Below, piece after piece: positions 1-64,000 of a stretch of DNA of 64,000 nucleotides (the first letter of the stretch is position 1; each line of letters begins with the position of its first letter). The stretch is from Rhizodiscina lignyota (lineage: Eukaryota): assembly GCA_010015805.1 (NCBI GenBank), contig ML978131.1, forward strand, positions 1 to 64,000, in the 5' to 3' direction. The notes beneath the pieces are model-generated. The model did not search any database. It saw only the letters and a list, made by a program, of their open reading frames with translations, and was not told where the DNA came from. A program made the translations under genes and the position numbers.

Positions 1-390
1 CAGAATTCAACAGTCGACTAGCAGCCTTACAAACCGACTTGGATACACTCAAGGCAGAGGTCACAAAGCTGCAAACACAAGTGCTGGCACAAAGGGAGGC
101 AAAGGCTCAGGCACAGGCACAAGGAGGAAGGCAAGGCAGGGAGGCCAGAGAGTGAAGGAACAGATGGAACAGGCCTGAAGCACACTGTTTAAGGCCTGAA
201 TACTTGAAAGGAGCCAAAGCTTTCATAAAAAGTGTTTATTTTAAAGAGATTATAAGGCATATTGTATGATTAGTCAGGCAGGAACCCCCACGTGGGCCAG
301 AAATGGCCTAAAAGGGCGAATGAAAATCTCTCTCTCTCTCTCGCCTTGACGCGCGCGCGACGCGTCGTTGAGTGAAAGTGCTCTCTCCAC
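1..390. mobile_element. possible right end of a decayed DNA transposon
   Basis: No CpG from ~37 to 290 and CA-rich. An AT-rich tail follows, then a structured block ((CT)n, CGCGCGCGACGCGTCG, GTTGAGTGAAAGTGCTCTC) that resembles a terminal repeat. The partner end is not in the window. Confidence 0.3.
3..155 (+). CDS. 3' end of an ORF entering from the left edge (coiled-coil-like tail, possibly transposon-encoded)
   Basis: The frame from position 3 reads EFNSRLAALQTDLDTLKAEVTKLQTQVLAQREAKAQAQAQGGRQGREARE, then TGA at 153-155. It has a heptad-like pattern. The start lies outside the window. Confidence 0.4.
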   Translation, partial: EFNSRLAALQTDLDTLKAEVTKLQTQVLAQREAKAQAQAQGGRQGREARE

Positions 391-688
391 TTGCAGAGAA
401 TCAAAGCTGGTGCTGACGGGCTCTAGCCACTCACACACAGAGATAGTCGAGATGATACGGTTCATGGTATCGTGCCGTCCTCTCGCAAATGAGTCTTTCC
501 CTGCATGCAAAGGATCTGCATGTAGTATTGTATCGCATGTCCTCACTGCTCTGAATATGCACGTGGGACTCGATCGGGCGCAAAGCAGCCTTATATGCCA
601 GCCTTTCTCATGAGAACCATATAACTTCTTTGTAAGTCCGTTCTTTGCAATTAGTCGTACCGAAACGTTTCACAGTATTTCTCACCTC

Positions 689-3600
689 ATGTCGTTAAAC
701 ACGAGCAGCATCAAAGAGCTGCAAGACTTGACCGACTCGTTGCCAGACAGAGAGAAGTCAGAATGGACTACTGAGAATGCCGAGCGCCTTCTGGACTCGG
801 TAAAGAATCTGAATGAGCAGCACGCAGAATCTAGCCGCACTCGAAGAATCATACGGCGAATCGACCCTCTCATAACCTTCTTGCGACGATTTGCAAGATT
901 TGGCGATACCATCGTGCAGGCCCATCCAAACCCAGCCTGCATTGCCTGGGGTTCCTTCCGGATCCTCTTGGAGGTAAGCACATTGTGAATTTGGAACGAG
1001 AAGTCATTAATGGAGTAGATTGTGAGCGGCTTTACGTCGTACTTCGAGAAGCTTTTCGATATGCTAGAATCTATTGACCGAAAATTCCCGTTGTTTGAGA
1101 AGTTTGCGAACTTGCATAGCGACTCGCCAGCCTGCGGTGATGCGTTGAAGGAAGTTTATAGCGACGTTGTGCTATTCCTTTACGATGCGCAAAGGATCTT
1201 CAAGCAACGTGGTATGGCTTTTGTTCCCTGTCCGCTTGTTTAGCTAACTCGTTATTCTAGCGATTAAAATCCTTGTCAAGACAGTATGGAAGTCCTTTGA
1301 AGAAAAATTCAGAAAGAGACAAAGCAATCTCGAAGGCCACATCTCCCAATTTGAATCCGCCGTCGAATTTGCACATCAGAGGACTCTACAATTCGAAAGA
1401 AGGCGTCATTTGATGCAATGGCTTGCCCCCGTAGACGTTGAGATGGAGCTCCAACGCCTCAGTGCAAAAAGGACTCACGGTACCTGTGCCTGGATCTACA
1501 GAAATGACGTCTACAAGCAATGGCGCGACAACCCTGGTCAGGAGCCCCTTTGGATTTACGGTGGGCCGGGAGCTGGAAAGACAGTGTTGAGTACCACGAT
1601 CATTGCGGACTTGCAACAACAGGAGACAGCGGACAATCAGTGTGTAACGGCCTTCTATTACTTCGATAGAGCGGAAGGCGAAAAGTCTGGCTTCATGCCC
1701 TGGATATGCAGTCTCATATCTCAGCTTGTTGCCCGGCTGGATCCAATACCGCAGCAATTGATAGCGGCATATGAGGCATCCTCAAAGCAAGGCCGCTCCA
1801 GAATGACACTCGCAGACTACCCAGTCGAGATTCTAGTACCCCTGTCAAAGTCCTTCTCGAAGCTGTTTCTTGTTTTCGATGGACTCGACGAAGCTACTGA
1901 GATCGGATCCATGCGACAGGTTATTGCTACCCTCACAGCCCTGCCCAACGTACATCTTGTTTGTCTCGGACGTCCTGTCATGCCAGTACGCAATGCACTC
2001 AGTACAAATCTTACCATCTCCCTGGATGAAGCCTTACTAAGTCCAGACATCAACGTCTTTCTCCAAGAGGAAATTGCTGCCCTTGAGCGGAACTGCGATA
2101 CCCATGGACTTATGTCGCTTTTATATCCCAGTGTCTCTGAAGGCGCCAAAGGTATCTTTTTGTGGGCTCACCTAATGGTGGAGGCCTTAAAGTCTGCATC
2201 AAGCGTGTATGAAATGACTGAGCTGACGACACAGCTTCCCCAAGGTCTGGTAGAGATGTATGCAAAGACTCTGGATGGTTATAGCAGGGAGACACGTTCG
2301 AACCGAGACTTGGTAAAGCGAATCTTCATATGGGTCTGCACCAGCACCTCGCCTTTGAAATGGCGGGAACTGGAACAGGCTATTTCTTTACATGAGGATG
2401 ATGTGAGGCTGGATCGTTTGAAGATGCCCTTCAAGGGAACTGTCATCAAGCTCTGCAGTCCTCTGATACAGTATTCTGAGCGAGAAGACCTTTTTCGACC
2501 TTCGCATTTCTCCGTTGTTGAGTACCTTCTCGGCGCAGACTTCGAACTCTCCACTGTCGCGGCTGATTCAAACACAGCATCTCATATCCGGACCAAGAAG
2601 ACTTTGGCTCATTCTACTGTCGCCAGTACTTGTCTGAAGTACCTATCTTTTCCGCCGTTAGATACGGCGGTGCATTGGGATGACAACTCTCTCCCTCTGA
2701 CCTCTTATGCGACCTCCAATGTCTGCCACCATATATCTTCTGCCGGCAAAGACCCTGCGCTTGAAGCATCTCTCTCCGCGTTTCTATCCTCCACAACCCG
2801 CCGACGCGTCTGGCTCACACGTTGGCTTTTGGTTACTATGAGCCAAGCTCCCTTGCAGAATATTCTACACCAGCAACGCGCAACACAAATCTGGCTTAAT
2901 TCCGCCGGTGAATTCGGTGTCCCTGGTTCCAAAGGCTTTCTCCAAGACACGTTGGCCGTTATGATTCAGCTCAACGATATACTCGAACCTGCTGATGGGA
3001 ATCGTGGCGCTGCTCCCCGCATCACAGTTTCGTACTTCGACAAAATGACTGTGATCAGGGACCTCTCTAGAGCTTTTACACTTGCAAGTCGGCTTCAGGA
3101 TGGAATCGATCTATTGGAAAATACCCTAATACAACACCAGGCTCGATTTGGTTTGGGGAGTAAGGAGACGATATGGATTATACAGAGCCTGGGAATCTTC
3201 TATGATCAGGGAGGAACACCTGAAAATTACAAGCACGCGTCAGATTTGCAGAATGAAGCTCTTGAGATCCAGCGAAGGGTCCTTCCAAAAGCTCATCTAG
3301 AGATTGCGTGGGCCAAAGATGAGCTTGGTCGAGTGCACCGCCACCTCTCCGATCTCCAGACAGCAGAGAAAATGCATCAAGAGGCACTTGAAATTCTGGA
3401 GCACACATTACCGGAAGATGCAATGATGACCATTGCCACAAGGAACGCACTAGCGCGGACGTACCGATTGCAACACAGACCAGAAGAGGCTTTGATGGAA
3501 CATAAAAGAGCGCTCAGCGCTCAAGAGCGAACTCGTGGCTTAGGCCATGCTCATACGCTGTGGACCCTGACAGACATAGCAAAGTGCTTGCGAGACATCG

Positions 3601-3848
3601 GGAGAAACCAGGAAGCTTATCACGAGATGATGACTGCACTTAATGGTCGCTGCGCACTTCTGGGCCCAGATCATCCCGACACTCTCTGGACGATGAACGA
3701 TGTCGGACTATTGCTCGCGCGACTCGGACGTCGAGATGAGGCAAAAATGTACCATGAAGGGGCTAAACGCAAGCAAATTGCTGTCCTCGGCCCTTCTCAC
3801 CCCTTCACAGTTTGGACAGTCGAACTTTTAGACCGTTGGCAGGACTGA
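689..3848 (+). CDS. fungal NLR-like STAND protein: N-terminal helical domain + NACHT + TPR repeats
   Basis: join(689..973,1019..1211,1261..3848) with GT-AG introns 974-1018 and 1212-1260 keeps frame. Motifs: N-terminal HPNPACIAWGSFRILLE (typical pre-NACHT helical domain), Walker A GGPGAGKT, Walker B LFLVFDGLDEA, GIFLWA, and C-terminal ~42-aa TPRs with LGPDHPDTL-type motifs. Confidence 0.92.
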
Positions 3849-5581
3849 CCGTCAAGACCTAGATTGCCCACCAAGGATGTAAGAAGCTATGGAATGTATA
3901 CGGTGGAACGCATGAATATACGAAACTTGCAAAGTCGGCGCAGGCGTGATGAGCAGATCCTGCCAATAATAAATTAACACACAAGGCAATTTCCAAAGTG
4001 TATAGTTCATTAATTACGAAATAGAAGCTTAAGATGCAGTAGAATTTACAGTGAGTAGAGTGAACCCCTCGGAAATGCACATCTCTATGGGTAGCCATCG
4101 CGCAATTCATCGTGGTCGGGGTACAATCTACGTATTCCATCTTCGCAGGAGATCTCGAGATCTTTCATTGTGACACGAGAGCAGAGTATTTGAGGCCGGA
4201 ACGGCCGACCTGTCCGCGAAGACTCTGCGGCGGAAGTGGATTGAATCCGAAGCGATGAATTCCTTTTCTTCTGAGGTGGTTGTCGAGTCACAAAGTACGG
4301 TGAAGGAAGCCACCCTTTCATGGAAGGAGGCAAGAATGCCGTCCTGCAGAGTGCTTTCAACTTTCTGGGCCCGGAGCCTGCAAGACTTCGCCCAACAATG
4401 ACCAATCAAGGACGGGAGTCGCTCAGGGCAGAGGTTCGAAGTAAGATGTCCAAAGCCCAATGCGCTCTTGACCTTGGAAATCTTAAGATAGAAGAATTTC
4501 GCGTCCATCAAGAACACATCGGTGCGAGAGACAATGATCGCCGCTTTGGTGAGATAGCGCCTGTCGAACAGTTCCGTTCAGTATTGGCCTACATGATGCT
4601 TTATTCCTCTGGGTCCGAATGCTGCGACATCAACCAACTCATTCGTTTACTGGGCTCACGCAAACATGATGAACCCATGCGTCTCGACTGCCCGTCATTC
4701 AATTTGCGAGGTTGTTGCTGTCTCCGCGTTTCCTCGTATTTCCGAGGGGACGTGCCTTTTCCACATCTCGTCTAGCACTGGCAGATATCGACCTTCCTTG
4801 ACAATTCTCTTTCTGGTTTGCTTCTCTTGGTAGCTTTGTAGCAGTCCGATTTGAATTGACTTCCTGATCTCAAGAAGAAATTTTCATGCAAGTTCAGCCT
4901 CAGCCTACTGCCGCCACGGACAGCCCTAAAAAGCTTGGCTGCAACCAAAATTCTCCAGAGCGGCGCAACGCCGCAGGAATTCACTGCGACACTGCAAAAT
5001 GGGCCGGTTTGCATAGTTGGTCAGCATCCAAAGCATCGTGTTTCGCCTGCTTTACCCCCTTTCGATAAAATATCGAGCTCAGCTGTTACTCATCACGCTC
5101 GAAAGGGTCCAGAGTATGTGCAGCAGGTACGGCCGCTCTGCGGCGCATGATGCATAAGCGTATACCCTAGCGCCTCACGTCACTGTGGACCTTCTGGAAC
5201 CATTCTAATCAGCTCTGACTTTGGACATTGCCCCCAAAGAAGAACTCTTTAAACAAAGCCATCTTACCGACTCCGGGGGTGTCCCGGGATAAGTCAACGA
5301 AATGGGCAGCTTTAAAAAGAGCGGAGTCCGCTCGTGTGCACTTGTTTCTCGTCTGAAGCCCCTTAAAATCTATCCGCCTCAGCAACGCCCGACAGCATTG
5401 AAAGTCGCCCAATAACGTCGGTTGGACGCCTCTCAGTCTCCAACAAAGCTGAATCTTGGATACGCGATACGAGGCTCCACTACGTTCAGCTCCATCTCAT
5501 ATAGGTTGAAGCGTTGCGGCTTAAATACCAGTTGGTCTGAAGAGATTCAAGTTTGCAAAATCTGCATTCGAGATGCAAAGC

Positions 5582-6458
5582 ATGTCGTTTTTCACGTTGC
5601 CGCGCGAGTTGCGCGACCAAGTTTACCGGGAGCTCTTAATAACCGACGAGCCCCTTGATCTGATGTTGCTCATTAAATCGGATGGCGCCTGTAAAGAGGT
5701 GTGTATATCACGTAAATAGTCACAACCGTGCCCATTACTAAACGTCTCAGGCCAAAACTCGCAAACCGAGGTCCATCGACGTCTCCATCTTGGAAACATG
5801 TCGACAAGTTCGCGACGAGGGATTCGCCATGCTGAGCCAGAGCAACGCATTTTGCGTTTACGACGACAGCTCGAAGTCACTTACAGAGCTCTTTGGCGAA
5901 CCCTTCTCGTTCCGCATGCTGCGGGATAAGATCGACATTCACCGTGAGCGCGTCGAGCAGCAGACGAACTTCTACCTCCATCGTGTCCGCCATCTACACA
6001 TCAACATCAATAGCTCAACTCCCGACGCCCAATCATCCCATCGTCTCAGTCTGCGGGCCGCGACTGCACTAGCCCACGAATTCGATTGCAAAGGCTACTC
6101 CTCGTTTCAGGCGAACCTGTGGCAGCACTCGCTGACTGCGTATATGATCGCTGCTATCTTGCCATCCGCGAGGGATTTGCGCATGATTACGATCGATGTC
6201 AGCGGCTTCTTGCACAGCGAGAGCAAGCAGCTTCTCTTGGACGGCATTCCGAGACTTTACGCCCTTGGCCATATCTCCCTCCGGATTCTGCTGAACGGAA
6301 AGAGCGACAGCGAGGTCATGTATGGAAGGAACGCCATCGACAGGAGAGTACTCGAACAGTACCTTTCGAAAGCTTGCGGCGAGAAGATCGAGATTCCGAA
6401 GAACGACTTTCTTATGCCAAGGAACCTTTTGGCTACCGCGCGAGTTGCGGCTTATTAG
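5582..6458 (+). CDS. F-box-like / DUF7730-type fungal protein
   Basis: join(5582..5698,5751..6458), intron GTGTGT..TACTAAAC..CAG. The N-terminal MSFFTLPRELRDQVYRELL is F-box-like and is followed by ILETCRQVRDEG. Confidence 0.75.
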
Positions 6459-7117
6459 CAATCTACTCTGGCACCCGTCATGAGTGGCGTTCATTCCGGA
6501 TCCTGCATTTTCAAAGAATTCCTTCAAATACTGCCTTTGCTTTAGACCATTGCATATTTGCCTTATACCCAATCTCATTCAATAGACATGTTTTAGATAG
6601 AGTAGATTTTCCAGCTTGCAAGATTTTCGATTCCATCCACTTGGCGTTTATTTTCACAGGATTCTGCCACGTCTTTCCAGGAGTCTGACGATATTGAACA
6701 TATTCCTTAGCAATTGTATCAGCGCATGGTGTTTGCTCTCAAACACTTGTTGCAAATATCGTATTTAATTTCATGACTTGTTACCGTCTGTACCCAATCG
6801 TTTCAGATTGCCGCGGTGCTTGTCGCCCAAAATTGTTTGTTGTCCGTTGCCAACGGTAGTAAACGCAAACAAGCGCCATTAGCACTCTGACTGAGTTGCC
6901 CGCCAGCTGTCGACCTGCGTACTATCGCATATTGGAGGGAATGCTATCTCATGAGCTAGTTCCACTTACCTGTCTGGATCGGCTTGTCCCAAGGACCCAT
7001 GGCTGGGAATTCCATTGGAGCAAGCGCTTAAATACCGAGCCAAAGGACACTTTCAGTCTTTTAATGGGCCTTTGCTCTTCCATTATACGTAGCTGTCCCC
7101 ATTAGTACACCATTTCT

Positions 7118-8373
7118 ATGTCCGACGGTCAAATTTCGCATGAACTTCCAACGCGAGCACGAGTGGACGCGGAGAATCCAACGATAACCATGGAAGAGAC
7201 ACCTTGTCTTGTGACACCCAGTCGAAAGGCATGGCTTTGGAGAATACCAAGTGCGGGTCCAGAATTACTCAAAACAGAGCTTAATTACTGCTAACGTAGC
7301 TACAGCATGGATTTACGCCATATTTGTCTTCGCCCTTTGTATTATCGCTGCGGTCTTGGCTCGTACGCATCTCTTGTTTGGTCCTGAAGTACGCTAGGAT
7401 TAATAAGAAGCAGTTGTCATCTTGGTCGCCTGTTCTCCGAATGGTAATGAACCAAATGTATGTTGCCTTCCGCGCAATACTAAGCTAACCGGAGCGCGAG
7501 ATCTTTTTATGCTAACCGGACTTCCAGGTGTACTTACTATCTGTCTCTTTCTACGCAACCTTGTCCCCAATTGGAACGTTTCCCATTTTCAATACTACTC
7601 TTTCTTCCTCCCGAGCTTCGGAGCGTTTGGGTTATTCCGGCATTTGCATCACACCCGGCGGTAGTGGTTACCTTTGCAGCTCGCCTGTCTTCCTCCCTTC
7701 GCCACCGTTCCCTCCTGGATTCATTCGGACCCTTGAAGTACGCACCGGCTATTTTGGAGTTCAAGCATGGAGTGCAGACACGGGATGGGTTGGCTGTGAA
7801 GACGCCAGCTCCTGGGCACAGGACGGGCGGGACCACCTGGGATTGCTGGACGGAGTGGATAATTTCAGGAGGCATGGGCTGCGCCCTGGCATGATGTAGG
7901 CCACCGCATTTTCTCCCAGTCCACCCTCTAACAGTTCCTCCAGGATAGCAACCTTCGCGCTCATTGTCATGGTGTTGTTTGGATTTCTCGTCCGGATTGG
8001 ATTCCGCAATACTCTCCGCTATACCAATCGAAGGGCGCGTCCGATTCCTCAAGTATTCGGTGCCAGTCTCACCATCTTGCTTTTCGCTGCGGCCTTCGTG
8101 GCTGTCTTTGCTGCAGCCCATCAGTGCACAGCTGTGAATACGGCAATGTCAATGATGAGTGGACTAGAAACCGCGCAGCCCTTAAATGTCTCGTATGCTC
8201 TATTGTCGCAGAAGGGGAGTGCACTCAACTATGCGTGGGTTATGGCGGGGTGCACAATCGTGGCTGCATCTGCAATGGCAGTATTGAGCGCCGTGGAGAG
8301 ACGAAAGACGATAAGGAAGAGCAATACTACCACTTCCACAGGAATCAATCTGTTTGAGCTACACAGGTCTTGA
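7118..8373 (+). CDS. Fig1/SUR7-like (claudin-superfamily) multi-pass membrane protein, paralog A
   Basis: Introns 7251-7299, 7363-7413, 7458-7527 and 7896-7943 give a continuous frame. TM1 WIYAIFVFALCIIAAVLALVILVACS, loop motifs RLGYSGICI and EVRTGYFGV, then three more hydrophobic helices. An alternative ATG lies at 7190. Confidence 0.7.
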
Positions 8374-8546
8374 ACACAACAACATAGTAATTGCTATTTG
8401 CTATTCTCTCCTTAGCTCATGAATCACGTCTTGATGTGCAAACAAGCGATGTCTTATTGATATTAATATCCTGTACTCTTTCGCTCTGGCTGCGGCATTT
8501 GCACCTCTTCTTCTCGCTAACGTTTGGAGGCTGCTTAATCGTGAAC

Positions 8547-9746
8547 ATGGATAGACGGCAGGTCCTTCCCGATGAACCTTCGGAATTCCATAAGAGTATC
8601 TTGAGATTGCCAAGTGAGTCCTCTAGTCTCTCTGTCTCAGACAACTCCTCCGCTCACAATCTTACTAGGATGGATAATCACCGGCTGTACGATGGTCGTA
8701 TTGATTATCGCTGTTTCTCTGCTCGGTATGATTATGTTGTTCTGTCTTCCATCTGTAACCGACTCACTGATACTTTCAGGTGCGACATTGGCTGGCTGCT
8801 CGACCACTCACCACGTATGTGCTTTCCAGTTGCTATCAAGCGTTAATCAGAATGCTTGAACGAGCTCAGCTCATAAACACGTTAGATATATCTCATCTCC
8901 GCATCTGCAACGCTCGAGACCGGCTGGCCACCCACTTGGACTATCCGCGCCGGCTACTATGGTGTTTGCGCCTCGACCTCCCTTCTCCCCTGGCACTGTG
9001 AATCCAGTGGCTCTGCATTCCTAAACAACCCGAGCAATGCACCATGGACGGATCTCAATCCCGACCCAAAGGCCATCTTCCAACTGATGGATGCGATTCG
9101 CTCGCAAGACTTCCGCACTGCCGGAAACTGTCTCGTCGCTGCGATAGCCATCGTCGTCTTTCTAATTATCGTATTGCTCGTTTGGTCCATTTTGGTCGGC
9201 CGCTGGATGAAAACGCCCCCCGGCCCAGCTCAGAACAACGCTGCGAATACTCCTCTCGACCCCATGTACTCCAACTACATGAACGAGCGTTTGTCAATCT
9301 TGCTCCTGCTCTTGTCCTTATTTGCAATGGTATTAGCGTTCGTTGCAGCTGGACTGCAGTATGGAGCCGCGGCTGCGGTTACACTGAGCGTTTCGGATGT
9401 AACGAACACGACGAACAACGAGGCAGGCGTGCTGATCGGGGAAATGGGACAGAAGGCGACCCTCCAAGCGTGGGTCGGAGCAGGCTTTGTGGGCTTGGGT
9501 GCTTTGGGCTTTGCTTGGTTATGTCGAGTGGAGAGGTGGAGGCGTCGAGGAGAACGTTGGCATCAGGCTCGACCACCTCCCGCACCTGTGCTGCGTCCCG
9601 CTGGCGGAGATGGTCATGGTGGTGGCCAAGTCGGTCGTGGTCAAGTCGGTCGTGGTCAAGTCCGTCGTCCTGGTGGTCGTGCAAATGCACAAGGCGATGA
9701 ATCGTTTTTGGACAGGTTATTTAACTGGCTGCGTGGTCAAGAATAA
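8547..9746 (+). CDS. Fig1/SUR7-like multi-pass membrane protein, paralog B
   Basis: Introns 8614-8668, 8726-8779 and 8815-8885 join to ORF 9087..9746. TM1 ends LAGCS, the loop has TIRAGYYGVCA..WHC, then three further TMs and a Gly/Arg-rich tail. Confidence 0.75.
9622..9668 (+). repeat. 15-bp coding tandem repeat, about 3 copies, (GQVGR)n
   Basis: gtggccaagtcggtc gtggtcaagtcggtc gtggtcaagtccgtc. Confidence 0.85.
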
Positions 9747-10246
9747 TTTAGTTTTGTACGAATATCGCGCATTTAACAGGTCAATCGCGGCTTGGGTGCC
9801 CAACCACATCGCAGCAGGGACGCAGTGCCGAGCTTTACTCTGTATTCATCATAAAACGTTACAGCTTCAAGTAAGATACAGTCAGGAGACACGTCTTTTA
9901 CGTCTTCGTTATGATTTTGCATTTTGCAATATCTGAAAAGTGCAGTATTCTATGCTGGGTTGCTGCAGCATGCTCGTGGCGTCGTTATTACTTCTCCACT
10001 TCTCCTGAATGACGCGCGTCAGAGCCCCTGAGTCCATAACTGGAAGACAGTCTGTAGCCTCACCATGAACCCTCGAGGGGACAGATCTCCGCATCGACAT
10101 TGACTCCGGGTACATGAGCCCATACCAAAGCAAATGCCAATCGCTAAACTACACACCACCTAAACACAGGAAATCCATATGAAAACTGTGTACCGTACAA
10201 CTGATGCAACTCCTCGCTTGGGTATTCTTCTCCTTAATCCAAATGT

Positions 10247-11865
10247 TCAATACTCCGGAACCCAACCCATATGGCCTCTCGGTCCCATCCCTCTCCACCG
10301 TTTTCCCCACCACCGTCCACCAGCTCTGCCTCCCCAACCTCCTTTCCTCGCAGCCCTCAAATCATCCACACTCAAGAGCCCAACGCCCTCTTTCTCCAGA
10401 CTCTCCCAGACACCATCTCGTAGGCCTCTTGGCCAGCTCGGTGTGCCCCAATACCTGCTAATCAGCCCACGATCCCGCGCAGTCTTGATCTGATCCCTAA
10501 TCACCCTCCGCTGCAGCGAATCCGGGCTCGACAAGAATGGCGATACCGCGCCTACGGCATGCGAGAAGGACGTGCTCGCGGTATGGGAATTCGACGGGTT
10601 GTACTTGTACCGGTACACCCCAGTGGCATTCCGCTCGGATACCTCGTGATCGTGCATCTCCTGCTTTTCCTGTGTCCTGCTTAGATCGATATTAATTGGT
10701 CCGGGGGCGGGACTGTCTGGATCGCCGGGCTGGATCAAGCTGTCTAGCGGCGCGTCGAAGAAGACGAACCGCTCTACATTCAAGGCATCAGTGGGCGTGC
10801 TGTTCCGTCCTGCGCGCAGGACGGTGTCGAAGTCTGCTTTGCCTGTTGCAACGAGCGTGATCGGCCCTTCGACACGTGTCTGCGTTGAAGGGTCCCAGCG
10901 CGTGAGATAATCCCGCTCGATTAATGGCTGAATACCGTTCATGAGCACGGGGAAGACGTTAGAAGGGGGCGATTTGAAGTCGATCATCAATATCAAAGAG
11001 GTGGAAGGCGCGAGGGCAAAGACGCCGTTTTTCCGTTCTGACGGGTTGAGCTCATACATCTCCTTGGGGAGATGCTTCTTTGCGTCTGGGTTGGGCGAGT
11101 TCATCATCTCGAGGATGGAGATGAGCGGTTCAATATACATTCTACGCAATGTGTGCTCAGGCGTGAGTGCAGTGCGGTCGTGAGCGATGTACAGTTCGTC
11201 TGATTTCGGGTCGGAGGAGGCGAAGATGTCGGCTTCGATGCTGATACAGCCGGTGCCGAGCGCCGCGTGTAATGGCGTATGGCGCCATTCGTCGTTGTGC
11301 GAATGGCATGGGATGGGTAGGACAGAGCGCAGAAAGGTGGACGGATAGTGAGGCGAGTGAGGGTCGAGAGGGATGCCGTCGGGGTGGTAGAATGCGCCAA
11401 AGGCCATATCAAATGCAGACATGGCGGCGTTCGAGTTGATATAGCTACAGAAGGTCAATTGGCCGTCTATCGTCCAAGATGTCGATTGGCAACTCACAGG
11501 GTTAATAGTGAAGTTACGGCGCATGCAATGAACAAGTACGACAATTGGATGCAGTTCCTGGCGGTGCGCCTGTTGCATATTTGCAGTCGCGTGGGGACGC
11601 TGTACACAAAGTCTCTCGTGAAACGATTCCTCCGCTTCTCTCGTGAGCGTCTAATTCTCGCCCAGAACTGCCTCCTGGAGCTGTTGTGCCGCTCGTCCTT
11701 GGAGCTGTCGGTCTCGTGCCCCGCCTTGAGGGGTAGATTGTTAGGATTGGGAGAGAGGCCATCGCTGTCGAGGAGAGAGGAAGTAGGGGAATCTGAATCA
11801 GTATAAGGCTCGGAGAGATGACTTTCGGTGGCCATGTTTAGTCTTGACTCTTCTACGTAGTCCAT
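10247..11865 (-). CDS. AIM6-like PLC-like phosphodiesterase-fold protein with an N-terminal membrane anchor
   Basis: join(11865..11498,11444..10247), intron GTGAGT..TAG. Motifs PCHSHNDEWR, GCISIEADI, LMIDFK, SRYWGTPSWP and LLSVDDL. Confidence 0.85.
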
Positions 11866-12443
11866 AGTGAAAGAGAAGAGGCGAGGATGAAAGGGTGAGA
11901 GAGGGTATTTAGCAGCGTGAGGTGAGCAGATCTGCTGCAGGCCTCCGTGGACGCCAGGAGGCTGGCCGCACCTCCACCTTAAGGATTAAATCGCTGCCTT
12001 ACACAGATAGCCGAATTACGATGTGCCAGGCCAGGCCAAATTGAGGCTATGTGGTGATGCAGACGGCCCGCACGGTCGTACGCGCGTCAACAGCCTCTCC
12101 ATATTCTGCAGAAAGGTGGCAGGCCAGTGAGAAACAAGGGGTGGGCGCCGAAAACGAGCAAAGCGTGCTGTTCTTTGCGTGGTGACGAATCTGCCGTCTC
12201 CACATGCTGTCCCACAATCACGGTTACGAAAAGCTTAGCAGTGCTTGTTTCTCCACCGTCTCCCTGGCAAGGAGCAGCAAGGAACGGTGATCATAAGATG
12301 CAGTTGAGTCCTCGGGGGAATGCTCAGCCCAAAGCCAGCCGTGCTCTGATTGGCCGATAATTGCGGCGGCTTGGCTACAAGGGGCCGTCCATCACGTGTG
12401 GGTATCAGATGCACGTTGGCTGTGAGCATTGATAACTCCAGAT

Positions 12444-14353
12444 ATGAGCGACCCTCGACGGCAGCCTTCTAAGAGCGCAGAATCACACTCCTTCCCTCTC
12501 GCTCCATCACCCACTATGGCTCCTCCACAGGAGCCTCTCCTCTCTGGCCGCCCCTCCTCCGACGTCTCCAACGATAACAACCTGGCAGAAGAAGACGCTC
12601 TACTCACCGGTGAGCGTCAACAGCGTCCAAGCGGCCCACCGTCACGATGGCAACGTTGGAAAGATATTGGACTCTTCGCTTGGGCGCTGGTCGCGACGGC
12701 TGTTGTCATCATACTGGCCGTGGTGTACCAAAAGCAGAACAGTGAGAACGGTAGCTCGGGATCCAATCCCACCGGCAAGAGGAACTTGATATTCATGGTC
12801 AGCGATGGAATGGGACCAACAAGCTTGTCTATGACAAGAAGCTATAGGCAGTTCGAAGCGGGATTGCCGTATGATTCGAAACTGACGCTCGACTGGCATA
12901 TGATCGGCCAGAGCCGAACCAGGAGCACATCGAGTCTGGTCACCGATTCTGCAGCAGGCGCCACTGCGTTCAGCTGTGGTAAGAAGAGTTACAACGGCGC
13001 AATCTCTGTTCTGGATGACCATACACCCTGTGGCACAGTGCTCGAAGCTGCAAAGAAGGCTGGTTATATGACGGGTCTGGTTGTCACGACCCGGATCACC
13101 GACGCTACACCTGCCTGCTTCGCTGCACACGTCAATATGCGCAGCGAGGAAGACAGAATCGCAGAGCAAATGGTCGGCGCCATCCATCCTCTCGGCCGTG
13201 TCCTCGATCTCATGATTGGTGGCGGACGATGCCACTTCCTCCCAAATACCACCGATGGGTCTTGCCGTGCCGACGATACGGACGTCGTTGCATTGTCAAA
13301 GAAGGACGGCTGGAATTACATTGATACGCGCAAGGACTTCGACGGCCTGAAACTTGGCAGTGAGGTTGAACTGCCGCTGCTTGGCCTCGTCGCGGACCAC
13401 GATATCCCGTATGAAGTTGATCGAGCACAGGAGAATGAGAACTATCCCTCGCTCGATGAAATGGCGCGCACGGCAATGAAAGCGCTCTCTGCAGCGACGA
13501 AGAACAGCGATAAGGGCTTCTTCCTCATGATCGAGGGTTCGCGTATCGACCATGCCGGCCATGCGAATGATCCTGTCGCTCAAGTGCACGAAGTGCTTGC
13601 ATATGATCAGGCGTTTTCTTCTGTACTAGAGTTCCTTGAGAAAGACGACGTCCCCGGCGTCATGGTCTCCACCTCCGATCATGAGACTGGTGGTCTCGCC
13701 GCCGCACGACAGCTTACCGCAGCTTACCCGGAGTACCTGTGGTTCCCTGGTGTGCTTGCTAATGCATCAAGGAGTTCGGCGTGGCTGACGGAGCAGTATT
13801 ATACGCACTTGGATCACGCCGCCAAAGGAGATATGAGTGCATACATCAAGAAGCAGCTCAAGACTGGTCTCGGCGTTGAGGATGCAAGCGACGATGAGAT
13901 CAAGAAATTGGTCGACAATCCCGAGACTGCTGCATACCAGTTCGCCGATATCATTTCAAGGAGGGCGCAGACGGGATGGTCAACACATGGCCACTCTGGT
14001 AAGTCCTTTCTACCTCCTCTCATTGTCTTCATAAGATATACTGATGTGAATTAGCTGCGGACGTGAACATCTACACCTCTGACCCCCATGCCGCCGCACC
14101 CCTTATCGGCAACCACGAGAACACATACGTCGGCGAATTCCTGCGCAACTACCTCTCCGTCGATGTCGAGTCCATCACACAGGAACTGAAAGACAAGGGC
14201 ATCAAGCTCAATTCAGTGGATGCGAGTGGCAACGAGGTCAGCTGGCTTGGAAAGATGCCGGAGAAGGACGAGAGATTGGACGGACAGGACCATTTGCAGC
14301 ATTATGATGGGAACTTTAAGAAGAGACATGTCGGCTGCGACTGTGGGTTGTGA
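12444..14353 (+). CDS. pho8: alkaline phosphatase, Pho8-like, type II membrane anchored
   Basis: join(12444..13998,14055..14353). Motifs FMVSDGMG, the catalytic-Ser motif VTDSAAGATA, TDATPA, IEGSRIDHAGH, SDHETGG and THGHS|AADVNIY. One N-terminal TM helix. Confidence 0.93.
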
Positions 14354-14734
14354 TTTAGGACTGAAGCGTTCGAGCGGTTAGCGATTGCTTTGCAACATTT
14401 CGAGACTTGTATTAGTGTACGGAGTACTGCACGGCGTATAGATGGGGCATGGCGTTTTGGGATAGATGGCCAGCGAAATGTCTGGAAACGTCTTGGTTTA
14501 GGAGCAAGACTTTTGATACGTTAATATCCATTTGTTGTTTTGGAGTCGAACTTGTGTCGTTGCTAGTGCCGAGATAAATGTCAGGCTGTGTAAATGTGCC
14601 AACGCGTATTCAACAGTCGAAGTTGAGCGAGTTCGGGTGACGATCGAAGTGGTTTCTGTTCTTGGTCTAACCGTTGATGCCTGACCATTTAATCATGCGG
14701 AGACGTCCTTTGGGTCTATCGGGGCCTTCTCTGC

Positions 14735-14833
14735 GCGTGGGTAGAAACAACTGAACGTGGGTAGAAATAGCTGAGCATGAGTTGAGCATGGGTGGAAATA
14801 GCTGAGCGTGGGACAGAGCTGAGCATAGGTAGA
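14735..14833. repeat. degenerate ~21-bp intergenic minisatellite
   Basis: Repeated gcgtgggtagaaa(c/t)a(a/g)ctga(a/g)c units between two convergent gene ends. Confidence 0.7.
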
Positions 14834-15038
14834 TTCTATCGTAGTTGTCGGTGTGAAGGGTACAATCTACCTATTCCGAGCTATAAGCCGCAAAGTGATC
14901 GCATGAATTTGTCCTCTCATTAATAAAGAGACTACATAGGTATGTGCTACGGTAAGAACCGAGATAGAGGGATCTGGAGGACAACGCCATCGCGCGACCG
15001 CGGAAATCATTCAACGCTGCTGACGAGAATGCGCCAAT

Positions 15039-16559
15039 TTAGTATTTGCAGCGACCACAATATCCGCAACCCTCTGCAGAACAAGCCGTGTAGTCCCCTT
15101 CGAAACTATCCTCGTCAGAAGCATCCTCCTCCGAGAGATTGGGATTGAACCGCTCGTCCTCATAATGTTCGGCTCCGCTATCCGCGGCTTCAGACTCAGG
15201 AGACTCATTGCCAATCCACCGCACCTTCATCTCTAAAGGCAGCGCGTCAACGCCATCACCGGCTTGATTTCGGATTTCAAGTTCGTCTCCATCGTCTCCA
15301 ATTGGTGGCCTGTTGATCTCCAGCTTGACGCCTTCACCTTCTGCTCTGGCAAACTCAACGATCTTGTGGATTAGGACGACAAGTCTCTTCAGCTCATCTG
15401 CATGACTCTCTTCCCATTCTTTCACATCTTCTTGCACGTCCTGTTCACGGATATCGTGGAAGATGCCGTGATCGTTGTATCCTAGCACAACGTTGGATAT
15501 CTGTTTTACCCACAGGACTGGAAGCATGTCTCCCATATCGATGGGGCGACCAGCCCAGCGAGTCTTGATGTCAAAGACCGACGACTGTGGGATGGGCTCC
15601 CCAGCGACCATCACTTGAAGCGGCTTGTTGGAAGTGGATGAACTCTGGCTCGACTTGATACCGAAAGCATCCAGATCTTGCAAAGCGTTGGACATCTCAT
15701 TTTCGCCATGCAAGCGCAAGGGCTTCTTTGATTGCTGCCCCGGTACTCTCTCTAACAGAAGCTTCATAAGCACTTGTCTTGTTAGCGTCGATGGGCTCAA
15801 ACGTACGCTTGTAATATCCATCGGATTCGAACCGAACAAGGAACTTGAGCCCGCCAAAACTGTACTGCACCAAGCGCTGGTGCGATTCGGAGCCCTTCAC
15901 ATCGGGTTCCCAGCTGGTATAGTTCTCTGGAAACGTGTGACCATAGCCTCTTACGTCTTGAAGGAGTTCACTCGGTGAATTTTCTTTGCGGACGAAGAAG
16001 ACCGTGTTGCCGACGACCTCAACGTTGAATCTGAACGTTCGATCGAATCTACGAGCAAATCGAAGAAGGTTCCCCATGGTACTTCCACATGCGAAGACAT
16101 CAATATCTTGCGTTGGGAACTGAGGCTGTTGCGTGAGCAGTGCTTGCACAGCAGGCTCAGTGGGATGATCTGGGTGTCGGGCTGCGTTCGGATCTCTGAA
16201 ATACTGTCCAGAGTCCGGAGGGAGTCTAGCAGGTTCTTAGAGGGGTGTCCACGCAGGAGGCTTTCCTAATTGAAAGAAAACATCAGTAAGATGCGACTAT
16301 AAGACGGGACGTTGTTCTCACCCGGCACTAGGATCGTTGGAGAGCTCTTCGAAATCCATGAATATGAGGCGGCGTATTCGCACTCTGAAATTTTCGGTAT
16401 CTGAGAATCAGAACGTTCGCCATCCAGTTCGACTTGGGCAATGGTCATTAACAAAGGCCCGAACGGCGGAGGCGGTGTCTGCTGAGGAGGTCTTTGTGGA
16501 GTCTGTAGACGCCCCCGCGAGGCTCTCCGGCCTGATGGCCATCCTCTCCGACCATACAT
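15039..16559 (-). pseudogene. RAI1/DXO-like (PD-(D/E)XK fold) protein of the fungal family often labelled 'geranylgeranyl pyrophosphate synthetase'-like; carries an in-frame TAA
   Basis: Exon 16559..16322, intron 16321..16266. Exon 2 reads GKPPAWTPL*EPARLPPDSGQYFRDPNAARHP, with TAA at 16239-16237. The later frame change fits an intron with donor GTACGT at 15806, branch GCTAAC and acceptor at 15773 or 15752. Motifs RGYGHTFPE, VRFESDGY, FDIKTR, LWVKQ..VVLG and C-terminal CSAEGCGYCGRC. Confidence 0.65.
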
Positions 16560-16986
16560 GACAAGAACTTCAAATGATTGAAATGCTGAATACAGTGAAC
16601 TGGATTTAGTTGAATTTTCGGAAAAGGGGGAGAAGATTTCAGAAAGTGAAGCCTGTCTTTCGATTGCTCCTTTTGTTCACCGGCAAACGCAGCCCATGGA
16701 AAGTGTATGCACTTTTGCCGCTTCAGTCAAGCTGCAGCTCTCTTGCAGTTAATTGTTACACAAGCACGAGCGCCCCTCCCGAGACACTTCAGCACTGCAT
16801 ATTTCAAAATCTGTCTTCCGTAACTACCAAGACAACCGTTGCAAACGACTTAGTGGTCTACTTGCTTCTCAAAAGACCGCAGTTTTCTGTCTTCAAATTT
16901 CCAATGTTGTTCTATCTCCTTGATTTCTAGTCAGAAGCTAAGCGATTCCTCTGCATCGTAAGTCTATATTTTGCAAACGAATATCA

Positions 16987-19900
16987 ATGACAGATAACAT
17001 CTTGAAGATGCCACAGAGCTCTACTCTAGATCGCGGTCGTCTTGAGTTCCTTGACAGGTTCTTCACTCTTGTATTGCATGGAAAGAGAACGGTTTCGGAC
17101 CCCCGAAACGCTAAACTATATATTGAAGCTATTTGCAGCCAGACCGACCCACTGATATGCACTGAAAGGCTCAATGCAAGCTCGGCAGCATTGAGCGCAT
17201 TGCACAAGAGCGTAACCTACGATTTGTCTCCAAAATTTCTCAATAGCAGTGTCGCTGAACTGCTGGGGTTCCTTTCCAGTCCGTCTCTCAGATCCGTCTG
17301 CAACGGCCAGTTTCTGCGCCGTATTCTATCATGCATCGTCGATCCACCTACACTTTGGAATGCCTTACTTCAGGCCCAGACTGAACGCAAGTTAGAGAGA
17401 CACGCCATTCAACGTCTCGCATGGCTTGTCTGGCAGCTTCTGTGCTTTGGGGATTGCGGACCGGATAGCCTCGAAGATACGGCGCAAACCCTCACCAAGC
17501 AAGAGGTTTTCATCAGTAGTCCCGATGACGAAACGAAAGATCTCGGGCGGAAGATCAAAGAGATCCTCTCGATCACTTCAACGCCAACGGCGAAGAACGA
17601 TGATGGGTACAGGCCTGGCGGTCGGCATGACAATGATTTTGAGGATTTCCGGAAGATTGCAATCCTCCCGACACCAGACGAGCTGGCATCGACAGAGAAA
17701 TCGTTCTATCGAAGAATGATCGATGTTGCCGACGTAGAGCCAGACCGCCGTATCGCGACGCACCTTGACAACCAGTTCCGCCTCCTTAGAGAGGACATGC
17801 TAAAGGAGCTGAGAGACGGTATCCAGAACGCCCTTGGAAATGCAAAGCGTAGGCGAAGGCCTATTGTGTTTGATGGTCTTTCCCTAGTAGGCATTGACTG
17901 TGGCACTGACGCAAGACGTAAGCTCTGTGGACTAGCATTGCAACTGCAAAACGACCTCCCGCAGCTAAGTGCAGTTCTCACGGCGCAGCCAAGCGTAGTT
18001 CCCACGGCGCAGCCAAGCACATTTCCCACAGCGCGGCGAAAGGCATTCCTTAAAGCAAATCCCGATCTATTTCGCCATGAATCTTTCGGTTGTTTGATGA
18101 AAGATTCCGAGATTGTTGCATTTGGTCAGATTGACAGAAACGAAGATCAACTTGCTCGAATTCCTCCTATCATTACGCTCCAAATAGCGAGCGAATCAGC
18201 ATTTGAGAGAGCTTTACTTCGGTGCAAAGCAAAGGGGGGCCTCAAATTCATGCAAGTCGATACACCAATGTTCGCTTACCAACCTATCTTGGAATGCTTG
18301 CAATCTAAGACCGAAATGTCGCTGACTGAAGAGCTATTCTCCGACACGGCCGGTGGAGAATCATCAGTGAAGCCGCACGCTCTCTTGGATAGGATCAAGC
18401 ATCGCGACGGTGACGATCTTAAGGCTACCTTGGCTACTGACAAGTCCATTATCCTTGATAAATCGCAGCTGGATTCGTTGGTTCATGGCTTGACCCGGTC
18501 TCTCAGCTTGATACAAGGGCCTCCTGGTACGCTTTCTAACTGATAGTTCTATCAAACATGCTCACCCGTTACAGGAACCGGAAAGTCTTTCATCGGAGCG
18601 CTAATTGCCAAGGCTTTGATCAATCACACCTCAGAAACACTCCTTGTTCTTTGCTACACGAATCACGCAGTCGACCAATATATGGAGGACCTCATGGACA
18701 TCGGCATACCATCTGACATAATGGTTCGTCTGGGCAACCCAAAGAAGTGTTCCGCAAGAACAGAGTCACTGCTTCTTTTCCCGCAGTCTGGCAACTTCAA
18801 CAATTTCAGTGCAGCGACATGGAAAGCTGTTAAGAAACTCAAAGAGGAAGTTCGCGGCTTGGAAGGAGAGATCAAGAATCTTGTACACGCTTATGAGAGC
18901 GCATCACCCAGATACGCGGACATAATGCAACTGCTTGAATTTTCGGAAGACGATTCCGACTTCTTCGACGCTTTTACAAATCCTGTGGAGGTCGATGGTA
19001 TGGAGATTGTCGGCTCTGGAGGAAGATCCGTGGCCGCCTCTTATCTCTTTGACAGGTGGAAGGATGGTCGAGACGCAGGAGTTTTCGAAGCCCAAGCAAT
19101 GGATTCCCATGCTGAAATATGGACAATGAGTGCTGCTGAGCGCCACACTCTCCACGAAAAATGGATCTCGGAGCTGTTGCGGCAAAGAGTCGAAGCTATT
19201 GGACTTCTGGTCAAAAAATACAATGTTTCTGAGCGCCAGCTGAGGAACGTCTTTCGCGAGAAGACCCGTTCGGCCTTGAAGCAAAAGCGAATCATCGGGT
19301 GCACGACAACATTTGCGGCAAAGTATACCCAGGATATTCAAGCAGCATCGCCGGGAGTCCTGATTGTTGAAGAGGCTGGGGAAATCCTCGAAAGTCATGT
19401 TTTGACGGCATTAAGTGCCAACACGAAGCAGGTTGTCCTAATTGGCGATCACAAGCAGCTCCGGCCAAAGGTCAACAATTACGCACTCATGGTGCAACAG
19501 GGAGACGGATTCAACTTGAACCAATCCTTGTTCGAACGATTGGTGCTCTCCGGTGTACCTCATACAACACTTCAGAAGCAGCATCGTATGTGTCCTGAGA
19601 TCTCAAGCCTCGTGCGAAACTTGACCTATCCGGACCTCGCCGATGCGCCTGGTACTGCAAATCGGCCTCCACTACGAGGGTTTCAAAATAGACTTGTCTT
19701 TGTCAACCATAATCAGCTTGAGTTCGAAGCCACTCAGATAGCAGAGAAGAGAGATCCAAGCGCAAAATCGAGTAAGCAAAACGTATTTGAGGCTGATATG
19801 GTTCTCAAATGCGTTAAATACCTTGGGCAACAAGGCTATGGTACCGACGACATTGTCATCCTTACCCCTTATCTTGGTCAACTTTACCTCCTCCGAACAA

Positions 19901-22900
19901 CATTGAGCGAGACCAACGATCCCGTGTTGAACGATCTTGACACCTTTGACTTGGTTCAGGCGGGATTGCTCCCTGCAGCAAGTGCTTCTGGGCCAAAGAG
20001 ACGTATTAAGCTCTCCACAATCGGTATGTGCTCCATCTTAACCCCTTCATCCATGGTTATTAACGTTAAATTCCTCTATAGACAATTATCAAGGTGAAGA
20101 AAGCGATATTGTTGTGGTCTCTCTTGTTCGCAGCAATTCCAAAGGCGAAATCGGCTTCATGTCCGAACCCGAACGAATCAATGTCATGCTCTCTCGAGCT
20201 CGGAACGCATTGATCATGCTGGGGAATGCGGATACGTTTATGAAAAGCCGAAAGGGCAAGACGTGGAAACTGCTGATGGATCAATTGAAGCATGATGGTA
20301 GTGTATATGATGGCATTCCTGTGAAGTGCGAACGGCATCCGGATCGCAAGGCGGTTCTCCAGAAGCCAGAAGATTTCCACAGCCTATGTCCCGATGGTGG
20401 TTGTTTAGAGCCTTGGTGAGTTTTGCAGTACAATTTTGTGAACGTAGCTAACCATTGGAACAGCGGCGTGGACTTGAACTGCGGGGATCACGTATGTCCA
20501 CATAAATGTCATCAGCTCCATGATCATTCCAGCATGGAATGCAGGCGAATCATCAACGTGGTATGTACAAAAGGCCACAAGAGCTCTACGAATTGCTTCC
20601 GCAAAAAGAAACAATGCTCAAAGTGCGAGCAAGAAGCAAGGGATCTAGCAAGGCGTGTGAAGCGAGACCATGACCTTGAGATGGAACGAGAAAGAATCCA
20701 GGATCGATATGCCTTGCGATTGGCAGAGATACAGGACGAGATTGAACATGAAAAGAAACTGATGCAGAAGGAATCCGACGAGATCGCTCATCAGCAGACC
20801 ATCGAGCAAACTAAACAAGAACTCGCTGATCTAAGGGCAGCTAGAATAAGGGCAGAAACGGCAAAAGCGGAGAGGGATAAATCGGCAAATTCAGTCCAGC
20901 AGAGCCCTGCCAGTGGAGAATCTGGCACCAAGTATACCACTTCTAGCGCGCAACACTCGAAGCTTCCATCCAGCTCCGCAAGAGAGGAGTGGGAGCACGA
21001 AAAGAAGCTCACCGGCGCTAGCAATGATGCACTTGATGCATTGATGAAAATGATCGGCTTAGAGGACGTCAAGGAGCAATTCTTAATCACGAAAGAAAAA
21101 GTCGACTTAGTAGTGAGACAAGGCGCGTCCTTGAATGATGAACGATTCAGTGCGGCATTGCTAGGCAATCCGGGTACTGGTATGTCGCTCTTGAATCGAT
21201 TCGGTGGCAGAAGCTAACATAGAAAGGCAAAACGACCGTCGCTCGTCTATACGGGAAATTCCTTTGCTCGGTTGGCGTCCTGCCAGGCAACCATTTCATC
21301 GAGACATCCGGGTCGAAGTTGGCGAATGCCGGGGTCAGTGGCTGTGAGAAGCATTTGGAGGAAATCAAAAATCGCGGTGGCGGTGTGCTCTTCATCGACG
21401 AAGCGTATCAACTGGTGTCTGGCAGCAGCCATGGCGGCAAGGCTGTATTGGACTTTCTCCTTGCTGAAATCGAGAACTTGGTTGGCAAAGTGGTCTTCAT
21501 GTTCGCCGGCTACGAGAAGCAAATGGAAGATTTCTTCGCACACAACCCTGGGATCCCGAGCAGAGTCCCATATCAGTTTCGATTCCAGGACTACGACGAC
21601 GCTCAACTACTACAGATACTGGAGTCACGCATCCATGACAAGTACAAGGGCGGTATGGAAGTCGAGGGTGGCCCTGGTGGACTCTACCTCCGAATCGTTG
21701 CCCGACGTATTGGTACTGGCCGCGGCCGCGAAGGCTTTGGCAATGCTCGCGCTGTCCACAATACATTCTCTCAGATTGCGGACCGACAGGCGAGGCGAAT
21801 CCGAAAGGCGAAGAAATCTGGCACAAATTCCAACGTTAATCTTTTTACGAAGGAGGATCTCATCGGCCCAGAGCCAAGCGACGTACTCAAAGACAATGCG
21901 GCCTGGAAGGAGCTCCAAAATCTCATTGGGCTGAAGTCTGTCAAAGACTCTATCAAAGCGCTGCTCAGCACGCTTCAGACAAACTACCAGATGGAGCTTG
22001 AGGAAAAGCCGTATATCGAGACTTCCCTGAATCGAGTATTTCTTGGCTCACCTGGAACTGGCAAGACTTCTGTCGCCAAGCTATATGGTCAGGTTCTTGC
22101 TGATATTGGTTTCCTCTCGAATGGAGAAGGTGAGATCATTAGAATGCTGCCGTTGCAACATATACTGACACTTTTACAGTTATCGTGAAGAATCCCGCAG
22201 ACTTTGTTGGAAATGTACTAGGCCAGTCCGAAGCAAATACCAAAGCTATCCTGGCTGCTACAGTAGGCAAAGTTCTCGTAATCGACGAAGCATATATGCT
22301 ATATCAGTCTCCCCGCATGGGAACCAATAGTGGCGTGGATCTGTTCAGTGGTAAAGTCATCGATACGATTGTTGCTGAAGTTCAAAGCACTCCTGGAGAA
22401 GACCGATGCGTGCTTCTGCTAGGGTACAAGGATCAAATGGAAGAGATGCTTCAGAACGTCAATCCAGGACTCGCGCGGCGCTTCCCGCTCTCAAACTCGT
22501 TCTATTTCGAAGATTTCAGCGAGGACGAACTGGCGCAGATCTTCGATCTGAAGTTGCGACAACAAGGCTTTAGCGTATCAAAAGATGCACACAAGGTTGC
22601 CTTGGAGATCCTTTCAAGAGCTCGCAACCAACCACATTCTGGGAATGGAGGCGAAATTGACATACTGCTTAACCGAGCCAAAGAAGCACAACAGCTGCGA
22701 ATATCAACTGGTGCCCTCCCATATACAAACGCTCTTGAGGCGCGAGACCTTGATCCGGAATTTGATCGAGCTGATCGTGCTATTACAAATTGCAGATTGC
22801 TATTCAAGGACGTTATCGGTTGTGACGCGATCGTTGCTAAATTGGAGGGGTACCAGAAGACCGCTGCGAATATGAGGAGTCTGGGTGAAGATCCTCGCGA

Positions 22901-24248
22901 AGGAATCCCTTTCAACTTTCTTTTTCGTGGCCCTCCAGGCACAGGGAAAACGACAACAGCGCGAAAGATGGGCAAGGTCTTCTTCGACATGGGATTCCTC
23001 TCAAAGGCAGAAGTCATTGAATGTTCTGCCACGGACCTCATTGGCCAGTACGTCGGGCACACTGGTCCCAAGGTACAAAAGCAGCTTGAAGGCGCCCTTG
23101 GGAAAGTCCTGTTCATCGACGAGGCTTACCGATTGGGCGGCGATGGCTTTGCAAAAGAAGCTATGGATGAACTGGTCGACGGTCTCACGAAAGTGAAGTA
23201 CGCCCAGAGACTTGTCGTTATTCTCGCTGGATACGACAAGGACATAAACAAGCTCATGGCTACGAATCCTGGGTTGACGAGCCGCTTTCCAGAGGATATT
23301 ACTTTTACCCACTTGACGCCCGAACACTGTCTGAACCTCTTCACCAATCTCCTCAGTAAGCGGCAAAAACTCGACATCACGTGCCTAGTGCAATTGCTTT
23401 CGACAGATCGAGGACGAGTCCTGGAGTATTTTAAAACCCTCTCAGAGCTTCCGAACTGGGGAAATGGTCGAGATGTGGAAACGCTTGCAAAGACTGTTTA
23501 TCGGAATGTAATGCAGTCCGTAACGATCTCAGACACCGACCCTCAGCTACAACTCTCTATGGATCTCGTCTTCACCGTTCTTAACAGAATGACAGAGGAG
23601 CGAAGAAGCCGCGCAAAGCACTCCGCCGGAGAGGACAACTCTCTTGCGAATACTCTTTTGCAATCGGCGATGCCAACCCAAATTCCGCAACCCGAAGTCA
23701 CAAGCCATACTGGCGCCGGCACAGCGACGAAAGTTGACTCGAATACGGAGGGTCCACAGGCTTCTCCTGGAGCGGAGAATGATGCGCCGGGGGTTGAAAC
23801 AGCGCCATCGCGAGATGAGGGAGTGAGCGATGAGGTGTGGCAGCAACTTCAGCAAGACATTCTCGCGGCTCAAGAACGCGATAAGGACTACGCTCAAATG
23901 ATGCACAAGCAGGAGGGGCTACAAAAGGCTACGGCGGAGACTGAATTCGAAGAGCTCAAAGAGATATCTACCAAAGAAGAACAAGATGAGGACGATGAAG
24001 ACCGCCGCCGACGTGAGCAGGAACGCCTTAAACGAGAGCAAGCGAGACGACGACGTGAGGCAGAACTGGAGGAGTTGATCAATAAGCGCAAAGCGACAGA
24101 CGAAGCGAGACGCAAAGAGGCATTGGCACAGAAAAAGCTTCGGGAGATGGGCGTTTGTTGTGCGGGATTTCGCTGGATCAAGCAGAGCTCGGGGTACAGG
24201 TGTGCAGGCGGCAGTCATTCTGTGTCTGATTCTCAGCTGGGAATGTAA
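16987..24248 (+). CDS. ZNFX1/NFX1-type Upf1-like SF1 helicase fused to NF-X1 Zn-finger, coiled coil and three CbbX/SpoVK-type AAA+ domains (~2336 aa)
   Basis: join(16987..18526,18575..20023,20082..20415,20464..21179,21227..22129,22180..24248) = 7011 nt, in frame. Helicase region: PGGRHDNDFEDFRKIAILPT, HLDNQFRLLREDM, QGPPGTGKS, VEEAGE, LIGDHKQLRP, QHRM, TPYLGQ, TIDNYQGEESD, RINVMLSRAR. Cys/His finger EPCGVDLNCGDHVCPHKCH. AAA Walker A motifs GNPGTGKT, GSPGTGKT and GPPGTGKT, each followed by (F/V)IDEAY. Confidence 0.93.
17977..18038 (+). repeat. 24-bp coding tandem repeat (LTAQPSVV/PTAQPSTF/PTARRK)
   Basis: ctcacggcgcagccaagcgtagtt cccacggcgcagccaagcacattt cccacagcgcggcg. Confidence 0.8.
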
Positions 24249-24888
24249 TGGGAAGACATGGGGAGTTATCGTTTCTTGAGCTACAGCTCACCACGGAATA
24301 TTTCGGTATCACAGTTAAAACAGAGTGGAGAATAGACGCGTCCAGAAGCATCGGAGCCTTTCAGTGCAGTTAGAATTCGATCCTAAACGAATGGATACTT
24401 AACGCTTACCAACCCGCTCCCATTTAAGTCTCCGTCTCTACTCCGTATAGAGACACGGAATACCTCCGTAGTTATTACAAACCGTTTAGACCATCGTCAA
24501 TAGGCTCCAGACGTGTCGACGAAAGTTACTCATCATAGACTTAATCAGATGCGATGTAAAGTAAACGGTGATTGAAGTCTATTGAGATCGTGACGTCGAT
24601 GCCCCAGCGTGCCACAGTGAAAGCATGGGACTACGGCTCAGAATAAATGTAGAAGATTTGAAATAAGTTAGAAAAGTTCGGAATATGTAGAGAAAGTTTT
24701 GAATCGGTAGATCCACTACAGATGTGCAGAGGTATGAGGCGGTATTTTGACCCTCGCTAAGAATTGATGCGCAGACATACCAGGAATACCCTGATTGAGT
24801 TAATCCATCTCTGGATGCTGTCCTTCTACGGGATATTCTATGTTACAGCCTGAATTTGGCCCGAAGTGGCCGGCCGTAACAGAAAGAC

Positions 24889-26580
24889 CTATCTCCGTCC
24901 CACAAACCTGACCCCAGCATCGCCTGGTCTCCTCAAATGCGTGCTGACGTTAAAGAACTTCTCATCCATAACGCTCATTACCCGCCTTCTCGCGGCTTCC
25001 TCGCTCTCCGCCTCGCTCTCTTTCAGAAGCTCAATTCGGTACTGAGATATCACATGAGCAATCACAGCGACGAACTCGACCTGGCTGAACTTCTTTCCCG
25101 GACATACGCGATTGCCAAAGACCCATGCCATGAACATTGCACCTTCTGGTGGCGATGCGATCGTCTCTTCTCCAGTCGGTGAAACAGCTACGAAGCGCTT
25201 GGGGTTAAAGTCGTGCACGTCGGAGCCCCAGCGTGGGGAAAGATGTGTGCCATAAAAGTGCGCGGCGATGAGAGTATCAGGTTGCACAGTGATTGATGTG
25301 TTTCCTCCACCGGGCGATGAGAGCGTAAGTTCTGTCGGAACGACTGGCGCGCGAATCATCTGCGGTGCAGGGCCGGAAAGGCGAAGCGTCTCGTACATGA
25401 ACGCGAGACATCGAATCAGTTTGGGATACGTCTCTTCATAGCTTGTTTGACTGGTCTTGTTGGTGTAGTGAGCGTCAACTTCTTCCGTAACCCAATCCTG
25501 AAACTCGGGGTACAACGCAAGGTAGGGCAGAGCGAATGACATTGTACTCGCTGTGGTCTCATAACCGGCAAGATTGAAGACAAAAAGATTTCCATATAGC
25601 TCGGAGTCGGCCAGATATGAATATTTGGATTTGGCACTGCTGTCTTGGTTCTGAAATTGGAGCTTTTCGGCCTCGTTTGCGTTAACCATCGCCTCGAGTA
25701 GACTGACTCACTTTGGAGAGCCATCTTTAGAAGATCTTTGGGGGGCTTGCATTTGTCGGAGTACGCATTCTTCCATGTACAATCGTAGTTCCGAAACAGA
25801 GAGTTTGAGACGTCTGAGAATCTTTGGCATGAATATATCAGGCGCCTTGAGGCCGGAGAAGACTATGCTGACAAAGACGTGCCTGAGGATGAAAGCAAGT
25901 GAATCCATTAGTGTCAAGCGATGTCCCGAAGGAATGCTTGTCAAATCGTTGTCCTGGCCAAACGCAACCGATGCCAAAACATGCATTGCGAAGAGCTCGA
26001 GGTCGGTTCGAATTCCAGCGATCGTTCGGTCGGTGCCTTTGGTATCTTCAGGAAAGTTGAGCACTTCAGCGGATCGCTGAATGGACTCTTCCCAGACATA
26101 ACGCATGCTTTTCTCGCCGAATGCCGTCGCAGTGATCTTGCGATGCCGTTGCCAGTCGCTACCGTTTGTAGACGAGACATTCTGGCCATAGGCAGTGAAT
26201 ACCTGAGAGTGCGGTGGCGGTATGATCCAACCCTTGTTGTCCCTGTAGACACGCTCAATTGCAGGAGGATACGTTATCATGATCTGGTTGCGCGTCGGAG
26301 CAACCAGAATGAAATTCTCTCCAAGTCGTGAGGGGGTTCTGTCGCCGTCAACCATAGGCCAGCCCATATCTGTGTAGAGGTACCAGCTCCCAAGCCCGAA
26401 GGGTAGGCGCTCAACCCAGGAGAAAAGCGGTCTCAGCAGAAGCCAAAGCGGGTCCTCGAAGGAAACAGGCAGGATAATCATGGGGAGATTGAGCTTGCGT
26501 GCGGCATTGTAATTGCGGGCCAAATTGAATATGCGGACCAACAGGAAGACAAAAGGAAGAAGGGCCAGGTATGCCAACAT
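24889..26580 (-). pseudogene. cytochrome P450 interrupted by an in-frame TGA (probable pseudogene or null allele)
   Basis: ORFs 26580..25708 and 25689..24889 are in the same frame: KDGSPK*VSLLEAMV. N-terminal TM, WQRHRK, AGYETTA, ETLR, PKRF and heme motif WVFGNRVCPG are present. Confidence 0.75.
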
Positions 26581-27576
26581 ATTGACGGCCGGAGGGATAT
26601 GACGAGCAAGTTCGAAGTTTGTAGTGCAGGCTACGTCCTTTTAACAAAATCCGCTCAGACCCTCATTAACGATTCACAAGGCGACTGAAATATGTATTAG
26701 GAATCAACAAAAACACAAGTACGGTAGTCAGCAAGCGGCATTCACTCAGACCGCAGAAGAAGAGAACTCTCCTTTTGGATCGGAATGAGGCCGTTCCTTT
26801 ATCTTATACGGATACATAATCCTTCAGGGGATCGTCCAGTGCTTATCCCGAATCGCCGCGATGCGCCGTCACAGTTCAGATCATTAGTACATAATAGGCG
26901 ATAGCTGACGAGCGCTCCAATTGTGACTTCAAACCAACTTCGGAGTTTGCCTTGAAGGACGGCTTGATCCTGAGACTTGACAAAGTCAACGGTATGTATC
27001 TCGCAGTTGTACAAAAGCATTTACTTGCCTCTTCTCCAATGCCTTCATCTCCACTCAACATCTACACGCGCTGCACAGACCACATGTTGCGCCCTGTGAG
27101 ATTTCATCAGCATTTTAATACTTCAATCGAAGTTACAAAGCCATTTTCAAGGCTCTCGCCTGAAAGTTCGAGGTTCCCCTGACGTGAGTAACGCGGTCCA
27201 CCCTAAAATAGCTCGCGCTTGTCTTATTCGGGACTAGTCTTGCGAGCGGCTCCATGGAAATCGATACGGAGCTGTTTGGGAGGACAGACAGATAGGGGTT
27301 CAAGACGAGAGCTCATGCAGAAGCATTCATTGAAGATTGGAACCTTTTGTAGACTGGCATAGGCTCTAGAGTGGCATGTGTAAAATGTCAATTGGACCAA
27401 AACTCAGGGTTGGGTGCGAAGCAAACCGTCTACCCACGCAAGAGATCTTTTGGCAATGTGGGAGTCGGTACGATGATAGTAAGGTTAGATAATGTACATA
27501 GGTTTTACATAGCGAAGTGAAGAAAGTAAGATTTCTCGCGGCGCCGACCGAAATCAAGCTTCATAAAATCTGAAAT

Positions 27577-28141
27577 TCAGCACACTGGAATGTCCCGCCT
27601 TCCCATACGACGCTCTTCTGAACCAAGTTCGATAGGAATACAGCCGTCACCTCCACCTCCACCTCCACCTCCACCAGACTCATCGCCTCCAGAACTGGTC
27701 GGTTCATCCGGTTCTCCGTCGCCTTCTTCTCCATCACCTTCTTCCCCATCACCAGGGCCGTCATCTGTGGATCCGGGGTCGGGTGTCGGTGACGGAATTG
27801 CAGGCTCGCTGAGAAGCGAGTTCAAACCCGGATCGTTCGATAAAATCGAGTTGATGAAGGATATCCCCGGTAATGGGGGAGTCGGTGGTGGATTGACGGG
27901 TATTGGGCGCATGGTTATGACAGGTGGCAGAGCAGGATTGATGGGTTTCAGAGGTTTGCCAACGGGAAGGAGTGGCGCACGGCGGTTGACGTCCACAGTT
28001 GGTGTTGCATTCGGCAAGGCCTGGACAAGAACCTCGGCGCTGCTTAGAAGCAGAGCTGCGAGAGTGCTAAGAGCTGGAAGATGAGTTAGCTATTGCATAA
28101 TTAACGAAGCTGTGAGTTATATCTGACATACCAATCTGCAT
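27577..28141 (-). CDS. small secreted Pro/Gly/acidic-rich protein (~168 aa)
   Basis: join(28141..28132,28073..27577), intron GTATGT..GCTAAC..CAG. Signal-peptide-like MQIALSTLAALLLSSAEVLVQA, then Pro-rich, DGEEG repeats, poly-Gly and two C-terminal Cys. Confidence 0.7.
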
Positions 28142-28935
28142 CTTTGCGGCGAGTATCGCAATGTCGACTTCTGGTGGGGCTTGAAGCAGAATATAGCCGC
28201 AACTTGAGAGATAGAGATATATTCAGGTCTTTATATTCCCCTTTCTGAGCTCTTCTCTCGCGGCACAATTTTAGAAAATCCATATCGCCCACTCGTACCT
28301 CGTAGCTGCCTGCACAAAAGCCTCCATACCGTGTCGTCAACGGTGTCGACGGCTATTGGATCAGAGTTAAAACCTCATGATATTTAGCAGTTCAGCTGTT
28401 AAGGCCAAGAAGTGCATTCACGAGAGTCGCCACGACTGTACGTCAAGTAAAAGCAAGGAACAGTCGTTATCGCGAGTCGTACAAGGCAGAGGTCTCGAAC
28501 GATTCTGGGCACGTACCAAGAAAGAACTGCAAATAAAAATCGAATGTTGCCCTCTCCCCGTTCAGATACGATTTAAAGCGACACATGATGTTCTCTGCAG
28601 TGATGCGCTTTCCTGCTTAATTCGTTGACGGAATTATGGGCTGAATGCAATCGATATCCAGGGTTAGCGCCTGACGCTCTGCTATCCAATAGCGTGCGGA
28701 GTCTTCCGAGCAACCCCAGCCGCATCGACCAGGGCAAGCGACGTAAGGTAACAATGCTGTGCTGTGGAAGGTGTGTAGAATGCGACTGTTTTCAATCATA
28801 TTATATGTCTGGCCCGTCCACTTGATTGCATTGCTTGTTCGAACGCAAGAGTTAGGGCAAGGTATGCGCAATCATGTATACACCTTGCATGAACAAATGA
28901 CAGCATGAACCAGGGATTTCGATTTCATTGACTCT

Positions 28936-30668
28936 TCAGAAAGGGTGACTGGTCTCCTGAGTGCATTCCCCAAATCGTTTTTCGAACCGCTTAAGAGTAG
29001 CCAGGGCTGGCCGTGCGACTGTGCAGCCTTCCACACAAGAAGACACCCATGGATCCGCTGCCTTTATGAGTCTGGCAGAATGAACAGCCACAGAGTACAC
29101 CTGCTTGCGTTCAGCAGATGGTCCGTGAGTTGCCTCAAGGACCTGCAGGCGACTGTGATGTAGCTCAAGTTCGTATGCCCAAAAATGCATCAGATAGCCG
29201 GCGACCTGGGAATTGGCGAATGAAAGATCGTAGGAAGGAAGCGGTGAACCGTGAAGCGGAACGCAGACTGGATCAAGGTCTGATTGTGGTGATCCTAGTG
29301 ACACCGAAACGGAAGAAGGCCAATAGAGAGGTGATGGATATGATTCTATAAAGATTGGCAGCCAAGTCGAAAGGGACTTAAGATGTTCCAAGTAAGCAGC
29401 ATGAAGATTTTCGTCGTCGTCGTCTCCTCCGAAGTATGAAGGTAGGAGTGGGGTACTTGCGGGTGAGTTAGAAGAGGTGAGATTTCGCAAATAGGCATCG
29501 ACTTGATGTAAATATCCTGGGATCTGAACTGCGATATCGTGTAACTGTTCCCGCACAGATTTCGGGTGACTTATAAATGGTATAGTGAGCCAATTTTCCT
29601 GGGCAATGATCAAAGGCTCTCGCGCTTCGATTGCTCTCCACAACTGGACTTTCCATCAGCGCATGAATTAAGCGAAGAAAAAGGGAGAGTATCACCAATA
29701 GGCCGCGGATTCCGTTTAATGCTCGCCTCCAGAAAGGCGTTTGGAACGTTTGAGGGCCAAGAAGCTGAAGTAATTTCGTAATGCCCATAGTATGAGTTGC
29801 GAGGCCAGCATGCGACGATCCTTGATGGGGGAAGGACTGTTGATGTAAGACTACTTGATTCCTCTGCAAGATAATGCTCCTTACCTCAAACAGTTGGAAC
29901 GCTATCGCCAACCATAGCATGGTATGATATAGCGAATTGCTTTGAGACGACGCAGAAGGTACATCCACAATCCGACCGATCTTGGATTGGAATCGGCCAA
30001 TTGCCTGTGTATACGAGGCGGTGGCGAGTTCTACCAGGTGCACTTCGTGCCGCATATGACCTACATATGCGGCCAGGAGGCTTAAAAGCGCGAAATCGAA
30101 AGTGCTGCCCTCTTTCGATGCGAAGGGAAGTAAAATCCTTGTACAAATCGCAAAGCTGGAGTACAGTGCACGCGAGGGAGGCGTTCTATCAGCGCCGAAT
30201 ATACCAGACATTCCATGGGGCCCGAATTCATCCAGTAATGCTGCATAGAAGCTTCTCCCTGGGCCCAGAGATGGGAATGCAGTTTGCGTTGAAGGTCGTA
30301 GTTCTAACGGAACACGCACATAGGCTTGAGCCTGGTGAGGTGAAGACTCCGTGCTTTGGGTTAGGGAACGAGCCTGGGCTGTAGGAGGCTTTCGGCGATC
30401 TCTCATAGCTGCAAAAAGTGCACCTCGATGCGATTGAGCTCTGATGTTAGATGCATCACGATGGATAAACGTCGTTCTGTTTGTGACGGGCCCGCTACAA
30501 ACGAGGCCACTCTTCACGCAACGGGTGCATGATGGTGTCTCAAGTCCGCACTGAAAAGATCAATGTCAGAAATAAGTTGTATACGGGGCCTTCAGAATAG
30601 AGACTTGCCTTCTTGCGGCGGACTTTGCATTGCTCGCATCGACGAGAGGAGCCTGGATTGCCGGGCAT
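28936..30668 (-). CDS. Zn(II)2Cys6 transcription factor
   Basis: MPGNPGSSRRCEQCKVRRKK|CGLETPSCTRCVKSGLVC is completed by a GC-AG intron at 30608..30551. Further introns near 29.88 and 29.69 kb link ORFs 30517..29468 and 29643..28936. Confidence 0.85.
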
Positions 30669-31008
30669 CTTGTTGCATCTTCATGAAGACCACATCGCAC
30701 GGAGTGTCTTATAGAGATCGTTAAGAGTGGCGTTATGAAGAGGATCTGATCTGTTATCCTCCTCTTCATCCTCGGTAGCATCATTACTAAGAACCATGAT
30801 ATTGGAAGCTCGAAGAAAACGCAGACGATCGTATAGAGAGGAGGCGAAGATCCCTGTGACGATTTGGATAATGATTTGAGCTAGTCTCTAGAAGGAAGTG
30901 AGAGCGCAGCGGTGGAGACGCTAAAACAAAGATAGTCTAGCTCCTTGCATGCGACGTCTCTTCCGAACCGAACTTCAGCATCAGTTCAGCACTTTTCCTT
31001 TCCACCGA

Positions 31009-31799
31009 TTACAAAGTCTTGATCCATTCTTCAGTGGTCATCACACGATTGGCGAAGAGCTGCCAGATCAATGATGTTGCCGCATCTTTCTGCGCAGTGG
31101 AAAAGCCCGCAGTTGCATCCGTCCTGGTTCGTTTTCTTTAGCGCCGGAGCATCGGTGAATTCCTTCATGGAGATGGACTTACAGCATTGTAGTTTCATAG
31201 GTGCTACCAAAGGATGATTAGCTTTGGAGGTCTAGCGTTGAGTCCCTACATAACTCACTGCTCATAAGCATATCGAGCGGTTGCTTCAATGCACGTGTTT
31301 GCAACCAGTCCAGCAAAGACGAGATGCCGAATGCCTCGCTGCTTGAGCTGATAGTCGAGATCGGTATTTTGAAAGGAGCTGAAGTGGCGCGTATCAGCAT
31401 TTCAATAGTAGTAAGGGGTTACGGTGATTTGAAAGAGAATCCAAACCTGCTATTCCAATGCTTGGAGACGACCACATCCCCGTTGTCAAGATCAGGCGCC
31501 ATTCCTTCATAGTACTCTGCTCCCCAAGATCCTACCTCAAAGACTTTGTTCTTTTCAAGTCCCTCAAGCGACCAGTTCATGAACTGCCATCCTTGGAATG
31601 AATGAGCGTGAGTTTGTTGATGCATTCCGTAGAAGATTGGGATCTTGTGACTGCGCGCAGCCTTGATTACTTCCCGGATGTGCTGGATTGTGCCTGTTGC
31701 TTTAATGCTTTCTTCAAGGGTGTTGTACAATTTCCCCTTTTCATGAATAAAGTCATTGTACGGATCGATAAGCATGATCGCGAGTCCTGGAGGCCCCAT
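31009..31799 (-). CDS. isochorismatase-family cysteine hydrolase
   Basis: IDPYNDF, VSKHWNS|SSFQNTDLDYQLKQRGI, GLVANTCIEATAR and DATAGFS give the D-K-C triad. Three introns; TAA at 31011-31009. Confidence 0.88.
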
Positions 31800-33005
31800 T
31801 TTGCTAATATCCCAATTGGTGATGCTGAATTTGATCTGTCAGGCTGGGTGGCTGTTCCAGTATTCAATCTACGAGCACATCGCGCGAGGCTTTTATAGAC
31901 ATTCACGCCTCAGAAGAGGAGAACGACATGAATCGGTCAAATGGTCATGAGTGGTTCGAGCATCCCCACATTCATTGGCACACTGCTCGCTAGAGCTTTG
32001 TCATCTTGCAGTAAGGTAATACAATTCGCCCCCTTTGGGCAGTATGAGCGCTGAGACGCGGATTAACTGCGCGAGAGCGCAATGTTTCTATAACCGCCTT
32101 TCATTGATTTTGCAGACTAAGCATTTGAGAACCTGATAATTTTGCATCTGCTCCAATGGCCACATAGAGAGCGAGTTATCTATATCCACAAGAGGCAGAA
32201 GATCATTAAGAGCCTTGTGATATGAATCGCTTGTGGTAAAGACAGACCGCCCGAGCCCAATATACATCTTCGGAGTTAAACTTGGAGAGTAGATTAATTG
32301 CACCGAAAACTCGTAAAGGACAACATGAAGCCATTATCGCCCGTTTCCGACATGTCACGGTACATTTGATCTCAGCTGCATTGGCAAATAGCCCTGCATG
32401 TTTGCACCGTTCCCGTTTCTCCAAAGCCTCAGAAAGAACCATGATCCGCAATTGGCGTTAGCGGCCTGCTTCCTGTATTATGCAGTGTTACTCTCGCAAC
32501 GACAGAGATGCTGCTTCGTAATCGAAGTGAACGAAGAGGTCGGTTGAAGGAGCATTTTCACTGGAGTCGAAGATAGTGAAAGCTAAAGACGAATAGCATT
32601 ATAATGAAGGGCTTGAAAAATGACTTGAGCCTTGGTATGATTCAAGAAATATCCATGCTTCCAAATTGTATTGTGATGTTTGAGTGAAGGTGATTGCCTT
32701 GCTCCCACATCCGCAAGGCCGAAAAGTAGAGTATTTTTGAGGATTGCTCTTCCGAACAAAATTGCCTGTCCCGAACGTCAAATGTAATATCCCGGAGCCA
32801 ATACGTGCCAAAATCGCACTTCAAAGAACATAGTCCACCCTCCCCAAAAATACTGCACCCTAGCAGCTTGATCCGTCGAAGGTAGTACGCAAACGCCAAC
32901 TTTTGAAACTTCAGAGACCAATGAATGGCTCGCAATCTGCCCTAACTCCTTGGAAGTTCCTCAGCTGCAAATAAATGAGAAAGTCGACTTGGCTCTGCTG
33001 TCGCT

Positions 33006-33839
33006 TTACGTTTGAATCGGGATCACGCCGCTGCGAAGGCCGTTGCGCAGCTGCATCAGCTGCAGTCCCAGCATGTTCATGCCACGCTCGTCCCTTCCAA
33101 GTCCGAAGTAAGGACAATCAATTGCGATCTGGTAGAGCTTCTTGTTGCCAGTTTTCAAAAGGTATGTGCGAGCGTTCCGGCTTCCATTTGTATTAGCTGT
33201 GAACTTCGCCTTGAGGACTTTCCACATCGTCTGGTTCTTCAAGCATGGATCGTCCACAGTGGCTGCTGCCTCCTTCGCTGGTTCCCAGGCTGCTTTGAAG
33301 GTCTCTGGCAAGGAGTCCTCGATACTCTTCTCGTGCGCAATCTTCTTGCTCTCTCTAGGACGAGTGAGCTTCTCGCCACTCTCGTCCTTCGTAATTCTCA
33401 CACGTTCTGCGGCATCATGAAACTTCTGGGCGAGCTGATCGTTGTCCTTAACGTAGCTGGCAGCGAGGCGAAGCTTCTCGGCATGGTAGTAGTTCTCTGC
33501 GCTCATGTATACCTTATCATCTACGTGAATATGACAGATAGCCATGTTAGACAGGCAGAAGGAACTGCCCCCCTTCGTCTTCTTCGTCTTCTTGGTTGTC
33601 GTCTCCTCCGGTTTGCTATTCTCGGCCTTGCCGTCTTCAGCCTTGCCATCCTCGGTCTTGCCCTCCGTAGTCGCATTCTTGTTCTTCCTGCTGTTCTCCC
33701 AAGAGTTGCCGAAATAGATAGCATCCGGATCGCGAGGAGGCTTCGAATTCTTGCTGACTCTTGCGCTCGAATCTTTCTTAGGTTTCAAAGCCATATCTGG
33801 GCCAGAGTGGTCCTTGTTGGTATCTTTTGTCGGAGCCAT
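33006..33839 (-). CDS. NADAR (YbiA/DUF1768-like) domain protein with a low-complexity N-terminus
   Basis: LSNM, YMSAENYYHAEK, MWKVLKAKF, LLKTGNKKL and FGLGRDERGMNMLGLQLMQLR match the NADAR pattern. (T/A)EDGK repeats lie upstream. Confidence 0.82.
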   Translation of the reverse strand: MAPTKDTNKDHSGPDMALKPKKDSSARVSKNSKPPRDPDAIYFGNSWENSRKNKNATTEGKTEDGKAEDGKAENSKPEETTTKKTKKTKGGSSFCLSNMAICHIHVDDKVYMSAENYYHAEKLRLAASYVKDNDQLAQKFHDAAERVRITKDESGEKLTRPRESKKIAHEKSIEDSLPETFKAAWEPAKEAAATVDDPCLKNQTMWKVLKAKFTANTNGSRNARTYLLKTGNKKLYQIAIDCPYFGLGRDERGMNMLGLQLMQLRNGLRSGVIPIQT

Positions 33840-34598
33840 GATACTGTCGTAAAATTAGTGAGAAGAGAGGCAGGAGGTGAGCCAGAAGGTGATGGAATAT
33901 TCGAGTGAGATGAAGTCGAATGGCTGCAGAATGAACAAGCTTCACTCTTCAAAGCGAGAACATCTCCTCGAGCTTAACCTAAGGTGCGCTCAGGAATTTT
34001 TCAGAACTGCAGCCCGAACTCACGGCCTGTACTGAGTGAAAAGTATGTATGTGCTTGCGGTTCCATGTATTGAAGCTGCTGCTCAACTTTTTCATCACTC
34101 TCATGGTGACTTGCTTTCGGGATTGAGGAATATACTTACGTAGATAATGGATTGACGATTGTGATGTATGAAGCAGTCGTGAAAGGGTTGATTGAAATAG
34201 ATGTGAGGAAGCTTGTGGATGCTGCTGGTGTGCAGTGGAGTGGAAGAGCAAAGGAAGGTTGCAACAGAAGAAGAGCTTAAATAGTAAAGCTACTTCGAAG
34301 ACTAAGAAAGTACTAACTGATCATCGTTAGTCACGAAGGAACAAAGTTGGGACGGGGGCCCAAGGACAACGATTCTCGAAGAGAAAACTCGTCCAGCCCG
34401 TCTTCCTCCAACTTCCTATCGTGTATTAATCCTCATAATAGCCGGGTCTTGACATAATCCCACACGTTAAAGCATACAGAGTCCCTGAAAATGAAACACC
34501 ACACCCATAGCGCAAATTAACGCAGAGACCCGCGCGGTAACAATCCTCCTGCGCCATAGCCTTTCGACCAAAATCACTCAAGCCGTATCCGACGGTAA

Positions 34599-36017
34599 TC
34601 AAGAAGCACCAGCAGCAGCCTCGGCGACGCCATTCAGCACGCCGCCAAAGCTTCCCGCATCGCCTAGATTCCCGGCACCCAGATTGCCAGCACCCAGACC
34701 CGTGTTGTGACTATGTCCACCGCGCTCGTCTTCCTCGCCCATTCCATCGACGTCTGGCCAGAAGCGTTCTTGAATCCAGCATATCTGGCGGAAGACTTGC
34801 TCGCAGCGCGCCATCTCCTCTTTGCCATTGGGCGACGTAGTGGTGTTCGCGAGCTCATCGACGAGGGAACGGCATGCATCGACGAATTTGCTGAAGGCCG
34901 GAGAGGTCCAATTCGGAATGAGCGCTTGGTGGAGGGCAGCGATGTGAGGCTCCGTAGTAGGATGGGACAGGGAGGTGCTAAACGTGGAGGCGTATTGCCA
35001 TGCGGTGCGATAGCACTTGTGCTCGTTACCATCGACTATGGAGTGGTTAAGAAGGACACTACAATTTCACTTACGTGCTCAGTCGCCCAAAGAACTACGA
35101 GACCCTCAAGCAGCGAAGCGCTCGGGCCGCTGCATGAAACGAAGAGATCCAAATACGCGCGCGTGATCGGATTGGGCGGTTCCTCGCCCATCTGGATGCC
35201 ATATTTGGTGGCAGTGATCTCGAAGAAGCTCATTTCGCGACGGATGTTGTTCAGCGCGCTGATCAGCAAGTCGAGCGTGCGGTACATGGGATTGAACTGC
35301 GAATTCGGGACAGTCGGGAGCCTGATCTTCGAAATCAGACCGCCAATGAATTGAACGTATCCGCGCGTATAGTGTCCGTCCTGGACCATCCACTGTGCCA
35401 ATGGCCCCGCAGCAAGAGTGCCACAACCAGCATGAGACAGGAAGGGTTGCTCCGTCGCGGCAGTGAAGGATGGCGCGTTCGAATTGAGCAGGTGCGCAGT
35501 CAGAGAAGGAACAAAAGCATTCGTCCCTCCGGAAGATGCTCTCGGTGTCTGGTTTGCGATGGGCTGCCCGTCACGATTTCGCTTGTTTTGATTCGGACCG
35601 CGACGATGGACCTGGAGATTGGGATTCGGCGCATGGCCATTCAGCACCGCACGCGCTGTATTATCGGTCAAGCTGCTAGAATCCATCGCTCCGTCTGAGG
35701 CATTCTGAAGATGGGATTGAGCCTCGGGGCTATTGAGGTAGTTTTCACATTGCTGCAAATGCTCGATCTGTCGGGTCGTATTCTTTGCTCTCACATAGCC
35801 ACAGTGAAGACAGCGGACTTTGTTGCACTGTATACATGTCAATTCCGCGCTCGCATCGCATTCATCTCGAATAACAGCGCTATACCTTCGACGGTGTGTC
35901 TTCATCGGCGAATTCCTGAAACGCCCTACGGATGTCGGGATTTGCTTTTGCATATTAGCTATCGTGATGGCAAGATAGGATGGTGTTGAGGTGAGTTGTC
36001 GTACCGTGGCGGCCCAT
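34599..36017 (-). CDS. TenA/THI-4/PQQC (heme-oxygenase-like) protein with an N-terminal BED-like Zn finger
   Basis: Spliced MGRH|ANPDIRRAFQEF..SK|CNKVRCLHCGYVRAKNTTRQIEHLQQC. TenA-like motifs ATEQPFL, WMVQDGHY, NIRREMSFF, LWATEH|CYRTAW, IPNWTS and ERFWPDV. Confidence 0.85.
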
Positions 36018-36811
36018 GTTGACGCGGCCGATGCGCTATGTTGTTCCGTCGCCTGGCCAGGCGATACCGATGCGAGGTCAGTAAAGAACTGATACCGTAC
36101 AGGCAGTAATGATCAGCCTTGGGATGGTACGGAGTATTACAGCAAGGAGGCTGGAAAGGTGGGCGCGTTAGGTATGTTACTCTTTTAGCGCCAGTATGTA
36201 AGCCGGAGATTACTCAGCCCTTTCACGTGATCTAGCCCTTTCGGCGAAATGGAGATTGAAAGCGGAGCCTGCATGAAATATTACAGAAACGTGCGTGATT
36301 TAGCCTATTTAATGGAAGAAGGTGACTCGTCAGTTGCGTTGCGGCGCTTGTGAGATGCTTGTCTCACCCAGTTTGTTACTTCGTAAAGTGCTGGTCAGCC
36401 CGTGAGTGTTTCATTCCGATGCAAACTGAATTTTTGCCGTTAGAATCAACGTCTTGGCACGGAACCCCGTCCCGAGCCGGGGCTTCGAAATAGGTAATGA
36501 CTCGTTCTGTCGTATTGGTAAGATTTTTATTTATCTTCTCCCACTGCTAGGTGGGTATTCACAACGATCGCCGCCGTAGTAATCGCCAATAATAAAAGGC
36601 CCTTAAAGATATATTTCACCTAGTGCAAAGTCGGTAAATCAATCCTCTTCCCGTAGACTGCATCATACCTGACGGTTCACTGCGATACCCCCTTCCTCCA
36701 GAGGGCGTTCCCGTACGGGCGTACAAATGCAATTTGGAATTTTATTATTTCGCAGCATAGTGAATCGACAGATAGAATCTATCCGATCTGTGAAAAAGAG
36801 CTCATTATTCC

Positions 36812-36840
36812 AGGTCTGATCATTGGTCTGATCATTGGTC
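36812..36840. repeat. 12-bp tandem duplication
   Basis: ggtctgatcatt ggtctgatcatt ggtc. Confidence 0.8.
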
Positions 36841-37048
36841 GTTTCACTTTTCATTTCCCCGTTCAACATAGTATTCTGTCTAATCCACATTCCAGAACAT
36901 CTTGTTTGTATCCAAGCAGAGGGTCATGAGTTCATTGATTTCACTCGACTCCATTGAAGGCATATCCCTGCCCGACCCAAATCCAACAAGTCGAAAACCT
37001 TTTTATCTTCCAGTACCAGATCGAGCGACCAACTCTCATGCTCACTGT

Positions 37049-39022
37049 TCAATGAGCCACACTGACCTCCAGACCACTCAACTTCCCTTCCGCCCTCCAC
37101 TGTTCCAGTACACTCACGTAATCGAGAATGCCTTTCCCCCAAACCCCCACCCTGGCCACCTGCATCTGTATCTCTACAGGCAGCTCGAAGATTTGGTCCA
37201 GGCCACCCTCACTGTTCATGTAGCTGGGCGTACATCCCTTCATCGCTGCTCCCCTCGCCGCCATAGACATGATCCGCAGCCCCCACTGGTCTTCCGCTTC
37301 GGCCGTCGGTTCAATGATGACCTTGTTTTTGGCATCTACACCTGCAGCGGCTTTGGCCAATATGTATGCTATGTGGGTGCTGAGCTGGTCGAGCACGTAC
37401 ATTTGATTCGCAGCTACACCCGCTTGCAAAGGACCTGGCCAGAAGAGATTTGGGAATCCTCGGCTGATCACACCATGCAGAGTTCCTGGCGCCTCCCTGG
37501 TCCGTTTATCAAGATCTGCACCGTCTCTTCCCTTGATTTCGATCCCGGCACGTAAGGCTGGACTGCCATTTCCAGTAGATGGGCTGGCAAAGCCGGTGCT
37601 GAAGATTAGAACGTCGAGGTCGAATTCTTTGTCGCCAACTACAAGGCCCTTCTCAGTGGCTCGGTCTACACCTCGTCCTTCAGTATCGATAAGTTTGACG
37701 TTCGGATTGTTGTATGTCTGCAAGTATTCATCGTGGAAAGTGGGCCGTTTGCACCAAGTTGGATACCAATGCTTGAGTCTTTCAGCTGTGTCCTTGTCCT
37801 TTACAATATTCTCGACCCGGGCACGAATGCGCTCCGCCCGGACAAAATCCTGGGCATGCAACGAAGCGACATACGTAGGGATGTCCTCGGGGCGAACTTC
37901 ACTGGCATTCCCGATAAGCGCGCAGTAGGTCGATATCTTACTCCAGCTGTCGGAAACCATGTCGACCTCAGTCTCAGGCGAAGCATGGGCGAGACGAGCA
38001 TTAAAGTTATCCGACCTCTCGCGCTGCCAGCCCTTGCCACGCTTGGTGATCTTGTTTTGCCATTCTTGAGGATCCGTAGGATGATTGTCGCGTGTGTCGA
38101 CAGACGATGGCGTGCGCTGGAAGACATAGAGCTTCTTCGCCCACTGAGCAAGATGAGGGACAGCCTGGACGGCAGTGGCACCCGTGCCAATAATGCCAAC
38201 AGTCTTATCCCGCAGATTGACGAGAGAAGGGTCTGTGGGGGAGCCACCAGTATAAGCATAATCCCAGCGAGAGGTATGGAAGCTGTGGCCCTGGAAGTTT
38301 TCAATTCCCGGGATGCCGGGAAGTTTGGGGTAGTTGAGCAGGCCGGAAGCCAGAATCACAAATGGCGCGCGGATGTTATGCTGGGAGCCTTGTGCGCCCA
38401 CGGATTCTGTCTCCACAACCCACTCCTCATGATCATTATCCCAAGTTGCACTTTTCACGAGTTGCCTGAATATGGCCTTGTCCTTCAAGTCCCATTTTGC
38501 GACAATTGATTCAGCATATTCCCTCAGCTCAGGGCCATACGAATACCTGTGCTTTGGCATATACCCCATCTCTTCCAGCAATGGGGCATAGATGTAGCTC
38601 TCCACATCGCACATAAGCCCTGGGTAGCGGTTCCAGTACCATGTTCCCCCGAAGCCTCCAGCTGAATCTACAAGACGTATATCGGACGCGGGAATTCCAG
38701 CTTCTATCAAGCGAACTGCGAAGAGCAGGCCACCAAAACCTGCTCCAACGATGAGATATTTGCAGTAGTCTGGCACTTCGGCTTGGGCTGCCTTGGGGTC
38801 AACCCACGGATCCTCCTGAAAGTGCTTGAACTTGTCCGACTTTGAGAGATCAATGTACTGCGCGTCCCCCTCGGGCCTCAGGCGTTTTTCACGCTCATTG
38901 GCATACTTCTGTTGTATTTCCGCTGCGGCCGCCTCTACGCCCGCCTTCATCGCGGACGCAGGGTCGAGGGACGAGCCGGCCAATGGAGGTGCTTCGCTGG
39001 TCACCGGCGCGTTGTGCGACAT
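37049..39022 (-). CDS. Baeyer-Villiger monooxygenase (FAD/NADPH)
   Basis: Intronless, 657 aa. GAGFGG, GGTWYWNRYPG, BVMO fingerprint FQGHSFHTSRW, GTGATA, FQRTP and CTPSY. Confidence 0.95.
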   Translation of the reverse strand: MSHNAPVTSEAPPLAGSSLDPASAMKAGVEAAAAEIQQKYANEREKRLRPEGDAQYIDLSKSDKFKHFQEDPWVDPKAAQAEVPDYCKYLIVGAGFGGLLFAVRLIEAGIPASDIRLVDSAGGFGGTWYWNRYPGLMCDVESYIYAPLLEEMGYMPKHRYSYGPELREYAESIVAKWDLKDKAIFRQLVKSATWDNDHEEWVVETESVGAQGSQHNIRAPFVILASGLLNYPKLPGIPGIENFQGHSFHTSRWDYAYTGGSPTDPSLVNLRDKTVGIIGTGATAVQAVPHLAQWAKKLYVFQRTPSSVDTRDNHPTDPQEWQNKITKRGKGWQRERSDNFNARLAHASPETEVDMVSDSWSKISTYCALIGNASEVRPEDIPTYVASLHAQDFVRAERIRARVENIVKDKDTAERLKHWYPTWCKRPTFHDEYLQTYNNPNVKLIDTEGRGVDRATEKGLVVGDKEFDLDVLIFSTGFASPSTGNGSPALRAGIEIKGRDGADLDKRTREAPGTLHGVISRGFPNLFWPGPLQAGVAANQMYVLDQLSTHIAYILAKAAAGVDAKNKVIIEPTAEAEDQWGLRIMSMAARGAAMKGCTPSYMNSEGGLDQIFELPVEIQMQVARVGVWGKGILDYVSVLEQWRAEGKLSGLEVSVAH

Positions 39023-39742
39023 CTCGAATGCGGAAGCCGGTACGACGTGTATTTGGTATTACTAAACGCCACGGCACCTGAATCAGCTTAGTTTCCGTGC
39101 CGGTCGGAAAAGATGTGCCGTTTCTGGCGTATTGTTACCAATTGAGATTTCAATTTGTGGAAAAGATGTTGTAGAAGTACAGAGGTCTATTGGTCGATTG
39201 TGGAGATCGTGAGGTAAGACAGCGACCGCCACGACGCCTGATCTCGACGTCGATGCGCCTTGAGGCTCATGTGTCAGACGGGCCAATCCGGTCGATCATC
39301 TGAGAGCTGGGATTGGCTGACGGCAAATCTTCGGCGTATCGCTCTATAAAGATTGAGGAGATGAAGGTTTTCAAGGCTGAAGCTCTCGTTGGAACCTTTA
39401 TAATCATTGCTTCCTTGATGGGGCAGAGATTCGGCTTCGATCCCAATTGTGTTGCCCAAAGTAAAACTTTCGTAAATTCTTACAGAGAATTCAGATCAAT
39501 TGCGAGGTCCAGAGTATGTAATCGGAATCACTTTACAAATGGGCGTACGTTTGCAAAATCGAATACGAGCACAGAATATGCTGCCTCCACGTGAAGAACT
39601 GAGGCTCCGAACTATCATCGCTTACTCGACGAAGTCGAATGGTCCTGTATAATGAGCTTTTACACTTGCACACGTACGAGAGCATGTCTGAAAGAATGAT
39701 CCGACAGGCATTGAATTGTAATTGTTGGCGAATATCCAACTG

Positions 39743-40864
39743 CTAGTAATAGAAATCATTCTCGAGTATGAATGCTCTCTTCATAACCTCATCACGCCAA
39801 TGCTCTCCAAGGCTGAACTCCCAGAGTGCCGCAATCTCTCTTGCCACTTCATCACTCACGTCCGTCCACTCTTCCTTTGCCTCCTCCATATGCCGCGAAA
39901 CAGTTGTGATGTCGAACGCATGTCCTGCCCACACGCCTCGATGTATGTCGCCTTCGTACCTCCCCCAATCGTATTCATCTGAAAACCACTGTTCCTCGGA
40001 TGACCAGCAGATGCGTGACAGAACGACTTCGCCAAAGCCGATTCCGTCGATATAAGGGCCGGATACCCGTGAAGGATCGATCGCAATGGCTTCAGCGCGG
40101 ACATACTCTTTGGTGGTGAGGTTTCGGAGTATGTGTTTCTCATTTTGAGGGTAGAGATTGTGGACTCTGTACCAGTCGTTCCCACTCAGGAATAAGCCTG
40201 CCGCCTCAGGGTGTTGATCTATCCAATCCAATTCTAAATTCTCCGGTAGCGACGAGACTAATTCATCGTACTGCATTCGTAGCTCATACTTGTCGTTTTC
40301 ATCGAAGCAACGGGCAGGAGCAAAGTCGTAAATGCAATTAGAGAGCGTGCCCGGAGTCCGTCCTCGGATTAGCATCTCGAAGAGGGTCAATCGTTCATTG
40401 GGTAATGTCTTTTGGGTGGAGCACAGCTCTTTGACCTCCTGTGGGGTTAACATTCCTGGTGGGCCCCAAGTGTCCTCTCCATCACAATTGCTGCCGAGAC
40501 ACACAAGGCTTTCGCCTGCCCAACTTCCTAGGCCAGCCATGAAGCGCTTCAGAAACTGCTCATAACAGACATTCCAAAAGTATTGGCTCGTGAAGCTCGC
40601 ATGCTGAAGATCCGGGGCATCGAGATAACCAAGGATCTGGTCGAGAAGCTCCGGGGGCAAATTCGCAAGACGGCTGTTCGCCACGGCATCGAGGATATTC
40701 GCATCTGCATTGATTGTGAGTTGCTGCTGTGGCCGTGTGGGTTTCGCAAGTAACCAAACAAGCTCCCGCGGAGATGAACTGAGTAGGATCCTGTCAAGGG
40801 GATAGGGGTCTTTGCTCCACCTCTCCTTACGTAGAACAGCTGACACTGTCCAACCTTGATCCAT
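39743..40864 (-). CDS. F-box domain protein
   Basis: F-box LANLPPELLDQILGYLD. The C-terminal ILRNLTTKEYVR, GFGEVVLSRICWS and GVWAGHAFDI are typical of a fungal F-box family. Confidence 0.82.
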   Translation of the reverse strand: MDQGWTVSAVLRKERWSKDPYPLDRILLSSSPRELVWLLAKPTRPQQQLTINADANILDAVANSRLANLPPELLDQILGYLDAPDLQHASFTSQYFWNVCYEQFLKRFMAGLGSWAGESLVCLGSNCDGEDTWGPPGMLTPQEVKELCSTQKTLPNERLTLFEMLIRGRTPGTLSNCIYDFAPARCFDENDKYELRMQYDELVSSLPENLELDWIDQHPEAAGLFLSGNDWYRVHNLYPQNEKHILRNLTTKEYVRAEAIAIDPSRVSGPYIDGIGFGEVVLSRICWSSEEQWFSDEYDWGRYEGDIHRGVWAGHAFDITTVSRHMEEAKEEWTDVSDEVAREIAALWEFSLGEHWRDEVMKRAFILENDFYY

Positions 40865-41484
40865 TTTGCGATGGGGTCACGGGCAGTTGATGTCCTATGC
40901 CGTGAGGAGAAGAGCTGAGGCGCTCGCAGAGTGATGTGTCGTATGAAGAATCTGCATGGTGTGTTGTAGTTGTAGAAATGTGCACGATGAAAAGTCTGTA
41001 TAAGTGAATGTATCCGCGCCAAGGCAGCAAACACAGCCCAGCATACACCACACCGTGTTTGAGTGTGTATGCTACACAGTGTAAGTGCAACAAATGACGT
41101 CAAGCACGGAAATAAGGGAAGTATTGAACAAGCCAGACATGTTGGTTGCATATCTGGCAATCTACAAACCTATCGACGGTCTGTCCTAACTATGCTGCAT
41201 GCATCTCTCGTGGTAATCCTCCATAACTCCGTACCGTGTCCATCCAATCCATTGATTCATAACCATGCACCATTTTATCATGCTCGTAATCCAGTCGTGA
41301 AGAGGGAAAGAAAACCACTCCAAATATGAAAGACCTTCAAGTAAACGCCTGTAAAGCAAAGAAATCAAAGGCCGAGGAAACAGACCCCGCCCTGAAAATA
41401 GCCACGTGTCTCACCGCAGAATGTGGAATAATCGTGAAGACGAAAACAAATGAATCGACTCCCGCTGCTCAGCCTACCGCATTC

Positions 41485-44089
41485 TTAATAGCCTGTGCCA
41501 GCCCCCGTATCACCGTCTCCGAGTGTTCCCATGCCATGCGAAAAGCCCAGGTCCACATTACTGTCTAAGAACCAGCTCATCGGATCGAAAAAGTCGAGGC
41601 TAGTGCCATAGAGAGGGTTGTTCGTGTTAAACGACAAACCCAGCCCATTGCCATTATTAGCCAATTCCTGCGTATACACCGGTAGCGCGGGATTCGAGTC
41701 GGTGGTGGTGACTCCGTACGTGGCGAGTTCGTTCGACGTAGCTGCAGGAGAGATGGTCTGGTCGAGAGAGATATGCATGCCGTTTCCGTTTTCGTTTGTC
41801 ATTCCCTGGACCGAGCCCATCGACATGCTGCCCCGATGCGATCCTTGGCTGCCTAGTTGGCTCGCCCGGCGCGAGAACTTCGGACTGTCGACCGTAGCTT
41901 CTGGACTCGTAGGATTTCTCACAGCTGCATCGAGATTCTCTGCACGTACCTTGCCCTGGAGCTCGTCACGCCAGCGCCAGACACTATCGTAGACCAACGA
42001 CATGCTCATCCTCGTGCGAAGCTTAAGCTGGAGACTATCATCGATATCACCCGAGCTGCCCTGTTCAAGACCATTACCATTGCCGTTAGCGCCAGAACTA
42101 GTCGAAGATCCCATCTCCTGTATCGAGTTTGGCGGGAGCGGAGCCAAAGAGCGGCCAGCTCCACTATAGTGCCAAAGCTGCACTACGACTTCGCTAAGAC
42201 GCTGGGGGAGATCGTTGGACTGCACGCTCATGGCACGAACAGCTGCAACAGTCTTGGAGAAGAGGATGCAGCCCTTTTCACGTTCAGGCTCAAGGTGCGC
42301 TACGAAGAACGAGTTGAGTAGCTTGGACAGCGTATATGCGGCTGCGAGCATCATCTGCATGATATAGTTCGTCGCATACTTGAGTCCCTTGCCTTCGAGC
42401 TTGAGCGCTGCGTCGAGAAAGTCGGTGGTCGCGGCATAAAGGCTGACGAGATCTGAGCGGTATGTGAGGGCGTGCGGCGGTTCGAAGAAGGCATAGAGGC
42501 GAATGTGAAGACGCACGGCGCCGAGATAGAGTGCATCCCAAGGATTGTCGTTGAGATTGGCGATACTGGGGCCATGGTTGCGGCCGGTGTCATCAAATTG
42601 TTGTTGGAGATCCTGCGCTGCCATAGTCGCAAACAGTGCTTGCTCCTTCGAAGAGGCCTCGCTATTGTAGCTGTATAGTTTAGTGGTAATGTTGTTGGCG
42701 AACTTTTCAAGCTCGAGACGGCGGCGGAGCTCTTCTGGGATGGGGAAGGTCTCGCTATTAGTACCAGTTCGGAGAGTCAGCACGGGGTCCAGAGTGGAAT
42801 CGTAGACGGTCTGGGGAGGAAGGCCGTAACCAGTAGATATGGACTGTGCGACAATGTTGCATGCAGCCCAGGTTTTCAGACGATCGCGGATGTCGTCTTC
42901 TTGAAGGTGAATATGACTACGTGAAAAGTCCTCCGCGTGGGATGGTCGATGCAGACCGTTCTGCATGGCGATGTTCATCATGAGACCGCAGTAGATCACA
43001 GTCGAATCCATGGACGTGCTGCTGACTGGCAATGGCCATGTGCAAAGGAGACATAGGGCCTTGATGACTTGATAATTTTGAGGCACGGCAGAGATGGTCG
43101 CCCAGTACAAAGTCTTGTAGTGTGGAGACAGCTTGGATAGCAACTCCCGATCACCAGGAAATTGTCTAGCGCCAACGATAACGATTGTCCAGAATAACAG
43201 CTCGGAGAGCCCGAAGTAATGTTCGGGGGGCTTTTGCGGATCTAGGAGAGGGAGGAAGCGATGGTAATGTTGCCAGTACTCTTCGAATATCTCCGCGACG
43301 CGCTCGCGCGCAAGCATGACATTTCCCAATGTGCGAAAGGCCGGAGTCTTTCGACTACCGCGCCGCTGAGGATTGCCATCAAGGCCTTGCTTTAGATCTA
43401 GAAGTGACTCCACCGCTTCATGCGATCCTTGCAAGTTGGGATCCAAGTCGCTAGGCGGCATCCCATGATATGTGTATGATGATGGTCCATTGTTGGTCGC
43501 ATAGACAGTCGGAACGGTCATTGGCATTGGCTTGCCACCAAGCTGCTGCCTCAGTACTGAGTTCTCGTGCTCGAGTTCGGCCGTGCGCCGCTCCAGCTCG
43601 GCATACTTGCTGCGCTTGCCTATGCGCCGGAAGGACTCTTCGATTCGACATTGCAGGTTTTGTCTGCGGCATCGCGAACAGGATACGAACGGGTCTTGTT
43701 GGACGTCGCATCGGAGCTGTACACCAAGTACTTGCATTAGCCATTAAAAAATTCGGATGACAGCGATCTCTGCGACCGGGCGGATTGGCGCTCACCTTCT
43801 GCTGGCGGCACTCATTGCACGCCCGCTTCACACCGGGTGCCCTTGTGCGCGCACCTTGTCCATTTCCACCCGCTTGCGCGTCTTCTGCCGCTCCAGTATC
43901 ACCATCGTCGCCAATATCTGGGGACGAGCGGTCGAACAGCGCGCTGCTGCGACGCTTGCGGCCGCGCGGTGACGAGACGGCGGGGAGAGCGTAAGCGGAG
44001 GCAGGAGGAGAGATGCCATTCGCATGGATGGGTGAAGCGATGGGAAACGAGGTCGGCGGCGAAATTGGGGTACTCAAGTCACGATCCAT
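41485..44089 (-). CDS. leuB: Zn(II)2Cys6 transcription factor, LeuB/Leu3-like
   Basis: join(44089..43796,43716..41485). KRACNECRQQK|LRCDVQQDPFVSCSRCRRQNLQC..FRRIGKRSK, a fungal TF domain, NDLPQRL and RMSMSLVYDSVWRWR, recalled as LeuB-like. Confidence 0.8.
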
Positions 44090-45403
44090 TGCTCGCACTG
44101 AGGCTGTCTCACGTTCTGCGCGCGTGGAATGTCGCCGGTGTCGGTGGGCGCACGAGAACGAAATCGGAGGCAGAGGGGTTGCTTTTCGATCCGTTGGTGG
44201 GGAAGACGCCCGCCGCCGAGGCCTGGAATCGCCGTCGCGTCGGAGCTTGGCTGGTTGCTGGTATTCAATTGCTAAGCGACTTGAGTGTAGGAGGTATCCG
44301 TGTTGTGTGTACTTGAAAAGAGAGTCGTGCAGCTGTGAAAACTGCTGTTGGCCTCGAGTGTCGACTTTGCTTCGGCGAATCTCCAGTCACACCCACACCC
44401 GTTTTCGGCCAATCAGCGCCGCTCGCGTGCTCCAGTTGCCGGCGACACTCAACCGCGCAATGACTCGCAATTAAGTAACGCGATGCTTGCGATCTTATTA
44501 ATTGCTTTCACTGTACCAAGTACCTGTATTGTTTTTCATGCCTAAGTATGCTATACATGCAGAGTAGTAAGAACTATTGCGCTATGAAAGATGAAGTCCG
44601 AGCAGTCCGCATTCCGCCCAGCACTCGTCTATTCACTTGATCTTGTCAACCCACTCAGTGAAAATATGTTCAAAAGCGTGTGATTTAACCAGGCGGTTGA
44701 CAACTGGCCTTGCCTAAACAGAAGGCATCTTGGACGTACTCGCACGATTTCTTATGGACGTTCGTGCGCTGTCAGATTACCCGTCCCATACGATACTATT
44801 TGAATTAAGAAACGCAAAGGGAAATTGGTACACTCCACATAGGCCTTCATTAGTGAATGATGACCGTCTTTTCAAGAGTGAACAACATCATAACGCCGCA
44901 GATTTGACGGCGAGAGGCGAACTGGAATGTTAAAGCATTTCCCAATGGGATACCGACGGCTATTGACGGCTTAGCACATCGTCCCTTGCAATCGTCCTCG
45001 AAGACGACATCTCTCCAGTGCCACTCGCTTCCGAGCTCACAGAAGCGCTATTACAGCACCAAAAACCCATTGGCCTCTCAAGGTCACCAGACGATCGGAT
45101 ATTCTTGCATTTGGGCCTTCGAGGGCTTATCGAACCGTTACGTGATAACAAAGCCGGCTTGCCGAAGCAAAGCGTCTGCCACCTGCATATTGAGGGGCAT
45201 GTCATAATGCCTTTGTACAGGTGATGTAGACATACATATCCGATTTCCATACTCCACTCCTCTCAACGGTCCTCTTTCCTGGCCTCCCCAGCCTCATTTC
45301 TCGAGTAGATCGCTGGCAGGCCGTCATTGCTGTGAACCTTCTTTGTCTATCTCATCTCCTTCCATCATCTACATATCAGTTCTCTATCCACTTACTTCGG
45401 ACA

Positions 45404-47069
45404 ATGAAACCCCGAGTCAAGCATCTCCAGTATCTACACCAAGTGGACCATTTATTCCAGTCCTCGCATAGACCTGTTGCATATCTCGTCTTCTCCAGGC
45501 GAGCAGTACACTCGAGCAACGCAAAGCATGCTTCGGCAACCGCTTCCCAACCCACAATTCTCTCTGCTCCACCGACCCCCGATGCACAAAGCCATGTAGC
45601 ACGCAAACAACCTTCCACTGGCACCGAGTCTCCCCTCTCCGTCCTCCCAACCTCGCAGATCCTCCGAACGTACCTAATTACCAGACTGTCATCCTCGCCG
45701 GCCCTGTTAAACCTCTCGCTTTCCATGCTCCACCGCATGCTGGCGTCACACTCTCTACTCACGAGTCTCGACCGCAATCCTCTGCTTCGATGGTTACTGA
45801 AAAGGACATTCTATGCTCAGTTCTGCGCTGGAGAGAACAAGCAGGAGGTTCTGAGCACTGTCGCAAGAGTTACGAATACGGGATACAGCGGAGTAATTCT
45901 CGAGTATGCTTTAGAGGTTCTCAAAGATGGAGACAAAGGCCCGGACAGCCCGATCACAAAAAGGGAAATTGAGATGTGGCGGAAGGGGATGATCGAATCA
46001 GTAGAAATGACAAGGAAAGGCGACTTTGTTGGACTCAAGTACGTCTTCTGTCTGAATATTCCTCAGAATTATTTTTTCAAAGTGTGGCTCACGTTGTAAT
46101 AGATGGTCTGGACTCGGCCAGCACGCATTCGCATTGCTTAAAGCAAACAAACCGCCGACAACCGCCATGCTTTCGGCAATCCACGAGGTCTGCGAATTGG
46201 CGGCGGCGAAAGGCGTTGGACTTCTCCCAGGCGCAGAAGAAGAAGTGACCAATCCAGGCATCGACGCCTGGACCTTGATGCTCCAGGAGCGATATAACAG
46301 TCTCAATCCCTCTGCAGCAACCATGTCATCCCAGACTCGGGGATCGACCCAGGGCGGGCCAGGAATTACTGCAGCGTCCAACGGCAATACGACAACGCCG
46401 AAGCCAATCATGTACACTACGTTCCAGGCGTACTTGCGCAGCACGCCAGCAAATCTCTCTCGCCATCTTGCTTCTGCCCGCGCAAACAACCATATCCTTG
46501 GTATCAAACTCGTACGAGGCGCATATATGTCCTCGGAACCCGCCTCGGCCATCTGGCCCTCCAAAGAAGAAACAGATCGGGCCTATGACGAGCTGGCCTC
46601 TGCGCTGCTGAAGCGACAATACGGCGGTATCCTGCAGCCCTTACACGGCTCGAGTTCTGAGTTTCCCGAGATCGACGTCGTGCTAGCGACGCACAACGTC
46701 GCCTCCGTTCGCAAGGCCACAGCTGTCCGACAGGAGCAGCTTGAGCGCGGCGAGCCGCGAACCAACGTCGTATTTGCGCAGCTGATGGGTATGGCGGACG
46801 AGGTGGGATGCGAGCTTTTGGCCTTGGGAAGGAGCGCGAGGGCGGAGAATGAGGCTGCGGCGCAGAAGGCGGGAGAGAAGGAGAAGGAGGTTATGGACGT
46901 GCCGAGGGCGCTGAAGTGCTGCACTTGGGGCACGCTGAGCGAGTGTCTGAACTTTTTGGTGAGGCGGGCGGCGGAGAATAGGGATGCGGCGGGGAGGACA
47001 GAGGAGAGTCGACGGGCGATGGGGAGGGAGATCTGGAGACGGTGTAGGAGGACGGTTGGGCTTTCGTGA
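45404..47069 (+). CDS. put1: proline dehydrogenase (mitochondrial)
   Basis: join(45404..46038,46103..47069). TFYAQFCAGE, GVILEYALE, TFQAYLR, GIKLVRGAY, LATHN, FAQLMGMADE and FLVRRAAEN. Confidence 0.92.
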
Positions 47070-48240
47070 GGCTGTGGCTGCTTTGATCTCAGTATTTGCT
47101 TCATTGCTTATGGGTTCAGATATTGGCTAGGGATAGGGGCATACATGTCCACCGTGACCGGCGCTGTTACGATTGACTTGTACAGACACTTCTGGTGCTA
47201 TGGCTAGCATGTTCAGTAAATTATTTGGCGATTCTTCTATAGAACAGTGGCTTCAGCCTTTACATTCTTCTGTGCAGCACAGAGTCGTGAGCGTTCGAGT
47301 CCACGCACTTACCCTAAGGCTATCTACAGGGCTATCATAAAATTTCCGCTGGTTGAACTTACAATGAGAGAATTAGACCATTTGATGCAGCGATACTAGA
47401 TATCACCAGTTAGTCTTATATTCTCGGGCGCGCTGTTATGAAATTTGTCCATGCTCTCTTCGACCATGATATTAGAGCACAGGTCAGCGTGCTAGTTACT
47501 CAACAAGAATCTCTATCCCTACTTAGAAATCCCATTATCCAGCTATAGACATCTTGGCCTCATCGCTCTACTTGTGCCAACCTGACCAACAGTTCAACGA
47601 GATATTGCTTCTGATGTGACCGCTGTATAGAGGGAACGGGGTATAGCGCTGGGAAGGATGGATAGTCTTGTAGTCCAACTACCTGTTGTAGTAAATTAGT
47701 AACTAGCGCTGGCATAGAAGCCAGTAAAGCAACGTGTGAGCAAGATAATAGCAAAAGGAGAGTCAGTATTTGCGCCAACCTGGCTCTGTCGCAGCCAGCA
47801 ATGCCCAGTATACAATTCGCTGACAAAACGCCATCGGCGTACGGGGAAGGATGCCGCGGGAAGGGGAGTGATAGCATGGTAGAGCGCTTGGCTGCTACCT
47901 GTCTTCTGTGTGATATGCTGTGTGATCCTGTTCTTTGCCTTCCAGATATCAAACCTACCTCGAGTCTTCAACGAGAAGTCGAAGAGCTGGTCCTGCGCCA
48001 CGTGCAGCTCGCGGGCTCCTCGCCAAGCTCTGCTGTCGCTGTGTGTGGTAGTGGTGGGCGTGACGTAGCCATTGTTGTGCGAGGCGGCAGAAGTCATTTC
48101 TGCTTCACCTTGCTCTTGTTTTTCTTCCTCTTACACCAACCACCCTTCCCACATTCAAAATTCCACAACTCAACCACACCACGATATAGAGGCTGCATCT
48201 CTTGCAAGATGCTTCCTCTATATCTACACAATCATTACAA

Positions 48241-48257
48241 TGAATTTTTTTTCACTC
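48241..48257. promoter_or_regulatory. RRPE-like element upstream of the putative snoRNA host transcript
   Basis: tgaattttttttcactc; the reverse strand reads GAGTGAAAAAAAATTCA, resembling TGAAAAWTTTT. It lies ~60 bp before a CA-rich leader. Confidence 0.35.
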
Positions 48258-48883
48258 CCCTTCCGCCGCCATCGCTGGGCGCGCGAGGCGTGTCTCTGAC
48301 CGCTTTCGCGTACTCAACGAACACCACCACCCACACAACAACCACAACTTCTCATACCTTATCCGGGCATGGGACAGCTCCTAGAGGTATGTTTAGTCGT
48401 TAGATCTTGCTTTTATCCATCAGGATATTCGTGAAGTGACACGGTCGACGTCGCTGGCTCAGGCGTGCCTGGAGGCTGCGGAGCTCGACCGCGTCTTCCT
48501 TCAACACCACAGCTTCGCAAGAGCTTGATGCTCTCGAGGCACCTTCTGATGACCTAGTCTTCTGTTAGATAGATCTCTCAACCATTATTTGGCGGCTTGA
48601 CTCAGATCTTGTCGTCGTACGAGATAAACACCTCCGTAAGGAGTCACTTGGGAGCTTCGCTCAAACACCATCAGTGGCTGGCGACAATCCTCAAACCGTG
48701 ACAACAACCCTTCGATCACAACAACTGCAACTGTCAGCCTCGTCGCCGTTGCGATATACTGTAGAAAGATACGTACCGTTGGCGAGCTGTTTCTCAAAAG
48801 GTAAGTCCCCATCTTCTGTCTCCCCATACCCCCTTGTTGCCTTTACCAATTTAGGTGGACCTTATTGTTGTTCTTTGCTCTTC

Positions 48884-49051
48884 TGGTTGCTGCTTGAACC
48901 TCTTTGTTGGTTCTATCATAGACTGGCATCGGTGGTCCTTCAGTAACCTCTCAATGGCATCGGACTAAGGCAAGGCTCCGAGATCAACATAGGCACATAA
49001 CAAGCTTCACACTTTAGTGTCAGTGATGAAGTTCTTCGATGCCAGACAACC
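48884..49051 (+). ncRNA. box H/ACA-like snoRNA, copy 1 (intronic)
   Basis: 5' hairpin ggttgctg..cagtaacc, H box AGATCA at 48981-48986, 3' hairpin ggca..gcttca..tgaagt..tgcc, ACA at 49046-49048. Confidence 0.65.
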
Positions 49052-49244
49052 CCTTCTTTTGTTACCAGCGATTGCAGAATCCAGTGATGCGGAAAGCTAA
49101 CATTAACTGACTAGGCATCGCCGCATCAGTATGGCTTCCTCCTGAAGTAGCATCTTCAAAGGTGAGTAACCGTCTCTTTCTTCTCAATTCAGAATCCCTT
49201 TCGTCGATTCGATAGACCGGACTCACAAGGCGTTCTTTTGCCTT

Positions 49245-49412
49245 TGGCTGCTGCTTGAACCTCTTTGCTGGTTCCACCGTGGACTGGCATCGATGGTCCT
49301 TCAGTAACCTCTCAATGGCACTAGAGCACAGAACAAGTCCAAGATCAACATAGGCATATAACAAGCTTCACACTTCAGTGTCAGTGATGAAGTTCTTCGA
49401 TGCCTGACATCC
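49245..49412 (+). ncRNA. box H/ACA-like snoRNA, copy 2 (intronic)
   Basis: Paralog of copy 1 with a pairing-preserving change tcta/taga to tcca/tgga. H box AGATCA at 49342-49347, ACA at 49407-49409. Confidence 0.65.
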
Positions 49413-49596
49413 CTTCCCCTCGACACAGCTTCATAGAACGCAGGGCTGTGCAATACTGACAGCGACTGCTCAGGTATCGATATATCTCGAGACGTTGAGA
49501 TTCATTTCCCGGATGGCCTCTGACACGCGGTTGTGGATTGGTGAGCGACTTCCAGATCTGTTCCGTACTTGCTTCGAATCTGCTCCTTTTCCAGCT

Positions 49597-49723
49597 GTGC
49601 AATGATGAACCAAAAAATTATAAATTGAGAGAACATCGTATTGGCTACCGGCGAGGTTTCGGGCTTGCTCAGATACCAGCCAGGCCATGCCGATAACACC
49701 AATTACTACAAAACTCTGAGGGT
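49597..49723 (+). ncRNA. box C/D-like snoRNA, copy 1 (intronic)
   Basis: C box ATGATGA at 49602-49608, D box CTGA at 49716-49719, internal hairpin. The D box is 69 nt before the 3' splice site. Confidence 0.6.
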
Positions 49724-49881
49724 CCTCAAATCACTCGTATATAATTTGCCTCTTGAGTTCAGATGGCTAACATTTTGGATACCGCAAGGCACACCGCGGT
49801 GGTGACACGTGGTAATGGATTGGTGAGCGACTTCCAGATCCCTTCCGTATTTGCTTCGAATCTTCTCCTTTTCCAGCTGCT

Positions 49882-50000
49882 GCCCAATGATGACCAGATT
49901 AAGACCAGCGAATTAGCTATTGGCGGGGTTTCGGGCTTGCTCAGATACCAGCCAGGCCATGCCGATAACACTATATACTACCAAGACTCTGTCTGAGGGC
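49882..50000 (+). ncRNA. box C/D-like snoRNA, copy 2 (intronic)
   Basis: Terminal stem GCCC/GGGC, C box at 49887-49893, D box at 49993-49996, 76 nt before the 3' splice site. Confidence 0.65.
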
Positions 50001-50187
50001 ACAAATTCCCGCAAATCACTCGTATATAATATGCCTCTTGAGTTCAGTTGGCTAACAATTTGGATACCGCAGGACACGCCCCGGTGACACGCGCCCAGGT
50101 AGTCTTTTTTTGGTCTCGGAGGTGATCTTGGTGGGCTTCTCTTCCACGTCGAATAGTACGTTACACCTCCAGTCCTTCGTACCCAAT

Positions 50188-50319
50188 CGCCATGATGACC
50201 CATAAATGTTTGATCCAAGTGAGAGAACAAAACTGGTAGAGGAGTGTAACCCGGAAGGAAACTTCCCGTGGTTTATCTCTGAAGCCAGACGATGATCAAA
50301 AATATTCCTGTCTGAACCA
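50188..50319 (+). ncRNA. box C/D-like snoRNA, copy 3 (more diverged)
   Basis: C box at 50192-50198, internal hairpin ggaag-GAAA-cttcc, C'-like CGATGA, D box at 50312-50315, 74 nt before the 3' splice site. Confidence 0.55.
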
Positions 50320-53300
50320 ATTTGTTGTCCACTTGTTGACACGTCCAAGGATTTGCTGATGCAAATGGCTAACTTTGTGGAGGCAATAGGATTCGCTCCG
50401 ATCCATCTTCCCGACTGCCCGGCCACACCGCGACCCTCGCTCTCGATTTCGGCACGTTATGCCTCGATGTCCGAATGTCAGGTGGTGGTAGTGACGACAA
50501 TTAGGCCGGGGAGTGTCTAATGCACCATTGGTCCGTGGATGTATGCAAAGAATTGTCCTTTAATTGGCCTTTTTCTTCTTCGTCGAAATGGTGGGCGGCG
50601 CCATGATAAGACCAAGAGACCAGAAGGATTTGGAGGCATGTTCCGTCGTCTGCCATATATTCAGGGCCTTGCTAATGCTTCTTCAGTGAAGCCTCGCTGA
50701 CTGCAGTCCGCAATCTGTTGGATATTTTTGCGGTTGGTCGTCGGGTATGTTGCATCTTTCTTTCTTCAACTGTCTGGCTGCTACGTGATGACTCCAATGT
50801 AACCGATACTACAGCTGAATGAACACAGCATTGGCACTTCAAAACTGTGACGAGATATCCCGAATCGCAAATCCCATTGCTGTCCATCGAGCGAGAGAAT
50901 CTGTGGCATGGAGTCGATCGCGACATTACCAGGACATCCAGGCTTATCCTGGTCCGGTCCGGTCTAGCGTGGCATGAGGCGGCGAAGAGCTACATATATG
51001 GACGGGCAGGAGCAACTGGTAATAACTAAGGTATGCTTTGCATTGCCAGCACATCTCGCTCGATTGCTAATGTATCAGTAGTAGCGAGGGACCGATCCCC
51101 AGTTCGCACCACGCCGCAGTAAGAATCGTCGACAGCAGTAAAGTCGCAACCCCGATCGACGTGCAAGAAAGCCAAGGATAGTCTGATGGTCTTGACGAGG
51201 CCGCAATGGACATCGGAACGAAGAGTGTGCATGGAGAGAAGTCCAGTTCTTCCGCTTGGGGAACATTGTACTGAGAGTCGGCTTCGAACAAAGCGGCTTC
51301 GGAGCTGCCGGAGAACATAGCCCTTGCATCAGAGCATGGCCTGTTTCCTTTCCCTTGCTTTCCCCTATGTATATACACTGTATATTACTCTGAGTATAGA
51401 CGAACGATCTCTCTTTTCGAGAATGAACACTGGTGTCCAGTCCAAGGCAGCCTTGACAGCGACGAGCGGCAGTGAGAACAGATCGACGCTATTGCGGGAT
51501 GTACATGTGTCGAGAAGAGCGTATCAAGTAGAGATAGCGAAAACTTGCGATCAGGATTTTACTCTTGAGAGGGTTGCTTCCAGTGCCAGGTTCGTGGTAG
51601 CTCCCAGACGCTTCGTTTCATCCTGCCCGCCGACCAGGCATCCAAAGTCGCGGCCTTGTTCTCCTCCTCTTTATTTCAGCCAGTTGAGCATCAAACTACC
51701 GTGCTGTGGGTATGGAAAGAAGGCCCATCGAATGTTTATCTGTTCCTTGTACTTTTCTACCCAGGCCGCATGGTAGCTCCCAACTTGCGTTTGTCATTCC
51801 GGGGCTGGCAGCACTGTTGTGGTTTGCTGTACCTCCCTCTGCTTTTGCATACATCAGCCTGCCGTGCGACCGAAGTGGTAACAGGTCACATTGACATTCG
51901 TGTTTGTTGCTGACAGTTCAAGTAGTCATGCGCCGACGTGCGCGACGAGGAGAGAGAAGTTCTGAGCGACGATGGCGGCAAAGGTGATAGGCGTGCAGTT
52001 ACTCTCCAGGTCCAGAGTTAGAAGCCATGTGCTCAGAAATGGAGAGCAGTTTCGATTCAGCGACAGCTTTCGACATTTAAGAATGCACCAGTGAGCTCAA
52101 GCCCTCAGTTCTCCAACTGAAAGCACTCCACAAAGTAGCGCCCTCTCCCATAAGCTTATACGTATTCGTCAGAATCGATCAGGATCCTGAAACTTGCAGA
52201 GCAAGTGGCCACTCCGCCGTGAGGAAGGTCAAACGCCCTTTCGGAGTAGCGCCAGCGCTGCGCAGCACTGGTGACTGATTGGCCTCTCGGTGTCATGCGT
52301 TGATTTGGGGCTTGGGTGTCGGTGAGAGGCAATGGAGATTACATTCCAATGCGTTCTGTCTCTGGCAAAGGCATCGTCGACCACCGCGGAGACTTCGTAT
52401 TGGATACCAATAGCCTTCGCAAGAAGATCGTCACCGCGATAGTATCGAGAGCCTTTGTACTGGCATCATCGAGCTGGACTGCGCGGAGCGTGGTATTCGT
52501 TCATCTACGCACAGTAGACATGTGCAAACCGCAGCGCCATCATCTTCGGCATGTTTCGGTGCATTCGAATAGGCATCGATATCATATGGTATCTGCTCTG
52601 TTGCCGTCAGGGTAGTTTGGTAAGCCGGGCAATCAACTCCATCAAGCAAGGCTTGCTCTATCGCGTTCAGGTTTCCGCCAGCGAACATGAGCGCCTCTTT
52701 CGACGCGTTCATAGCACTCGCAGTCTCCGCGAGTTATACAGCCTGATCTGTTGCTCGAAGAAGAGCAAAATGAGAATGGCCAGGAAGACGCACAGTCCAG
52801 CATTGCTAAGGATACCTAGCTGCGAGGTCGCTGAATCCGGATTCGGATGGACCGCAACATTCGTTGATCGAAGTGGTCCAAAGTTTTGGACACGAGTAGT
52901 CACAATGCGTACATCGGTATATGGAAGTTCCACCGTCTTGCATTTGATATTATCGTCAGTTAACGACAGGGGCCTGTTTAACGGCATCCATACCGAACCG
53001 AACTCGCCGGCGCAGGGACGTATGTTTGCGATTGGTTGTTGAGATGTCGAAATCGAAAGATTTGCATCTACATCTCGGTTACCATCGTCGCATCATCATC
53101 CTTTGCATTTTTCAAGATGATATACCCCCTTGTTCGTGTTCCAGCGAACCGAGGCCGCAAATTCGGTGTGGGTCCGTTGGTGGACCGACTTCAATGGCCG
53201 ACGTGCTCCTGCCGCAGCACTTTTGTCGGGCGACGAAGTGCCAGAGAGCACAGACGAGCCGTAAGTCCACTTCCTGGCGCTTTCTTCTTTATTCGTAGTG

Positions 53301-54363
53301 GGCTCGCAATGATGACTTTGGTTGATGATGCGAGTTGCTTGAGGTTCGGACTCGGGGTGGAGGAGAGCGGTTAAAGTGGTCAGATCGGAGGGCGGGACGT
53401 GTGAAACTGGGGACGACAGAAATTTAGAGCGAGCGTCGAAAGTCTTCAACATCGCTTTAAATATCACCCAATTCCTCCCTATCAGGTATGTAAAGGAGCT
53501 CGTAGTAGCTTTCGGTTCGGTGGGGTGATCTCGTCGGCGTGATGCGACGGTGCGTGGTGGTTGGCTGGCAGGTACATCGCGCTGAAGTGACTGCGAGAAA
53601 CATCGTGAAGTCGAAGAGCAGCGACCTGGCTTGAAGGAAGAAGCAGCGTAGTAGAGTAGGTAGAGGTAGAGGTAATGCAAGAGTTCTCACCCAACCCTCC
53701 GTTTCGGAGTGAGCTTTTCCACTATCTGTGACGCTTCTCGCAATCGCGTTTCCGCTCAATCAACAAGGCACAAAGACAATCACACATGGCAAAAGATATA
53801 ATATATCCTTTCTTATTACATGAAGAGATGCATCAGCAATTGTTTTATTTGTCGCTATGGAAGTTATCAGGCTCTCAATCTATCGTTATCGCGACTTAAT
53901 GCGCTCTCTCTGTCCAGTTCCACAATCCAACACCATCACAACAAGCCCATCAAATCTCAACAGGTCAGTTTCGCGGAACAACGAAGGCAAACAGTATGTA
54001 CGAGTGGATGTTAATGCTACTGGGACCACCGCAGTGGCAGAGGGGGCGCGACGCCCACCAGCATGAAGAGAACAAACTACGCACCTCTGCCTGAAGCTCA
54101 TATTAATTATCCCACAATAAAATTATGAATCCACTCGATGTTAATCTTCCATTGGTCGAAAGCGTCCGCCATGGGGGTAAGGCTTAAGCTCAACAACTTA
54201 GGTTAATGGAGAAAGAAAGATGGATAGAAGCAGGACTGGAGGTCGAATTTATACCCTGTGCCAAGCCTCTAGTCTAGAAGACTCTCCCTAATCCTTGAGA
54301 GGTCCTTAACTCGTTGAATATCCCGGAGATCGGAGCTGATCGGTAATAGATCCAGTATCGCCA

Positions 54364-55670
54364 TTATCCTACAACAAAGCTTTTCAAGCTGTCACGTATA
54401 TCCTCACCAAGATCAGCGAATCCATCTCGAAAGACTTTCTTGCCAGCAAGCTCAGTTGAAAATGAAAGCTGCTGTGACACTGTCCATCTTGGTCTCTCTA
54501 GGCATGCGAATAGCATTCCAGCGATGAAGGTGTCTCCTGCAAAAAAACGTCTGAGCTCGATCTGAGGAGCCACGATTAAGCTACCCACCTGCACCGATCG
54601 TACTACTCGCGACGTTAGCTCGGTAACGTAGGATGCTATTTACACGGGCTTGACTTACTCAACAACTACAGCTCCCCTAACTTTGTAGGCCGCCCGATAC
54701 GCGTAAGCTTTGCTCGCCGTGTGGAACGCGCTGACGCCACCTGCTCCCCAAGTGCAAATCAACAAGGCGCTGCACCAGTCAGCAGCTGATCGGCATTGAC
54801 TACGCATAGACGAGCCAAAAGAACCTACTTTTGACGTACAAGACTAGATTGTGACCTCACACACTCCTCGGCGCTCACGTAGCCAGCGTGCTAGACCACT
54901 GTCAGTCCTACGGCGGCGTGAAACCAAAAACATCTCAAGATCTGCCCTCACCGTTGCCCACAGCCTCGAATAGAACACTACATCTGCCTCTGCCGCCAGT
55001 TCCTGCAAGCCTTCGCGGCCCGCTTTCTCGACCTCGACGCTGATTCGAACTTGGGGATAACGTTGCCGGATATACCTGATGCACGCAAGAGTCACATCTG
55101 GAATACGGCCCTGAGGGCGGCTTTAGTAAGGCGTCCCTGGAGGCTTCGTCGTTTCCCTGAGAATAATTTCTCACCTCAAAATGGTACCAGCATGCCTCAT
55201 TCGCCAGGGCGTCCGCTCTGACGCAGAATTCTGCAACGGTCATCTCCGGCAGCTCGTTGTAGTTGACAATGGTGCGAGAAGAGCTCTGCTCAGACCTGAT
55301 GATGTAACTCGACGCTGGTTCGGTGCTGTCCTCCCGATAGATACAGTTCGTGCAATCTACGTCCGGCTCCAACGACATTCTGATATGATGGCTGTCATGA
55401 GATTGCGCCGCTGGAAGGACTGAGCAAAGGCTCAACTTCAAGTCTGAGTGCGTGGATACTGCGAGCAGTTGCTGAAGGACTTCAAGGGTATTTGGGCCAT
55501 TTCCTCCCCGTCGCCGAACGAGGGACTTTGCTCTCTGCTTCCCGTCTTCTTGTGGGAAGTGAGGTACTCTACGGTAAGTTTCAGCCTTCATTTGAAGCAT
55601 TGTATGGGTATTCCACATACGTTAAGATCGTGTCTAAATAGCAAGCTCCGACTACGACTAATCTCCTCAT
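54364..55670 (-). CDS. PfkB/ribokinase-family kinase (ketohexokinase-like)
   Basis: Multi-exon: MRRLVVVGACYLDTILT|VPHFPQED, RRGGNGPNTLEVL, SRTIVNYN, WYHFE|GRIP, ISVEVEK, TWGAGG and the intron-split GA|GDTFIAG. Confidence 0.9.
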
Positions 55671-56620
55671 CTTGGGTGAGTCGTCAATGGGATGATTGTG
55701 GTAGCGAAGTCGGGATGTCGACCATCTGGATGACTAACCCCAACTAGAGTACTCTATATGTAGGACCAATGCCCGAATAATTAGCCAGAACGCTTAGTTC
55801 AAAGACAATTGAATTGCTTTTTTCTCTCATTATCGTCATTGTCTTTAGTGAATGAATTTAAGCGACAAAAGTGCTACACATGTCTTACTACTCCATGGAA
55901 CTGGTCGTGTCTTTAAAAGCAAAGTGCTGCAATGGTCGTGGGATGGCAGGGGCGAAGCATGCACAAATCCACCTAGGAGGCTCACCGCATCCTTTAAAAC
56001 TTTATTCGATAAAGTGAGCTCCTCAAGACATATTGCTTTTTGGTTTTGTTCCGAGCTGGCCCATTAATGATACAGTACCAACGAACGAGTTATCGTAGTC
56101 CCACAAACATGCGAGAATTTCGAAACCTTGCCGGCCAGCTCTTCCCCGCGAGAGTAGCTCAACCGAGCCAACCCATCCTCACCATTCCCGAATAACGTTG
56201 CGAGAGATTGATGTTCTAGCTTGGGTGTGCTTTAGCACGTTTGACAAACTTCTCGTAAGCCCACCCGCGCATAATTGCACGAAAATGAGCCTATCCAGAG
56301 TATGTCCGTGAAGATCGCAGACAGGAGTCTAGCCCCCATTTTGCACCCACGAGCAAACAATAGGCAGGTCTGCTCCTTCGCAGTCTCTCAATTGGTCCGG
56401 AGTTGGAATCGGAGAAAGGGGAGCCTGTCCGTTTCGTATTCTCAAAGACTCAATGTTACAAGTAGCATGGCAACCCCGGGCTTCCAAGCTTGAGAGCAGG
56501 AATGTCTGAGGTCCCGTATGGTGAGCTCCTCACACCTTCGTGCTGCAAGAAGTCTGTACTTCACTATATCTCACTGCATAGTTCATTGAATCATATCTAT
56601 TCTTGTCGCAAATATAAACT

Positions 56621-57820
56621 ATGTCTCCTTCATTCCACACTGAGCAAATTGGCTCTCTCCTTCGCCCTGAGGGTCTTTTATCCGCCCGCGCGGCTTCAAA
56701 TTTATTTTACTATGCCCCCACCGCACCAGAAGACATCAAACGCGAAACGGAAGCCGCGATCGCTCGAGTAGTTCGGAAACAACAAGATTTGGGAATCCGC
56801 CCAATCACAGACGGCGAATATGGACGATTCGTCTTCAGCGATGGATTCTTCGAACGTCTTGAGGGCTTCAAGGCTTATCAACACCTTCCGGTGCCTGATG
56901 CATTCCGCACGAATTACCCCCCATCAGCAATGCTAATGAAACTTGGCGTTAAGACACGGCCGGCAGCCGTTGCGGAGGGAAAGATCCGGCATAAGGAAAG
57001 CTCTTACCTCGAGCAATGGAAAGCTCTTCGTGCTTTGCTGCCAGAGTCGGAGTGGAAGCTGTGCAAAGTAACCATGCCCGCACTTTCGCATCAACACATC
57101 GGCTTGAGACCAGGTCGAGCCTACTCAACGAGCGCGTACAACTCAGATGAGGAGTATTTCGGAGACTTGGCTGCTGCTTATCGGCAGGAAATTCGAATGC
57201 TTTACGAAGCCGGCGTGCGAAACATCCAGGTCGACGATCCGCAGCTGACTTTCTTGTTAATGGAGAGCTTTAGAAATGGCATAGCGATTGACGGAGGAGA
57301 TGCCAATGACTTGCTGGAAACCTACAAGTGGGCTTCTAATGAAGCTCTTAAAGATAAGCCTGAAGATCTTCATGTCGGTATACACCTCTGTAGAGGCAAT
57401 TTCCCCGGGTCGGTCCACGTTGCTGAAGGTTCCTATGAGTGGCTTGCTCAACGGCTATTCTCCACTACAAAGTATGATACTTTCTACTTGGAATATGATA
57501 CTCCGCGGGCTGGTAGCTTTTCGCCACTCCGATACCTACCAATAGGCAAAAATGTCGTCCTTGGGTTGGTGTCTACCAAGAGCCCAACTTTAGAGGACCT
57601 GGATCTACTGGAGAAACGAGTGTATGAGGCCGCCGACATCATTGCGGAAGGACAAGGAAGGACACGGCAAGAAGTGATCGAGAATTCCTTGGCTGTGAGC
57701 CCGCAATGTGGATTCAGCAGTATAAGCGTCGGTGGAGGCGCCGGTGTGACCGAGGAGGTGATGTGGGAGAAGCTGCTTTTGGTGAAGAGACTGGCGGAGA
57801 GGATATGGGGAGTGTCGTAG
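56621..57820 (+). CDS. cobalamin-independent methionine synthase catalytic-domain-like (UROD/MetE-like) protein
   Basis: Intronless, 399 aa. EQIGSLLRP, ITDGEY, IQVDDP, Zn-ligand motifs HLCRGN, LEYD and SPQCGF. Confidence 0.9.
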   Translation: MSPSFHTEQIGSLLRPEGLLSARAASNLFYYAPTAPEDIKRETEAAIARVVRKQQDLGIRPITDGEYGRFVFSDGFFERLEGFKAYQHLPVPDAFRTNYPPSAMLMKLGVKTRPAAVAEGKIRHKESSYLEQWKALRALLPESEWKLCKVTMPALSHQHIGLRPGRAYSTSAYNSDEEYFGDLAAAYRQEIRMLYEAGVRNIQVDDPQLTFLLMESFRNGIAIDGGDANDLLETYKWASNEALKDKPEDLHVGIHLCRGNFPGSVHVAEGSYEWLAQRLFSTTKYDTFYLEYDTPRAGSFSPLRYLPIGKNVVLGLVSTKSPTLEDLDLLEKRVYEAADIIAEGQGRTRQEVIENSLAVSPQCGFSSISVGGGAGVTEEVMWEKLLLVKRLAERIWGVS

Positions 57821-58431
57821 TAACATTCAAATCAACTACATTCGCTGGTGAAAAGTTTCTTGGACGTGCCCTGTATCAAGGCCGTTGACACATATTCGGT
57901 TAGACCGTGACAAAATAGTTAAGGCCCAACAGCTGTGGGGCCGCCCAAGAGGAGTTAGAGTAGTAGGTAGTACTCTTGCACTTCAGAACAAGTGAGCCAG
58001 TAACTAAAATCCTCTATTAGCATTCTTAATTTTGCTCTCAACAAGATTGCATAGCTTTTGATCTGGCAAAGTAGATCTGCCAAAATCTATGTTATTTTGA
58101 CAGTCAACCTTGAAGCGCTGCCGCGACTTTTTGGTGGCAATCTTTGCCCTTTCAAATTATCGTGCTACCTCGGCGCCTTAGCAGCGCATCGAAATCGTCG
58201 TACAAGCTCCAAACATCGTCTCTCTCCCATCGACGAACATGCGCACAATCCCCGATTGCCAGCCCTCGAAAAGATGCACACCATTGTGCTCGGGTTCCCT
58301 AAGGCTTCTACATCCCTTCCTTCCGTTGAACCTGAGTCTCGAGTCTCGAGCACAAATCCATGTCAGGGGCAAAAGCTAGTCGTCCAAGCAAGGGAAGAGA
58401 GTACCTACGATTAGGCTGACAAAACAGCATC

Positions 58432-60219
58432 ATGCGCCTCATCGATACGAGGACGCTCGAGCTCAAAGAATTCCTCAACATCGACCTACCAAAATATGCA
58501 ATTCTCTCTCACACTTGGGAGGAAGAAGAGATCACTTTCGAACAGTTCCAAGGCTTGCATGATGAGCTCAAGCATCTCCAGGGGTTCAAGAAGATCCAGA
58601 ATGCTTGCGAAGTAGCACGCTTGGAAAAACTAGGCTATGCCTGGTGCGATACCTGCTGTATCGACAAGCGGAGTTCATCTGAATTGAGCGAAGCTATTAA
58701 TAGCATGTTTAAATGGTATCGAGACTCAGAGATATGCATCGCATACCTAGCTGACGTTCCCAACCTCAACGGGGTCACGGAGGATCCTTGGCTTGGTGAG
58801 GAGGACGAGCCACACTTTGCCAACGCGGAGATAGAGCTTCTACTGGCTTCCGAATTCGCGAAAAGTCGCTGGCATACTCGCGGCTGGACTCTTCAAGAAC
58901 TCATCGCTCCCAGACGCGTTCGATTTTACTCAAAAGATTGGGAGTACCTTGCCAATAAAGAGGAGGACATCAGCCATGCCCTGTCCTACATCACTGGAGT
59001 CCCGGTTCCAATCCTGAGAAATGCGGCACAGCTAATGAGTCCTATTCGTGGGCCTTGTGCAGCTAACAAAATGTCCTGGGCTGCGAATCGCGCAACATCA
59101 CGAGTCGAGGATACGGCTTATTGCTTGCTCGGGCTGTTTGGAGTAAATATGCCTCTTCTCTACGGGGAAGGTTCAAGAGCTTTTACTAGGCTCCAAGAAG
59201 AGATCATACGCATCTCTGACGATCACTCCATCTTTGTCTTCGAAGCTTCTGATGAGCGACCAGTGCTCGCTCCGTCTCCTGCGGCCTTTACTCACGGCGC
59301 TCGTATAGTGCGGCTGATCGGCGCCCAATATGCGTCTCCTGAACCGTATGCAATGACCAACAAAGGACTTCGAATCCGGTTACCGTTAATCGCAGTCCAC
59401 CAAAACAACTTCGTTCACTACACCGGTGTCCTCGCGTGCCGGTATCGGGATGATCTGAGAGGTCCGATCGGAATATCTCTCGTCAAAGTGCACCATGGCA
59501 ATGAGGAATCATATTATCCGATGTTTCCTTTCAATCAAATGTCCGTGGTTGAAGTCAACCAATCATGCTGGCCAGTGCCATGCGAGATCTATATACGAGA
59601 TGGCTCCCTCCCGTCGAACTGGGATGGCCTCTCCGACATACACTTGTGCTTTCTTCGGCTGTGCGAGGAGCTCAAAGTCTTGAATCTGTATCCAGCGCAA
59701 GCTTGGAACGAGGAGGGCAGAACCCTGAATATATGGAAGTCGTGGAACATACACATGCATCGATGGGTAGCTGCAGTGGAATTGGAGCATGCCTCCGAGG
59801 CTCACGACAGGCCTCCAGGGAGATCATTCGTACTTCTATTCGGAGCAAACCGCAATGCCAGACGTGATCGCTCGCAGGTGTGGATCAGCATTGTATCCAG
59901 CAACATTGCCGCGCATGTACTGCAGAACTTGAACCCAGTTGATGCGATTAAGCTTGGACGAACCGCTCCACGCAAGGAAATGGCCACTTACTCTCTTGGC
60001 GCGGTTACCGTCCGGGCTTCAATTACCAGGAAGAGAATTCTCGGAGAGGCTGTTTACGTTGTTGGTGTCGACCTCCTGGATCTTTCATCTTCAACTCCTA
60101 ACGGATTCGATCATGCCAATTCGGACATGCACCATGCCAGCGAACATGATATTATTAATATACTCATGTACAAGGAGGATATGGAAGACGAACAAGAATT
60201 GGACCTTCAGGTACGATGA
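58432..60219 (+). CDS. HET-domain protein (HET-E N-terminus-like) with a non-NLR C-terminal extension
   Basis: MRLIDTRTL, YAILSHTW, WCDTCCIDKRSSSELSEAINSMFKWY, WHTRGWTLQELIAP, EDTAYCLLGLFGVNMPLLYGEG and RLQEEII. No Walker A motif downstream. Confidence 0.93.
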   Translation: MRLIDTRTLELKEFLNIDLPKYAILSHTWEEEEITFEQFQGLHDELKHLQGFKKIQNACEVARLEKLGYAWCDTCCIDKRSSSELSEAINSMFKWYRDSEICIAYLADVPNLNGVTEDPWLGEEDEPHFANAEIELLLASEFAKSRWHTRGWTLQELIAPRRVRFYSKDWEYLANKEEDISHALSYITGVPVPILRNAAQLMSPIRGPCAANKMSWAANRATSRVEDTAYCLLGLFGVNMPLLYGEGSRAFTRLQEEIIRISDDHSIFVFEASDERPVLAPSPAAFTHGARIVRLIGAQYASPEPYAMTNKGLRIRLPLIAVHQNNFVHYTGVLACRYRDDLRGPIGISLVKVHHGNEESYYPMFPFNQMSVVEVNQSCWPVPCEIYIRDGSLPSNWDGLSDIHLCFLRLCEELKVLNLYPAQAWNEEGRTLNIWKSWNIHMHRWVAAVELEHASEAHDRPPGRSFVLLFGANRNARRDRSQVWISIVSSNIAAHVLQNLNPVDAIKLGRTAPRKEMATYSLGAVTVRASITRKRILGEAVYVVGVDLLDLSSSTPNGFDHANSDMHHASEHDIINILMYKEDMEDEQELDLQVR

Positions 60220-61324
60220 AAATCACTGTCCCTTATATTCCTATTACGCTATTCCACACCTGCTCACTGCTGCTAAAGAGTTTCGAAAATTCCTCTCAGC
60301 CTTCAGTCGATGGCGTCGCTCTATGGGCCACCCCGAATGGGCTTCCTCCACTAGGATTCTTTGCGAGCTTAGACACGACGCCCATGAATCAGTTACTTGA
60401 TCGGATTGCGAAGGAATACTGATCTATGTACTGTTCTCAGACGCTCTGGTTGTATGGCTCACTCGGAGACGTCGGATATGAGCTTCGGGATACCGCATTT
60501 GCATGAGTCTTACCTGTCTGGCATTGAGGCTCTTGGAAAACCAGAAAGCAAATGTTCAATTTTCCATCCGCCTCCCACTGATGCTTTGAAGCCGAGCGGG
60601 AACTAATTATATGAGAATGCCATCGGCCTTTCTTTGATAGGCGCTAAAACCTTCTCCCACGGTGCAGGAGAGATGAACTTGGATGCCATAGTGAATGTGT
60701 GAGGTTCATGTCTCCAATGGAGAGGAAGTAATCCATCTCGCTTGCCGACCAGTGTTCAGTAAACGTCTATTGCAGACATTCTATCGGTTCGTTCTTCGTC
60801 ATACATTCAGCCCGTGCCTGCAAATTACGGCCGCGTGTATGTTTGCCTAACAGTTTCCTAGTTGCGGCCTCGTTAATCTCCCGAATGCTCCTCTCCGATG
60901 CTTCTCCGTTATGCGCTGACGGTTACGCGAGATTGCCGAAGCCATACGGAGCAGCAATTGTCAAAGAGCAATGATGATGGAGTCTTCTTACAAATCTGAT
61001 CTCCTGAAGCTTCCTTCTTCACTCGCACGAGTATGTTGCGTTCAGACATCTTTGCTCCGATGTGTGTACATAATAGCCTGGGGTCGATATGCTAACTCCG
61101 TGCTTGATTAAAAAGCCCCGCCCCGCCGCCAAGGGCTCGAAATGGATATTTCCTAATCGAGCATGTACGTGAGAATGATCACGTGCTGACGTAGCATATA
61201 AACTGCACGAGGTCGAAAGAATGTACCTGTTCTCAACAAGCAAATTGGACCTCGTTTCATTCCAGAACCTACAGACTCTCCTTCTACATTTATTTCACCG
61301 CGATCCTCCAATTGACCTGACGAA

Positions 61325-62174
61325 ATGTCTCCCAAGGTGCTCTTTGTCCTCACGTCGCATGACAAGATCGACGCGATTGACAAACCTACTGGATGGTAGG
61401 TCCATAAATGCTCCAAGCACGGGCAGCTTCAGGTCTTTTGATAAGTAGTGTCTAACTCGTCCGAAGGTATCTTCCAGAATTTGCTCACCCCTATGGAAAG
61501 CTTGCACCACATGCCGAAATCGTGGTGGCATCTCCTGCCGGAGGAGCTGCACCCTTAGATCCCGGCTCTGTAGACTATGCAAAGAACGACGAGGAATCGC
61601 AAAAGTTTCTGCAAGAGAAGCGCAGCTTGTGGGAGAAGACCGAAAAATTGGAATCATTCAAGGGCAGAGCTGCAGAGTTCGACGCGATTTTCTTCGTTGG
61701 AGGTCATGGTCGTAAGTTTTAATAATCATACATAACTCCGTCTCGCACGAGTTTGACGGGCCAGATTGCTGATAACTTCGCGCAGCCATGTATGACCTTG
61801 CCGTGTCGCCCGTGTCCCAGGACATCATTCGCGAGTTCTACGAATCCTCCAAGGTCGTTGCGGCAGTTTGCCATGGTCCGGCCGCACTATTGAACGTTAA
61901 GCTATCCAACGGAACTTTATTGATTGCAGGCCAGAAGGTTACTGCTTTCAGTAACGCGGAAGAAGAAGCTGTTGGACTGTTGAGCGCTATGCCATTCCCT
62001 CTAGAAACAGCGCTCAAGAAGAATATGGGAGGCGACAACTTGTTCGAGGTTGCCGCAGAACAGTGGGCCCCGAAGGTAGTTGTGAGCGGGAAGAATGGCA
62101 AGCTCATTACAGGCCAGAACCCTGCGAGCGCGGGACCAATTGGAGAAGCGGTATTGGAGGCCATATCTGCATAG
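61325..62174 (+). CDS. DJ-1/PfpI family Hsp31-like glutathione-independent glyoxalase
   Basis: Spliced MSPKVLFVLTSHD..TGW|YLPEFAHP, ASPAGG, FFVGGHG|PMYDL, AVCHGP and ITGQNPASA. Confidence 0.92.
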
Positions 62175-62363
62175 GCCTTCAGTTGGTCTATGTTTGTCAA
62201 ACTTTACCAGGCGCGGCTTCAGCACAAATTTCAAACACGTAACAGTAACTCACAGGGGCAAAGTCCAGGTTAATCGATCATCATCTTCTCCTTGTAATTC
62301 AAGCTGCCTAGCAATAAGCTTTTTATAGAAGGTTAATCCCATCTTTCTCTTCTACCTCCGGCT

Positions 62364-64000
62364 TTACAGACCAAAGTACCTACGCTCCAGCCATCTAAGC
62401 GGAACATACAGAGCGATGGTTACTCCAACCTCCAGCTCCCAAGAGATGTCTAGTGAGAAGCGTAAGTATAACAACGACTTTCCGAAAATCTTCAATGGGA
62501 CTCACCTGTTCCAAAAGGCGGATTTCCAACTCCTAAGGCGATTGGACCGACCCACCTTTCCCAATTAGCGTAACTTGACAAAGATGTTTCTTCCACACTT
62601 ACCAGGTCTGGCTCATACAAAGCACACCAATGACTGTGCCAATTATGAAAACAACAAGAGCCGCGATTCCCTTTGGCAGTTTCGATTCGTTGTTCCACGC
62701 ATCGAGGTCGTACTGGAAACCTCTCCTCCACACGAAATGCTCCATTGCCAGGATCACCAACCACGGAGTTAGCCAGTACGCTATCACATTCAAGAAGTTC
62801 TCCATAGCTTCCTGTAAATCGTTCCGACCGGCGATTGCGGCAACAAGGAAAATTGCGCCGCCTATGATGGACCAAAAGAATCGCGGGACCTTAATCAGCG
62901 ATTCACTGAGCATCTGTACGTTCAAGCCGAGTGAGTAGATGTTGGCAGTCACGACGGCGATGACGGATAACGATAAGATGGTTTCAATGAAATAGCCAAA
63001 GTTGCGGACACCAGTGCCGTAGCCAACAAAGATTTCGCCCAAGATACCACCAACACCGGCCTTGTCGAAAGCTGCTTGGAATGCGCCACTTCCGCTGACT
63101 GAGGTCATCAGCGCTGCGCCGAGACATTCGATGAGGAAGCCACCCCAGAAGAGCCCATTCCAAGTCCAGAGGAATATAACCCATGGCTTACGATCTTCTC
63201 GCATATAGACGGCGTAGTCTGCTGCAATACCGCCCCAACTGACTTGGAAAGCCCAGATTGCTGTGCCGAACGACAAGATACTGCTGGTCTCGGCTGGGCC
63301 TTTACCCATCGGTACGTTGACGAAATGCTTCGCGCCGAAACCTGCGATGATGCAGAAGCAAACCGTCATGATCATCCATGAATACCTCTCGAATTTGTGC
63401 ACCCATTTGTAGCCAGTGACTGAAACGACGATTGCCACGAGACCGAGCAGGAGGACGGCAACAGCAAGTGGCAGCTTGCCTTGTCCGACATCATACAGGA
63501 TGACCGCACCGGCAATTGTATTGACCATCGCCCATCCGATCATGTTGACGCCATTCAGGAAAGCAACGAGCTTCGATGGCCACCATCCAAAGGAGTATCG
63601 GTTTACGACCATAGCGCGTAAGCCTAGCTTTGGACCAAATGTCGCAACAAGTGAAGGCGGGACAGCACCAACTATGTTGAAGAACAAGAGCGCTGAGGAT
63701 AATGAGCCCCTGTCTCTGACACAGTTTCGTTCACGAAACGGAATACTCTTACTTACCAAGGAATGAGTCCCACCAGCCCAAATCGAAGAGAGCAGGTCCG
63801 AGTGTGCCAAAGGCCAGAGTTGCAGTGCAAACGTTGGCACTCATGAAGAGCGTAAACATGTCGAATGGGTTTTGGTTCGTCCGAAGCTCCGCGGGAATCC
63901 TTTCTATGCCTCCTTCTTCAGCGCCATATTTTCCTGCCCACTCTCGCAGTCGCAGGCCCCAGGACGCTACTTTGCCGACAGGATGAATGTCTCCAGTGGT
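62364..64000 (-). CDS. purine-cytosine permease (Fcy2/Tpn1, NCS1 family), 5' partial
   Basis: GGIERIP, FGPKLGLRAMV..RYSFGWW, NMIGW, FERYSW, AADYAVY, ANIYS and ENFLNVIAYW, with many TM helices. The last exon ends LRWLERRYFGL* at 62364. Confidence 0.9.

Follow-up and report, generated by a model that had tools for sequence, protein, structure and literature searches.

Antiviral defence in fungi has mostly been described as the work of Dicer and Argonaute, and the helicases Hrr1 and SAD-3 act in RNAi with RdRP and Dicer. In C. elegans, EOL-1/DXO is reported to be induced via DRH-1 and to be required for enhanced RNAi. That system places the induction of a DXO-type enzyme, tied to RNAi, downstream of an RNA-sensing helicase, although DRH-1 is RIG-I-like, unlike the ZNFX1-related fungal helicase described here. 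The gene pair that we analysed lies in a window of 64,000 nucleotides (the whole stretch of Rhizodiscina lignyota DNA examined). Its parts are of known kinds; the pairing of a helicase carrying three AAA+ domains with a DXO-fold gene was not found in the literature searched, nor were knockout, activity or substrate results for the pair, and PMC12511879 contains no mention of ZNFX1, NF-X1 or CbbX. The original prediction described the two genes as head-to-head around a spacer of about 430 bp, and this layout was borne out, the ATG codons at 16559 (minus strand) and 16987 (plus strand) being separated by 427 nt (Table 1).

Table 1. Positions in the window of the two genes, their spacer and the features recognized in them
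Feature	Position	Strand	Remarks
DXO/RAI1-fold gene	15039..16559	-	exons 16559-16322, 16265-15807, 15751-15039; 469 codons, stop at codon 89
C-terminal four-Cys knuckle	15048..15083	-	after acidic linker; pattern in 95/120 homologues
LWVKQ	15501..15515	-	Gln in 117/118, at helix end
FDIKTR, motif IV as D-h-K-T	15558..15575	-	
Intron 2, presumed	15752..15806	-	55 nt; assumed to keep frame
FESDG, motif III (EhD)	15817..15831	-	
GHTFPE, motif II-like	15925..15942	-	Glu one residue later than canonical
CGSTMGN, place of Rai1 motif I (WRG)	16069..16089	-	ungapped register by eye
Premature TAA	16237..16239	-	codon 89, directly after GKPPAWTPL
Intron 1	16266..16321	-	56 nt, GT..AG
Divergent spacer	16560..16986		427 nt; putative bidirectional promoter
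Helicase-AAA3 gene	16987..24248	+	2336 aa; introns 18527-18574, 20024-20081, 20416-20463, 21180-21226, 22130-22179
ZNFX1-related SF1B helicase region	17617..20242	+	stalk-like segment and core, aa ~211-1050
Cys/His-rich NF-X1-like zinc-finger region	20387..20629	+	aa 1099-1163; pattern only
Three tandem CbbX/SpoVK-type AAA+ domains	21038..23597	+	Walker A/B intact in all three
C-terminal Cys-Cys-His mini-domain	24150..24245	+	conserved; after charged helical run

Removal of five GT-AG introns from the large gene gave 2336 aa with no internal stops, in which the SF1 motifs GPPGTGKS (residue 511), EEAG (779), QLRP (808) and LSRA (1033) were present, as expected for the ~2336-aa SF1 helicase that had been proposed. 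The three CbbX-type AAA+ domains were also confirmed by Walker A/B pairs at residues 1342/1403, 1620/1682 and 1898/1960, by three Pfam AAA matches with AAA_lid_6, and by the similarity of this part to CbbX (E = 1.5e-30) and EccA1 (E = 6.4e-28). CbbX, EccA and SpoVK have similar AAA+ domains and AAA_lid_6, but the fungal gene has three in tandem behind an RNA helicase. ZNFX1 was the closest solved helicase (E = 3e-91, versus 6e-33 for UPF1). A stalk segment and a Cys-rich region after the helicase are common to ZNFX1, Hrr1, SAD-3 and the fungal protein; the latter differs in its fusion to three CbbX-type domains, and PF25396 and zf-NF-X1 are not among its listed matches. The kinship with ZNFX1 that was first claimed is supported by these matches. 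However, a second ZNFX1-type gene of the same genome, which carries PF25396, is closer to ZNFX1 (E = 2.6e-132 versus 3e-91, a ranking by E-value rather than by tree), and the helicase is, judging from its sequence, a distant ZNFX1 paralogue and not the closest relative of ZNFX1 in this genome. As to the putative NF-X1 finger, the Cys/His cluster at residues 1099–1163 fits by eye an NF-X1-like pattern, and its Cys/His residues are kept in homologues, but zf-NF-X1 and PF25396 were absent from the complete Pfam list of one of four proteins and from the best 25 matches listed for the other three. For the proposed coiled coil, a crude proxy indicated charged helical runs at residues ~1146–1250 and 2196–2304. 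No family was found for the C-terminal Cys-Cys-His mini-domain, for which an Atlas search gave no usable match. A helicase-less AAA3 paralogue exists that has no nuclease neighbour.

GGPP synthases are trans-prenyltransferases with an all-helical fold and paired DDxxD motifs. The public label of the small gene is 'geranylgeranyl pyrophosphate synthetase', and this identity was rejected because the modelled protein is alpha/beta and the window protein contains no DDxxD; in homologues, 52 of 57 occurrences of this motif fall in the acidic tail. The model instead matched Rai1 in Foldseek (E = 1e-12) and aligned with DXO1 at Z 23.8 (rmsd 3.6, 285 residues aligned), while that of an intact homologue reached Z 26.0 (rmsd 3.6, 299 aligned); eIF3d has the same fold (Z 15–16), and the next unrelated folds gave Z ≤5.5. 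Based on these models, the small gene encodes a protein of DXO/RAI1 fold, similar to cap-removing nucleases, and the public label is a misannotation, both as originally predicted. This likeness is structural: structure-alignment identity to DXO/Rai1 was 8–16%, a sequence search against the PDB returned no sequence at E≤10, hhalign against the genome's own RAI1 gave a probability of 0.2%, and Pfam RAI1 matched 0/5 proteins of the small-gene family, in which no prenyltransferase family was found at E≤1. A separate true RAI1 is retained in the R. lignyota genome. Clustered at 50% identity, the small-protein family numbers 2754 representatives (E≤0.001), and its aligned part was given the accession PF29557 (Pfam 38) by the Atlas, an accession not found in the literature searched. 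The nearest outside structural cluster in the Atlas is mostly nematode, 49% of it with RAI1 (TM 0.70). Prokaryotic relatives amounted to 32 pattern matches, 0 of which were confirmed, and no viral structural relatives were found at E≤0.001.

The four motifs that had been read as catalytic occur in the stated order, GHTFPE, FESDG, FDIKTR and LWVKQ, and their conservation was counted in 118 homologues, with a wider pattern count in 378 family sequences. Two of them match DXO/RAI1 well. In motif III (EhD), E179 is conserved in 107/118 and D181 in 117/118, with Gly in place of Glu in 8/118 (31/378 by pattern); in motif IV, D246 occurs in 116/118 (Glu in 2/118) and both K248 and T249 in 118/118, D-x-K-T being found by pattern in 373/378. 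The remaining motifs fit less well. When the family is lined up by eye and without gaps to the RAI1 of this genome, Gly appears to take the place of the Rai1 motif I Arg in 111/118; motif II (canonical G-Phi-X-Phi-E) has an invariant Pro at the Glu position, with Glu next to it in 111/118, in a helix. The W..Q element, proposed as motif V (KX4-Phi-h-Q), lacks a conserved Lys, and its conserved Gln lies five residues later, a register with which hhalign agrees at a probability of 0.2%; DXO motif V probably does not line up with LWVKQ. Motif VI (GhR/K), placed by sequence, is unmatched, with A/G-Y-H in 117/118 and Asn in the R. lignyota copy. From the sequence comparison, metal-binding motifs III–IV are retained, whereas motifs I, V and VI seem to have changed. 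The family shares with the decapping and 5′-3′ exoribonucleases DXO/Dxo1/Rai1 (PF08652) the whole-domain fold (Z 22–26), the motif order and the EhD and D/E-h-K-T core, but has no sequence-level match, has apparently replaced the motif I Arg, the motif V Lys/Gln and the motif VI Arg, and carries a C-terminal acidic linker and Cys4 knuckle. Pet127, a mitochondrial PD-(D/E)XK 5′-3′ exoribonuclease, resembles the family in the D-L-K form of its motif IV, with Asp in place of Glu; two of five homologues gave faint Pfam matches to it (E 0.24–0.27, below the cut-off), but size and context differ. The apparent loss of the motif I and VI Arg, the shifted motif II, the Gly variant of motif III (31/378) and the shared eIF3d fold would suit an eIF3d-like protein that reads 5′ ends or caps without catalysis and loads the helicase. 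We consider this very unlikely, given that the motif III Asp and D-x-K-T are nearly invariant and that active Pet127 likewise has QD-DLK.

The R. lignyota copy looks interrupted: splicing at the canonical acceptor of intron 1 places a TAA in frame at codon 89, immediately behind the conserved GKPPAWTPL. To avoid this stop, the public model uses a downstream acceptor, at the cost of GKPPAWTPL; the alternative acceptor at 16236, which gives an 86-nt intron, skips 10 codons including the stop. An assembly error was considered as the cause of the TAA; one read run, possibly the assembly's source data, showed 0 differences at a depth of 154. RIP was rejected as the cause, with indices (0.50 and 1.27) like the rest of the window. 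A-to-I rescue to Trp was also rejected: although the position is variable in homologues, with Gln the commonest residue (22/90), Trp was found in 0/90. Intron 2 would restore the frame with homologue-like spacing (69 aa versus a median of 67), and it is missing in most homologous loci. The nuclease of R. lignyota is likely a recent pseudogene, and it appears dispensable there.

Linkage to a DXO-like gene, expected to recur in other fungi, was observed: of the 59 metagenome loci that were informative, 53 carried the two genes head-to-head and none had them in another arrangement, and after clustering at 90% identity the pair was present in 38 of the 42 informative clusters, the other four having the nuclease without a helicase partner. 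A quick tree served only to choose a divergent clade as query. Adjacent tags were found in nine of the ten named genomes with comparable tags. The orientation is kept across several fungal classes while the flanks all change, no third conserved gene appearing in more than 4/42 regions. A co-fold of helicase residues 1–600 with nuclease residues 55–445 of the Sarea pair, one of several possible fragments, run with no alignments, scored 0.00, which speaks neither for nor against binding. The 8-mer CAAGGCTG is enriched in the homologous spacers; the R. lignyota spacer is without it and has CAAGCTG at 16728. Near the genome's RNAi genes there are 11 matches to CAAGGCTG over ten stretches, several within ORFs.

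Co-induction by mycoviruses, suggested beforehand for the pair, was seen as co-expression in two fungi in figures taken from published supplements; FGSG_02131 is a member of the small-gene family, while FGSG_02130, 342243 and 342244 are putative partners assigned by label and adjacent identifier. In F. graminearum, the log2FC values with FgV1, FgV2, FgV3 and FgV4 were −4.92, +2.79, +4.26 and −0.67 for FGSG_02131 and −4.56, +2.29, +3.60 and +0.28 for FGSG_02130, compared with −0.72, +2.81, +4.30 and +0.78 for dicer and −1.34, +2.29, +2.70 and +1.25 for argonaute. Both genes rose with FgV2 and FgV3 like dicer and argonaute, and fell about 25-fold with FgV1; the nominal p-values run from 0.0007 to 0.024, and dicer and argonaute do not drop significantly with FgV1. 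FgV1 is reported to repress DICER2/AGO1 transcription. None of 16 listed neighbours rose with both FgV2 and FgV3, and in the FgHV1 supplement the pair, dicer and argonaute are all absent. In C. parasitica, counts of the like-labelled pair 342243/342244 increased ~6.8-fold and ~5.8-fold with CHV1 (dcl2, 2.1-fold), and no protein of this species is among the best 120 of 1536 family matches. The pair is co-listed there with HET, vWA and Sir2 genes. In Table 2 of PMC6530638, 342244 alone of the pair is starred as hypovirus-affected; the strongest induction (log2FC 5.4–6.2) occurred in virus-free cell-wall MAPK mutants, in which dcl2 and agl were also induced (PMC6530638). In Podospora, Pa_3_10420 and the putative Pa_3_10430 have values (5.67 and 2.92) solely in an unlabelled column, probably vegetative incompatibility, and are blank for bacteria.

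These data bear on three other readings. Induction that follows dicer and argonaute, the ZNFX1 kinship, the mostly nematode structural cluster and the EOL-1 precedent would agree with an accessory RNAi arm, the helicase working with RdRP and Dicer like Hrr1/SAD-3 and the DXO-fold enzyme, like EOL-1, trimming precursors or siRNAs at their 5′ ends; this is unlikely, as the closer ZNFX1-type gene is available for that role and the three AAA+ domains are left unexplained. Bacterial abortive systems that combine an NTPase and a PD-(D/E)XK protein offer an analogue for a shut-off or cell-death switch triggered by non-self, in which the helicase would sense RNA and the AAA+ ring would free or activate the nuclease against host RNA. 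The operon-like tight linkage, the Podospora column, the C. parasitica co-listing and the loss of what would be a costly effector in R. lignyota speak for such a switch, but that column is unlabelled and one of its two genes putative, induction is strong in living mutants, and the protein is folded like a 5′-end enzyme rather than an endonuclease, all of which makes it distinctly improbable. Irrespective of what they do, divergently transcribed genes vary together when they share a promoter, which counts against a defence reading. A general stress-induced pair of unrelated functions held together by its promoter alone would accommodate the virus-free MAPK mutants, the unpaired nuclease copies and the lone AAA3 paralogue; it is the least probable reading, because linkage and orientation are kept across classes while flanks vary, both genes are of RNA-acting types, and dcl2 and agl rise in the same mutants.

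On balance, we think it somewhat probable that the pair is a virus-inducible RNA 5′-end decay module, an RNA-defence cassette of Pezizomycotina. The shared divergent promoter would switch on both co-expressed genes with the Dicer-2/Argonaute programme; from their family functions, the ZNFX1-related SF1B helicase would engage foreign RNA and the triple CbbX-type AAA+ module would strip or remodel bound protein. The DXO-fold partner, whose modelled metal-binding core is kept and whose 5′-phosphate pocket is apparently changed, may then hydrolyse non-standard RNA 5′ ends, leading to RNA decay. More tentatively, the pair could form an RNAi-independent antiviral machine in the style of bacterial two-gene defence systems, in which an RNA-sensing helicase with its own AAA+ motor works with a dedicated DXO-fold nuclease whose 5′-end specificity would be new; both would be controlled by a shared virus-responsive promoter element, for which CAAGGCTG is a candidate and which at least one mycovirus would repress.

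The occurrence of the pair across filamentous fungi and its joint induction during virus infection point to an overlooked antiviral unit. It would provide a widespread second antiviral candidate, with gene identifiers already at hand for the model fungi A. nidulans (AN7246 and the gene next to it) and P. anserina (Pa_3_10420), and the role of other virus-induced fungal genes would become directly testable. A misleading label carried by many database proteins is corrected, and a divergent DXO subfamily is added, with an apparently changed pocket that might act on RNA ends of a new kind.

In the window, which begins contig C11, two divergent genes are separated by a 427-nt spacer. With five GT-AG introns removed, the + gene encodes 2336 aa with no internal stop, and its product carries the motifs of an SF1 helicase as well as Walker A/B pairs for three AAA+ domains. 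The original prediction of a ZNFX1-type helicase held, since ZNFX1 was the best solved relative of this protein (E 3e-91; UPF1, 6e-33) and its specific stalk was matched; the AAA part matches CbbX and EccA1. Because a closer ZNFX1-type gene (E 2.6e-132) exists elsewhere in the R. lignyota genome, the window helicase is, judged from its sequence, a paralogue. Among the 120 homologues listed, 67 span the full length and show all four Walker A motifs together with the Cys/His pattern at the C terminus. The C-terminal mini-domain found no match in Pfam or the Atlas, and no DXO-like neighbour was present within the 20 kb surrounding the AAA-only paralogue.

Coordinates of the gene pair, its neighbours and related genes in R. 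lignyota
Feature	Location	Strand	Remarks
Predicted DXO/RAI1-fold gene	window 15039-16559	−	public label geranylgeranyl pyrophosphate synthetase
Helicase-AAA3 gene	window 16987-24248	+	
Spacer variant CAAGCTG	window 16728-16734		stands in for CAAGGCTG, which this spacer lacks
Cys-Cys-His mini-domain of helicase	window 24150-24245		C-terminal, highly conserved
Presumed alkaline phosphatase gene	window 12426-14353	+	from translation
Presumed cytochrome P450 gene	window 24889-26640	−	from translation
Canonical ZNFX1/Hrr1/SAD-3-type helicase gene	L103:3443-7309 (contig C1)		carries PF25396
AAA-only paralogue	contig C11, ~646800-651090 (L115)	−	three CbbX-type AAA domains, no helicase, C-terminal domain diverged

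No Pfam family scored above the cut-off in five small-gene proteins, and a sequence search with the small protein matched no PDB sequence. Foldseek ranked Rai1/DXO first for its model (E 1e-12), and a structure comparison with 48,161 chains placed seven DXO/Rai1/Dxo1 chains at the top (Z 17.7-23.8), followed by eIF3d (Z 13.6-15.1) and then by chains with Z ≤5.5; an intact homologue reached Z 26.0 (rmsd 3.6, 299 aligned). The Atlas gives the family a TM of 0.61-0.70 to RAI1 clusters and assigns it PF29557, and Pfam 38 appears to have already catalogued the domain. The modelled small protein has the DXO/RAI1 fold, which bears out the proposed assignment at the level of fold. A GGPP-synthetase identity was rejected, because the small protein models as an alpha/beta fold and most DDxxD matches (52 of 57) fall in the acidic tail; the suspicion that this label is a misannotation was correct.

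The four motifs previously read in the small gene were all found on the − gene, in the proposed order. Using the DXO definitions in the available text of PMC4513879, we observed that motif III (E in 107/118 and D in 117/118 aligned homologues) and motif IV (D 116/118, K and T 118/118) are kept, as claimed; the W..Q element (LWVKQ) is probably not motif V, its conserved Gln lying at a helix end five residues past the motif V position. In motif II, GHTFPE, the Glu comes one position late, and Gly and His appear to occupy the places of the motif I and VI Arg in the register of the genome's own RAI1. These placements, that of LWVKQ included, were drawn from sequence and secondary structure, and their hhalign score is very weak. 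Because motifs III and IV are kept while the places of motifs I, II, V and VI appear to differ, the protein would be organised as a metal-dependent DXO enzyme whose 5′-end pocket has changed, and it may not be a canonical member. That it is instead a non-catalytic reader is very improbable. Among unpaired copies, motif III Glu is replaced by Lys at loci L014 and L022 and by Gly at L075, and the copy at L016 looks intact.

Assuming a canonical 56-nt intron 1, the window copy has an in-frame TAA at codon 89, immediately 3′ of GKPPAWTPL; the bases agree with sequencing reads from one run, which may be the assembly's own source data. The public model, of 422 aa, splices to an acceptor 30 nt further downstream and so skips both the stop and the motif. 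This P-x-x-W ahead of RDxN is kept in 82 of the 84 homologues covering the region. An intact homologue is modelled at pLDDT 94-98 over residues 81-140; the model of the skipped form drops to 47 at the junction and loses one strand. The window copy alone has Asn where 117 of 118 aligned sequences have His. Otherwise it departs from the homologues at 2 of 77 conserved columns, as many as the median copy does, and the lesion is therefore probably recent. A second intron, of 55 nt, seems to be required to hold the frame, giving a spacing of 69 aa against a homologue median of 67 aa (n = 81). The window nuclease gene is probably a pseudogene. Stops, by intron or decay, also interrupt the core frame of the paired nuclease genes at L069, L070 and L081.

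A metagenome scan for the nuclease confirmed 165 matches, the best 80 of which were analysed; leaving out 21 loci with <1 kb upstream gave 59 informative loci. Counted from the nuclease side, a helicase lay head-to-head in 53 of these, six had none, and no other arrangement occurred. Clustering the same best 80 of 165 at 90% identity yielded 54 clusters, of which 38 had the pair, 4 had an unpaired nuclease and 12 were uninformative. Locus tags were adjacent in 9 of the 10 named genomes with both tags visible and comparably numbered (Trichoglossum, Sarea, Orbilia, Dactylellina, two Arthrobotrys, Pleosporales sp., Diplodia and Parastagonospora), A. entomopaga being the exception. The expected synteny is thus recurrent, and an unrelated pair is the least probable of the readings considered. 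The nuclease family reaches Sordariomycetes and Leotiomycetes. No third conserved gene lies beside the pair, as flanking genes each recur in at most 4 of 42 regions; the window's alkaline phosphatase-like and P450-like neighbours were not recurrent among them.

The sequence CAAGGCTG occurred in 17 of 39 spacers (1.2 expected; best 8-mer of 30 shuffles, 9). Its density in the paired loci was 0.79 per kb in spacers versus 0.048 per kb in flanks, a ~17-fold enrichment for an element chosen post hoc, with several carrier loci related and flanks mostly coding. Several related loci carry a further element, TAGGCCTC, at a distance of ~60 nt. We regard CAAGGCTG as a lead, a candidate promoter element of the pair.

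Published data agree with the predicted co-expression, with partners identified by label. In F. graminearum, FGSG_02131 belongs to the nuclease family by sequence, and FGSG_02130 ('Zinc finger, NF-1-type') was taken as its partner by label and adjacency. According to the available part of PMC4071046, where p-values are nominal, the two shift together (log2FC −4.92/−4.56 with FgV1, +2.79/+2.29 with FgV2, +4.26/+3.60 with FgV3 and −0.67/+0.28 with FgV4); none of the 16 neighbours listed there rose with both FgV2 and FgV3, and the dicer FGSG_04408 and argonaute FGSG_08752 did. FgV1 is reported to suppress DICER2/AGO1 transcription (PMC6988435). A shut-off switch is quite unlikely as the role of the pair. 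In C. parasitica, CHV1 raised 342243 from 81, 86 and 25 to 530, 391 and 381, and 342244 from 333, 335 and 124 to 1769, 1449 and 1395, and dcl2 doubled (PMC7379330). These were taken as pair members by label and adjacent id ('geranylgeranyl pyrophosphate synthetase' and 'aaa family' in PMC6530638). In the available part of that source, only 342244 of the pair is starred as hypovirus-affected, and the largest induction, along with dcl2, occurred in virus-free MAPK mutants. Other genes co-induced with dcl2 there (Table 2 and supplement) include the adjacent 320079/320080, more AAA-family genes, and Sir2-, FtsJ-, vWA- and HET-labelled genes, possibly a wider defence regulon. A role of the pair as an RNAi accessory is conceivable, though unlikely. 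The FgHV1 supplement contains neither the pair nor dicer/argonaute, and the Podospora values for the pair come from a column without a label.

We found no publication on the nuclease family or the pair in a search mostly outside the subscription literature; comparison sources were PMC9014873, PMC7648066 and PMC7735679, and the family is absent from the DXO duplications in the available part of PMC11571810. Fold, architecture, linkage and, in others' data, co-expression are established for the pair. The helicase would sense RNA, the AAA+ module would remodel protein, the DXO-fold protein would hydrolyse RNA 5′ ends, and helicase and nuclease would contact each other. The pair brings together known parts in variant form, a combination that can be tested and that the searched literature does not describe, and we lean, by a little over even chances, towards its being a virus-inducible RNA 5′-end decay module.

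Follow-up and report, generated by a model that had tools for sequence, protein, structure and literature searches.

Background

The nearest described relatives of the locus reported here are snoRNA clusters I-VI of Neurospora crassa, which hold C/D RNAs only and lie in UHG-like non-coding hosts; according to the available text of that study, most Neurospora snoRNA genes are singletons and two of 20 H/ACA genes are intronic (PMC2780460). Our locus shares with these clusters a non-coding, multi-intron host with short exons, one snoRNA per intron and, in most units, a C box 40-60 nt after the donor, but it differs in combining H/ACA with C/D units and in their tandem duplication; inspected by eye, none of the units matches the Neurospora sequences in the available text beyond box-adjacent stretches (PMC2780460). 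The snR57-snR55-snR61 cluster (RF00472, RF00476) has the same host design, with a likeness that is box-adjacent only and judged by eye (RNA 1 to Nc CD38, RNA 3 to Nc CD34). The first-pass annotation could not match the array to any classical yeast cluster and this assessment stands, as the canonical snR55 and snR61 are found elsewhere, on contig C2 with their guides intact, and our units do not align with them above shuffled sequences, so that a paralogous relationship was rejected.

A second comparison is with guides directed to the part of U2 that recognizes the branch point, namely S. pombe pugU2-43/44, for which guide-directed pseudouridylation of this region has been shown, and vertebrate SCARNA8/U92 (both in the available text of PMC5473140), together with yeast snR81 and Neurospora CD29 (U2-Am31). 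The candidate guides described here are aimed at the same region but at positions 39 and 36, are intronic and clustered, have no Rfam match and include one pocket that fits only a variant U2. Human snRNAs also include a multi-copy U2 family with sequence variants (PMC8457000, available text); unlike these, five copies here have the branch-recognition sequence rewritten in the same way, with compensatory changes in the stems, and a guide apparently matches them. Neither a mixed fungal snoRNA host nor such a U2 variant was found in the literature searched, outside which most subscription papers lie.

Organization of the probable host locus

We analysed a window of 64,000 nt (contig ML978131.1 of the Dothideomycete Rhizodiscina lignyota), in which the features listed in Table 1 very probably constitute a host gene of intron-released guide RNAs, its splicing and expression being predicted. 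A chain of five predicted donor-branch-acceptor introns spans 48801-50389; chains of at least three arose in 0 of 1000 dinucleotide shuffles, and 44 other loci of the genome (314 kb, both strands) contained no chain longer than two. The regular splice signals and the ORF-less host of intronic H/ACA and C/D RNAs proposed in the first-pass annotation are supported at sequence level by intron chain, boxes and folds. Its intron size of about 280-310 nt suits some introns in a range (introns 2-6) of 248-314 nt, and its one structured unit per intron holds for introns 2-6, the flanking introns carrying hairpins without full box sets. The segment 48430-48545 of intron 1 folds at z -2.8, and neither intron 1 nor intron 7 was selected by our H/ACA scanner. 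The proposed end of the locus at 50690 has to be moved, since the array continues with a donor at 50745, a C box at 50785 and a CUGA at 50815. One snoRNA per intron, D boxes about 70 nt from the 3' splice site and the lack of a conserved ORF agree, on the predicted splicing, with a UHG-type host.

We infer a transcription start near 48300. A similar AAATTTCA..CGCG pair also precedes the snR55-snR61 cluster (by eye). We take the promoter motif to resemble the yeast RRPE element; a pattern search of the window for RRPE gave no match.

Table 1. Predicted features of the host locus (window coordinates)
Feature	Position	Strand	Details
Putative promoter motifs	48241..48286	+	TGAATTTTTTTTCAC then CGCG run; from sequence, weak
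Predicted intron 1	48387..48572	+	donor GTATGT; several candidate acceptors; two hairpins, no complete box set
Predicted intron 2	48801..49114	+	314 nt; GTAAGT..GCTAAC..TAG
H/ACA RNA copy A	48857..49051	+	~195 nt; long 5' hairpin, H box AGAUCA 48981-48986, 3' hairpin, ACA 49046-49048 plus 3 nt
Copy A 3' pocket	48999..49038	+	arms AACAA (48999-49003), UCUUCG (49033-49038); predicted target variant U2 U39
Predicted intron 3	49162..49473	+	312 nt; GTGAGT..ACTGAC..CAG
H/ACA RNA copy B	49219..49412	+	194 nt; H box 49342-49347, ACA 49407-49409
Copy B 3' pocket arms	49360-49364 and 49394-49399	+	
Predicted intron 4	49541..49788	+	248 nt; AAG acceptor
C/D RNA 1	49602..49719	+	C AUGAUGA, D' CAGA 49670, C' AUGCCGA 49687, D CUGA 49716; without an assigned target
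Predicted intron 5	49823..50072	+	250 nt; recent duplicate of intron 4 plus adjoining exon
C/D RNA 2	49887..49996	+	RNA 1 paralogue; one bulged 25S match, not convincing as target
Predicted intron 6	50099..50389	+	291 nt; donor uncertain, alternative GTACGT at 50156
C/D RNA 3	50192..50315	+	C AUGAUGA, D' CUGA 50279, C' ACGAUGA 50289, D CUGA 50312
Possible intron 7	50482..50706	+	structured, no complete box set; weak donor GTGGTG; acceptor options give 50482-50686 or 50482-50706
Possible intron 8	50745..50967	+	donor GTATGT; acceptor 50967 or 51078, uncertain
C/D-like RNA 4	50785..50904	+	beyond first-pass range; C GUGAUGA, C' GUGACGA 50847

Both pairs of direct repeats seen at first pass were recovered by alignment, with 148 of 170 columns identical between 48884-49051 and 49245-49412 (period 361) and 240 of 298 between 49521-49802 and 49803-50085 (period 282-285). 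Expansion of the array by exon-intron duplication, as first proposed, is supported at this level; growth would have proceeded through tandem copying of units, each an exon plus an intron, that measure 361 and 282-285 nt.

The candidate guide units

In both H/ACA copies a hairpin-hinge-hairpin-tail structure arises from unconstrained folding, and AGAUCA (H box) and ACA are present, matching the ANANNA and ACA-3-nt criterion. Copy B is more stable than most of its shuffles (z -2.4; 2/200 as stable) and copy A is not (z -0.9; 36/200), its 3' lower stem having just 4 bp. With 3' ends placed where conservation stops, the units measure about 195 nt, and the species of about 168 nt predicted at first pass corresponds to the conserved part only. 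Conservation is far higher in this core (148/170 identical) than in the flanks (53/91 and 37/64); shuffled sequences give 50%. Between the copies, one U-A pair of the 5' hairpin is replaced by C-G through a double change, and of the 12 core substitutions three disrupt a pair in one of the copies; such covariation rests on two paralogues because no homologue was found outside the genome. The scanner, written after the units had been seen, selected only copies A and B in 128 kb and gave one match in 314 kb of other loci. Since the intron 2 and 3 units contain GUGAUGA..CUGA/CAGA, a C/D identity was considered and rejected; they have no 5' C box and their H/ACA fold is complete.

C/D RNAs 1-3 carry terminal C (RUGAUGA) and D (CUGA) boxes, and the distance from the end of the D box to the 3' splice site is 69, 76 and 74 nt, in agreement with the first-pass range of 69-76 nt. 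The C..D..branch..AG geometry occurs three times at the locus and nowhere else in the window; of 1000 shuffles, 3 contained it, once each. RNA 3 is an older relative of RNA 1 (score 92.5; maximum 65.5 in 100 shuffles), with no detectable kinship to RNA 2 (51.0; shuffle maximum 74). RNAs 1 and 2, the youngest C/D copies, show lower identity (93/123) than the sequences flanking them (57/64, 64/77) and no sign of selection, and may be drifting duplicates. RNA 4, first spotted by eye, would at best work like a C/D guide: it has a guide at 50801-50814 beside a D' CUGA at 50815, lacks a canonical terminal D box (only CUGU candidates at 50880 and 50901), and its predicted fold hides the C box within a stem.

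Searches for relatives of these units were negative. Rfam 15, the check proposed at first pass, gave no family match at the gathering threshold in the 64 kb (best E 1.6-3.6 in permissive scans), and the U24 model had no match in the genome. No further copies of the units were found in the genome by DNA search, none of the metagenome matches (0 in a first search, 16 in a later one) was homologous, and viral contigs gave no matches to the units.

Candidate targets in U2

Five of the 16 scored U2 copies are a variant in which the branch-recognition sequence GUAGUA, to our knowledge nearly invariant across eukaryotes, is replaced by GAAGAU, and position 39, an A in canonical U2, is a U. TATA boxes are retained in the variant genes, as are two stem IIa pairs in which both bases have changed. 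In a set of RNAs totalling 6.2 kb, U39 of the variant was the top match of the 3' H/ACA pocket, whose arms are identical in copies A and B (pairing was scored on copy B), with 6+5 = 11 Watson-Crick bp, and this exact target is common to all five diverged variant copies. The test was post hoc, with the variants fetched after the rRNA tests had failed and a spacing of 13 nt added after the match was seen, and gave P values of 0.0375 for all RNAs (400 shuffles), 0.006 for snRNAs (3000 shuffles), 0.078 with shuffled guides and 0.063 with spacings 12-16. The pocket-to-ACA spacing of 13 nt equals our by-eye count for Neurospora ACA5.

The guide of RNA 4 pairs with canonical U2 at A36 (9+3 bp interrupted by a single mismatch, the first position being unpaired; P 0.005 when only snRNAs are considered and 0.02 for all RNAs), and an internal stretch of RNA 3 (50223-50232, before CUGG) forms 10 bp with variant U2 39-48 (P 0.19). 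The best match lay in U2 for three of nine guide elements (P about 0.006, post hoc), within U2 nt 30-48 for two of nine (P about 0.005), and not in U2 for six of nine; complementarity of whole units to U2 was not above chance (P 0.09-1.0). That U2 is a real target of at least one unit could go either way. No rRNA target is convincing, but the label 'orphan' suggested at first pass is probably too weak a description, because for two elements the best fit is to the part of U2 that recognizes the branch point, and one of these fits variant U2 only.

No intron class matching the variant U2 emerged. TCTTAC branch sites, which would match variant U2, showed no excess in 0.72 Mb (5/240, 0.79 times background), compared with 26/190 for GCTAAC sites, and near the variant U2 genes only U2 exceeded the threshold in a search of 140 kb for variant U1, U4, U5 and U6.

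Proposed mechanism and alternatives

We propose a spliced non-coding host that would release one guide RNA per intron, with a scaRNA-like action on U2, a reading to which we give an even chance. By established snoRNP biology, Pol II would transcribe the locus from about 48300 and the transcript would be spliced, after which debranching and trimming would yield H/ACA RNAs of about 195 nt bound by Cbf5 and C/D RNAs of about 115-130 nt bound by Nop1. In the most tentative part of the proposal, the conserved 3' H/ACA pocket may direct pseudouridylation at U39 of the five-copy variant U2, and C/D-like RNA 4 may direct methylation of A36 in canonical U2. An extended form, which we consider unlikely, is that a second U2 snRNP reads branch sites with GAAGAU and that the array supplies co-evolved guides for both U2 forms, so that the variant would carry pseudouridine 39, perhaps together with Gm43, and canonical U2 would carry Am36.

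Alternatively, though somewhat doubtfully, the array may be a real host of rRNA guides or true orphans whose U2 matches arose by chance, the targets being lineage-specific rRNA sites invisible in the rRNA we used. A Sordariomycete-like proxy rDNA was employed because the assembly has no 5.8S match, and the targets tested exclude the organism's own rRNA, U1, U3 and most tRNAs. In favour of this alternative, C. thermophilum has 112 pseudouridines against 47 in yeast and a guide set unannotated in the available text (PMC12723226). Second among the matches of the 3' pocket (score 9.9) is a uridine of 25S close to the peptidyl-transferase centre, and a weaker match (7.8) falls on C. thermophilum pseudouridine 1918, but the former uridine is absent from the pseudouridine list in the available text of that source (PMC12723226). 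Several C/D guides nearly match known methylation regions, and the RNA 2 D guide forms 17 bp with one bulge in 25S (P 0.02, 60 shuffles, proxy rRNA); however, in the near-matches pairing is disturbed near the box by a mismatch or bulge, and the remaining six of the seven C/D guides of the window gave P 0.07-0.93 against proxy rRNA, while the control guides snR55 and snR61 located their sites (P 0.00 and 0.05). Nothing clean emerged from proxy rRNA, U4, U5, U6 and 27 tRNA-like loci as targets; RNAs 1-3 had no clean complementarity of at least 10 bp beside D or D' in proxy rRNA or snRNAs, and target pairing of the H/ACA 5' pockets was not above chance. The over-representation of U2 among best matches also argues against this alternative. 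Two other candidates were rejected: pockets in the inner loops of the 5' hairpin, which scored no better than chance, and a degenerate 25S piece on contig C23 as target (an isolated fragment). Matches of the C/D guides in 594 kb of DNA were all isolated, and no RNA target is annotated at any of them.

It is quite improbable that the array is decaying, a once-functional host with drifting duplicates whose small RNAs no longer guide. The lack of a selection signal in RNAs 1 and 2, the weak donors of introns 6 and 7, the pair-breaking changes of copy A, the non-canonical D box of RNA 4 and the degenerate U2, U4 and rDNA pieces in the genome would all fit such decay, but in units 1-5 every C, D, H and ACA box is intact, as are five branch sites, the H/ACA core exceeds its flanks in conservation, and the exact pocket target is kept in five diverged variant U2 copies.

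A small protein-coding gene with intronic snoRNAs is very improbable: the first-pass view that no credible ORF exists must be qualified in that one splice choice (intron 1 ending at 48572, introns 2-4 removed) opens a frame of 178 codons from ATG 48209, but this 178-aa frame has no homologue among 108 candidates of 136-2000 aa (a weak test), shrinks to 62 aa with acceptor 48557 and starts upstream of the putative promoter motifs, and exons 4-6 consist of tandem repeat ends.

Significance

The proposed guide host for U2 adds a mixed H/ACA and C/D intronic host with tandem paralogues, a layout unreported in the fungal literature searched. It yields a precise prediction, namely a pseudouridine at variant U39 that depends on this locus. 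A variant U2 with a rewritten GUAGUA, retained stems and promoter and an apparently matched guide would make it directly testable whether two branch-site specificities can operate in one nucleus outside the U12 system. If the reading of a second U2 snRNP were true, the fungus would possess a variant spliceosome that is specific to its lineage and has a modification cassette of its own.

Architecture of the predicted host

Our analysis was made entirely on DNA sequence, and the splicing, RNAs and modifications described at this locus are predictions. The locus lies downstream of a proline dehydrogenase gene (PF01619; end at 47069), whose top named match is a Rhizodiscina protein (92%), the remaining matches (59% or less) including many from Dothideomycetes; the genome comprises 33.4 Mb on 33 contigs. 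Donor and acceptor signals could be chained into five introns separated by exons of 47, 67, 34 and 26 nt. The longest chain in 1000 dinucleotide shuffles was 0 (702 shuffles), 1 (290) or 2 (8), and was at most 2 elsewhere in the genome (44 other loci, 314 kb, both strands). The true margin over the shuffles is smaller, because two of the intron pairs are duplicates, which shuffling ignores. One splice choice leaves a 178-aa frame open, for which a homologue search found none. The locus is very probably a guide-RNA host. Intron-like signals recur farther downstream, at 51031-51078 and 51878-51922.

Predicted features of the locus (window positions) and variant U2 genes (contig positions)
Feature	Position	Strand	Remarks
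Possible further intron	48387-48572	+
Intron 2	48801-49114	+	chained donor-acceptor signals
H/ACA copy A	48857-49051		intron 2
Intron 3	49162-49473	+	chained donor-acceptor signals
H/ACA copy B	49219-49412		intron 3
Intron 4	49541-49788	+	AAG acceptor
C/D RNA 1	49602-49719		intron 4
Intron 5	49823-50072	+	chained donor-acceptor signals
C/D RNA 2	49887-49996		intron 5
Intron 6	50099-50389	+	weak donor
C/D RNA 3	50192-50315		intron 6
Possible further intron	50482-50686/50706	+
Possible further intron	from 50745	+
C/D-like RNA 4	50785-50904
Variant U2 genes (L132-L136)	C24:136764-136955; C6:1596496-1596687, 1619154-1619349, 1635451-1635642, 1672302-1672498		GAAGAU for GUAGUA

Predicted guide-RNA units and their duplication

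Introns 2 and 3 form a repeat with a period of 361 nt, each carrying a putative H/ACA RNA. Unconstrained folding gave, for both copies, a hairpin, an AGAUCA-bearing hinge, a second hairpin and ACA followed by 3 nt; copy B was more stable than 198 of 200 shuffles, and copy A than only 164. An H/ACA shape scanner, built after the units had been seen, picked out these two copies and nothing else across 128 kb, truncating the 5' hairpin of copy B, and gave one match in 314 kb of other loci. That match (L012:3529-3737, contig C23) is possibly another uncatalogued H/ACA RNA. The 168-nt core is identical at 148/170 positions, against 53/91 and 37/64 in the flanks and 50% in shuffled DNA, and this conservation above the flanks indicates selection or gene conversion. 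By manual reading, the 12 substitutions in the ungapped core comprise five in unpaired positions, four that keep pairing (one a double change) and three that break a pair in one copy. The copies have unlike basal 5' pockets and the same 3' pocket. Both a complement (11 nt) and a copy (12 nt) of a segment of 5.8S rRNA occur within the units (49036-49046, 49281-49292), probably by chance.

C/D RNAs 1, 2 and 3 have perfect C and D boxes (spans of 118, 110 and 124 nt). The D boxes end 69, 76 and 74 nt ahead of the acceptor, bearing out the 69-76 nt given in the first-pass annotation, which also placed the end of the locus at 50690; that range encloses these three units and leaves outside it a fourth, C/D-like RNA (donor 50745, C box 50785, CUGA 50815, C' 50847), whose terminal D-box candidates are CUGU only and whose C box is paired in the predicted fold. 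GAGAGAA(C/U), complementary to variant U2 nt 4-11, occurs in RNAs 1, 3 and 4 (49627, 50221 and 50893), three of the five plus-strand sites in the window. Elsewhere in the genome, L006 (C19:453905-456969) has the C box, D box, branch and AG order of an intronic C/D RNA, near a weak snR61-model match.

A tandem repeat of 282-285 nt (240/298 columns identical) is made up of introns 4 and 5 and their exons. Identity between RNAs 1 and 2 is lower in the interior (93/123) than in the flanks (57/64 and 64/77), and the pair thus gives no sign of selection. Intron 6 aligned to intron 4 with a score of 92.5, above all 100 shuffles (maximum 65.5); its alignment to intron 5 did not exceed shuffles. Repeat-induced point mutation is described as requiring ~400 bp (Liu et al. 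2009, PMC2780460), and the paralogues may have survived because both repeat periods are shorter.

Relation to known families and systems

Comparison with Rfam, as the first-pass annotation had proposed, gave no match to the units at threshold, other matches being at chance level; snR55 and snR61, located on contig C2 with guides intact, themselves scored below family cut-offs. The units do not fall into a known family as represented in Rfam; the snoStrip sets (Canzler et al. 2018, PMC5824354) may hold their families. Comparison with Neurospora sequences (PMC2780460 supplements) was by eye only, and a search of metagenomes found no homologues.

Hosts of mixed snoRNA content are known in animals. 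Mixed clusters are also described in plants and trypanosomes, and Neurospora is known to carry snoRNA clusters in the introns of non-coding hosts; most of its snoRNA genes are singletons and its six clusters hold C/D RNAs only (PMC2780460), in contrast to the H/ACA and C/D mixture here. Other reports describe mostly exonic H/ACA RNAs in Candida (PMC5033589), C/D clusters and orphans in A. fumigatus (PMC2377427), one intronic H/ACA candidate inside a coding gene (Gao et al. 2021, PMC8216456) and U2-directed guides in S. pombe and vertebrates (PMC5473140). Since intronic clusters, U2 guides and mixed hosts are already known elsewhere, the host design would be a variant on an established kind.

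Candidate targets

As no 5.8S match was found in the assembly, contaminant fungal rDNA served as proxy in an initial target set that also held the U2, U4, U5 and U6 of this genome and 27 tRNA-like loci. The control guides snR55 and snR61 recovered their own sites. Against this set, one of seven window C/D guides reached P 0.02, via a bulge adjoining the box, the other six giving P 0.07-0.93 and the H/ACA pockets P 0.11-0.57. The C. thermophilum pseudouridine table (PMC12723226) does not list the top rRNA site of the 3' pocket; a weaker match (rank 3 of 478 uridines) coincides with site 1918 of that table. An isolated degenerate 25S rDNA fragment (L013:1380-1820; C23:66380-66820) is interrupted by two inserts, one of 53 nt with the order GT..GCTAAC..AG and another of ~66 nt, hinting at spliceosomal-type introns in the rDNA of this fungus. 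Two tRNA-like genes of unusual sequence, called Met-CAT and Ile-GAT, lie 5 nt apart at L077 (C12:600025-600173).

Seventeen U2 matches were found in the genome, 15 above cut-off; among 16 of them compared in the branch region, eight have canonical GUAGUA, five CGAAGAUUUUGUUCUU and three differ otherwise. A third form, GAAUAA, occurs at L138 (C6:1601015). The five variant copies keep the CGAAGAUUUUGUUCUU segment while stem III has diverged among them, carry TATA boxes and pyrimidine tracts, and show compensatory change in stem IIa (one pair doubly changed in 5/5, a second in 3/5). A patchwork of captured RNA-gene pieces at L150:5100-7000 (C17:255100-257000) combines a fragment from the 5' part of U2, sequence resembling 18S, a U2 copy with a short direct repeat on either side, and a partial U4.

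In the 3' pocket, UCUUCG pairs with CGAAGA (33-38) and AACAA with UUGUU (41-45) of variant U2, leaving U39-U40 unpaired (canonical position 39 is A); four of these 11 Watson-Crick pairs fall at bases unlike canonical U2. The 13 nt from pocket to ACA equal those of Neurospora ACA5, counted by eye. The chance of such a match was 0.0375 (6211 nt of RNAs) or 0.006 (754 nt of snRNAs), rising to 0.063 with wider spacings and 0.078 with shuffled guides. RNA 4 has a guide with 9+3 bp to canonical U2 33-45, aimed at A36 (P 0.005 and 0.02), RNA 3 a 10-bp complementarity to variant U2 39-48 ahead of CUGG (P 0.19), and the copy A 5' pocket fits best at U2 U18 (9+3 bp; P 0.16). U2 was the best match for three of nine guide elements (P about 0.006), and for two of nine the best match lay in nt 30-48 (P about 0.005), each value resting on 2978 shuffles. 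All these U2 tests are post hoc, the variant copies, the spacing of 13 nt and RNA 4 having been included after matches had been seen. Whole-unit complementarity to U2 was not above chance. We judge it about as likely as not that at least one unit truly targets U2.

A search of 140 kb around the variant U2 genes found no variant U1, U4, U5 or U6. By analogy, the variant would read AUCUUAC as branch site; across 0.72 Mb this type was not enriched in intron-like positions (TCTTAC 5/240 vs GCTAAC 26/190), and therefore either the intron class it reads is rare or variant U2 does something else. Speculatively, branch-like GCTTAT at the possible end of a putative intron 8 (50942-50967) is nearer the variant expectation than the canonical site. 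It seems rather unlikely that the variant U2 works in an snRNP of its own served by matched guides. A literature search found no precedent for a guide paired with a rewritten U2, and this possible match is what makes the locus surprising; the five-copy variant U2 class merits a separate report.
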